Shown piece by piece: positions 1 through 64,000 of a stretch of DNA of 64,000 nucleotides; position 1 is the stretch's first letter, and every line of letters starts with the position of its first letter. The DNA is from Octopus vulgaris (taxonomy: Eukaryota), in the NCBI GenBank assembly GCA_951406725.2, contig OX597814.1, forward strand, positions 198,834,001 to 198,898,000. Reading direction: 5' to 3'. Made by a program: the position numbers and the translations under genes. Under the pieces are notes generated by a model, which saw only the letters and a program-made list of their open reading frames with translations, did no database searches and was not told the origin of the DNA.

Positions 1-750
1 CTTTTGAAGGTGTTATATTTACTTTTAGATCGATAATAGGGGATTAAATAAGGGTTATCTGCCTTCATTCGCTTTGTATCGGTGCGTAAGTTATGTTTGT
101 TATCAATAATTCTTTTACGACTAGAAATCTTATCTACATTATTGAATTTACAATTAGACAGCAGAATCAATGTAGAAAATTTTTTCTGTATAACCTGCTT
201 TGATTAAGGCAGAGTTATAGAATTCAGCGTTATTATTGAAAATATCAACATTAACAGATAATTTAGATAATCTAAATGAAATATTCTTAACTAAATTCTT
301 AGTAATTGCTCCAGGATGATTACTAAATTTGCTAATGTACTTAAGATTGGTCAACGGTTTATGATATGGGAAGTAAGAGTCACTGTGTAAATTAAGCGTA
401 ATATCTAAAAAGTTGGCCTTCGTCAGATCGTCATCAAAAACGATTTTTAAGCCCATTCTACTGAAAAAATTAACTAAACTATTCTTAACTTTTTGTACCT
501 TTTGGTTGGAAACATTTTGGAGGTAAAGTAAACAATCATCACGATATAGACCTCCATAAATGTTAGGGAACTCTTCAGCCATTTCAAAAAGAATATATAT
601 ACAGACCAAATCAGCTATCTGTGCTGAATCAGAACTTCCCATTGGTATATCGAAACTATCTGGTGTGTCTTTACGGACCCACAACTTATCATCAAATTAA
701 TAATAGATCTTCTGGCTGCCAACACAACATTAATTTCTTTATAAACAAGG
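1..750 (-). mobile_element. Penelope-like element reverse transcriptase fragment (degenerate)
   Basis: ORF 154..684 has FDIPMGSSDSAQIADLV, GLYRDD, NFLDITLNL...YFPYHKP and YISKFSNHP, all PLE RT motifs. A frameshifted continuation upstream reads EINVVLAARRSII. Confidence 0.9.
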
Positions 751-769
751 AGTTACAACATCTTTACTT

Positions 770-1589
770 GTGAGATTTTTGCTGCCCTGGTAACTATTTA
801 TTTATTTTTCCGTGTTAATTGTTAACAAGGTAAAAATACGCTCATCTATTTATAATACTTTAATCAGGTTTATTAATAACCTGCTAACTGAATAGTTACA
901 GCATATGGAGTTATTGAATATTAACGCATCTCTTAAGGACATTCCTATTCCACCTAAGAATGTTTTCCTTAAACAACTCGTCAATAAGATTAATTCATTC
1001 ATCAACCGAATAAGATGGCTTACCTTTTTCTTTGACAAAAATGACACTCAACAACACACTAATGATAAAACATCTGAGTTCAACAAGTTATTTAAATCTA
1101 AAAATAGTCCGCCGCCTAACCCAAGGTTGAAGCAATTTGAAGATGATCTCTGGTCCATTGTGAGAAATGTAAAATTTCAACGATCACCACTAAGAAATAA
1201 ACATCTGAGGTATCTTCGCAACATCACCAAAGAAATCAATTCTATGGATATAGAATATTAATAGCGTTCTGTCTATCGCTATACAAATCCATCATTTTTT
1301 GCTAAAATGTCGTATTGACGAGTTTCGTTTTTTTCACTTTCCCGAAGAGAAGATTGCATTGTTTATACCATTTATTCTTTTGAATAGTATCAGTGGAATT
1401 TTCGAAACATGTGTCGAAAGTAAAAATACTTGTTTAAACCTGCGTTAACTCCATTTTTTATTCATATTATTCAAAATATTCAACGTAAACACGAAGTTTC
1501 AACCTTTATAAGTGAGATTTTTGCTGCCCTGGTAACTATTTATTTATTTTTCCGTGTTAATTGTTAACAAGGTAAAAATACACTCATCT
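770..1589 (+). mobile_element. Penelope-like element: ORF N-terminus between partial pseudo-LTR direct repeats
   Basis: ORF 905..1261 (SLKDIPIPPKNVFLKQLVNKINSFINRIRW..FF) resembles PLE N-termini. A 78-bp direct repeat lies at 770-847 and 1512-1589, and an HHR lies at 1336-1421. Confidence 0.8.
1336..1421 (+). ncRNA. Type I hammerhead ribozyme motif (CCGAAGA core variant)
   Basis: ACTTTC-CCGAAGA-GAAGATT...AATTTTC-GAAA-C-ATGT-G-TC-GAAAGT; stems I and II pair, with a GUC cleavage triplet. Confidence 0.75.
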
Positions 1590-1659
1590 CTCTCTTTCTA
1601 TCTCTCTCTCTATATATATATATATACATTAGAAGGTTTGGAGATGATGTACAGGTATC

Positions 1660-1920
1660 ATATATTAGAAGAAATGAGGTACTTATAAATCTGGATGGTT
1701 TTATATTCACAGATATTTATTAGTATGTTACATGTTTTTATAAATCATATATTAGCACTTTCATCCACTCTAGTGGAGTTGACAAATTTGACAACTCCAC
1801 TAGAGTAGACGAAAGCGCTAATATATGATATATGATTTATAAAAACATGTAACATACTAATAAATTTCTGTAAATATAAAACCACCAAGATTTCTGAGTA
1901 CCTCATTTCTTCTAATATAT
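1660..1920. repeat. Near-perfect fold-back palindrome of a decayed HHR/pseudo-LTR unit
   Basis: Arms mirror about CAAA|TTTG at 1786/1787. The right arm reads TTGACAA-CTCCACTAGAGTAGAC-GAAA-GCGC-TA-ATAT. Confidence 0.8.
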
Positions 1921-2400
1921 ATATATAGAAAACTGGGAATGTCTGTCTGTTTGTCTGTCTGTCTGTGTGAATCTCTAAAACTTGAGAACTACACAACCGA
2001 TTTCATTCAAATTTTACACGTGCCTTACTTAGAGTCCAGGGAGTGTCATAGGTAAAAAATGTTTAACTTCTTGCCTAAGGCGAGCCCACAGCAATATCAT
2101 ATCTTCTCCACTATGAATCCCTATAACTTGAGAATTACACAACCAATTTCATTCAAATTTTACACATGCCTTACTTAGGGTCCATGTAGGGTCATGGGCA
2201 AAAAACTTCTTGCCTAGGGCGAGCCCACAAAAATATCATATCTTCTCCACTATTTCAGTATTACGTGTTAAAAGTGAAACAAAAACATCTCTCTATTGTA
2301 ATGTCAGATACTTTCACTTTAATACTGAAACTGGGATGAACCATTAATAGTGGACATCCATTTTGCTAGAAGAAGATCCGCTACACCACTGGTTTGCAAT
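1920..2400 (+). mobile_element. Helitron/HINE-like non-autonomous repeat with internal duplication
   Basis: TA-rich start, (TCTG)n, then aactacacaaccgatttcattcaaattttacac. A ~135-bp block is duplicated (~1980-2113 and ~2126-2253). Confidence 0.5.
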
Positions 2401-2583
2401 TTATATTAATCAAATTAATATTCAATTTCTCACCCTTATTATTTTAAATTTAAATTTAAACCAGGACCATGTGTTTTGGAACGAAGTTTGTTACCACACA
2501 GCCACACCTGCACCTATGTATGTATGTGTGTATAGCTGTATATGTATACATTTATTTCTATACATATAGATGTATATGTATAC

Positions 2584-2638
<55 letters not shown>

Positions 2639-2712
2639 ATATGTACACATATATATATGGGTGTATATACATGCATACATATATACACCCATACACACAT
2701 ACACACACACAC

Positions 2713-3088
2713 AGGTGCAGGTGTGGCTGTGTGGTAACAAACTTCGTTCCAAAACATATGATCTTCAGTTCAGTCCCACTGTGTGGTGACTTGGCATGTG
2801 TCTTCTGCCATAGCCTCAGACTAACCAATGCCTTGTCATTGGATTTTGTAGACATAAACTGAAAGAAACCAATCGTATCTATATGTATGTATATATGTAA
2901 GCCTGTGTGTGTGTCTTTGTGTTTCTCCCTCATCACTGCCTAACAACTGGTCTTCGTTTATTTACATCCCCATAACTTACTGGTTTCACAAGAAGAAACT
3001 GATAGAATAAGTACCAGGCTTATCAAAATAAAAAAAAAAACACTAGGCAGTATCTCATATTTTTGTTTGTCCACACAATTTATCTGTT

Positions 3089-3155
<67 letters not shown>

Positions 3156-3400
3156 AAACAAACACACACACATATATATAGAGATTTCGTAGACAGAAAC
3201 ATATATTTAAGTGTATGTGTGTGACTTTATTTCTGTGTTTCACCCTCATCACTGCTTCACAACTGCTGTTCGTTTATTTACAACCCCATAACTTACTGGT
3301 TTCACAAGAATAAAATAATAGAATAAGTACCAGGCTTATCAACATAAAAAAGCACTAAGCTGTGTCTCATATTTTTGTTTGCCCACTCAGTTGTATCTAT
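2713..3400 (+). mobile_element. tRNA-derived SINE, central-microsatellite family, with duplicated 3' part
   Basis: Head ggtgcaggtgtggctgtgtggtaa...agttcagtccc. The 3' segment occurs twice (~2900-3090 and ~3215-3400). Confidence 0.75.
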
Positions 3401-3411
3401 TAATTTATCTT

Positions 3412-3460
<49 letters not shown>

Positions 3461-3519
3461 GCACGCACGCACATAAATATATATATATATACATGTATGT
3501 ATATGTGTACATTCATATT

Positions 3520-4160
3520 TATTATATCAAAGACAATGTCTTTATGTGTTCGTGTATTACTTATACATTCGAAAACTGCTACACTGATCATAATGAAATT
3601 TGGAACACAAAATCGAAGCCCAGGGAGAAGGGTAATGCTGTGTGTTTCATACAATTTCATGGACAAAAATTTCTGAATGGATCCTTATGATATTTGAAAT
3701 TTAGATTCAATGCATAAGGGCAGGTATAATGCAATATTTTTTGTTTGAATTTCGGATGGCTTAAAGGGGGCAGAACTCCCCATGAAAATTCATAAATTTC
3801 CGATGTTGATAAAATTTCAACCATGGGTAATTGACACACATCAAGAAGTATTCTCAAAGTTTCCACTTCACATGAGGATTCTAAGACACCCTAATGGGGC
3901 CTTAACTCCCAAATTTTAGTCATTTCTTTTATGATCCAAAATTAAATCAAAAGTACTCAATGGATCTTTACGAAATTTGGAAATTATATTCTATGCATAA
4001 GGGTCATAACCCCCAGGACAATTCATATATTTTTGCTGTTGAGGAAATTTTAACCATAGATATTAGATACAAATGAAGTAATATTTATAAAATTTCATCT
4101 TCTTACAAGTTAGAAAGTCCCCACCATGGGGACTTAACACCCACAATTTTGTCATTTCAT
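3520..4160 (+). mobile_element. Helitron/HINE-like repeat with ~285-bp internal duplication
   Basis: aaaactgctacactgatcataatgaaatttggaacac motif; aatggatc...tgcataaggg recurs at ~3676 and ~3959. Confidence 0.4.
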
Positions 4161-4419
4161 CTAAGCAAAGACGAATAGTTGTACTCTTGGAAGCTGTGGG
4201 GTCATCCGAGCATAGAAAATGCTCATTATTTGTAATTCAATGGTACAACAGTGTAAGAGTTTGCTTTGACATACACTTAGATTGTGATTTCTGCAATGTG
4301 CTGCATAAATTGTCAAGTAAATGAGAGGCATCTTTATAACCTAAGAATGACAAGCTAAACTACAATATTTCCGTTTTAAAATCACTATATTGCGAATAAA
4401 TACATCATAAAGAATTATA

Positions 4420-4640
4420 TGATAAGTAACTACATCGTAAATAGCTATATCTTAAATAGCTATGTCATAAGTAAATATATCGGAAATAACTATATTTAAC
4501 TGTCGTAAATAACTATATCGTACATAGCTCTGTCGTAAATTACTAATACGAACTCTATCGTAAATTACTATATCGTACATAACAATATACTGCATAAGTT
4601 TATTGCAAACTACGTCGTACATAGCTATATCGTACTAAGT
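4420..4640. repeat. Degenerate ~19-bp tandem repeat (TAACTATATCGTAAA-like)
   Basis: Repeated variants of (t)aactatatcgta(a/c)ata. Confidence 0.6.
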
Positions 4641-4958
4641 TGATACCGGAAGTATCTCGAACGGAAATTGTTTATAGAATCATTAGTGAGATATATATGT
4701 GAAAATGTTTCAACTCTATATTAGAACTATGTATTGGCAACTTCTGCAATATTACATATTGCAGGAAAGCAATATATAATAATGAATTGACAAAACATGC
4801 ATTTCAGATAATAATTTTCTATAATGGACGCATTTCTATTTTTTTCTCGGAGAGAAAACACACAGTCTAAGTTACTATCAAATATCTTGCCTTGAGCCTT
4901 GAGCAGACAATATCTCGGAAAGAAATATGTCATTTAATTTTGCAGAGCATTAAAATTA

Positions 4959-5524
4959 TTGGGTTGTCCGGAAAGTTCGTGCCGATTTATAGTAGCTTAC
5001 CTTTCGACTTATTTTAGAACATGGTTGAGTCCATAAAATAGGATATGACCACACCTCCATTTAGAGCAGTGTTTAAGCTATCTTTTCGTGGAAGAAGGTT
5101 TATGTTCCTATAACCTGTGTTAATTCTGTAACCCTTTAAAATGGAAGATAAGAAAGTTCGTTTTCGGCACTTGATGCTTTGGGAACCAGACAAAAATTGC
5201 TGCAGCTCGGCTGGGATGTGTTACCCCACCCTCCATATTCACCAGATATTGCTCCTTCGGATTTCCACTTATTCAGGTCTCTGCAGAATAGTCTTAATGG
5301 TAAAACTTTCACTTCCTTGGATAACGTAAAAAGATATCTTGATGAATTCTTTGCCATGAAACCACCGCGATTCTGGGAAGAGGGTATTTTCAAGTTAAAA
5401 GAAAGATAGAGATGCATTGTGCAACAAAATGTTTCATATGTGGTTGATTAAAATTGTAATGGCAAGTAGTTATTGACCTTTTTCTTTTCTTTCAAAATCG
5501 GCATGAACTTTCCGGACAACCCAA
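4959..5524 (+). mobile_element. Internally deleted mariner transposon with both TIRs and TA target duplication
   Basis: TIR ttgggttgtccggaaagttcgtgccgattt and its reverse complement, with TA on both sides. The N-terminus MEDKKVRFRHLMLWE is joined to the C-terminus LPHPPYSPDIAPSDFHLF. Confidence 0.93.
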
Positions 5525-6288
5525 TATTTACAATAAGCTTTTAAACTGTTTTCAATGAAAATGTTATAGACTGTCAGACAGGAAGCCAAGCAATATTCCC
5601 TATGGTAAATGTACATTTGCACAAGCAGTAAATTTCCCCTCAAACTTATATATTACAAAATTATATATTGCAAAATCTATTCCCCGCAAACTTTATATGA
5701 TGCCCTATAATACATCATATCCACATACTCCTCTCTGGATATAAGATTTTTATGTTCATTGCTGATAATATCATAAAACGTTTATTAGGTTGTAATGACT
5801 TTGGAAAGAATGTAAAAATGTTTTAATTACCAATCACATTTTTTATAGCTACAATTGACAGGAAATTGCATAAAAAATAATCCAGATTTAATAGTTTTGG
5901 GGTTGCAGGTTTTAAATAGCCCGACGATACAATATGTTGTCTCTAAATACTTTTGAGGCCATTGCTTCAACGATACATAAATACGCACACTTAAACCTAC
6001 CTACCTACCTACCTACCTACACATATACATATATAAAAATATATTTATAATAAATTCCAGGGAAGCAAAAAAAATTTAGAAACTTTTCACTACCAGTGGT
6101 CTAGCGACAAGAAAAAAGCTAGTCAATAGACTATATATTATTCATATAAAAATTCAGTGAACATTTAAATACATAAGAGATGGCCATAACAGGAGTAGTT
6201 AAACTATAGAAGGAGTAGTTAAACTACAAACCACTATTAGGGGTAATTTCGAAAGGGAATGAAAAATAAAAGCATTTACCCTCTATTT

Positions 6289-6321
6289 CCTGTACCATGG
6301 TTTCAAGCTGTCTTCAGCAAA
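6289..6321 (-). ncRNA. Minimal type I hammerhead ribozyme motif
   Basis: Minus strand TTTG-CTGAAGA-CAGCTT-GAAA-CCATGG-TA-CAGG: canonical core, palindromic stem III, vestigial stem II. Confidence 0.6.
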
Positions 6322-6809
6322 TAAAATATAATGTCCTGTTATGTGTTTAGATTATACATAAAAATATATGTATATATAGAGAGAAAGAAGAAGAGAGAGA
6401 GGGAGAGAGACATAAATAGATAGATAGATACATAGGTAAATAGACAGAGATACACATATAGTGTATGTACAAATAGATGTACAAATAGATGTACATGCAA
6501 AATATCACAAGTATTAGTAGTTATGAAACTGAGCAAATGTGGGAGAAATTAGGATAAAAAAAGCAAGTTGATAATATTTATTCCTTTGTTCCTTTCACCA
6601 TTATGATTATTTAGCACTTTGCATTGATTTTTCCAAGTGCAATTGGGTGTTTAACCACAGGGGATATCTACGGAACACTTTATTGCTTTATGAAGGAAAT
6701 ATATTATCCGCTAACTTCACTTGATGGCCTATAATACATCTATAACATCTCACTCAATGTATGTATGTATGTATGTATCTACCTATCTATCTGTCTCACA
6801 CTATATATA

Positions 6810-7165
6810 TCCTTTCTACTATAGGCGCAAGGCCTGAAATTTGAGGGAAGGGGGCTAGTCGATATCATTGACTCCAGTGCGTAACTAGTACTTATTTAAT
6901 CGACACCGAAAGGATGAAAGGCAAAGTTGACCCCGGCCGAATTTGGACTCAGAACGTAGCGGCAGACGAAATACCGCTAAGCATTTCGTCTGGTGTGCTA
7001 AAGATTGTTATTTCTTTATTGACCACAAGGGGCTAAACATAGAGGGGACAAACAAAGACAGATAAAGGTGTTTAGACGATTACATCGATCCCAGTGCGTA
7101 ACTGGTACTTAATTTATCGACCCCGAAAGGATGAAAAGCAAAGTCGTGCCAGCTCACCGCCTTAC
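6810..7165 (-). mobile_element. tRNA-derived SINE copies (AAGGCGGCGAGCTGGC family)
   Basis: Matches copies at 9820, 14113, 15225 and 43306 (aaggatgaaaggcaaagt, cagtgcgtaactggtac). Confidence 0.85.
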
Positions 7166-7618
7166 CTCTCTCAATATATATATATATAAGAGATAATGGT
7201 GTCATTGAGACCCAAAGTTGCCAGGTAATGCTGAATAAGTGCTATAGATGGACCATAGTTAAGTTCCAGATTAGGGAGTATTGTGAATAAAGGGTTCAAC
7301 GTTGGTTCTATGTCAGCGTGTGTGTCATTTTAAACACAAACCTTTGACTCTGCAACACTGTATATAAATTCTCTACTGGGAATGACCAAGTTTAAAAAAT
7401 TGCTGTATCTCACTCATAAGGGAATCTTACATTGCTTATAAACTCTATATTTGGAAGGACTCATATTCAACTCTGTTGGACCTTTGGATTCTACTCATAG
7501 GATATTGGAATATTGCATATATACCCATACATATCTTACATCTATTTTCTTTCCTCCACCTCACTCTCTATTTTGTATCACATCTAAACTAAATATGACT
7601 TAGTTTTCCTCTCACACC

Positions 7619-7670
7619 GTCTCCGATGAAAGGATATTATTAATAAATATCCTAGAAACAGCTGTAAGAC
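7619..7670 (+). ncRNA. Type I hammerhead ribozyme motif (CCGATGA core variant)
   Basis: GTCT-CCGATGA-A-AGGATATT..AATATCCT-A-GAAA-CAGCTG-TA-AGAC; the unit ends in (TA)n near 7757. Confidence 0.8.
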
Positions 7671-7942
7671 ATATCTATAAATGCTCTAATATCTATACAG
7701 CCTTGGTTTTTTATCTCATTACGCGAAAACTTCTTATTTATATAGGTAGTACAGGCCTATATATATATATATGTATGTACATATATATATGTTTATGTGT
7801 GTGTGTATATATGTATGTATGTTTGTGTGTATATATATATATATAACGGGAAGGTTTACGAAAATAAACAAAAGACGAAGGCAGGTGGAATACAAACAAA
7901 CAATTGTATTAGTATGGCTCTCAGGAATAGAAATAAAACAAG

Positions 7943-7980
7943 TCTTTTACGTTTCGAGCCTACGCTCTTCGACAGAAAGA
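7943..7980 (-). ncRNA. Type I hammerhead motif with A6U core change, in a ~200-bp (TA)n-tailed unit (7846-8040)
   Basis: Minus strand TCTTT-CTGTCGA-A-GAGC-GTAG-GCTC-GAAA-CG-TA-AAAGA. Confidence 0.7.
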
Positions 7981-8689
7981 TACACAGAAAAGAAACAAGG
8001 AAAGAAACAAGGAGAGAAAAAAATGCGTGTAGGAGCTAACGATCCAACATGTGTTTAAACTGGTACTTGTTTATCCTCTACGTAAAAGTGAACAGTAATG
8101 TTCACCAAAACAGGATTGAACTCAGCACCCCTAGTAGACTGTAAAAATCAGCTTCTACCGATTCTGTACCTCTGACATCCGCAAATATAAATGAATATGT
8201 ATTTGATTTAAGTTTCAAATATTTTATAGTTTCAGCTTTATTTATAAACTGTCGATGTAAACATAACGCCATTAAAGAGAAAGCTATAGCTGATGGCGAT
8301 AGCTGCTCCGACGCTAATTATAAAAATTCTTGAATTCATTCGGAGAATGATTGTGAAACATTCAGGCGATATTATAAGAATTAATGTCTAACATATCAAA
8401 CAGATTGTATCATAAAATAGTAATAAATCCATAAATCTACTTAATTAATGTTTTAACATGGTATACTATGAATCTGGATTATGTAAAATTATGTCTTTGA
8501 TTAGTATTATGATTGTAATATTATGACCCGACCGTCTCCGTGCTCAGGCTGTTGTTGAAGATTAGGTACAGTTCAACTCAGTTCGAAAAAGCTTCTGATC
8601 ACAAGCACTTCAACTCGTGATTATCTCGTTTCGTATTAACATTTCGTACATCAAACACTACATTATCGAGCGTCGATATTTTTATAAGA

Positions 8690-9081
8690 GTGGAGGCGCA
8701 ATGGCCCAGTGGTTAGGGCAGCGGACTCGCGGTCATAGGATCGCGGTTTCGATTCCCAGACCGGGCGTTGTGAGTGTTTATTGAGCGAAAACACCTAAAA
8801 AGCTCCACGAGGCTCCGGCAGGGGATGGTGGTGATCCCTGCTGTACTCTTTCACCACAACTTTCTCTCACTCTTACTTCCTGTTTCTGTTGTACCTGTAT
8901 TTCAAGACGCCGGCCTTGTCACTCTCTGTGTCACGCTGAATATCCCCGAGAACTACGTTAAGGGTGCACGTGTCTGTGGAATGCTCAGCCACTTACACGT
9001 TAATTTCACGAGCAGGCTGTTCCGTTGATTCGGATCAACGGGAACACTCATCGTCGTAACCGACGGAGTGCTTCCATTCCC
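8690..9081 (+). mobile_element. Full-length tRNA-derived SINE with 12-bp TSD
   Basis: A box tggcccagtgg and B box gtttcgattccc; TSD atttttataaga at 8678-8689 and 9082-9093. Confidence 0.92.
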
Positions 9082-9358
9082 ATTTTTATAAGACTATTAG
9101 TTATGATTTAAAACTGATATGGTTGCTGTTGCTAGTAAGTTTAGCGACTTTGAAGTAGCAGTCTCGGGTTCTATTCAGAAAGGGAGAATATATTTACTAA
9201 CCATATTAATATGATTATTTGTGTTTCTTCTACTCACGATGGAGAAACCGCTATATGAATCTAGTCGAGAGGTTCTCAGACTTTTTGGGCCACCTCATTG
9301 CCATATAGCCATATAATACCCTCAGTGTCCACCACCCCTATTTTGATGTATAAATAAA

Positions 9359-9754
9359 TCTTTATATATAAAAGTCAAGTTTCGTGTCTGTCTCCTACAA
9401 TTTAGATTCCTAACTACTCCCACATTTTGCGGTGCAGTGTAACCAAAAGCGGGTATCTTATAGTCGTGATTCATATCAAGCCCTTCTGGGTATTAGCGCG
9501 CGTCTACGATGAGTCTACGATTTAAAAAGAAATTTACCATCATTTTTCCGTATTTTTAATGCATTTTCGCTCGGTTTATATGAGGGAAGTAACTCTCTAA
9601 AAATGTATTATTAAATCTCAGAACGTAAAAAGCTACAGTAACACCCACCTTTGTGGTTAGCCATATTGAGATGGCTATTATACTTTACATCTCTAAAAAT
9701 GCTGATATAGTTATTTCCCTTACAAACCCGAGCAATACCGGGCGATACTGCTAG
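9359..9754 (+). mobile_element. Complete non-autonomous Helitron
   Basis: 5' TC start, 3' hairpin cccg-agcaatac-cggg followed by CTAG, inserted between A and T. Confidence 0.85.
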
Positions 9755-9814
9755 TATTTTATATTTTACTAATTTATGTATACAATAAATCATTTGATAT
9801 TTAATATAATATTC

Positions 9815-10049
9815 ATTTTTCTTTATTGCGCACAAGGGGCTAAACATAGAGGGAACAAACAAAGACAGACAAAAGGATTAAGTCGATTACATCGACCCCT
9901 GGGCGCAACTGGTACTTTATTTATCGACCCCGAAAGGATGAAAGGCAAAGTCGACCTCGGCGGAATTTGAACTCACAACGTAACCGCAGACGAAATTACG
10001 GCTACGCATTTCGCCCGGCGTGCTAACGATTCTGCCAGCTCGCCGCCTT
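9815..10049 (-). mobile_element. tRNA-derived SINE monomer (AAGGCGGCGAGCTGGC family)
   Basis: Complete head and body, flanked by atatttaatata on both sides. Confidence 0.9.
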
Positions 10050-10079
10050 AATATTTAATATAATATTATATACTCTTCA

Positions 10080-10470
10080 CTCTCCTTACCCTTTTACTTG
10101 TTTCAGTCATTTGACTGTGACCATGCTGGAGCACCGCCTCCAGTCGAGAAAAACGACCCCAGGACTTATTCTTTGTAAGCCTAGTACTTATTCTATCGGT
10201 CTCTTTTGTCGAATCTCTAAGTTACGGGGACGTAAACACAACAGCATCGGTTGTCAAGCGATGTTGGGGGGGGGGGAACACAGACACACAAACATATACA
10301 TATATACGACGGGCTTCTTTCAGGTTCCGTCTACCAAATCCACCCAAAAAGGTTTTGGTCGACCCGAGGCTATAGTAGAAGACACTTGCGCAAGGTGCCA
10401 CGCAGTGGGACTGAACTCGGAAGCATGTGGTTGGTAAGCAAGCTACTTACCACACAGCCATTCCTGCGCC
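10080..10470 (-). mobile_element. tRNA-derived SINE, central-microsatellite family
   Basis: tttcagtcatttgactg tail and ccacacagcca head; similar to the 53256 copy. Confidence 0.9.
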
Positions 10471-10873
10471 GAAAATTAGTAGTTAATTATTCAAAATAAG
10501 GATCCACATGAAAAACGATTATCACCATCATCATCGCCGTGGTCGTCGTCATCACATCATATATCCACTGCTCTTCACTAGTTGAACTCCATGGATCGCC
10601 TGCTGTTTAGCCTTTCTTTCGTTGCTTTTAGACATTCACTGTAGTTTCATGTCTGTCCGATTCTCGATATCATCAGTCGAAGAAATTGGACTGATGATAT
10701 CTGTTTTGCTGTCTTTTAATTGTTATTTTGAACGATATTCTTCCCGCTTTTTAAGCGTTCAAAGTATTTTAGTATTTTATCTCGTTGATAGTATCTCATA
10801 ATAGTTTCTTAGTTTTTGCTTATCGTTTATATATTTTATACCGAGAACATAAAAAAAAACATAATTAGAAATA

Positions 10874-11099
10874 GGAGAATATTGTAGTTCGCTTGAAGTA
10901 TTGTGTATTGTTTGTAAAATATAACGTGTCTTGAATGGCACAACAATGTAGAATGGACTACGCCATCAGAAAAATCATACACTATCTACACCACCAATTC
11001 CATGAGCCTTTAAAATATTATTATAGTATTGTTGTGCCATTCAAGACACGTTATATTTTACAAAGAATACACAATGCTTCAAGCAAACTGCAATACTCC
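10874..11099. repeat. Inverted repeat, ~73-bp arms, ~80-bp spacer
   Basis: 10874-10947 is the reverse complement of 11028-11099. Confidence 0.85.
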
Positions 11100-11196
11100 C
11101 CTGTCTCTATGCCTGGGCTAGTGCCTTCTACTACAGCCTCGGTCACAGCAATGCCTTGTGATAGGATTTAGTAGACGGAAACCGAAAAAAGCCAGT

Positions 11197-11250
<54 letters not shown>

Positions 11251-11312
11251 CTTTTGTTAACTCTCCAACTCCCAAGAAATTGGTTGAGTACCCTTCTTTC
11301 GTTTGTCCACTC

Positions 11313-11351
<39 letters not shown>

Positions 11352-11519
11352 AATTGAGATAGGGGTTGTGAATGCAACCCTCCATGGGATAACATATATC
11401 CAATATACTGCTAGTGAAGTACCCAACAAGGTTAATACATAAATGTTAAGGATTGCGATGCAATCAATTCATTTACTGTATTATATGGGCAAAGGTAAAA
11501 TGTTTACCACAAATTCATA

Positions 11520-11963
11520 ATACAAAATAAGAAAATGGAGAAATACATCTAAATCAAATATCAATTACCAGACAAAACTCAATCACATACTTTATTGAAC
11601 CACCACATAAGAAACTGTAGCGTTAAACATAAAAAAGTAGAACAAAACAGTGTGACCTACCATAAAAGGCTAATATGAGTAAAATGAGACATACTTATCT
11701 GCATGGCCGAAACAGCTGTAAGATGTAATCTATATTTATATTTACTTATATTTATATTCTCTTATATATAATCTACCTATTGTATAACATTACTCTTTTA
11801 TGCACACTTTTTTTACGTATACTCCTTTTTGTACACTGTTTTGCTCTACTTTTTTATGTTTAACCCAACAGTTTCTTATGTGGTGGTTAAATAAAGTATG
11901 TGATTGAGTTTTGTCTGGTAATTGATATTTGATTTAGATGTATTTCTCCATTTTCTTATTTTG

Positions 11964-11965
<2 letters not shown>
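11520..11965. repeat. Inverted pseudo-LTR-like repeat enclosing a 3'-half hammerhead
   Basis: 11520-11653 is the reverse complement of 11833-11965; the spacer contains GGCC-GAAA-CAGCTG-TA-AGATG. Confidence 0.8.
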
Positions 11966-11989
<24 letters not shown>

Positions 11990-12017
<28 letters not shown>

Positions 12018-12252
12018 GCTATGTGTGTGAGTGTCTTTATATCTATGTTCGTCCTCCACTACCGCTTGACAACTGGGGTTGATGTGTTTACGTCCCTGTA
12101 ACTTAGCGGTTCGGCAAAGAGAAACCAATTGAATAAATATCAAGCTTTAAAAAAAAATGTCCTGGCATCGATTTGTTCCACTAAAACCCTCCAAGGCGGT
12201 GCCGAAGCCTGGCTGTAACCAAATGACTGAAACAAGTAAAAGAATAAAAGAA
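11990..12252 (+). mobile_element. 3' half of central-microsatellite SINE
   Basis: gcttgacaac...ttagcggttcggcaaag...aaatgactgaaacaagtaaaag. Confidence 0.8.
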
Positions 12253-12850
12253 TGTAGACCAATTACCAGCCACGTTGCTTTAGCTTGATGTCAACATACA
12301 CCGTCCAGTAGTTCACAAATCTTTCCTTTTCTTTGCACGTACTGAATCAACTTTGATAAGTTTTCAAAAACTAAGCTGTCACGTCGCGGCTTAAACTACT
12401 ATTAGGTTTTGCCGATGTTTAAACTATTGTAACGTGTCTGGCACACGTAATGTCTCTCTCTTCTCTGTCTGTTTTCTCGTTAGTATAATCAGTCGCTTCA
12501 TATGTTCGCATCTGTCTGGTCTTGTATCTTCTTCATTTAAGCACTGCGATCCTACTCGTCTCCCCGCCTCTTCTCACTCTCATTACATTCCACCACCATC
12601 GCTCTTCACTGCCTACTTCACCCAGCCTTCTTTCTCAGAACATTATCCCACTGGAATTCTTTCACTGCTCAGAAGCCCATCGTATATATATATATATATA
12701 TATACGGGTGTGTGTGATTGTGTATAGAAGAATATATTAATAAAAGGAATTCCAACCTTGTCTGATTTTCACGTTTTATTTACAATCTTATAATGATATA
12801 ATATAAGATAATATAATATAGTAAAATAAAATAAAATAATAGAATGTTAA

Positions 12851-12938
<88 letters not shown>

Positions 12939-12956
12939 TTGTTTTTGTAAATCCTT

Positions 12957-13007
<51 letters not shown>

Positions 13008-14112
13008 GTGTGTGTAACTCCCAATAACACATGTATCATTTTAAACGGAACATTAGTGATGTGAATTGCTCTCAAAGAACCTTCAAAGTAACCGACACTG
13101 CCCCTTCCTTCAGTTGCAGCAAATAACAAAAGATCGCAGCTTAACATCGCAAGAAAAGTTTACCAGTCGTTATACAATAGCTCCACATCTTACAAGCCAA
13201 AGTAGCTTATTCGTTTGCACATCTTTTCATCTGTTTATATAACATCACTACTACAAAAGCCACTTTTATTTATCTAATCTGAACTGAGATGCGTGTGTAG
13301 ATAGATGAATTGGCCAGGTCTCAAAACTATGTTCGTTTTACTTTTCAGAAATGAAATTATCCGCTCTATACGCGTGTGACATTCAAAATGACCAACTATT
13401 AATATTCAGATATAGAGCTTTGTTCTTATAAATGTTGTCGTTTTAAAATCTTATGTATTGTCGATTGATTTAATTCTGCTACTGACACTTTTTACGAATT
13501 GAATGTAGAGACAGCTTTCTTATATTACTTGAACTGTCATCTTTTCGATAACACATGAATTACTGTGAATATTAATTTATATTATTGTTCACTGTTTTAT
13601 ACAACTTAAAATAAGACTGGCAAAAAAATATTCTGCTATCTTCGAAGTTGGACATTATTGGATTGGCTCCAGTTTGGTCATCATTCTTACTCTACCAGAT
13701 ACATATAATGCCACACAGTGCTTCCTTATATGCCGAAATATCTATTCTATACATTTTACGTCTTTAAATTCTTGGGTATAATTGGGGTGGTAATTACAAA
13801 ATTGGAATAAAATTAATTCTGTCAGCTTTAATTAAATATTTGCTATTTTGAAAACAAATAATAATATTGAAGCTTTTAATATATTCTTTCGAATTTAGAC
13901 ACAAAACTAGCAATTCTAAGGCAGGAAAGAGTCTACTGCATCGACCTCTGTTTTGAAATGTCACTTAATTTTATCGGCCACCGAAGGGACTAAAAGTGAA
14001 GTCGATCTCGGCGAAACTTGAACTCAGAACATGAAGAAATGCCGCTAAGCATGTTGTGCGGCGCGGTAACAATTCTGTTAACTCACTGCCTTAACGATAT
14101 TAGCACATCAAA

Positions 14113-14708
14113 AGGCGGTGAGCTGGCAGAAACGTTAGCACGCCGGGCGAAATGTCTAGCGGTATTTCGTTTGCTGTTACGTTCTGAGTTCAAATTCTGC
14201 CGAGGTTGACTTTGCCTTTCATCCTTTTGGGATCGATTAAATAAGTACCAGTTTCGCACTGGGGTCGAGAAAATCGACTTAATCCGTTTGTTTGTCCACT
14301 CTGTGTCTAGCTCCTTGTGGGTAGTAAAGAAATACGTATTTCGTCTGCCGCTGCGTTCTGAATTCAAATTCCGCCGAGGTCGACTTTGCCTTTCATCCTT
14401 CTGGGGTCGATTAAATAAGTACCAGTTACGCACTGGGGTCAATATAATCGACTTAATCACTTTGTCTGTCCTTGTTTGTCCTCTCGGTGTTTAGCCCCTT
14501 GTGGGTAGTAAAGAAACAGAAATAGGTATTTCGTCTACCGTTACGTTCTGAGTTCAAATTCCGCCAAGGTCGACTTTGCCTTTCATCCTTTCGAGGTCGA
14601 TTAAATAAGTACCAGTTACGCACTGGGGTCGATATAATCGAATTAATTCGTTTGTCTGTCCTTGTTTGTCCTCTCTGTGTTTAGCCTCTTGTGGGTAGTA
14701 AAGAAATA
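14113..14708 (+). mobile_element. SINE multimer: one head plus 3 tandem bodies within one TSD
   Basis: ~185-bp unit x3; TSD gatattag(c/t)acatcaaa at 14096-14112 and 14709-14725. Confidence 0.92.
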
Positions 14709-15211
14709 GATATTAGTACATCAAATGTTATTAAAACAATGGCCGAGCGCTAAATCATTTTATTTTATCATATAAAATTATTTTGCACTAAATTTGAATC
14801 GGACTTAATTCTTGAATTAGAAATAAACATAAAACATATAAACTAATCGGTCATTCAATACACAATGATGTATAAAGAGAGAATATCTCTTCTGAGAAAG
14901 TAACTACAGAGGAGGTCTTTCTACGTTTGAGTGTACACAAATATGTTACACAAGATGGTACACAACATTATTTTAATCCCAACTACTTCGTGTGTACCTT
15001 TAATTAGTAGTTCAATTCATAATAAGCTTCACCTGAAAACTTTTCTTGAATTAAACTATTCAGAATATCCAAGCATTAATCAGCCTTCCTGTGTGTGTAT
15101 TGCATCTGCCATGGTAACTCTCTCTAATTGCTTTTATACTCTGATGAGAGTTTTCCTCCTGATCTATGTTAACTTTCGCAAGGATGTCTGGTAGGGGATG
15201 CAAGTGACTCT

Positions 15212-16195
15212 AGATATTTTTTTTTTCTTTATTGCCCACAAGGGGCTAAACATAGAGAGGACAAACAAGGACAGACAAACGGATTAAGTCGATTACATCG
15301 ACCCCAGTGCGAAACTGGTACTTATTTAATCAACCCCGAAAAGATGAAAGGCAAAGTTGACCTCGGCGGAATTTGAACTCAGAACGTAACGGTAGACGAA
15401 ATACCTATTTCTATTTCTTTACTACCCACAAGGGGCTAAACACAGAGGGGACACACAAGGACAGACAAACGGATTAAGTCAATTATATCGACCCCAGTGC
15501 GTAACTGGTACTTATTTAATCAACCCCGAAAGGATGCAAGGCAGAATCGACCTCGTCGGAATTTGAACTCAGAACATAGCAGCAGTCGAAATACCTATTT
15601 CTTTACTGCCCAGAAGGAGCTAAACACAGAGAGGACAAAAAAGGACAGAAAAACGGATTAAGGCGATTATATCGACCCCAGTGCGTAACTGGTACTTATT
15701 TAATCGACCCCGAAAGGATGCAAGGCAGAATCGACCTCGGCGGAAGTTGAACTCAGAACATAGCAGCAGACGAAATACCAATTTCTTTACTGCCCAGAAG
15801 GAGCTAAACACAGAGAGGACAAACAATGACAGAAAAACGGATTAAGTCGATTATATCGACCCCAGTGCATAACTGGTACTTATTTAATCGACCCCGAAAG
15901 GTTGCAAGGCAGAATCGACCTCGGCGGAATTTGAACTCAGGACGTAGCAGCAGACGAAATACCTATTTCTTTACTGCCCAGAAGGAGCTAAACACAGAGA
16001 GGACAAACAATGACAGAAAAACGGATTAAGTCGATTATATCGACCCAAGTGCGTAACTGGTACTTATTTAATCAACCCCGAAAAGATGCAAGGCAAAGTC
16101 GACCTCGGCGGAATTTGAACTCAGAACGTAACGGCAGACGAAATACCGCTAAGCATTTCACCCGACGTGCTAACGATTCTGCCAGCTCGCCGCCT
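15212..16195 (-). mobile_element. SINE multimer: one head plus 5 tandem bodies within one TSD
   Basis: ~184-bp unit x5; TSD tgcaagtgactct at 15199-15211 and 16196-16208. Confidence 0.92.
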
Positions 16196-16702
16196 TGCAA
16201 GTGACTCTGGGGATTATGGAATCTTACGTTGGTGTTTGCTTTATCCTTTATGTTTGGAAAGATACATTTTGAGACCTAGAACAGGCGAAGATAACACATA
16301 AAGAATATTTCTACTGCCGAAGATCTTCCCACGTCCAAGTGCACTGTATTGGTAAATATAATTTTACACGAATCTGTCTCTTTCTCTGCCTCTCTCAGTC
16401 TGTCTGTCTGTCTCTCTTTCTTTCTCGATGCAGTAAGACAACAGAGTAACGCCGTTAGCAGGCGTAGTTAGGAAGCTAAAGGAGGACGGTGAATTAAAAT
16501 AAAATAAAAGCACAAAAAAATACAGTAAAAAGTAGTAGAATATAAGGAGATATGAGGAGCTTTCATTTCATGTTGTAGTTTTATAGTTATAAAAGTTTCC
16601 TGAATGTAAAAGTCTAAGGATACATAAAATGTTTATGTTTATAGAAGTAGTTATAAATGTAAATACGTAGACAAACAGAGACAGGTAGGCAGATATATAT
16701 AC

Positions 16703-16733
<31 letters not shown>

Positions 16734-16820
16734 TGTAGGTCCCGGGTTGATTCGGGGTTAACCACAGTAAGTAAGGTACTCAATACATAGCAGAGTAAAA
16801 TTAATTTATTATATAGAAGG

Positions 16821-16871
16821 AGCTTCTACAGGACTAGTACTGTTTCATTCAAGAGAAATCTTCAGGAAGCT
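16821..16871 (-). ncRNA. Type I hammerhead ribozyme (canonical core)
   Basis: AGCTTC-CTGAAGA-TTTCTCTTGAAT-GAAA-CAG-TACTAGTC-CTG-TA-GAAGCT on the minus strand. Confidence 0.88.
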
Positions 16872-17199
16872 ATTTAACAAGAATTGTATTAGCATTTATA
16901 CATTTAGGCAGGTTTAAAGGAGTGGTGGTGGGGGACTTTTTGGGGGTAGGCATAGCGCAAAATATCATACTTGGGGGAGTGGTCAAGGAGTCAGTGGTAA
17001 GTTAGATGAAAGAATAGATAAATAAAAAAATAAAAAAATAAAAAAATAAAAAATATATATAAAAAATATATATATAAAAAAATATATATATAAAAAAAGG
17101 GGGGATAGAGTTATAGGTAAATAAGGAGATTCTCACTTATACCTATACACACATGTATACGTATCTACACACACATATATATACACATATATATATATA

Positions 17200-17233
<34 letters not shown>

Positions 17234-17557
17234 TATACACATACATATATACACACATACATACATATCTACATACACACATACATACACCCGCCCACAT
17301 ATACAAATTTATACACATGCACATGCCTATACCTGTCTACACATACACACACGTATATATGCATACACTCACTCCCATGCATGCACGCATACACACATGT
17401 ATATATATATATATATATACCCACGACCACACATACATATATACACAGAAAAATATATATTCATACGCACATACACTCATGCACACACAACACACCTAGT
17501 TCCCTATATACACATATCTACACCTATATATACATACACCCACATACACCTATGTAC

Positions 17558-17588
<31 letters not shown>

Positions 17589-17699
17589 CACGCATACATA
17601 TATATACATGTGTGCACATACATACATACACACATATACATACACATACACTTACACATGTGTACCTATACATACCTACACATACACACATACATACAT

Positions 17700-17736
<37 letters not shown>

Positions 17737-18124
17737 CCAATACAGGCCCATTCCCTAATTTTAATTTTATTATCTTCATTTATTACTTTTGTTATCTTTG
17801 ATCGCTAGGGCTAAGAATCCTGGCTATGGCTGCATGTCCATTTGTCTGTCTACTAGAAGGCAAGTACTCATTCCCGCACGCACACTCATTAGCACGTACA
17901 TTCACCCATTCGTACACTCATACACATACACGTACGCACGCGTTATATTCATACATACAAACATCTACATACGTTCACGTATATACACATACGTACTCGT
18001 ACCTACAGATTCGTGTCTACACTTTAGGAGGCTAGTCTATACAAATACACCAATAAATATACATATATATATATATATACACACATACACATACACACAC
18101 ACACATATATACTCCTACATACAG

Positions 18125-18175
<51 letters not shown>

Positions 18176-18369
18176 TATATACATACATATACATACATAC
18201 ACATACACACATACATATACACACACATACATACACATATATATACATACACAAACATATATACACACATATATATATACATACACACATACACACATAC
18301 ATACGTATACATACATACATACATCCATACATCCATACTTACATGCATTTATACGCATACACACACCCA

Positions 18370-18408
<39 letters not shown>

Positions 18409-18685
18409 TCACACATACATATACAAATCTACGCACTCACATACATACATACACGTATACACATACACGCACATACACATATACATGCGTACCCATACAC
18501 GTGCACACACGCACGCGCATCCATATATATACACACACACACATATATATACACGTGTGCAAGCATATATACATACTCATACACGCACACATACTTACAT
18601 ATACATATATGCACACACTTACACATATATATATACATACACATATACATGCATACATACATATATGCATACATACACACACGCA

Positions 18686-18745
<60 letters not shown>

Positions 18746-18890
18746 CATACACATACACATACATACACACATATACACATATATATATATATATATATGC
18801 ACATATACACCTCCATATATACACATATACATACATATACATACACGCACACATACATATATACATATACACTGATACACATACCCATAC

Positions 18891-18927
<37 letters not shown>

Positions 18928-19025
18928 TATACACATGCATATACTTATATCACTACATACTCACATATATAAACATATATACATATACACACATACATAT
19001 ATACATGTACATACACATACGTATG

Positions 19026-19093
<68 letters not shown>

Positions 19094-19425
19094 TACATAT
19101 ACACATATACATGTATACATACGCAAAATGGTACACATATATACACATACACACACACAGACAGATGCATATACATACATATATATATATATAAATTACA
19201 TATCTATATAAATACATACATACATAATACACATATACACACACATATATATACATTCATGCATATACATATACAAGTATACATACACATACATACACAC
19301 ACACGCGCACACATACATATACACACACACATATACAAATACATACATACACACATACACACGTGTATGTGTATATATGTGTACCATTTTGCGTATGTAT
19401 ACATGTATATGTGTATATGTATGTG

Positions 19426-19460
<35 letters not shown>

Positions 19461-19587
19461 GGGTATATATATGTATATATATATGTATGCATACGTATGT
19501 GTATGTACATGTATATATGTATGTGTGTATATGTATATATGTTTATATATGTGAGTATGTAGTGATATAAGTATATGCATGTGTATA

Positions 19588-19618
<31 letters not shown>

Positions 19619-19765
19619 GTATGGGTATGTGTATCAGTGTATATGTATATATGTATGTGTGTGTATGTATATGTATGTATATGTGTATATATGTATGTGT
19701 ATGTGTGCATATATATATATATATATGTGTATATGTGTGTATGTATGTGTATGTGTATGTATGTG

Positions 19766-19808
<43 letters not shown>

Positions 19809-20088
19809 GAGTGCGTGTGTGTATGTATGCATATATGTATGTATGCATGTATATGTGTATGTATATATATGTGTGTAAGTGTGTGCATATATGTATATGT
19901 AAGTATGTGTGCGTGTATGAGTATGTATGTATGCTTGCACACGTGTATATATATGTGTGTGTGTGTATATATATGGATGCGCGTGCGTGTGTGCACGTGT
20001 ATGGGTACGCATGTATATGTGTATGTGCGTGTATGTGTATACGTGTATGTATGTATGTGTGTGCGTAGATTTGTATATGTATGTGTGA

Positions 20089-20125
<37 letters not shown>

Positions 20126-20309
20126 TGGGTGTGTGTATGCGTATAAATGCATGTAAGTATGGATGTATGTATGTATGTATGTATGTATACGTATGTATGT
20201 GTGTATGTGTGTATGTATATATATATGTGTGTATATATGTTTGTGTATGTATATATATGTGTATGTATGTGTGTGTATATGTATGTGTGTATGTGTATGT
20301 ATGTATATG

Positions 20310-20363
<54 letters not shown>

Positions 20364-20757
20364 TATGTATCTGTATGTAGGAGTATATATGTGTGTGTGT
20401 GTATGTATATGTGTGTATATATATATATATATGTATATTTATTGGTGTATTGTATAGACTAGCCTCCTAAAGTGTAGACACGAATCTGTAGGTACGAGTA
20501 CGTATGTGTATATACGTGAACGTATGTAGATGTTTGTATGTATGAATATAACGCGTGCGTACGTGTATGTGTATGAGTGTACGAATGGGTGAATGTACGT
20601 GCTAATGAGTGTGCGTGCGGGAATGAGTACTTGCCTTCTAGTAGACAGACAAATGGACATGCAGCCATAGCCAGGATTCTTAGCCCTAGCGATCAAAGAT
20701 AACAAAAGTAATAAATGAAGATAATAAAATTAAAATTAGGGAATGGGCCTGTATTGG

Positions 20758-20794
<37 letters not shown>

Positions 20795-20905
20795 ATGTAT
20801 GTATGTGTGTATGTGTAGGTATGTATAGGTACACATGTGTAAGTGTATGTGTATGTATATGTGTGTATGTATGTATGTGCACACATGTATATATATGTAT
20901 GCGTG

Positions 20906-20936
<31 letters not shown>

Positions 20937-21250
20937 GTACATAGGTGTATGTGGGTGTATGTATATATGGGTGTAGATATGTGTATATAGGGAACTAGGT
21001 GTGTTGTGTGTGTATGAGTGTATGTGCGTATGAATATATATTTTTCTGTGTATATATGTATGTGTGGTCGTGGGTATATATATATATATATATACATGTG
21101 TGTATGCGTGCATGCATGGGAGTGAGTGTATGCATATATACGTGTGTGTATGTGTAGACAGGTATAGGCATGTGCATGTGTATAAATTTGTATATGTGGG
21201 CGGGTGTATGTATGTGTGTATGTAGATATGTATGTATGTGTGTATATATG

Positions 21251-21291
<41 letters not shown>

Positions 21292-21613
21292 ATATATATA
21301 TGTGTATATATATGTGTGTGTAGATACGTATACATGTGTGTATAGGTATAAGTGAGAATCTCCTTATTTACCTATAACTCTATCCCCCCTTTTTTTATAT
21401 ATATATTTTTATATATATATTTTTTATATATTTTTTTATTTTTTTATTTTTTTATTTTTTTATTTATCTATTCTTTCATCTAACTTACCACTGACTCCTT
21501 GACCACTCCCCCAAGTATGATATTTTGCGCTATGCCTACCCCCAAAAAGTCCCCCACCACCACTCCTTTAAACCTGCCTAAATGTATAAATGCTAATACA
21601 ATTCTTGTTAAAT

Positions 21614-21664
21614 AGCTTCCTGAAGATTTCTCTTGAATGAAACAGTACTAGTCCTGTAGAAGCT
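21614..21664 (+). ncRNA. Type I hammerhead ribozyme (canonical core), identical to 16821-16871
   Basis: AGCTTC-CTGAAGA-TTTCTCTTGAAT-GAAA-CAG-TACTAGTC-CTG-TA-GAAGCT; an extra 3' half lies at ~21758-21786. Confidence 0.88.
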
Positions 21665-21801
21665 CCTTCTATATAATAAATATATATATATATATGTAGG
21701 TTCCGGGTTGAATCGGGGTTAACCACAGTAAATAAGGTACTCAATACATAGCAGAGTAATGAAACAGTTCTAGTCCTGTAGAAGCTCCTTCTATATAATA
21801 A

Positions 21802-21889
<88 letters not shown>

Positions 21890-22011
21890 GTATATATATA
21901 TATATGTTAATAGTAATAGTATGACAACAAAAGAATGAATAAGACCTCGATATTATGTAAATAGAGGTCTTTATCTGTAATATAATATGTGACAATTATT
22001 CGGTTGTCATA

Positions 22012-22070
22012 ATAAAACTCCAAGTTTCCGATGTTGGGGCGGAAATCTGCTCTTGCATCTCGTCAGTTAT
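22012..22070 (-). ncRNA. Type I hammerhead motif in a short (TA)n-flanked unit (~21905-22070)
   Basis: Minus strand ATAA-CTGACGA-GATG...CATC-G-GAAA-CTTGGAG-TT-TTAT, with one extra G before GAAA. Confidence 0.6.
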
Positions 22071-22080
22071 ATATGTGTAT

Positions 22081-22520
22081 ACTAGCATTAAAGACCCGTC
22101 GTTGCCGGGTCATAGAGCTAGTGCATGTATATATGTGTATATATATGTGTACATATTACATGTACATCTATATATATACATCTACACATAAAATACAAAA
22201 TACGAAGTTATATCTTGATATCGCTAGTGATAACAATACTCAAAATATGTAACAGACTGGAATTGTTAGCCCGTCTCTTGTAATTTCGATCAATTGTATC
22301 TTGTCCCCCCTCTTGTATAGGAGTGTGGCTACAATCCAGCTTACCTCTACTTCGGTGTGGGGGGTGGGGCATTTAAAATTTTTTTTCCGGGACGTCCTAC
22401 GTCCCAGATATAAAGGTAAAAGTAAAATATTTCCACTTTGCAAGTTCGAGTCGAGTACTCCCTTGCACGCTCCGTTGACTCGAACCTTGCTTCTATTGTG
22501 GCGAATTTACCGCCTCTGAT
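22081..22520 (-). mobile_element. Helitron-like remnant (3' terminus at ~22081)
   Basis: Minus strand acccggcaacgacgggt hairpin followed by tctttaatgCTAGt; the upstream extent is uncertain. Confidence 0.5.
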
Positions 22521-22531
22521 TAGATATGTAC

Positions 22532-22595
<64 letters not shown>

Positions 22596-22690
22596 GTACA
22601 TATATAAGTATATATGTGCAAATGTATATATATGTGTGTGTGAGCGTGCATGCTTGTGTATATATATATATGCATATACATGTTTATGTA

Positions 22691-22725
<35 letters not shown>

Positions 22726-25700
22726 GTATGTGTGTCTGTGCGTATATAATGTATGTCGGTTTATTAGGTATAGGAATATACATTTACAACAAAACTGATA
22801 TTCTTTGATGGACTCATTTGATTTGAATCTAATGACCCATAAAACACTTGAAAACTTTACCACCTGTTATCTGTTAGATGATCCGTTTCAAATAAAACAA
22901 TATTTGTGATCAAGAAGGTTAAATATATGCTTTACCGTCTTAATCGTTTCGCTCTCTCTATGGCCGACCTTTTCAGAAATAAACATTCTATTATTATATG
23001 GCCTCTCCAAGGTTTCATAAGTAATGAATTGCTAGTGCTTCTTAGTAATGCTGAAGTTATTCGACTGTAAATATACTTCTGTAAAGAGATAGGCTTCGAT
23101 TATATTTGTAACTTAATGTCTGTGCACATATAATTGTTCAAGTCGAGCGGAAATGTGAATATTTTACTGATAACTTATGAATGACAATAATAATGATCAA
23201 TTGTTAAATAAAATTAACCAAGTTGAAAATTGAATATTACAAAGACAGAATATATCTTCGTCTGTGTCTGGTATCGGTAGCTAATATTGCCGAATATTTA
23301 CGCAAATATAATTTCTCTTTAAGTATTTGTGTCTGAGAATATTTGATAATTAATTACCAGGTTATATCTCCAGCTGACACTTTCATATTCCTCCATTGGT
23401 TTCCGTCACCCAGTTAACTCTTTCTAAAGACAGTATTTAAAAGATATATATATCTGAATAAGGCGTATATGAAGCTGTTCTTTCTTCTCTTCAATTGTTT
23501 TCTCGCTTGGTCAAATGAGGAAGATCAACGCCCATAGCCACGTTGCGGACTTTTGAGACTGGTTGGTTGAATCGAGGGCTAAACCGCAATTTCTCGGTTA
23601 CTTTCACAGGGGAAAAGTGATTTAAACTTATTCAACAGGGTGATCTTTGCTTCGTTATGTTAGTATTAGTCCAACTGCTTTAGTCATCGTTTGTAATATT
23701 ATAACCATTTGAAATATAGTGTCAAATGAAAATTTCATATTTAAATTTCTTTACTTCCAAAGACGTATAAAATATTTGTTTCATGCTGACAAATACAATT
23801 TTTAAATATCCATTACCGTCCAAACAGAATTTCAGATATTCATAGTAATGACATTAAGACATATTAATTTTTTTTCTGAATTTGTTCTTTGATGCAAACA
23901 GAAAAATTAATGGTTTTAATAGCAGTCACTGTCCAAAGGAGCTTTTAATGTAAACCGCTGTAAAGATCTAAAATAAAATAAAAACGTCTGTTTAAAAATG
24001 CAACAAGTGAAACAACATCAAAATATAAATTCTTCAAAACTAGAAATAAGAACAAAAAGACAAAAAAAAAAATGAACCGCCTCTGCATAAATGCTTTTAT
24101 TTGCTAGAAGGGTTTAATCAAAAGTCTGTGAGTTATTTTCAATATCACAGATCGTTAAGCGCTTTCACAGAGACGTAACATGGAAAATGATAGAAGTTTC
24201 TAGCGAACTGATATTTTTGCATTAAAAAAACAACAACTTTTTATCGATTGTTATCGATTAAACTAACGCGGACATTATCGTCCATTGTTACAATGAAGCT
24301 TTTATAAAGTAATTTTAATTACTCAAACAAAGAAAAGACATTCTGGGGCATGGTGTAAAAATAAATTTTTGTATTGTAATATTGGTCTGAGATCAGCTTA
24401 AGCCAACTGGATTTGTAACTCAGTTAGATTTATTATCATGAACTTTTCGAAAAGAAAAAAATATGTCCAAATGTCTCACCGGTCACTCGGTACAAGCATG
24501 ACGTCATGATTCGATTCGTAATCGCATTGCTCAAATATAATCCCAAGGAACGCCAACCAGACTGTGAATATGAGAGCTAATGCATATATGTGTGTGAGTC
24601 TTTGAGTTCTCCCAGCCCATCACCGATTGACAAATGTGCTGGTTTGTTTACGTCCCCATAACATAGCGGCAAAAGAGGTTGATAGTACCACAATATAAAA
24701 ATCAGAACTAAGGTCAATGGGATCGTGTAAAGTCTTTGAGACCGTCATCCAGCAATCTCTCAATGCTGTGACTGAAACCAATGAAAGAGTTCCAAATATA
24801 TTTTGTCTCTTCTTAGCATCTATTTCACTTCAATTATTTTCAAACAATACAATCCAAATTTATCTCCTATTATAACAGAACACTTTCAATCTCTTGTGCG
24901 CTCTTTCACGAAATATCTTTTCAGAAATCTGTACCAGTCTTCCAATATATGACCTTAGATCTTCATATAGGGCAAGCTTTCTGATCCTGCTAACTTGCGA
25001 TCTATCACTCTTCCTTGTAACATTTCAAAGGTGATAAAATCCGTCGATAAAATCGACCATTATTCCAAGTGAATCCCTTTGCATTTGAGAGCCTCAACTA
25101 ATTTTATATCTTTGCACTTGATACCAGCAAATATTTCGACGCATTTCGTGTGATGCCCTTCGAATGTATCTGATTGTTTGGGATCTGAAGCGTCTCGTAA
25201 TACTACGCTATTGCTATGTATTAAAGCATGCGCAGAATGGTTAGAGCGTTAGAGGGAATAGCTTGCTGTACTTCTAAAGTGTCCACGTTTTGAGTTCAAA
25301 TCCTACTGAAAACAAATTTATCTTTCATCCTTTAGGATGTCGATAAAATAAAGAACTGGTCAAGCGTTGATATTGCTTAAGCCTTCTTCTCTTGAGTGCT
25401 GGACTTGTTCCTGAACAAACAAAAAAACAAAACAAGACAAAACACCCCCCCAAAAACAGAAGTTTTATTATCTGCAAAAGTCTGCGAGCTGGCAGAGTCG
25501 TTACAGCGTCGGAGAAAATGCTTTGTCACATTTTTACGGATTCATTACATTCTCAGTTCAAATTCCGCCGAAGTCAACTCTGTCCAATAATCCCTCCTGG
25601 ACCGATAAAATAAAGAATCAGTCAAGTATTGGAGTCGAACGTATCCACTCAAAACTGCTTTGCGTCAAATTATGAAATCTTTGTTATTACCAGCAGACGT

Positions 25701-26289
25701 AATAGTATTATTAGTAGTAGAATAAATGACTATTGCAAATTAGGCATGTGCCAATGACTGGTTTAATTAACTTTTGATCAATTACATAATAATTTATTTT
25801 TCCTATTTACCATTTTGTTTTATATATTTTCCTCCCATTCTAATTGTTATTGATCATCAATCTTTACTCATCATTCTGCATCATCATTCTCAATAATGAT
25901 GATTTCTACTGTCGAGTGAAATGAGAAAAGCCACACATTCATATCATATGTACACGTGATAAGAGATGCGAAGAAAGTTCTAGTTTCGAGGATTTTCAGT
26001 TGTTTTATCATACCATTTCGCGTAGCAAATATACGGAGTCTCGAAGTAAACGTCACGGTATTTTGTTATGTGCAGCGAGTTCAAAGTTTAGTAATATTTC
26101 CTTTAATATTCTTTTAATGAGAAAGCTAGTAAATAGGCATCAACTTTGTGTACGTGTTGAAATATTCCAATATATCAACTTTTTACCAATAAGTGTATTT
26201 CTGTTCAATTCCATTTTCCATCCATTATTCCTTTTAGTGGAGTCCTCAGGCGTCTCCTCTTTTGTGTCCTATCAGAAGCAACCATCATT

Positions 26290-27010
26290 ACACTTTACGG
26301 CTACAATCCTAAGCTTGACCAACTGAGACTATGGCTTTTATCCAACCATCTCGTTCTTGATCTACTTTATATCCGACCCGTTATCTCAGTTTGAAGAATC
26401 CGTCTTGCGATTCTTTGTGACATTCTAATCACCTGTCCGCGGTCCTGGAGTTGTGACCTCTCAATGTGGAAAGTAGCTGCTCGATCTGGAGAGAATCCCT
26501 AATCTCTAAACAACAGACCCTACCGAGTAACGATGTTCCAGAGACACTTCAGAGGGGCTCTATTTCGGCTGCTTGTACTCTCTAGTGTACTCTTTGTGTG
26601 GTTACCCAATATTCATGAACACAGGTGATTAGAGGCACGGAAATCGAATTGAAGATAACGAGTTTGGCTTTTGCTTAACAACCTCTCATGAGGATTGAAT
26701 GCTAGAGGTGGCGCATTACTGTGCCAGCATCTTATCTTCAATTCTAGTGCCCAATCAAGGCCCCTAATTTCCAACAATCTTTAATACGGCCCTGAAATAC
26801 TTAAACTCCATATATCTCAGTGATGTTCACAAACATGCAGAGTGCACTGGGACGAGTTTCGCGAGATCAATGTCTCAGTCTTTGCAACACTAATTCACAT
26901 CTCTGCCTTGCAGCACTCGGCAACGAACCCCTTCACTGCACGCTATAGATAATCTTTTGATAAGCCAAGTAGAATTGTATTGTCTGCAAATATCAGCATA
27001 CCGATCCTAC
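26290..27010 (-). mobile_element. Degenerate RTE-clade LINE RT/C-terminal fragment
   Basis: Manual minus-strand translation gives IGMLIFADNTILL (FADD-like), EFKYF and RVQAAEI. Confidence 0.65.
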
Positions 27011-28049
27011 GAAGCAACACTTCCACAACGACAGCGCATGTAAAAATAAATATTTGGGTTTTGTGTTTGCTTTCCCATGTTCTTCACATGAACTCTTTAA
27101 ACGAATTTTGTAGTATCTCGGGATATAAACATCATAGAGAGGATGTCGAGAAATACATATTGTTTATTGAGATAATTTAAACAGCATAATCTTAAAAATT
27201 ACTCTTGAAAAAAAAAAGGCTTCAGAGAGTCATATTTACAGAGAATCCGTAGAAAAAAGCACAGACAATAGCGAGCGAATGTTTAAGGATACATATGAAA
27301 ATGTACTCTGATATACACAATATTTCTCGAATGGTAATGGTTAAACGATTTCCATATTTTTAATAACTTAGAGACCTAATATTTATTCTAGCTTCCGCTC
27401 CTGCGACTTAATTTTGGCGAAGTTTCTAATTTAGTTGTTATATTAAACAATATGAATAATGCCGTTTAGCGGGAGCAAGTCGATGGTTATGTTTGGTATA
27501 CTTGAATGCACAACATTCAAATCCACAGGGTAATTTTTGAGTCAAGTAAGAAGCCTGTTGAACAGGATTTAAGAACCTCAGGCATGGATAAAATATTCAT
27601 TTGCGTTTATAGTTGAAACTGTTTTCGAAAGAAATCCCTAATATATTATTTGTAAGATATGAACTCATTTCAACCTCAAGAACAAATCAATTTAAAATAA
27701 GTTGATTATTCATAAACTAATTATATTAATAATTTTATATTTTTCTCAAAAGTGATTTCCCATAGGCTTTGGAACACTTGTACTAAGATGACTCCCTACT
27801 TCTATGTAATTTCTCAGCTTGCCAGAGATACGAACCAAATATTCTTCAAATCACAACGTGTAGTTTTAAAAAGTGAGAACATAATTTAGTAATGTGGTCA
27901 TAGATATAAAAGAAAAACAATGAAAACAGACGGAATTATCACGAGTGGATCGCTTTTGATAAAAGTCTTCTCCATATTAAGTCTGATGTAGGCTGGTTCA
28001 CAACTGCAACAAAGACAACAATATTTTTCTGCTAGCTTTTAATTTCGTA

Positions 28050-28440
28050 AGTCATCAGACTGCGGCCATGCTGGGGCATGCATTAATGAATTTTTTGTCG
28101 AGCGAATCGACCCTGGTACTTATTATTTTTGTAAAGCTTGGTAATTATTCTACCGGACTCATTAGCCGAACCACTAAGTTACGCGAATGTTAAAAAAAAG
28201 GGCCGGTTGTCAAGCGGTGGTGAGGGACAAAGACACAAACTCACACATACATACATACATACATACATGCATGCATGCATGCATTCATACATACATACAT
28301 ACATATATATATATTTTTTTATATACACACAATGGGGTCCTTTCAGTTTCCATCTAGCAGAACTTGCCCACCGTGCCAAGCAGCGGGACTGGCCCCGGAA
28401 CCATGTGGTTGTGAAGCAAGCTTCTTATTACACTTCCACA
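28050..28440 (-). mobile_element. Central-microsatellite SINE (diverged, internally deleted)
   Basis: ctgcggccatgctgg, gccgaaccactaagttacg and ggaaccatgtggttg motifs. Confidence 0.8.
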
Positions 28441-29055
28441 CAGATAGAATGCATATAAAAGATAGATTACCAAGTTGTTATTTGGTTACAAATAAAATTT
28501 ATATAATAAATTTATATACTACTAAAAAAATAAAACAAAATCTATATAAAATGGCAGCTTTTAATTTACTTAAAAAATGTTTAACGCTAATACTTATCTT
28601 GAAAAGACACAGCAATCACTTGAAGCAAACAGATGGTAAGGTGGTCTTGTCACTTCATCTATGAAAACACATCTTGTCTAAACTAATTAAAGGTTAAGAC
28701 TATTTTTATATTAAAGAAAGTTATTCAATTGCTGACTAGTCAGTTTCAATATCGATTTCTTAACTTTTAATCTTCGTTCATAGAGAGTTTTGGGGGCAAC
28801 AGCCATTTACATTTCCGTGAGACAATTTATTCAAACTTTTATTTAGAAAAGGCTAATGATGTAGATACATTCCTCCATTTCAGTGTAAGCTTATTAAATC
28901 TTGTGTATTGCTCTTCCAATTTAACACAGAGGTTTTTCAAAAATAATAGACAGTTAATCATCACTTTTCAACATTGAGCCACTATTTGTCACTAACTATA
29001 ACAGAATGAACATTATTTAGTATAATATTTGAATAGTCTAAACTTTAAAGAATGG

Positions 29056-29316
29056 TCATCATCATCTCTTGTGAAAGGTAGAAGAATCCAATTTGCTGGA
29101 CATTGTTGTAGAGCTGAAAGCAAGGTAATTTCCACTCTTCTCCTCTGGAAGCCATCTGCTCGCGATACCAGAGGGCGCACACTCTCCTACCCTGATGTAA
29201 TCTCCTGGGATATAGGCATCCAGCAACAGGACCTCCGTAATGCTATGATGGACCGTGAAGTCTGGCGTAACAGTAAATTCCATTGTCTCGACCACGGTCG
29301 AACAATGATGATGATG
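29056..29316 (+). mobile_element. 5'-truncated RTE-like LINE 3' end with (ATG)n tail and 9-bp TSD
   Basis: RRIQFAGHCCR...AMMDREVWR; TSD aaagaatgg at 29047-29055 and 29317-29325. Confidence 0.9.
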
Positions 29317-30659
29317 AAAGAATGGCGTGTGATCAAAAATTATCTAGCGTTACCTATGTAGGTGTGTATTTCTAGTCTGAGTTCAAATATGTGTGTCTCT
29401 ACTCTTTTTTTTTTTCTGAGAGATTCATTTGTAGAAATTTAGTTTGCAGAATTGTAGCCTGTCACTAGGAAAACGGTGACGCCTGTTACATGTGTCAAAA
29501 TAATTACAAAGACTTATGAGATAAACTGTATTATTGTGTCCATAATTATGTGTGTATATATTCATTCCTGCAAATTGAAATGGAAAGAAAATGAAGATGA
29601 CGGAGAAGAAGAAAAAAAAGAAGTAGTAGTAGTAGTAGTAGTAGAAGAAGAATCGATCTATCTAACTCACCTATTAAAACGAATCTGAGTGATGAAAAAG
29701 TTTTAAAGATTAAAATTTGATATTCTGTAGAAGGGAAATGTCCAGATTTACATTTGTATTATCGATTATTGAGGATTAAATTTTTCTCGTTTTAAGAAGA
29801 ATAATGAAGAAAGAAATAACATCTACATGCTATGTACATCACCATATTTATTGAAGAATACTCGACCTCCCCCGCCGCAATTTTAAAAAAATGAATGCTT
29901 GACGCCTGTGTTATCTAATAAACTGTCTCTGGAGAAATGTTTAAGAATTCCTGTTTATCAAGTAATCTTTCAATCTTTCAGGAGGTGGTGTTTGATACTG
30001 GGAATATATTTAATCTATTGCATTAGTGGGTCAGAAATGGCGTTCCTGCTGGTGCCAATGAATGAATTAGTATCAATAGAAAGATGTATGTCTTTCAATT
30101 ACATGTAACGAACGAACAAATTTCAGTTTATAATTTGTAGAATACAGAGGGAAGTATTTATTTTGAAACCAAATATCGATTATCTTTATAAGTAAATAAA
30201 TTAATAACAGAAATTTGTGGTTACTTTATAATCTTTACTCGTAGAAACATACGCTATCGGTTATAATAACACAAGTGACACACTCAACCAAGATACATAT
30301 ATTAATAATTGTTTACAATTTCAAATATTTAAAAAAATCAGCCGGTTAAAGTTGTGTTAGCTTTGGTTGCACCTGCTTCATTCGAAATATCAGTAGAAAT
30401 ATAGGATAAAACAGAATCCAAGGAGACTGGTGGTGGTGCACGTCGGAGAGACTTGTATTATTTGAAAAGGGTAACAGAAAGAGCATTGTAAAATAGCTGT
30501 GGGGAATGGAGTGTCCGATGTTTCAGACAGAGTCTTTCTTTAGGCGGCTGACGATAGCAGATGGGAAATAAAAGACTGCAGCCTTTTAATCCTATGTTTG
30601 GGAAACGATGGAATACAAGACATGGAGGGTTTCTATACGTAGACAGGAACAAACAGGAG

Positions 30660-30706
30660 AGAGAAACTGGACGAGAGAGAGAGAGAGGGGGGATAGAGAG
30701 AGACAG

Positions 30707-30739
<33 letters not shown>

Positions 30740-30745
30740 TATATA

Positions 30746-30777
<32 letters not shown>

Positions 30778-30862
30778 CAGACGGACAGATAGAGAGAGAG
30801 AGACAGAGATAGATAGACAGATAGATAGATAGGTAGATAGATAGATAGATAGAGAGAGAGAG
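30660..30862. repeat. Compound (GA)n/(GATA)n microsatellite
   Basis: Directly visible in the sequence. Confidence 0.95.
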
Positions 30863-33766
30863 AAGGAAAGAAAAATGGTAAAAGATCAAGGAGCTGGCGT
30901 AGGTGAGGTGGAAGAGAAAATAAGGTGAGAGGAGGGGTTGAAGACCGAGAATGGGAATAATGAATGAGGATACATCTGGGGACAGAAGGTAAAAAAGATT
31001 TTCTTTTAAATCAGATGGTGGCATGGTTTCCCAGTTTGAATATGAAACATGGGTGTGAAGAGATGCTGCTCATTGATAAATAAATGAAGTAATGATCCGT
31101 TAGATTGGCCAATATACCTATTAGTGGGCTTCAAATTTTCTTCAATTCATTTAAAGCTGAGGTGAAGAAAGAGTATATAGCACATGTGGTTATTTGGCAA
31201 AAAAAAAAAAAATGACTGTCCCGAAATATAACAATATCTGTTTCAACGATTTCATATCAGGAAATTTGCAAAATAAATTTATTAATTCCTCTTACTTTAG
31301 TCATCGTAAAATATTGTAGAACACTTCTGTTGTCCCCTAACTGCACCTTTTTTCTCTTTCACATCATCATTGTGCACATCACTAAACATAATTTCAATTA
31401 CGTAGTTTTTGTTGGGTAACTGGAATAGCTAGGCTTACTAAATCAAGTATGGCTGTACCTTTCGAAGTCAGCAAGTCTAGTATTCTTCAGGGCGATCAGA
31501 GAACATTCTTCTATATAGAACTGAAACATGACCTATGAAAGAGAAGCATCAAGATCACCATGATCATAGCTATACTAGTCCTCTTTTGACGGTTCAAACA
31601 TCTCACTGTGTATGCACACCCATTTCTCCTACTATTACTCAACGAAGGAAATGTAGTCTTTGATGGTCAGTGCTATCGTGCTGATGAACAAGTCTTATAG
31701 GAAGTTATATTTTGGAAACTTAACTATATTGATGGCATGCCAGGCACACAAAACAAAATGGAAGGCCTTCGAAAGCTAATGAAGAAAAGTTCCAGCCGTG
31801 GTTTTGTAAAATGCATCTCGATTGCGGTTGCTTGAAAAGGTACGCCAGAACTCATTTTAATATAAATTTGTGCCATTGGCTGGTGGAAATTAATGCTTCG
31901 TATTTATGTGGTAACTGTCGTCGAAGCAAATTTTTATTCTCTTTCAGAGATTCTCTCAGTTTTATTCCCTGACTAGATTTATTTCATTTGTGCTACTGAG
32001 GGATTTCGACAGGAAATAATGATCATAATGTATGTCCCATCCTTTATAAATATTACAATCGACTTCTTCTCATCTAAAGATGTATTTCGTGAGAAATATA
32101 TCATTACCCCTCACTAGGAACGATAATAAAGTAAATCTGTCTATCACATGTATGTGAAGGTCAAAACCTTTGAACAACACAAACAATTTTGCATTATACT
32201 TAGTCGATAAATTGGTTAAATATTTTCCTGTTTGCAAACATAATTTTCGATATGCCGCCTGTTGTATACAATTTTCTAAAGAAAAGAAATTTTATTCAAT
32301 GCTTTTTTTTCTTTTTCATGTTTCAGTTCTTGTTTCAATTCTTTTTAAAAGCTTCGTAAAGGATTTCTTTCAATGAAACATAATTCTATTGCTTTCCATT
32401 GGTGGAATTTCTCGGGGTTATTTCGTCTCGTATTGATTGTGAATGGTTGCAGCAAAATCGGGAAGTTTTAATTAAATTATTATAAATGCTGTAGTATAAT
32501 TAGATTTCAGACGATTGATGCGTATATTTTACTTATTTTATTTTATAGGATTCATCAGCATGTTAGAGAAACACAAATATATTATGTTCTTGTTGTACAC
32601 TATTGATAACAATGAAACGTTGGCTGCAATATAAGCATTTCTCTTATCTACAGGCTGTAGGAAGATTTGAGCTGACATTATCTGCAAACAAAACATTCAG
32701 TAGTTACATAAGCACTATGTACTTACTACATAAAAATATAGAATTCGAAATTGTCAGCTTTAGAATTCAGTAAAGGATACTGAATAGCAATGAAAAAGGA
32801 ATACGTTTGCTATTTGCTACGCAGTGGAGACTGTATTGACATGTGCAGTTGGACGTTTCCTACTTTATGATTGTTAGGGAAATGATACTTTATAGATTTC
32901 AGAGATATGAGTCGTTTCTTCAAGGAAGAGAAATGTAGTTGGTAACGTTTATGAATCTCTGCTCGAACATTACTGTCCAAATGTAAAGTGAATACAATTA
33001 GTAATGATGAAAGCTGTTTGTCAAGCAACCACAAATTTACAACATTTATAGAGAGAATATTTTTATTTCTCAATGACATAATCAAAGGCGACCATTTCCA
33101 GGGTCCCAACAGAGTTTACTTCTCTAAAAGGCACGCAAGGACCAGGTGCTGGTGCTACAACGGATGATAAATTAACAGTAGATCCAGTTCTATTGGGGAT
33201 TATTTCCATTGTTGAAACTAGAGAGAAAAACGCAAAATTCACTTCTACAGACTTGAAACTAGAATGTGACCTAAGTCACAAGTTATAAATACTTGCTGGA
33301 CAGTAGTTGGCTCTTGCTACAAAACTTCTAAAGTTATTACAAGTGGATTATGTGGCTTCCTAAAGTTATTACTAGTGGATTATGTGGCTTACAGCAAAAA
33401 CAGAGAATATAACAAGTATTGATCTAGTATATTACTGGTATTTATCATAGTTAGAATAACGAAAAGTCAATGTCAACCCAAAACGGGTTTTACAATGTGA
33501 ACATAAATAAACTTAGAAAGATATTTAAAAATATTGAATCTAGAAAAAAAGTTCACAGATTCACTGGCTATCATATCGATTCTTTAGGTTGTCATGAGAT
33601 TGCAGGACTACAGGTGAAAGGTGTAGTAAATTGCAATATTCTCTTATCGATCCCTCCAGGCAAATTTTACTGCCAGATCGACTTGAGATTAAAAACCATA
33701 GCAACGAAACTAAGTATAGTAACATATTAAGTATTAGTCTACTAATTTAGTCTACTGCTTATTGTC

Positions 33767-34005
33767 ACGCGTGGCTTAGTGGTTTGGGTGTCAGCATCAT
33801 GATCGTAAGATTGTGGTTTCGATTCCTGGACCGGGCGATGCGTTGTGTTCTTGAGCAAAACTTTTCATTTCACGTTACTCCGGTCCACTCAGCTGGCAAA
33901 AATGAGTAACGCTGCGATGGACTGGTGCCCCGTCAGCTGGGGAACACATACGCCATACAAACCGGACCCATGAGCCTGGCTAGGCTTTAAAAGGGTGCAT
34001 TAATT
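33767..34005 (+). mobile_element. tRNA-derived SINE with CORE-like centre and ctgcgatggactgg tail
   Basis: A box tggcttagtgg, B box gtttcgattcc, gtgttcttgagcaa; tail shared with the 37045 element. Confidence 0.85.
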
Positions 34006-34019
34006 TTTTTTATTGTCAC

Positions 34020-34450
34020 TCCACCGACTGTACAAACATTTTGTCTGTCATCTCTTTTTCCACCGAGTTTTAGCATTAGAACATTCTTTTAAATATTTTT
34101 GTCCATCTCTCAGTTTTCTTTCGATATTTTGAGCAAGGTAGGGGTTCGAGATTGCTGATGCAAATTGTTAAGTGTGGACGGACGTATCATAGTCGTATAC
34201 AGTTTTAAATAAATAGCTGGAGAGCGACTGACAAAGATCTTACTGAGAGATGCAGCGACAAACTTAGAGATGTGGTTCAGCCTCCTTGACAAACTTAGAG
34301 ATGTGGTTTGTTCACGCAGATTGCAGTTTAAAATAAAATCCGGATTACTTTCACTAACAGACTTCTTAAGATTGGTGTTGTTGAGGAGGTATGTAAAAGC
34401 TGGGTTTTTTCCTCCAAAAGTGCATACTGAAATAGGTTGATACTGTTGTA
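34020..34450 (-). mobile_element. CR1-type LINE fragment, paralogous to 35480-36170
   Basis: ASLSKIFVSRSPAIYLKLYTTMIRP. Confidence 0.75.
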
Positions 34451-34465
34451 CAGTCGTAATAATAC

Positions 34466-34501
<36 letters not shown>

Positions 34502-34505
34502 TAAC

Positions 34506-34536
<31 letters not shown>

Positions 34537-35091
34537 CTGCTTCTCTTTGTTTACATTTCTCTTACGTCCTACGATACCGTTTAATAACTTCACCCGACTC
34601 CTCCTTCCATATAAGTCTGTATTTAGTCACAAATAGAAGCATCGGTTGACGACTGCAATATGCTTATATATTAATATCCTTCTCATTGAGTTGCAGATTT
34701 ATTGAAGTTTCTTGCCACTCATCTTATTAACTGTCAGACTCATGTGCTACTTTTGTTTCATCGATCTGCAGCCATGTGCCGCAGTATCAATTGCTAAAGT
34801 TAGAAACACACACACACACACACACACGTCACACATTTTCACATACATACGTGTATTTATTTAATCATATGTATATATAATGAGAATTCATAAATATTTA
34901 TAAATAGATATCATATATATATATATATATATATACATAGAGATATAGTTATATTTATGTATGTATATATATATGTGTGTGTGTCTGTGTTTGCAATAAT
35001 AATCACAATATATATTAATACATATTTTTATGTTTGATTATTTAACTATGTAGTGTATTTAGATTTATGATTATATATCATATATATAATC

Positions 35092-35431
35092 ATGGCAAGT
35101 GTCTTCTATCATACCCTCGGGTTGACCAAAGCCTTGTGAGTGGATTTGGTTGACGAAAACTGAAAGAAGCCCGTCGTATATATGTATATATATATATGTA
35201 TGTGTTTGTGTGTGTGTTTGTGTGTCTGTGTTTGTCCGCCCCCCCCAACATCGCTTGACAACCGATTCTGGTGTGTTTACGTCCCCGTAACTTAGCGGTT
35301 CGGCAAAAGAGACCGATAGAATAAGTACAAGGATTACAAAGAAAAAGTCCTGGGGTCAATTTGCTCGACTAAAGGCGGTGCTCCAGCATGGCCACAGTCA
35401 AACGACTGAACAAGTAGAAGAGTAAAAGAGA
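35092..35431 (+). mobile_element. 5'-truncated central-microsatellite SINE
   Basis: High similarity to 53256-53640. Confidence 0.9.
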
Positions 35432-35479
35432 ATAATAATCACAACGAATGTCCTCTATAAGTGCTCAGGTACCCTAGAA

Positions 35480-36170
35480 AAGGAAAGGGAGTCATTAGGT
35501 GTACTGTTGGCGAATTTCAGGTAGCATAGAAGTTTTGAAGGATGTAGTACCTTGGCAGCTATCAACTGATGCAGGTAATTTATTTCCTGCTTCATGAATT
35601 CTGAGCATGAAAATATTTCCGAATGTCATGGGTATTGTCTTTTTGGTTTTGGAATCATGTCCACGAGTGTTTGAAATATGGAATTCAAAAAGGTGAACAA
35701 AGTTTTTGTTGGGAAAGATGGTGGATAATCTTGTGGATGTCTACCAAGCCAGTTACCAGAAGTCAGCTTTAATGGGCCCATGTCCAGGGAAGCAAGACGT
35801 TCAGAGTAAGGTAGATGCCAGGCAGCGGAAATCCGTTTGGTTGCACGTGTCTGAACAGTTTCCGGGAGATCGATATCCTGAGTAAGGTAAGGGTTCCAGA
35901 CCTGTGATGCAAACTCTAAGTGTGGACGTACCATAGTCACATACTTTTAAATTGATAGCTGGAGAGCGGCTGACAAATATCTTACTGAGTCATGCTAGGA
36001 CTCGCTCAGCCTCCTTGAGAGTCTTAGGGATGTGGTTTGTCCAAAGCAGATCGCTGTTTAAAATAATATCCAGATCACGTTCACTAACAGATTTCTTAAG
36101 GCTGCGGTTATTGAGGAAGTAAGCAAAAGCAGGGTTTTCCTCCCAAAGCGCCTCGTCGATACTATTATAC
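35480..36170 (-). mobile_element. CR1-type LINE ORF2 3' fragment
   Basis: MVRPHLEFASQVWNPYLTQDIDLPETVQTRATKRI...LPYSERLASL. Confidence 0.9.
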
Positions 36171-36171
36171 A

Positions 36172-36203
<32 letters not shown>

Positions 36204-36225
36204 CTACTGCTACTACTTGTGGTAA

Positions 36226-36276
<51 letters not shown>

Positions 36277-36490
36277 CAGCAGCAGTAGTAGTAGTAATTC
36301 TTTCTATTGTAGGCACAAGACCAGTAATTTTAGGGGAAAAAGCTCAAGTAGTGTGCTTGGTTATATCGACACAACATCAGGGTCTCACGAATAAAAAGCA
36401 AAAATAAACAATAAAAACATAACCACACATATCTATATGAACGCAATATTAGCATCATCTGTCTACCTATCTATCTATCTCTCCCTCACT

Positions 36491-36562
<72 letters not shown>

Positions 36563-36711
36563 GTATATATTCCTATTATTATAACACTCATATTTATTTA
36601 CATAGATATATGTAACTTACCTGAATCCGTTATTGATATCTCGATCGTTAATAATCCTTCTGAAAACGTGACACCTATCATTTTAGGAGATTTCCTAGAA
36701 ATCCTAACATG

Positions 36712-36754
<43 letters not shown>

Positions 36755-36759
<5 letters not shown>

Positions 36760-38330
36760 CAGCGGCAAACTGGAAGTAAGACTACAAGAAAACGGGAAGT
36801 TATATGGTTTAATCCCACCTTTTACCTGCAGGTTAAAAATCTCTCAAAGATGTGTTTTAATATCATCGATAAGAATTTCCCTGTGGGCCATAAATACCGT
36901 TCTATCTTTAATAGAACTTGTCTAAAACTTTCTTACTCAACTACGCCTAATTTAGGATCGATAAACGCAGGGAACAAATAGATTTAAGCTTGAGAATAAC
37001 GGGAATATGGGTAAACCCAATATGAGTGGGATAAATACTATTATTTTTTTATGCGCCCTTTTCAAGCCTAGCCAGGCTCATGGGCCCGGTTTCCCGGTTT
37101 CTGTGGCGTATGTGTTCCCCCCAGCTGGAAGGGACGCCAGTCCATCGCAGCGTTACTCAAGAAACAAGAAGAGAGAGTGAGAGAAAGTTGGGGCGAAAGA
37201 GTACAACAGGGTTCGCCACCCACCCCCTGCCGGGGCCTCGTGGAGCTTTAGGTGTTTTCGCTCCATAAACACACGCAACGCCCGGTCTGGAAATCGAAAC
37301 TACGATCCTCCGACCGCGAGTCTGCTGCCCTAACCACTGGGCCATTGCGCCTCCAGGAGTAATACCAACATAGATAAAGAACGCAGAGGGATGACCAACC
37401 GAAAAATAACCTGCAAATGTCGGAACTGCAATTTATGTGCATTAGGGAGTTCTTGTGTAAGGAAAAACGTGGCATACAAGACTGAGGTCATAACAACCAA
37501 TCAACCTAAGAATATATACATAGGATGTACCACAGATTTCAAAACAAGATATAGAGGACATATCATCTTATTCTCGAACCCAGGAACAAAAAAAAAACAT
37601 CGGTGGCTACATATATTAAGAAATTAAAAATGCGAGATAAGGAATTGAGATTAGACTGGTCGATCATAATGGAAACCACCCCATATAAAACGTATACAGG
37701 AAGGTGTAAGCTAGGTACGAAGGAAACAAATAGTATACGTCGTACAGACAACAACATTTTTAATTAATAAAATATTTTAATTAATGAAATATGCACGAAT
37801 TTTGTTTGATAAAATATTTTAATTTTAATTAATAAAATTTTAATTAATAAAATATGCTCAAAGGCATAAATACTTAGCTATATTTAAGTTTTTTTTAAAA
37901 AACTAGAACGGATAGAATCCGATCTTATGAACATAGACTTGCCTTAATAAAATAATAATTTCTTCCACTTTGGTTAGATTTGATCAACTTAAAGTTTAAG
38001 CTTAAAATTCTTTATACATTGGCATCTTAGCAATTCACAGGCTTTTGATATTTTTGTAATTTTTGTAAATTTTAAAATTCGCCTTTTTTGTAAACCCATT
38101 CGTTAATCTGACCCCACATCAGGTTGTACTGTCCCCTCTATGTTTGCCCCTTGTGGGTAATAATAAAACAATTGTTAACTAAGGTTAACCCAAAATTTGA
38201 GACCTCACTGTATTTTATTTTTACTAATATCCCCATTCGCACAAAAGTTTTACTTCACAACTTTTACCAGATCACCAAGGCTTTCTATATCCTGGCGAAA
38301 GTTTTAAAAAATACTACAGCATTAAAATAA
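36755..38330 (+). mobile_element. Penelope-like element 3' part (RT thumb, GIY-YIG endonuclease, pseudo-LTR) interrupted by a SINE
   Basis: RKREVIWFNP...HKYRSIFNRTCLKLSYS and CKCRNCNLCALGSSC...NVAY...IYIGCTTDFKTRYRGH; decayed HHR-like motif at ~38262-38310. Confidence 0.9.
37045..37355 (-). mobile_element. tRNA-derived SINE nested in the PLE
   Basis: Head nearly identical to the 8690 element but with a different tail. Confidence 0.9.
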
Positions 38331-39194
38331 AAAGTAACATTACTCGATATAACTTCAGGATCTGTAAGTAGGAAATATTTTACGCTTTCTCAATTTTAAA
38401 ACTATTTTAATCGATTTATTTGTACCTTTGATGAGAGAAATGCGACTATCTGTATCGGTTGGCAAACTCGCCCAGTACAAACGCATTCCTCGAAACGATA
38501 TCAAAATTTTGTAATACTGCTTTTCTATGAATTCTAATATTGGAGCGCTTGAAACCTAACCTCTCGGTGAATTTGTTATGTACTTTGTATTCCCTTGATA
38601 AAGGAACTTGACCTATGAAAATTTGTTCCACTTTGATTTTTGTTACATGAAAGCAGAATTTAGTTGAAATATATTTGTCACATATTTCAACTGCTAAAGG
38701 TAAATACACTGCATTAACCGTGGAAAAAAATCTCTCTTATGGTAGAAAGGTATGAAACACCAGTTCGTTCAGTGTCGCCATCTTTTAGGAATCTCAGACA
38801 TCACTGTTTAGAGTTTTTTTTACTCTTGTCAATGAGACATATCTAAGAGATGCAACTCTGAACAAACTAAATAAAGCTTGTAGCTTTATATAAAATTCAG
38901 TCAACACGTTGACTGATTTGCGCTCGTAGTTCGCCCGATCGAGATAAATAACGAAGCAGTGGGATCTTTTCCTTTTGAAGGCCAGATTTCAACACAATTT
39001 CTAGTTAACTAAACACTTAAAAATTTCGTATACTGGTAGAATGTGTCAAAAGAAAACATTATTTTCACTTGGCTTTCTTGATAAATTCGTTTGTTTAACG
39101 TAGTTTAATTTTTCGAATTTTAACCAATCCTATGCTCTCTTAAAATCATTTGCTGCGTCTAAAACTGAGAAGATCCAAGCAGTGTTTAGGTTTG

Positions 39195-39390
39195 TGCACA
39201 GTCTTTCTTAGGAAGAGTTGAAGGAGATTCCGAAGTCGTCTGAAGTCCATGGTCGAAGCCAATGGATTTTATTGAATGAATTTACTCTTTAGTATTTCAA
39301 GATATTTTCATGTAATTTCCGTAAATATATAAGATGAGATGTCAGTGTTATTTTCATTTCCGCGTAATTAAGACAACAGTTCATTCATTA
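39195..39390 (+). mobile_element. Tc1/mariner transposase C-terminal remnant
   Basis: aggagattccgaagtcgtctgaagtccatggtcgaagccaatgga translates to RRFRSRLKSMVEANG. Confidence 0.55.
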
Positions 39391-40680
39391 GTTCATTTAT
39401 ATATATATATATCCACACACATACAAATGTGTGTGTGTATAGTTATTAATAGCAGAGTAGAAATATTGGGTTGAAATCGCTTTTGGATAGAAAAAGTCCA
39501 ACTCCGCCCGTGGGACTCGAACGCTTATCTCCTGTAAGCATAAGAGGCGTTCTACCATTGTATGAAAGCACTTATGATATCACCAATAGATAGATGGATA
39601 TATATTAATATACTCTTTACTCTTTTACTCTTTTACTTGTTTCAGTCATTTGACTGCGGCCATGCTGGAGCACCGCCTTTAGGTATAGATATATATTTAT
39701 AGATATATATTTATATATGTAAGTATACACACACCCCTATATAGATACATATACAGATATATTTGTGTACATGTATATTTTACTGTGTGTGAGTATTTTG
39801 GTGAAGTCGACAGAATGTGATCATGTGATGTAACGGAAAATTGGCTGCTATCTCTGGCAAAGGATGAGACGGATTTCGAAGGAAGTGATCTGTTAAATCA
39901 GAATTTTTGTACGAGTCCTCAAATATTATTTTATATTGATTTTCTAAAACAAAAAAAAAAAAACTATTAGTTTCCCGAATATTCGAGTTATCCAAACAAT
40001 CTGTTGTCCACATAGTCGTTCCTGTATGTGTTTCAGAATGTGTGTGTACGTATTTGCATGCTTAACTGCAGATGCTAGAGAAAAATATCGCTATTGGATC
40101 ACAGTTCAAACAAACCACGAGATTAAAGAGAAATTGTTACATTAACTCATGCTTGAGTTAGTGATGGGAAACATTGTATGTGTGCATTTATAGTGACCCG
40201 GCCAGTGGACGTACATAACGGATACAAAACACTAAACAAAGCATTGTGTTGACTGTGTCTACACAGTTTTCTTGCAGGGAATATATAAGACAAGAAAAAA
40301 AATATTTTTATAAAATGTTTTGTTCGCCTACTTATTTAAGAATAAAGCAGAAATAAGCTATATTTTTCGTATCTAAAACTTACATGCACGGAGCCGATAT
40401 ATAAGTGGGTGATTACATACTTGGAAATATTTATGTATGTCTTCAATTACGCCATAAATATTTTCTCTTTAAAGGAGTGTTGAAAAAAATACTTGTCTGT
40501 ACACAGTGCTACATGTGATTCTGCGATGCATTTAACCGAAAAGACCCATTTTAGTGATAGTTATAATAAAAGCTGCTGTTTACCCGATGGTCTAAAATGT
40601 CACCATGAATAATCTTTTCCCCCTACTTTCCACCGTCCCTCTCCCATCCCTCCATCTCTTTTCACACATGCGCGCGCACA

Positions 40681-40740
<60 letters not shown>

Positions 40741-40840
40741 CACCCCCCCCCCCTTCCGGTCATTCAATATGTGACGTCGTGTGTATCGTTGGTGTTTTTC
40801 TTTCTCCGTCTTCCCTTCCTTGGATCTTTCCTTTTTCTAT

Positions 40841-40875
40841 GTTTCTGACGAAGAGCTCCGCTCGAAACGTTAAAT
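40841..40875 (+). ncRNA. Minimal type I hammerhead in a (TA)n-flanked ~220-bp unit (40755-40975)
   Basis: GTTT-CTGACGA-A-GAGC-TCC-GCTC-GAAA-CG-TT-AAAT. Confidence 0.8.
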
Positions 40876-40969
40876 CCTCCTTTTTTTCCTCTCCTGAGCG
40901 TCTGATAACACTATACTTGTTCCACGTTCTCGCGTTGTTGTGTTTTCTCTCTGTGTTTTCAGTTTGTAT

Positions 40970-41021
<52 letters not shown>

Positions 41022-41034
41022 TATTTACGATATA

Positions 41035-41280
41035 TATGAGGTTCACGTAAAAATAATTTCGGTTTTTAATCTTCATCATCGGCAGCAAAATAACTCAGTG
41101 GATAAAAGTGGAATAACACTCATTATAGTTAGCTCATTTTTTACCAACACAAAATTAGCCTCTTTATTCCGGTTGAGTAGAGATCCGGAATCCTTAGGCT
41201 GATGAATTCTTCGAAGGCCTTTTGAGTTACTGCCGCTTGGTTGTTGAAAACCTGTTACAGAAATTTATCGAGATGTTTCG
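41035..41280 (-). mobile_element. Mariner 3' fragment
   Basis: Manual translation gives KHLDKFL...KAFEEFISLRIPDLYSTGIKRL, followed by a TIR-like end with TA. Confidence 0.7.
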
Positions 41281-41450
41281 CTGTGTGGTAAGAATATTGC
41301 TTCCTAACCACATGGTTCCAGTTTCAGTCCCATTGCGTGGCACCTTGGGAAACTGTCTTCTACTTTAGCCTCGGACCGACCAATTCTTTGTGAGTGGACT
41401 TGGTAGACGGAAACTGGAAGAAGCCCGTCGTGTGTGTGTGTGTGTGTATG

Positions 41451-41481
<31 letters not shown>

Positions 41482-41487
41482 GTATAT

Positions 41488-41726
41488 ATTGTTTACATTA
41501 TTTACATTTGACGGATATTTGTCCTCATCTTGTTCGTTGCTAACGCAACGTTTCGGCTGATTTACCCTCCAGCCTTCATCAGGTGTCTTGAAGAAATTTC
41601 GAACCTGGGTTCTCATTCTTGAAGTATGCTTCGTTGTTATTTTTATTCAGGTCACTGCCTGGAGTAGAACTTAGAATCTTGGGGCAAGTTGCCCGCGTTC
41701 TTAACCGCTACACCATATACCACGGG
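41488..41726 (-). mobile_element. tRNA-headed, hammerhead-carrying SINE-like element
   Basis: Minus strand: A-box-like tggtgtagcgg, B-box-like agttctactcc, then an HHR, then a (TA)n tail. Confidence 0.7.
41542..41587 (-). ncRNA. Type I hammerhead ribozyme (canonical CUGAUGA)
   Basis: GACAC-CTGATGA-A-GGCTG-gagggtaaat-CAGCC-GAAA-CG-TT-GCGTT; one mismatch in stem I. Confidence 0.82.
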
Positions 41727-43304
41727 TATATATAAAGGCGGCACTTTAGCATGGCCGCAGTCAAATGACAGAAACAAGTAAAAGAATATTTGTTTGCATG
41801 TCTTGACAACCGATGTTGGTGTGTTTACGTCCCCGTAAACTAGCGGTTCGGCAAAAGACCCCGATAGAATAAATAGTAGGCTTACAAAGAATAAGTCCTG
41901 GGGTAGATTTCTTCGACTAAAGGTGGTGCTCCAGCATGGCCGCAATCAAATAACTGAAACGAGTATAAGAATGAAATGAAATTTGGTCGGAGATAGGTTT
42001 GGTCGGAGAAATGAAATTTGGTCGGAGATGACGTAAAGTGGTCGGGGCAGGGCTCCATAAACCGGTTTATTCAACACCTGCAGAGTCTTTTTTGCGATAT
42101 CGGAAGTCAGTCGATATCGCGAAAGAAAAAGAAACAAATAGGGTCCTTTTCGACGCACTAATAACTGTGCATTTTGCTGTTTCCTATGTCTGCTTGATGC
42201 TTTTACCAAAATTCAAAACATTTTAGGAGCAGATTGATTGCATATGAATCTTTTGCAGCTTCTCTTTGCAAAAAGGATTTTTGCTTCGTTGTCGAGTTCT
42301 GAAACTCTATTAGAATAATGCTTAATAGCTTAAATTCTTTAGACTAGTAATTAAGATTTTAATTAGTTTACGACAAAGAAAAAACATCACGTTCTTAATT
42401 AGATCCATTAATTTCGATAATACCTTACAGAGGTTTACAGATTCATTAATGAACCTGGAATTGTTTACCTGGTTGTAATAATCTGTAATATAACAGAGTT
42501 CCACACACGAAATGTAACCGTATAACATGGAACGACGCATTTTTCGTTATCGTGCGAAACCACACGACACATAGTCAAGGAATAATAGAGGTCTGTTGCA
42601 CAAAAGCAATGTGAAGAACGCTTCATAACGGCGACTTGTTTTTTATATTTTCGTCCATCTTGTGTGTAAAATCTAACAACTGTTAAACTCTAAACTCTGC
42701 GTTTAGTTCTTCTTCAACCTTTGAAATTGCCTTGCTTGTCTCTCTGTTTCGTATAGTGCTTGTTGCATCATTGTTTTGTGCTGTTTTCTCCCTTTCTATT
42801 GTCATCATAATTGACTTACGCTCTATTTTGTTATTGGGAGTTTTCAAACGGTGGGTGGAGAGGATGAGAGATGATTAAAGGAAGGGGTAGAGGTGGATAT
42901 AGTGAATCGTAAATACAAGAGTGGAGGCATGGTCAATGGCAATTATGAGATGGAGGTAGAGGTGATAAAAAATGAAAGTGAATCAGGGTGAGGTGGTGGC
43001 GAGCTGGCAGTATAGAAAGGTTAAAGAACAGCAGGGAGACAACGGGTGCAGGATAGAGGGCGGTTATTACAGGAGTTGGTGAGAGAGAAGGAAAGAGAGA
43101 AGACAGACATATACTGGCAGAGATGATGTAAGAAGTGTGTATGAATGAATGTAGTGAGAGGCGAATAAAGTAGCAACATGGCCTAAACGCAACGTCACGA
43201 ATCTTTTCGCCATACAGTCCTTTTTTCTCTTTGAAGGTACCTGTCCCTGACCCAACCTGGGAATAGATGCACTATGTTCTACGGGCAGTATTTAAGGGGG
43301 AAAC

Positions 43305-43900
43305 AGGCGGCGAGCAGGCAGAAGCGTTAGCACGTCGGGCGAAATGCTTAGTGGTATTTCGTATGCCGTTACGTTCTGAGTTCAAATTCCGCCGAGGTCG
43401 ACTTTGCCTTTCATCCTTTCGGAGTCGATTAAATAAGTACCAGTTACGCACTGGGGTCAATGTAATCGACCTAATACCTATGTCTGTCCTTGTTTGTCCC
43501 CTCTGTGTTTAGCCCCCTGTGGGTAATAAAGAAATAGGTATTTCGTCTGCCGCTACGTTCTGAGTTCAAATTCCGCCGAGGTCGACTTTGCCTTTCATCT
43601 TTTCGGGGTCGACTAAATAAGTACCAGTTACACACTGGGGTCGATGTAATCGTCTTAATCCGTGTGTCTGTCCTTGCTTGTCCCCTCTGTGTTTGGCCCC
43701 TTGTGGGTAGTAAAGAAATAGGTACTCCGTCTGTTACGTTCTGAGTTCAAATTCCGCCGAGGTCGACTTTGCCTTTCATCCTTTCGGGGTCGATAAATTA
43801 AGTACCAGTTTCCCAACTGGGGTCAATGTAATCGACTTAATCCCTTTGTCTCTCTTTGTTTGTCCCCTCTGTGTTTAGCCCCTTGTGGGTAAGAAAAAGA
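43305..43900 (+). mobile_element. SINE multimer: head plus 3 tandem bodies
   Basis: Same family and junction (aagaaataggta) as 14113 and 15212. Confidence 0.9.
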
Positions 43901-44547
43901 AAGCATGCAGGTTATGTTCTAGTCTGCACCATCGTAGTTATCTAGGAAAATCGTATTTACACACAATGTGACCTATCGGACTTAAAGCAGTGCAAATACT
44001 GTTGAAATTCTCGATATAATTGTACAACCATCTAACAGGATTAACAATTTTTTTTGTTCGCCCACAACTCAACGTCAGTTACCAAAGATAGAAAATCCGA
44101 TTGCTGACAAGACCAAGCATTTTCTCTACCAGGAGGTGGATGCTATCGTATCCAACTCAGTGAGATAATAGTAAATCTTTCGAGAAAAAGATCGAGATAC
44201 ATAGTCTTTCCAAGTCGCGCAGTAAACTACATCGTTTGGCACTCCCAAGTCTCTGCTCGATTCTAGCGAAATCCATATTGTACGGCCGAGACATTCTGGA
44301 AAAAAGTCTCGGATACTAGAGGATGGTAAAAATTATTGAAAACATTAGATTAAATTGTGTGAAATAAGAAAACCAAAGATCTCAGAACAAAATTTAAAAT
44401 ATGAACAGCCAAATGGCTAAATGTCCTAAAGTTCTCGGATGTTAAGAATGAGGAATGGGAATCAATAGGGTACAGATTAGGGCAGACAGAGAAATGGCAG
44501 GCAGCACAGAAACGGTGAATAGTGGAAAACTGCAAGGAATGAAGTTG

Positions 44548-44710
44548 AGGCGCAGGAGTGACTGTGAGGTAAGTAGCTTGCTTACCAACCACATGATTTT
44601 GGTTTCATTCCCAATGTGTGGTAACTTGGGCAAGTGTCTTCTACTACAGCCTCGGGCCGACCAAAGCCTTGTGAGTGGATTTGGTTGATGGAAACTGAAA
44701 GAAGCCTACC

Positions 44711-44744
<34 letters not shown>

Positions 44745-45008
44745 AGAGAGAGAGAGGGAGAGATGGATGGATATGGATAGATATGTATGTACGTATATGT
44801 TTGTGTGCATGTGTTTGTCCCCCAACATCGCTTGACAACCGATGCTAGTGTGTTTACGTTCCCATAACCTAGCGGTTCGGCAAAAAGAAACTGATAGAAT
44901 AAGTACTAGGTTTACAAAGAATAAGTCCTGGGGTCAATTTGCTCGACTAAAGGCGGTGCTCCAGCATGGCCGCAGTCAAATGACTGAAAAAATGTAAGTG
45001 AGAATAAA
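44548..45008 (+). mobile_element. Full-length central-microsatellite SINE
   Basis: From the ggcgcaggagtg head to the aaatgactgaaa tail. Confidence 0.9.
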
Positions 45009-45905
45009 AGATGAATGTCAAACAGAAGCAGCTCTGGAGAGAGAGAGAGAGAGAGAGAGAACGAACTGGTAGTGAAGAAAGCGGATGTTGTATATATGTA
45101 GTTCTTTTCTTATTTAATGTTAAACCAGTAAATGCAGCAGTAAGACGAGCGATGGCGGGGTGATTGAAAGTGATGAAGTGAATGTGGGGAGGATTTGAAA
45201 AACACAAACTGGGGATAAACATGTACTTTATATTATAAATCTTTATATTTCCCATTATTCTATGTTTTATCCAAACTTTTACGTTGCATTATAAACATTT
45301 TGAGGCTCTATTACAAAATTAATGGCTTAAATTTTCTAGTTTAGTAATTAAGATTCTAATTATTTTAAAGAAAAGAAATCCTAGTATTCTTAAATAGAAT
45401 AATTAATTTCGACACTCCTTATTAGAGATTCGTTAATAAATCTGGAAATGTTTCTCAATTTGTAATTTATTTTCAACACTTCTTCGGAGCGTCAAATTCC
45501 GTCTTTCATCTTTTCGGGGTCGATAAAATAAGTACCAGTTGAGTACTGGGGTCGAAATTGCTGGCCTTGTGCCAACATCTGAAACCAATATCTGATGGCA
45601 TCATAAATCAAATGGTGACGTCAAGTGAACTGGAACAATACACTTTCAATATCACTTCTAAGCTTTTCATTTAATATTTGCTAAGCAAAAATGACTCCGG
45701 CATTTAAACTTAATGCAAGTGCAATCCCTACAAAAACTGAAGGACTCATCTTCAGCAATCCCTGGACATTAATGTCTCGAGTCCTAGGACTCATAGGCCG
45801 GTTACTTGGTTTCCATGGTAAATAAGTGACCGAGGTCATAGCATAACCCTTGAATGGCATGCCAGTCCATAGCTGGATTTCTCAGTTACAGTTCAAGAAA
45901 TGAAG

Positions 45906-46049
45906 TATCTGGTCTCGGTAATATCTGGTCTCGGTAATAGCTGGTCTCGGTAATAGCTGGTCTCGGTAATATCTGGTCTCGGTAATATCTGGTCTCAGTG
46001 ATATCTGGTCTCAGTGATATCTGGTCTCAGTGATATCTGGTCTCAGTGA
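45906..46049. repeat. 16-bp minisatellite x9 inside a decayed SINE (~45780-46122, minus strand)
   Basis: TA(T/G)CTGGTCTC(GGTAA/AGTGA) x9. Confidence 0.93.
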
Positions 46050-46279
46050 TATAATACGCTGCCCGATCCAGAAATCGAAACCAGGATCTTGCGCGCAACA
46101 CTCTAACCACCATGTCACGCGCTGTTACTGAAATATATTTCATCATACTGCTATATTTATTCCCCTTCGAGCTTTAAATGCGGTTCTAATTATTTTAACT
46201 TGCAGCCATCTAGCTATATATTTGATTTAGTGATAAACCTCAAACTGAGCATTTGCGCTTAACCTTTAATATATTTCTT

Positions 46280-46488
46280 TAATTCTTTTAATCGCTTCAG
46301 TCATTTGACTACGGTCATGCTGGAGCACTGCCTTTAGTCGAGCGAATCGACCCCAGGACTTATTCGTTGTAAGCCTAGTAATTACTCTATCGGTCTCTTG
46401 TGCCAAACCGCTAAGTTACGGTGACGGAAAACACACCAGCATTGGTTGTCAAGTGATGTTGGGGGGCGGCAAACATACACGTACATGC

Positions 46489-46552
<64 letters not shown>

Positions 46553-46680
46553 TACACACACGACGGGCTTCTTTCAGTTTCCGTCTACCAAATTCGGTCA
46601 CAAAGCTTTGGTCGGCCCGAGGCTAAAGTAGAAGGCACAACCATGTGGTTGGTAAGCAAGCTACATACCACACGGCCACT
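46280..46680 (-). mobile_element. Central-microsatellite SINE
   Basis: Family motifs with a small internal deletion. Confidence 0.9.
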
Positions 46681-46855
46681 TTTTGGGTGATATATACGGA
46701 TATATATCTATGAAAATAGATTAAGAGAAGATCCTACATTCCCGTATTTCCAGGGGACAATAAGGATAAGTTAAACTACTTTTAACTTGAAATGGAATAC
46801 GAAATATGAATTGAATTCGAACGAAACACGCTGCTTCTTGTAAAATTCCCACCAT

Positions 46856-47178
46856 TGGTGACCCCCTTCGGTCAGACACTGACCATGGGTTTGCACATAG
46901 AGTTACCCTCTGAGACACAAGTCTGGGCAAGGTTGTTTTATGGAAGACCAGCAGTCGCCCATGCATACCGGCACAGATGCTGTCCAAGGGAAAGGCAAGG
47001 GCCGATACAGCTTGGCACCTGTGACGTCGCAATTCATTTCTACAGCTGAGTGAACTGGAGCAACGTGAAATAAAGTGTCTTGCTCAAGAACACAACACGC
47101 AGCCCGGTCCGGGATTCGAGCTCACAACCTCACGATCGTTAGCTCGACGCTCTAACCACTGAGCCACGCGCCTTCACC
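46856..47178 (-). mobile_element. tRNA-derived SINE with CORE-like centre and a distinct tail
   Basis: Minus strand gcgtggctcagtggttagagcg...ctcgaatcccggacc...gtgttcttgagcaagacacttt. Confidence 0.85.
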
Positions 47179-47696
47179 ATTAGCATTCGTTAATTTACCG
47201 GGAATTTGTGAAGACACTTAAAATGATTTCTGTATCCATGAATCTTGACGACATATAAGAACAGAATAGAATCCAGATATAAGAAACGTTAGCTGAATAA
47301 TACAAGCCATCTTCAAGATGAATATTTATTATTTGAAATGGATCAGTTAGGAATCAATATGGGGTAAAAGATAAACACAGTGCGTGTGGAATTAGATAAA
47401 CTTTCGACTGAAAGCACCAACTTTTGTCACCAATGACGACTTCCAAAAAATGATTCAGATCAACTTCCAACTGTTCTTTCAGTACATGACACGCATTCAG
47501 TCGTGACTGTAAATGTTTACACACAGCCAGCATAGACGTCTAAGTTATAATTCTGTCAGAAGACACAAGAACAAGCGATGTCACATTTGTAGAGGAATAG
47601 CATAATGAATAAAACAAACTGTGAAAATAAAATAAAAATATACAGTTACTGCAATAGCCCCGGTGCTACAACAAAGGAATAAGCAACATCTGAAGT

Positions 47697-48208
<512 letters not shown>

Positions 48209-48361
48209 ATATATGTAAAGATATTTAGATCAAAATACTTTATTATTTGCATTGTTTTTATTTGATGGAAAAAAAAAATTACATTTAAGTGTATAAGTAC
48301 CTGAATGCTGAGACCAGAACTTAATTCTAGCAATGTGGAATTAGCAAAGTCAAATACACAA

Positions 48362-49252
48362 TACCACGACGTACCCAAAAGAAACCGAAATTTCGCTATA
48401 TTATCGTATTCACTTAGATTTACATGTTTACACTTTTATCGCCTTCAAAGTATTCTCTATTTGAAGCAATGCATCCGTCCAGGTGCGTTTTCCACTATTC
48501 GAAGCTATCCTGGAACTCTTGCGAAGTGATGCCTTTTGACGCCTCCGTCGTTTTTTCCTCACTTCTTCCATATCTGCAAATTCCGTAGCGCCAGCTTTCG
48601 TCACCAGTGACGATTTCGAACAAAGATCCGGACCAACTTCCAACTGTTGTTTCAGTACACGACACGCATTCTGTTGCGACTGCTTTTGATCCTTCGTGAG
48701 CAAGCAGGGCACACATTTTGCTGCAACTCTTTTCTTTCTCAATTCCTCGCTCAAGTTTATTTGACAGGTATTCCAGAATATACCAGTCATATCAACAAGT
48801 TCGTCATTTGTTTGGTGACGGTCCTCCGAGATCATTTCATGCATTTTCGTGATGTTTTCATTGGTTCGGGAGGTCGACGTTCGTCTTGAATGAGGTTGGT
48901 CTTCAAGCGACAAGTGGCCATTTCAAAAGCATGGAAACCCCTAGTAAACTTATGTTTTGTTCATGACTGAGTCCTTGCAAGCTGCTTGAAACATGACAAC
49001 TGTTTCGGCCGCCGTGTTCCCCAGCAGAAAACAGAATTTCCTTCGTTTCAGCCATTGCAACGATTGTCGGACAACGGAGAAACATTTCAAAATGAAGGTG
49101 CACCACACGGCAGTACTACTTTACTGGAAGGCGCAGATCAGCAGACCGATGCTTGAGGGTTGCATCAAAAGGCTTCTAGCGGCGGAAACTCGAACTACAA
49201 GGAGCTTGTCCCACAGAGAACGTTTCCGGTTATTTTTGGGTACCCCTTCGTA
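48362..49252 (-). mobile_element. Internally deleted mariner with TIRs
   Basis: TIR tacgaaggggtacccaaaaataaccggaa with a diverged partner at 48362; SLEDQPHS.., RVAAKCVP (WVPH-like) and IVTGDESW. Confidence 0.9.
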
Positions 49253-50074
49253 ATTAAAGATAGAACAGTGATAGGAATGAAGATTTCTAAAACTGATACA
49301 AACTCCCTTCTCACATTTTAAGGACGAGGTGCAGTTGATTACACTGATTTCAGAAAGTGGTTGCTACTTATTTTTAGACGATAAAAATCAAGGTTGAGTC
49401 CTATAGAATATGAACTCAGAACATTAAAAAGTAGTGATGGTGTGCAACTAATATCATTGGCAAGATTTCTGGCGCTCTACTGCGTCTTGAATACTACGTT
49501 CATAACAGCAGTAATAATTTATGCCATAAATAAAAGCAAATACTTCTAAGAGGTGAAACAGTTACTAAATAATCTTCAAAATTTCTCCAGCCCTGGAAAG
49601 GATTACTATCGGGTTTTAAACAAGGGCGTTGAATTATGATAATAAAATTAATTTTTAATTTTGACACAAGGTTAGCAAGTCCGGCAAGTGTTCAACTGGT
49701 ACTTATTTTATCGATCCCGAAAGGGTGAAATGCAAGGCCAACTTCGGCGGAATTTTAAATTGGAACGCAAACATCAGAAAAAATGCTGTAAAGCAATTTG
49801 TACGACTCGCTACCGATTCTGCTGTTTCACCACCCATGATGATTAGGAGGAACAGGAGAAAAGAGACGACGTCGATGATGATGATGATGAAAATATTAGC
49901 TCTTCTAAATTACGAATATTTTAATAATATTAAGCTATCATTTTTAGAGAAAACATCAGGGAATTTTATTAAATTTCTGTTTATAAAATGGTGATGAAAC
50001 CGCGTACAATATGGCTTTAGTTAGTGATTGAAATCGTTTTCCTACATTTTACACTCCTGATTATTTTCTTAAAC

Positions 50075-50229
50075 GTTCTTTTATTCTTTAATTTGTTACA
50101 GTCATTTGACGGCGGCCATGCTGGAGCACCGCCTTTAGTCAAACAAACCGACCCAGGACTTATTCTTTCTAAGCCTAGTACTTAATCTATCGGCCTGTTT
50201 TGCCGAACCGATAAGTTACGGGGATGTAA

Positions 50230-50280
<51 letters not shown>

Positions 50281-50449
50281 CACATGACGAACTTCTTTCC
50301 GTTTCCGTCTACCAAATCCACTCAAAAGGATTTGGTCGGCCGGAGGCTATAGTAGATCACACTTGTCCAAGGTGCCACGCAGTGGGACTGAACCCAGAAC
50401 TATGTGGCTGGTAAGCTCTCCACTTACCACACAGCCATTCTTGCGCCTA
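50075..50449 (-). mobile_element. Central-microsatellite SINE
   Basis: Family motifs. Confidence 0.9.
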
Positions 50450-51169
50450 CATGTCTACAATACTACATAAATTCTGTTCTATGTCTCTATCCAATATAGG
50501 TGTGTTACCTTGGGCCTAGTTATCACAAAAAAAGCAAATAAATAAATTAGACAAAAGAAAATCAATATTGAACGTTTGAATATCTTTCGCTAAGCATATT
50601 AAATCAAACGTTCAATATTGAAAAGTATGAAAAGTGTAGAAATCGAACACCATTTTGAAATTTGCTTTGTGTTAGAGTGAGTATAAGTACATTTGTGATC
50701 TTATTTTGATCTTATTTAATCAATTAATATTTTTTCCTGACAAACATTTGTAATCAAATAAAGAGACATTGTAGTCGGAGAAAATGTTCAGGAAATAATA
50801 GAAATATACTTCTATGCTTATCCGAGGTTGCAAAATCCGTTGAAAAGATACATTTAGAAATGTGTCTGTATATAAAAACACACATTTGATGATGCTTTAA
50901 GATAAATTATCTGTTTACAACCTACGTCTGGCAGATGTTGCAATTACTGAAATTGAATATCTTTCGCTAAGCATATTTTTATATAAGTTAAGATTTGAAA
51001 AGAAACAGAAAAATTGGTGTTTGACTTGAGTTCAGAGGAGTGTTTTACTATTTTAAATATCATCAAGGGAAAACGAAAGTATAATATAATCAAGAAATAT
51101 ACGACGACGAAGCAATAAATAATCGTGGAATAATTAAGTATTACATACGCACACACTCATACACATACA

Positions 51170-51455
51170 CACAATCATATGTATATACACGCATACATGT
51201 GTATATATGTATGTATTCATGTATGTATATATATATGCATGCATTTATGTTTGTATTCATGTATATATATGCATGCATGCATGTATGTATATACGCATGC
51301 ATGCATGTATGTATGCATGCATGCATGTATGCATGCATGCATGTATGTATGCATGCATGTATGTATGTACGCATGCATGCATGTATGTATGTATATATGC
51401 ATGCATATATTCATGTACGTATATATATGCATGCATGCGTGCACGTGTGTATGTA
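51170..51455. repeat. (ATGC/ATGT)n compound microsatellite
   Basis: Directly visible in the sequence. Confidence 0.95.
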
Positions 51456-53255
51456 AGTGGGTAGGTAAATATGTCTGTATGCGTCTGTAAAAGAGGGCTT
51501 CTGTACAAATCCTGTATCTCAAATTCTGCTCACGAAGTAGTGGTCCATGAAAAACTATAAATAAAAGAAGTGTCCAAGATACACCTACAGTTGGTGCCGA
51601 CTCGAAGGAATGAGACTGCGAAGTGAAATTCTTAAATAGAAAGACATAACCGTACCTATTGTATAAATATATTTCTCTATCGTTTAGTAAAAAGAAGGCA
51701 ACACACCTACCCCGTTTTAGAGCTTCTGAAATCGGTAGGCTGGAAGGAAGAATTTATCTGTGCGCTGAACACTTAGTGAAGAGCCTCGAAATAGTCTGGA
51801 CTTCACTGAACCGCACCAAAGCCCAGTCTATACTGATAAAGTGGATGCGTAGTAAATGTCCTTGTCAAGAAAAGGATAAGCTGTCCAAAAGCATCACGCA
51901 CAGTTTCCGTCTAACAAATATTATTCATACACCTTTGCTTGACAGATGATTACAGCAGAAAACATAAGTACTGCACAGTGGAATAAATAAACGTCGAAAC
52001 CTCTTAGTTTAGCTTTAGCTGTTTAAACACCACCCAGCCATACCAGCGTTCGTGGAAAAACAGAGGTAATGAATGGGGCCTAAATGACAAGAACCAATGC
52101 ATTCGGAGAGCGCAGACCTCCGCTAAGCAGCTCATTTTAAGATAGATACGAGAGTAAAATTACTGATAGAGAAACGAAAATAAACTTTGGAAACAGCAAC
52201 GCCACCATAGGTTACGTGGAAATGATGAACGTGTTTTCAAGGGAGATAATCAAAGAACGTAACATTGTAATACTTCATGTAAAGTAAATATAACAAAGGA
52301 AAAATCCTTCAAGAAGCCATAAATTCCCGGATCACTACGAAAATTTCATCATCTGTTTCTTAGCGGAGGTAATTAACAAACAATATTTTCCTCTAGTAGA
52401 CAATTGCATTCATTCCTGTACATCCCGCCAAAATTTCAGTAAAAGATCAACTACGTTAAATCTTGGATCAGACTGAGAAGTTACTATCCACCGGAGTTTA
52501 TCTCAAAACTTTAATCCTCTCTGGAATAATAATGGGAAGTATTGAAATAAGCAGTTCGTGAAAGTAAGACTTTTAATGGATGTGAGTGAATTATACACCA
52601 ACTGTCAGTGAAAAAGGAAAATAACTGTGATCACGGACTGCAGAAACTACAGCCATTGCATCGTAATTGTAAGTCTAGATACAAACCTATAATCATTAAC
52701 GAATTCTAAAAGGTAAATACAGGCCTGGAATAGAAATAGCCAACACCAGTTTCTTCAGATTCAGTTCAGCTTCTCAAATGCAGAGTTTAAATAGTAAGAT
52801 ATCATTTTCTAGACTAGATCTCTATCTGCCTATACATAAATGAACGAAGAGCTTAGACGCATATATATATATATACACAAATACACCCAGGAACATACAC
52901 GCATGTTTTCGTTTTCCTAGTTAATGGCTCTGATGATTGCCACTCTCCTATTGGATTTATTTATTAGCCTCACATACTGCAGATTCTTATTGTATATTTT
53001 TATTGTTTCTTGGTAGGGTAGCTAACTCGGGTTAGTAGAAAATGTTTAAACTAAGTTGATAATGCATTTGCAAATAGTTACAACTTATCGATGTTGGAAT
53101 GTATTTAAACAAATCGCTCGATAAAACAAATTGCGTGTGCCAATACATATATAGACATGGCCACAGCTCTGAGCTGAAAATGATAAAACAAAAAAAAAAA
53201 ACCCAATAAATATATGTGTGTGTCTGTGTGTGTATGTATGTATGTATGTATGTAT

Positions 53256-53640
53256 AGGCGCAGGAGTGGCTGTGTGGTAAGTAGCTTGCTAACCAATCAC
53301 ATGGTTCCGGGTTCAGTCCCACTGCGTGGCATCTTGGGCAAGTGTCTTCTGCTATAGCCTCGGGCCGACCAATGCTTTGTGAGTGGATTTGGTAGACGGA
53401 AACTGAAAGAAGCCTGTCGTATATATATATGTGTGTGTGTTTGTGTGTCTGTGTTTGTTCCCCTAGCATTGCTTGACAACCGATGCTGGTGTGTTTACGT
53501 CCCCGTCACTTAACGGTTCGGCAAAAGAGACTGATAGAATAAGTACTGGGCTTACAAAGAATAAGTCCCGGGGTCGATTTGCTCGACTAAAGGCGGTGCT
53601 CGACTAAAGACTGAAACAAGTAAAAGAGAGAAAGAGAAAG
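53256..53640 (+). mobile_element. Full-length central-microsatellite SINE
   Basis: ggcgcaggagtggctgtgtggtaag...gggttcagtccc (B box)...gactgaaacaagtaaaagag. Confidence 0.92.
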
Positions 53641-53651
53641 ATATATATATT

Positions 53652-53990
53652 CTCTTATTTGTTTCAGTCATGTGACTGCGATCATGCTGGAGCACCGCCT
53701 TCAGTCGAATAAATCGACCCCAGGACTTATTCTTTCTAAACCTAGTACTTATTCTATCGACTTTTGCCTAACCACTAGTTACGGGGACGTAAATATACAC
53801 AAACATCAAGCGATGGTGGAGTCACACACACACACACACGACGAGCTTCTTTCAGTTTTCGTCTACCAAATCCACTCACAAGGCTTTGGTCTGCCGGAGT
53901 CTATAGTAGAAGACACTTACCCAAAGTGCCACGCAGTGGGACTGTACCAGGACTCATGTGGTTGGTAAGCAAGCTACTTACCACAGTCAC
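53652..53990 (-). mobile_element. Central-microsatellite SINE, tail-to-tail with the previous copy
   Basis: Reverse-complement family motifs. Confidence 0.9.
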
Positions 53991-54924
53991 ACCTATGACA
54001 AAAAAAAATGTAAGATCCAAGGATCGAGGTGTAGGAAGAAAGTTAGCTTCGAGCAATCCGTAGTAAATGTAAACAAAATAAATTCAGGGACTATAATGGT
54101 TTTTTGAGATGGAAGTTTGTGGATTATTTCGTATCGAAGAACGATAATCTGACAAAAAGTTCTTTTTATATTCCCCGGTAGGCGACTGGGTTGGCCGGGT
54201 GTGTAAATAAGAAAAGAAGATTTATGGAATGGAGTAGGTAAGATCCAGACTCCGTGTTTTTCATAGTGGATGAAACCTCAGAGGAGGTAAAAATCCAAGC
54301 GAGGTGTATAATGCCGGCTACTCATATATGCATACACCACTTGTATATGTACGTACATGTATATATGTACGTATATGTATGTATATGCATTTAATGTAAT
54401 GTGTGTGTATATGTATGTGTGCGTGTATATATATGTATGGATGTACACACACACACACACACATTTATACAGTGCTAAATTCTTCCTTATTTAGTGAGAG
54501 TTATTTTGCCAACAATGCACATACAATGCTTTTTATATTTCTTTTTTTTTGTTATTAAGGAAGTTAAGTAATTTACCAATCAATCGCATGATCAATGTTT
54601 AATCAATCATCTGCTGGTTCGTCGGACATTTTCCGTCATAGCCATTGACCTTATCGACAACACGATCCCGCATCTGTCTGTTCTACTTCGTTCAGAAATT
54701 GATTTCTTTGTTTTCCTTGCTATGTGAAGTTTATAGGATTTGAATTGCGCCAATTTTATTCCAATTCGAGTGATTTTTATTGTTTTCTGCGTTGCTTGAT
54801 CGTCAGTATCTATGTTGCGTGTGTGTGCTTGCGTATTGATACCTGGACATCTTTGTTTAGCACACTAAAATTTCTTATGAGCAGTAGTATTGTAAAACCT
54901 ATATTGCTAAGAGAAATATATTTT

Positions 54925-56400
54925 TTGCAGTGCCTGGGTGACCTCTTCAGTTGTTATAGATCCATATGTGCTCAGGTCTTAAGTTCGTTGTCTTGATAGC
55001 CCTTTTCTGAGGTTGTTCCTTTGCTGGTCATATTTCTTTCCGAAATTCTTCCACTTCTTCTGCTGTTGGTGCTGCATTGATGTCTCTTTTAATTTGCCAA
55101 GTTCTTGGTAGAATCTTTTGGGGTTGGAATTGAACTGTTTGTTTTGTTCAAAGACACGTTGGCGTTTCTCATACTACCGGATCCTTTGTGCTTTGGCAAG
55201 GATATATTATTTTAGCTGTTCTTTTACTTCAGGTAATTCTTTTTCTGTAATGTTTGCACAGTATTTTTGTTTTCTTTTTGTTCCTTAGTAGTGCTGATTG
55301 TCTATTAGTTTCGTTAAGAACTGGCAGATCTCTTCTTTCGTTTTCTATTTTCCTGGATATCATTTATCCACAGGATTTGTTTCGGTGGTGGTACTCCTGT
55401 TTGGATGGGTTTGAGGGAATATCCACCTTCTTTTGTGGCCACAGTGGCTGCTGCATATATTATGTCATTTAGCTTAGTGATATTGACATTTGTTTCTGTG
55501 GCTATTAGTTGTGTGACGGACAGGTTCATGCTATTTATTATTGATGCTGTTTCATTATCTTTTTTGATTTTTGGGAGGTATAATCGGTGGTCCCAACTGA
55601 GATCTGTGGTTTTCAGTTCTTTGATTATTCTCATTTTTATAGTATCATAATCATTAGGTTCCCCTTCACTATTTCCTGCTTTTAGATTTGTTTCACCTTC
55701 CTTCCCGTTCATGTCTGTCTGTGGTGTTTTGGTTTGGCGCTTTTTGCACATCCTTATACATTCCAACGGTCTGGGTTTGTTGTCTTTTGTTGTTTACTTC
55801 GCTTTTGTTGGAAGTGTTACGTCTGTCTTCGTGTTTTACAGTCTCAGTGCTTATATTATTTGGCATTGCTGTGTGGTTACTCTCTACATTTTCCTTACGT
55901 GTTTTTCCTTTTAAATGTTCTATTTCTGTTACGTTTTAGTTTTGAGAATATATCTTCGTATGTTAGCTAGTTTATTAGGGTTCATTGCGCTATCCAAGTC
56001 TGTATTTAGGTTATTTTTCTTCCAGATTTTATATGTATATATTGTTTTCGTTCTTTGGGTAGAGCGTTGCTGTAAAATAAGCGTGTAGGATTGAAAAATG
56101 TGTCCATATATGTTCCTCATGTGTCCATTTATGCTTTTTTGATTTTATTTGCGGAACATGAGGAACAACATCCGGTCCTTTATTTTGACGCTCATCATTT
56201 TCGTAGGGTACCGGTCCGTTCATTTCTGGTGTTGAATTATGTTTCACGTGTAGCTTTTCGTACTTTTTGTGTGACAAGTTTAAAGTACATACTTCCCGAT
56301 GTTATTCTTGGGTCTACATCTACTATCGTGTGTGTTAGTTTTATTCCTGCTATTATTTATACTTCCTTCAACTGTAGTATCATTCACCTTATATTCTGTA
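54925..56400 (-). mobile_element. R4/Dong-like non-LTR retrotransposon N-terminal fragment (degenerate)
   Basis: KHKWTHEEH..YF, RLYLPKIK, LNDIIYAAATV, AKAQRIR.YEKR, RFYQEL, PTAEEVEEF and ITTEEVTQAL across frameshifts. Confidence 0.75.
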
Positions 56401-59400
56401 AGAGATTATGATGCAGAAAAGACAGACGAATTTGTGGTTCTTGATAACATCATCTCATCACTTTATACACGGTGATATCTATCGTACTGTTAGCATGTCA
56501 GTTGTCTGAACGAAGGTAGTATTTACCTGTAGAGAAACTTAGACACACCCTCACAGATGCATGAAATACCCACATATATAAACAACGAACCACGCACACT
56601 TATGCAAATATATATATATAATGTGTGTGCTTGTGTGTGATAGGCGCGCTCAAGAATATAGACATCAATACAGTTTACTAAGGAAGTGAAACTGCTTCTA
56701 TTATAATGTGTGTTATTCCCTTTATTCTCTTGTGGATTGTTGCTATTAGAAAGTAATCAGCAAAGTGGCTGTTAAATTCAACAAAGCGATCTTTCAGTGT
56801 CACATATGTGTTTTCTTCTTCTCCAACTACCTGCTGCAGTGTGCTTTAGTAAAAATGTATACTGCCATTAATTATAAAACAGAATTACTTGAGTCGTTTT
56901 ATCGACCAAAATGAAATTATCTTTAAAACATCGCAGCTGGAAAGCAATCTGCAAGTACACGTCTTTTGAGCGATTCTCATGTAGATATACATCAGTTAAA
57001 TACAATTATGTATCTAATTAAGGTGCACGGTCAGGAAATATATAAGGAAAGAGCAATACGTCAATTAAAAGCCATCCCAGTACTTAATTCATATTACTTT
57101 TATTGACATAGAAGAATGAAGGGAAGGTAGAATAGACGAGGCAGGATTTGAATTGAGAACTTAAAAGGGGCGTAACTATATACCACAAGGCATTAATCCT
57201 ATATATAGTTCCTAATGTCTCACATCACTATCTACAAACAAGAAGATTGCATTAAATAATTTAGTTCCAGATGTACTCTGCTTGAACATAAGACGGCGCA
57301 GCCTCAGCTGAGATGCTTTTTGATCGGTAGGAGATGACCTTGTGTTTAAGAACAACTGTATTAGTAACACACCTAATGCGTATAGAGCACTAATGGCAAA
57401 TACTATTAGTTTTAAAAAGAAACGAAACTGAATTGCCTGGTCGTAATCAAGTGGATGTATTTCCGGTAAAGCACGAAATGCATGGAAACTTTCGAAGAGC
57501 TGAGTGGGTAATAATTAAATCAATGTCAGTAAATGTTATTGCCACGTGATTATAACTCCTGATGTGTTGAACTTCAGTTGAGACTAACAGAAGACAAAGC
57601 ACTTTTTCCTTTCTTTTTTGATTGTAGAAGCGTTGCTAAATTCGCGATAAAAAAAAAATTAAGAATTAGAAAACCTAAAACGTGATATATTTTCTTCTGC
57701 GATTTAAAATCCTTTTAATATAGAGACGGTTATGGCGTATCGTAGAGTTGTTCCTTCTGAATAGTGAATAAAATCAATACTGTATATGAATGACACATTT
57801 CAGACAATTTCAAAATGTATTTTAAGAAAATTTATGCGTTAAGAAATGATTCCTTATTTTCATATTGTGATAATCAGGTAAAGTTTGTGATTTATAATTA
57901 TGCAGAATTATACAGAAAGATATATAACAATAGATAACAACTGTAGACTTTGAATGGATCAAGGAATCTATAATTACACTAATGAGTACGTTACGACTAT
58001 CTGTGAAGATAAGCTTTATGCAGCCTACTATTTCTGATACAGTGATGAATAAAGTGTCAGCATTAATGCAATTTTATGATATATTTCTATAATAATGTAG
58101 CGTAGGAAGGATGTAACGTTACGATTCTGAAGTGGTAGTTATTTAGTTATAATGGATATATAAAATATATGCAGCATGCAACGTGTGGTATTCCTTTGCT
58201 GCAACTTGCAATCAGTAAAAATATTTATGTGGAAATGAATGCAACCGAAAGGAAGGACTAGAACGTTGGATTTATTGTTATAAGTAACTATAAGGCTTTT
58301 ATGGTAGCATCTAAACAGCCTAGATATTTCTAAATATATTTATGTATTTTATATAAAGAGTGACGACGGAACTATAATTTACACCGGTTTATAAACCGCG
58401 TTAATAGAAAGGGAAGTAATAAATATAAAGAAGACTGAGTGAATTGGTTATGAAGAGTGGTCGGAAATGATGAGCAGGCTAATGGGTTAAAAGGCTGAAG
58501 TGACCGGAACATGGATATATGTAATGTTTACTATGAGGGAGATAGAAATGTTACAAAATATAATAGCTGGAACATGAAATCATGGTTGGTTTGGGAATTG
58601 TGTCTGTGTGTATGTACGTGAGTATGTATGCGTGTATGAGAGAGAGAGAGGCGGAACACAAAGCAGAAGAGACAGTAAAGATTATTAATACAACTGTTAG
58701 AAAGAAACAATTGAAACCAAAATCCCTAAACATATAAATTACAGATAAAAAGTTTTTCATTGGGAACGAAAATACTAAAGCTAAGAACAAGGGTTAATAT
58801 GGAATCAATGTTTAACTGTTATTCCTTGTAAACTTAAAATTCTACAATAAAAGGAATTTAGCCCAAGGAAATACCGCTTTGAATGTTCGAAAATTTGGTA
58901 TTTTTATATAAAATAATTAGTTTAGCCGAGAGTAAGTTAATAGTGAATCAAATAAGAGAAATAGGAGATCATAATAGTATTAAAAATATGTATAATATAA
59001 TTAAGATTTTATTCCAGAAGTGAATTTAAAGGTAGACTCATCTAGGAGAAAGAATCTAGAGAAGACATATTCTTCAATTAAAAACAGTTTTTTCTCTATT
59101 TAAATATAATCAAATCGATGATTAGTAATGATGGAATAAGAATATTAAGAATATGCTCGTTTAAATAATTAAATAATTTGACACATTCAAAGATATTTAT
59201 GTTCTATACCTAAAACCAGAAATGCAAGGCTCTTTAAGAAATATATGGAAAAGAAACAACAATAATTAATGGCTCACATCTCTTTTAAGAAACAAAATAG
59301 TAACAAAAAGTTATTACGCCTCAGACGTAGACAACCCAGAAAAAATATGAAAGAAATTAAAATGAAATATACTAACCATATTATGGAAAGCAAACGATTT

Positions 59401-61049
59401 TAAGAGTTACGTAAGAGAATTTTATGTATTTGGTTTCAAAAATACCAGAAAGAGTCGGAGTAAATGCCATAGAAATAAGTGTCAAGGATTTAATTAGAGC
59501 AATGGACTTAAAATTTATATGGTTGGGATCTTAGACAAGGCTGTTAAATGAAAAAGTGTCTGTAAAATGCTATTTGCTGGAGGAAAAAAATTAAACATTA
59601 AAGCAACTAGTATTCTGCAGTCGTAAGACTGTTATACATAAAGAACATGTCTAAAGAAATGTCGAACGAGATACAATTGGCGCTGTATGAAATTAATAGA
59701 CTATTTAAAATTTAAAAAGGCTATAATTACTGACTTGTAATCAGTATGTTTGGAGACACTTAGTAGGGTGGAAAAAAAGATATTACATGCGTAAAATTCA
59801 TAAAATAATTGTAAAGTAAGAATATTAGACCTTATAAGATTACATTAAGACGAAATACAAAATGAATGTTTACGTAATCGAGGTCAAAGAATTACTAGAT
59901 TTTGTGAAATAGCAAATAGCACAAATTAGAAAGAAAAGAATTTTGTGGTAAAAACATACATCTAATACATACATATATCTGTATTATGTGTATGTATGTA
60001 TGATGTATGGAGGAAAAAATAAGCAATATGACATGAAACTGATTGAAAAAGTTACAGTAATATATCAAAAAGTTGTTGGAGGTGTATAGTATTGTTACCT
60101 ATTTAGAAATATAACAGACTTAACATATATTACAGTTCTAAAACAAATATGCCTACAAGACGTGACTATTTCTCAATGTAAATAACGTAATGAGAAATTG
60201 AAAATATGATTTATGATTTTGAGCTAGAGACTTAGCAGATACGTTATATTATCACCATAGAGTAGTCATCGACCATGTAGACTTCTGATTTATTTAGAGT
60301 TTTCTTTTAAAGGTAATTACTTCCATATATGCATAATTATGTTGCATATTACTATAAACAATATCATTCTTTTGTCTCTTGGGTTTTCATGCACTGCTAC
60401 TGTTTGATAGGACATGGGTGCATTTTATACTTTAAGATTTATAACATTTTAGGACAGCATCGTTTGTATCTCGCTAAACTTTATTTTAAAATGTTCTTCA
60501 AACTATAATTCTTTTAAATACTTTTTATTCTTGCATGTGTTTCGGACCGAAGGCCGTGGTGATGCTTGGGCGCTAGAGGTTTATCACTTTTTCAATAGCA
60601 ATGCGGTGCCCCAGCTTGGCCGCAGCCTCAAGGGTGAAACATAAAATAATAAAAGAATTCATTTTTGATTGACTTTCAGTGATAAAATGTTCAATTAACA
60701 GCATTTATTTAAAACTAAGGGTTGTATTAAAAAATATAAATTGGGGCTTGTTTAATGGTAATTATATGTATGTTCTACTTAACAATGAGATAGGTATTAA
60801 AGATTGGACAGAAAGAATTAAGCTAATTTATTGAATGATATAATTACAAAATGAAAGATCAATAGATTAAATTTACATTTATATAATGGTATTAAATATG
60901 GTTTATATAATGGTTGTTTTAATAAGTAAGTGTACTATTATCTATTGTTTAAAATGTGTGTTATATGGGTTTGCTAAATACTGAAAATTTTAAGTAGTGG
61001 AATATTGGATAAGCTCCTGAGAACTAATATACAATCTGCTTTTTCAATT

Positions 61050-62300
61050 TATATATATTACTTTATATATAAAAAATACAAAATGGGACAAGAACGCAAA
61101 ACATCCAGACAGTTAGGTGATACAAAAAGGGAAACAAAACATCCAGATAGACGATACAAAGAAATCAAGGACGGGTCACTCGGAGTTTTCTTTCCTCTGT
61201 CGAGTTCCAGATTATCTTTGCAATTTCCGCTGGTTATACTCGAGATTGCTCTAATCTGGCTAGGAAAAACTAAGCAAAGAGCATAAAAGTCCTTGCAAGA
61301 AAGCAGCAAATGTATACGGAAACATGGACGGAATAAACGAGAATGTTATACAAATACAAATAACAGGTGTCTTTCGACTAAGGACGAATCATATTAAGCT
61401 GGCGTGTGTGGAAGTAAAACCTTATGGCAGGGATACAAGATTTCACAGGCACAGGGAGAAATATAAATGTTGCACGGGCGGCGGTCGAACCAAGAAAGAT
61501 AGGTCAGGCTTGGCCGAACACTGGTCACTGGGGAGAGAAGAGAGAGAGGTAGTGGCAGGGAGACAGAAGAAATAAGAAGGGGCGAGAAAAAATGACAGGG
61601 ACACAGTGAAGTGAAAAGAGGGGGGAAAGTGAGTATGAAGAGAAGGCAATGAAATGTGAGAGAGGGGGAACGAAAGAAGGAAGAGTAGAATGAACGAGGT
61701 AAGCGTGAAAGGGCTGATAGAAAGAAGGAAAGAATAATAGAAAGAATAGAGAGAAAGAGAGAGTAAAATATTTGAATTTATTAAGATGATAGTATTGCAT
61801 AGAGTTAAGAGTAAATTGATAATATCCTTTCGGATTATGTTGTAAAGATTAGGTAAAAAGTGGATATAGGTGAGTTACATGGAGTATAAGTAAGGTAGGA
61901 TTTACAATGGATGTGATATTATGCATTATTGTATTAGGGTAAGATAAGTATGGGATTAAGTATAAAGAAAATAAAAATCAGAATAAAAACTTTTATATTA
62001 ATATCAAAGTGGATAAAAATGGCGGTTATAATTCTGTGCCCTAATAAGAAATGTTACTGAAAATTATGCGGATGGTATTATAAATGCTAATTAATCTACT
62101 TGTACATTAGAAAACAGGATATATATATGAACATGTGATTAGGAAGAATTATGTTCACCTACGGAATAAGTTATGTATATATACAAAAAGTAAGTTGATG
62201 TTGTAATTATATGCAATGCATTTTATGTTATATGATATAGTGAAATAGTGTTGGAAAACAAATATATAATTATATAAATTTGGAAAAAATATATTTATGA
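61050..62300 (-). mobile_element. Highly decayed putative Penelope-like fragment with (TA)-tailed terminal region
   Basis: Manual translation near 61830-61880 gives LTY/IHFLPNLYNIIRKD (resembles the PLE post-RT linker), then a pyrimidine-rich UTR. Support is weak. Confidence 0.3.
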
Positions 62301-62954
62301 GCATGCAAACATTGGTAAAATATTTCTGATTTATCATTTAAGAGATTGTGTTTAGAGAACAGGATATGGTATGTTTCATAAGTTACATGTCTTTATCCCA
62401 TCTTCTTCCCATAAACTTTTATAAATATATTTTAAAAATGCATTTGATGTTTTAGCAACATTTCAATGATCCATATCTAATCACATGAACTACGCGTCCT
62501 AATAATTTGTTGTCCACGTTTGAACGTTTCGAAACACAGTTGTCAAATTATTTCGTAATTCAAGACCGGAAAATATATGATTTGTTACATCTATAATCGT
62601 TCGAATGTTGATGATTCAAACATACAGTCGGATTGAAACATGTGTAGGATATTTTTGGATATTTTTCGGTGTTTTTTTATCCGGTTCCTTTTATATTTAC
62701 TCTTAGAGGTATCACTTTTACTTTGCATTACGCTTCCATTATGATAAAAATAAAATGAATCAAATTTCTATTACATTTTCACCTCCATTTTCTTTTATCA
62801 AGTTTATAAATTATTAGAGTATATATATATATATATATATACACTGTAAATTTATGGTGAATACTTGATAAGTGTAAGCACCTGTATATGCCAGATAGTG
62901 GTAGAGGTGAGAGAGAATATATCAAATAAAGTTAAAAACAGAATACAAAGGATA

Positions 62955-63048
62955 TCGCAGTACACGTGTTTCAAGCTTTATAACAATCCGTTATTACATC
63001 AGTGTATTATTGATATAAAAGATGGTTTAAAGCTCTCTTCAGCCGCAA
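62955..63048 (-). ncRNA. Type I hammerhead ribozyme with long stem II
   Basis: TTGCGG-CTGAAGA-GAGCTTTA...TAAAGCTT-GAAA-CACGTG-TA-CTGCGA. Confidence 0.85.
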
Positions 63049-63589
63049 ACATTGTTAGTCCAAAGAATTACATCATAGTATGAAAAGTACATGTAGTATT
63101 ACCCATTATAATAGGTTTATAATATCTCCTTCAAAATGTGTATTTGTAAAATTTCCTAACTGTATAAATGTATAAAGATTCATTGGATTTCGAAAATCTG
63201 CCCATACTGTATCACCAGTCAAAATAGAGCGACTGTTAAATAGGTTGGAATGAGTTTATATTTAATTCTGTTGTATTAGATAGGAAGGAAAACAAGATAG
63301 AAGAAAAAAAATAGAGAAAAAAGTTGAGTTAAAAACAATAAAAAATAAGGAATAAAGAGCAAGATTACTGGAAGTAAAAGACCATTCGACTATTCGTTGA
63401 GGTTGTAATTTGATATCGTTGTGATGAATGGTCAGTTTACACAAACTCGCCACTAAAAGTTACTAGCTTTATAAGTTTATAGTATATGTATATTGAATAA
63501 ATTGCGAAAATAACTCTAATAGTTCAGATACTAAGAAATAAGCATACTCAATTTTATTTTTACCAAATAATTTAGGAAAATGAATGGGT

Positions 63590-63788
63590 TATTTCCCTTG
63601 GCTATATATAAGGATCCCTTCCAGGCGCCTATTATCGATTTCTTCATCACTTGATTATATTATGAGGTTTCCAGACATGAGTTCTACTCACGTGTCAAGT
63701 TTCATCAAAATCGATAAAACGATGTAGGATGAGTTAGCTAAGAACTCTACAAACACCCACAGACAGAATTTCCCACATATGTAGTAGA
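63590..63788 (-). mobile_element. Helitron/HINE-like 5' end
   Basis: Minus strand starts TCTACTA..tctgtctgt...atcgattttgatgaaacttgacac. Confidence 0.5.
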
Positions 63789-63833
63789 TATATATATATA
63801 TATACAGTATATATATATACAGTATATACACAC

Positions 63834-63887
<54 letters not shown>

Positions 63888-64000
63888 GCATACATATGTA
63901 CGTGTATATACACGTTTATAGATATACTATATATACGTGTGTGTGAATGTTTATCGCGGTCTTTCTAGCGTCATCCTTATACTTTCGTCGTATTTCAAAT

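Follow-up and report, generated by a model that had tools for sequence, protein, structure and literature searches.

A short repeat on the minus strand of the Octopus vulgaris genome was found to be, almost certainly, a solo copy of the pseudo-LTR (pLTR) from an autonomous Penelope-like retrotransposon (PLE) and not a separate SINE. The tRNA-Arg-derived head of this pLTR carries an A box and a B box and, judging from its sequence, likely served the element as a Pol III promoter. The repeat lies at 41488..41728 (-) of the window, which is the whole 64,000-nucleotide stretch that was analyzed (contig OX597814.1, positions 198,834,001 to 198,898,000). It is the short-ended form of the pLTR, which lacks an optional tail of ~30 nt, and shares ~90% identity with the majority sequence of the family at positions 2-235. 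That majority sequence, 263 nt in all, opens with a head of 73 nt and continues through (AAT)n, a linker and the hammerhead to the tail. The first-pass annotation had described a tRNA-like head with A/B-box motifs, a linker, a hammerhead and a tail on the minus strand, and this was confirmed at 41728-41488. In the window copy, the head is followed on that strand by an AAT-rich linker, the hammerhead, a tail that runs to ~41488 and then (TA)n/(CA)n.

The head occupies 41650..41721 (-) and has a decayed cloverleaf, with the promoter boxes retained in the family. The A box (41705..41715, -) matches the A-box pattern in both the window copy and the majority sequence. By the same kind of pattern comparison, the B box (41661..41672, -) has one key base altered in the window copy and is intact in the family majority. 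The majority head was aligned to 50 host tRNA sequences of eight isotypes, an incomplete isotype sample, and tRNA-Arg(ACG) was the best match, with 50/73 identical positions and a z of ~9. Rfam at gathering score gave no matches on the window, calling neither head nor ribozyme, and at E<=1 on five loci it returned only microsatellite noise. Default ARAGORN made no tRNA calls on the window, and its relaxed setting called the head in 6/30 loci and left the majority sequence uncalled. The tRNA likeness proposed earlier was therefore not recovered by Rfam or default ARAGORN, and it was the alignment to host tRNAs that brought it out for the family majority. By this alignment, the head of the pLTR is tRNA-derived. 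As in a SINE2, the 5' end is fixed and the head there bears both boxes.

Immediately upstream of the head is a short 5' leader in its fold-back form (41722..41728, -), which covers the inferred RNA start region at -7 to -4 from tRNA +1. Downstream, the (AAT)n tract (41633..41649, -) varies in length from copy to copy and coincides with a second cluster of 5' truncation points. The first 43 codons of the PLE ORF follow at 41488..41616 (-), with the ATG at 41616. This frame is open in the window copy and overlaps the ribozyme.

The predicted ribozyme (41542..41587, -) is a minimal type I hammerhead with a short, 5-bp stem I, an unpaired A before a long stem II and a palindromic 4-nt stem III. 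These are the features described for the minimal hammerheads of PLEs, which have a short stem I, a long stem II with an unpaired base before it and a palindromic stem III (PMC4209133). The hammerhead of the first-pass annotation thus stands, and its label as canonical does not, since its stem III is a 4-nt palindrome and its type is the minimal one of PLEs. The predicted cut site falls between 41547 and 41546 (-), and the window copy has one stem I mismatch. Across the family, the hammerhead core is intact in 69/135 copies. Minimal hammerheads are described as weak, with dimer-dependent cleavage (PMC4209133). When two copies of the unit's ribozyme were folded together, no clean dimer model was obtained. 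A cluster of 5' ends at the predicted cut was not seen among 51 inverted partner pieces, of which one began at 178 and three at 182-186.

The family is large and its parts travel together. All 40 candidates scored (of 4,066) were near-full-length matches, the window's own copy included. Genome-wide, there were 5,936 exact hammerhead 24-mers and 2,314 matches to a head 35-mer pattern, with no matches for either reversed control. The eight largest contigs were sampled at even spacing in 60 stretches of 10 kb. A piece of the unit was found in 16 of these, which scales to ~75,000 insertions in the genome (43,000-121,000). When loci were selected by the head, the hammerhead body lay downstream in 29/30, and the remaining locus was cut after the linker. 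Head and hammerhead therefore co-occur with fixed ends in many copies, as had been anticipated. Repeats are nested at the window locus, so that a PLE fragment could have come to lie next to a tRNA-like SINE head there by chance; the 29/30 head-selected loci and the 40/40 near-full-length matches make the probability of this negligible. Such a chance juxtaposition is refuted by the genome-wide co-occurrence and by the head at 27/30 loci selected by the ORF end. Contigs from four other runs, with four other organism codes, also carry the element, and in two of the four the pieces listed bridge the ORF end and the head.

The distribution of the family is uneven, with 27 of the first 30 exact matches falling within 1.7 Mb near the start of contig C1 (G000:C1:170000-1700000), compared with ~2 per Mb genome-wide. 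In one locus (L013, 1160-2207), four complete short units and a fifth, partial one are arrayed head to tail at 93-96% identity to the majority sequence, a retrozyme-like form. It was the only such array among 30 loci, and dispersed and inverted forms predominate.

The identity of the unit comes from what lies upstream of the head. Some copies share sequence there, and a 26-mer from just upstream of the head has 737 exact matches genome-wide. This sequence encodes the C-terminus of an RT-endonuclease ORF, with the stop ~35 nt before the head. Loci were then selected by the ORF end alone (30 fetched of 150 matches). All 30 belonged to this PLE family, 27 continued into the head and 22 into the ribozyme. 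At the other end of the unit, the last 129 nt of the window copy encode 43 residues that match the N-termini of full-length PLEs, with 19/33 identical to an 847-aa relative (P0004, E 1.5e-8 among 37 proteins). In one locus (L224), pLTR positions 203-263 run in frame into the N-terminal domain of the ORF, and a whole pLTR follows the ORF. An autonomous PLE with the matching 3' tail, which had been suggested as something to look for, was thereby found. Two complete pLTRs flanking one ORF were not seen among 20 fetched copies, and L224 is a partial tandem.

The ORF-linked copies (38) and the copies that start at the head (97) have the same majority base throughout head and body, the single exception being a site near the short 3' end that lies within repeated sequence. 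Their mean divergence from the majority is 7.0% and 6.1%, respectively, with a lowest value of 2.2%. The short and ORF-linked copies are one lineage. The first-pass annotation had proposed a tRNA-derived SINE that borrows a PLE tail. This was not supported, because the head lies ~35 nt after the ORF stop in an autonomous PLE, the supposed tail is the start of the PLE ORF and no diagnostic site separates the 97 copies from the 38. A non-autonomous lineage with a head absent from its partner, as in a SINE2, was not found, as the head is present at 27/30 ORF-end loci. The unit also has no A-rich or simple-repeat 3' tail of its own, and copies end at two points inside the ORF start. Its proposed mobilization by PLE machinery was borne out, with every PLE mark present. 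The copies show the features of endonuclease-bearing (EN+) PLEs: an ORF with RT and, at its C-terminus, an endonuclease of GIY-YIG type, a minimal type I hammerhead, an optional tail, an inverted partner and a partial tandem. In a comparison of flanks for target-site duplications, a shared flank of >=9 nt was seen in 7/28 non-inverted copies and in 2.5% of mismatched pairs, the former including one tandem array and low-complexity cases.

The protein was placed with several searches. A 569-aa natural frame matched RVT_1 at E 2.7e-6, which is below the curated cut-off. Pfam GIY-YIG gave no direct match to this family, and 2,735 relatives of the PLE protein were found at E<=1e-30, some with PF01541. 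A PDB sequence search gave only weak RT matches, and no relatives were found in viral contigs. In a quick tree of 35 rows, which held no named Poseidon sequence, the ORF fell far from the Neptune-type ORF, and the Neptune Cys linker is absent. The element may belong to the Penelope/Poseidon clade, a name given here by ORF layout and motifs. A second Poseidon-type family that could serve as a control was not found among the 30 loci fetched of 150 matches in the genome, all of which were this family. The family now looks dead, as the longest open frame among 150 scored matches is only 569 aa. Neptune-type PLEs, found by a Pfam GIY-YIG search of the genome, were rejected as the partner because they do not share this pLTR. 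One Neptune-type family in the genome (G000, e.g. L037 and L042) has many 781-aa open frames and was likely active recently.

Where copies begin was examined in 67 hammerhead-selected insertions, after 3/70 were dropped as the other half of an inverted pair. Of these, 33 stop short of the head (19 of them around the AAT tract), and 34 reach it. Of the latter, 26 end at -20..+15 and eight go beyond, as far as -1,199; where an end was scored at -11 to -20, it reflects a fold-back or an AT match. Three further copies had their heads split off by later insertions. Per base, truncation is ~14 times as frequent at the head as upstream of it, and only 2/16 sampled insertions extend upstream of the head. 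Inverted pieces are present at the 5' end of 39/67 insertions. The 3' ends fall at 223-235 in 37 insertions, at 257-263 in 24 and elsewhere in six.

Short copies match the long form only to -7, followed by a fold-back of the head, which suggests that the template began at about -7 to -4. This inferred start is 11-14 nt before the A box, which is a common spacing in tRNA-type promoters. In RNA reads from one study, loose ends of 505, 402 and 366 reads were found at -4, which matches the genomic junction. Reads in that study came from both strands about equally, as expected from copies embedded in host transcripts. A pile-up of RNA 5' starts was not listed in the study, and the raw reads are uninformative on polymerase, strand or start.

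A second hammerhead-bearing solo repeat lies in the window at 40770-40960 (+), with its core at 40845. It is ~190 bp long, T-rich, located in (TA)n and without a tRNA head. This repeat has a sharp 5' end and 2,513 exact 27-mers genome-wide, and it abuts an inverted Neptune-type ORF in one locus (L331). Since this T-rich, head-less PLE repeat also has a fixed 5' end, fixed ends likely mark RNA starts generally and do not name the polymerase.

The coding strand was examined for T-runs that would stop Pol III. In 46 copies, covering 56,389 aligned nt, TTTT occurred 19 times, along with one longer run, and no site was common to more than two copies; the first 400 nt of the ORF were covered by only one or two copies in this alignment. 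With any of five foreign codon usages, the probability of finding zero TTTT by chance is <=0.003; with the codon usage of the family itself, it is 0.02. A Neptune-type PLE of similar T content has 6-7 TTTT in 1.8 kb.

Related PLEs were taken from metagenomes, where 13 loci were found and 12 long ones examined (L371 was omitted as too short). Eleven of the 12 contain 2.6-13.9 TTTT per kb, and the other, L361, has none in 1,695 nt. L361 is also the only one of the 12 with an A and B box pair in its pLTR, which lies between the ORF stop and the ribozyme and is followed by a short AAT tract. A pair of this kind did not arise by chance in any of 20,000 resamples. L361, metagenomic in origin and 38% identical to this family, is an intact PLE of 855 aa that lies in a tandem unit of 2,791 bp. 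Rfam gave no tRNA or ribozyme match on its pLTR. The head of L361 is unlike the head of this family and the two elements are not sisters in the quick tree, which suggests, without proof, that the two heads were captured separately. Two TTTT do occur within the first 200 nt of the L361 ORF, and over the whole ORF its deficit is weak (P 0.15 with its own codons, 0.00-0.24 with foreign ones). The hammerhead is visible in 6/12 relatives, one of which has only 102 nt upstream, so just four relatives are verified as head-less. These four are rich in T-runs. T-run-free frames without a known head were also found: L373 has no TTTT in 852 nt and its pLTR is absent, and a LINE-like frame in L129 has none in 1,479 nt.

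Three PLE loci drew attention for other reasons. Just after the ribozyme of L361, inside the start of the ORF, is a histone-type 3' stem-loop (2219-2234; Rfam Histone3, 15.9 bits, sub-gathering), which could be a chance match or a handle for non-polyadenylated RNA. L372 and L373 are animal-type PLE fragments in contigs labelled as bacterial genomes and are probably contamination.

With a tRNA-derived promoter motif at the start and no T-runs that stop Pol III, the element was likely copied from Pol III RNA. For the short templates we hold Pol III use to be probable, with some confidence; a full-length Pol III RNA of the PLE is a more doubtful proposal. As observed, the ORF stop is followed by 35 nt, the head, (AAT)n, the ATG, the hammerhead and the two alternative 3' ends, with the ORF coming last. 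In the proposed mechanism, a PLE would have captured a Pol III promoter, the tRNA-Arg-derived head, in its pLTR. RNA would start 4-7 nt before the head in the upstream pLTR and, without a terminator, would read through the ORF. The element's RT would then initiate at an internal site, within the first 120-160 nt of the ORF, in the way shown in vitro for Anolis PAc. A start in the 5' pLTR would run off at the RNA start and give a SINE-sized solo pLTR, often with a fold-back or inverted partner, and a start in the 3' pLTR would give 5'-truncated ORF copies. The minimal hammerhead would cut rarely and spare most templates, because it would need a second copy to cut. For Anolis PAc, two internal RT start sites have been described in vitro, the ORF begins at the ribozyme and cleavage is unnecessary for insertion in vitro (PMC11167929). 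Put more generally, and only tentatively, some autonomous, coding PLEs may be transcribed by Pol III along all of their 2.7 kb, with a tRNA promoter that they captured and a coding strand purged of terminators; this would have at least two origins (this family and L361), and internal RT initiation would shed the SINE-like end copies.

Several observations weigh against Pol III. They include the weak T-run deficit of L361 and its two early TTTT, the T-run-free frames that have no known head, the small number of relatives verified as head-less and the thin coverage at the start of the ORF. The RNA reads come from both strands about equally, without a listed start pile-up, and the translation of an uncapped RNA lacks an explanation. 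The one dissected PLE promoter, that of D. virilis Penelope, is described as a LINE-like internal promoter with Inr and DPE (PMC2377424), and Kojima considers the processivity of Pol III too weak for autonomous elements (PMC10886601). The head could instead be a passenger that derives from an earlier insertion of a tRNA or SINE piece into the pLTR of an element made by Pol II, with the 5' cluster coming from a Pol II start or from cDNA snap-back at a 5-bp hairpin across the head start. ORF-linked copies do contain the hairpin and 9/33 leader-bearing short copies continue as a long fold-back, but the hairpin is weak (-4.6 kcal/mol) and 42/75 short copies, aligned from +1..+4, are without the leader that fold-back requires. 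A passenger would fit the resemblance of head plus (AAT)n to a retrocopy, the head-less PLE repeat that has a fixed 5' end too and the Pol II-like character of known PLE promoters (PMC2377424). It does not account for boxes that are intact despite a decayed cloverleaf, and it leaves unexplained both the absent T-runs and a second head-bearing, T-run-poor element. We regard this origin of the head as unlikely.

A narrowed form of the earlier SINE model was also considered, in which the short copies form a genuine SINE. Pol III would amplify it from solo-pLTR masters and the PLE protein would mobilize it in trans, with Pol II transcribing the coding element. This would explain why short copies outnumber ORF-bearing ones, with so few sampled insertions (2/16) reaching upstream of the head, and it has a parallel in the head-to-tail array of short units in L013. 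A short master could also explain the common bases at -8/-9, found in 48 and 41 of 75 short copies and unlike the long form; these bases can instead be the product of a 2-nt fold-back each time. The model is rather improbable, as no body position separates short from long copies, their ages are alike (6.1% vs 7.0% from the majority) and the unit is without a terminator or simple-repeat tail of its own. It also gives no reason for a T-run-free ORF. We thus favor the solo pLTR of a PLE with a probable Pol III promoter.

Known EN+ PLEs of the Penelope/Poseidon type, Anolis PAc and D. virilis Penelope, resemble the octopus element in having a single ORF with RT and a C-terminal endonuclease (PMC11167929, PMC2377424, PMC8557442). 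Also shared are a minimal hammerhead in the pLTR that overlaps the ORF start (PMC11167929, PMC4209133), and two 3' ends ~30 nt apart, an inverted, 5'-truncated partner and AT-rich targets (PMC8557442). The optional tail of PLE copies is given as 30-40 bp, and the inverted partner as 5'-truncated (PMC8557442). The octopus element differs in its pLTR, which begins with a tRNA-derived A/B-box head where RNA is inferred to start, and in a coding strand that lacks T-runs; the dissected PLE promoter is LINE-like (PMC2377424). What appears to be new, as far as sequence can tell, is a PLE terminal repeat carrying a tRNA-type promoter motif; the rest of the layout is of a known PLE kind.

Schistosome Sm-alpha and Sj-alpha are also short repeats in which a type I hammerhead comes after a Pol III-type promoter. 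Those are described as non-coding and often tandem, with a canonical ribozyme that frees monomers, in contrast to the octopus unit, which is part of a coding PLE and has a minimal ribozyme (PMC6765202, PMC8490949). The TRIMp3 elements Cassandra, Helenus and Ajax likewise have a small-RNA-derived Pol III promoter within a terminal repeat, but they are short, non-autonomous LTR elements whose autonomous partners are expected to use Pol II, and the octopus motif is in an autonomous element (PMC10886601). Animal non-LTR retrozymes are short, PLE-related units with a type I hammerhead. They form tandem arrays processed to circles, with no promoter described, whereas the octopus family is mostly dispersed or inverted (PMC7761336; bioRxiv 10.64898/2026.07.22.740005). 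A term search of the accessible text of the latter preprint gave no mention of tRNA or Pol III, and tRNA, Pol III and promoter were absent from that of PMC13343379.

The Octopus SINEs OK, OR1 and OR2 (Ohshima and Okada 1994) have tRNA-derived heads, as does the unit. They are set apart from it by description only, and the short unit may already be named. One of these SINE families is said to be of tRNA-Arg origin, with a length near 270 bp. OR1 and OR2 are listed as CORE-SINEs (PMC4758252, PMC4824008). A PLE with a tRNA-derived promoter was not found in the full-text papers searched; repeat libraries (Repbase, Dfam, SINEBase and the Zenodo octopus library), subscription papers and supplements may hold the family.

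The unit had been placed in the central (TA)n of another SINE. The host is indeed an abundant SINE-like repeat, with the unit at its microsatellite, though a 56-bp duplicate of that repeat's 3' end (41733..41788, +) adjoins the insertion and separates the unit from the 3' half at 41796..41976 (+). The 5' half and the microsatellite occupy 41280..41487 (+), have ~60-70 matches per bin in 600 kb of sampled genome and are collinear with the 3' half elsewhere. Further along the window, a 184-bp SINE-like unit is present in three tandem copies (43353-43896). A dense tandem cluster of tRNA-Arg genes with ~206-bp spacing was also observed (G000:C2:211887000-211908000).

Retrotransposons are usually sorted by polymerase, with Pol III transcribing short, non-coding SINEs and Pol II transcribing coding elements. 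If true, a coding PLE that combines a terminator-free ORF with a Pol III promoter breaks that sorting and makes one ask how translation of its uncapped RNA proceeds. Should Pol III RNA be the source of the short copies only, this is still a route to SINE-like repeats without a separate SINE, through capture of a promoter by the pLTR and internal initiation by RT. The same route could explain the origin of repeats that combine a promoter and a hammerhead, such as Sm-alpha. The 5' ends of solo pLTRs would offer a means of mapping PLE start sites from sequence only. For annotation, ~75,000 insertions in this genome that are likely filed as a SINE would be the ends of a PLE.
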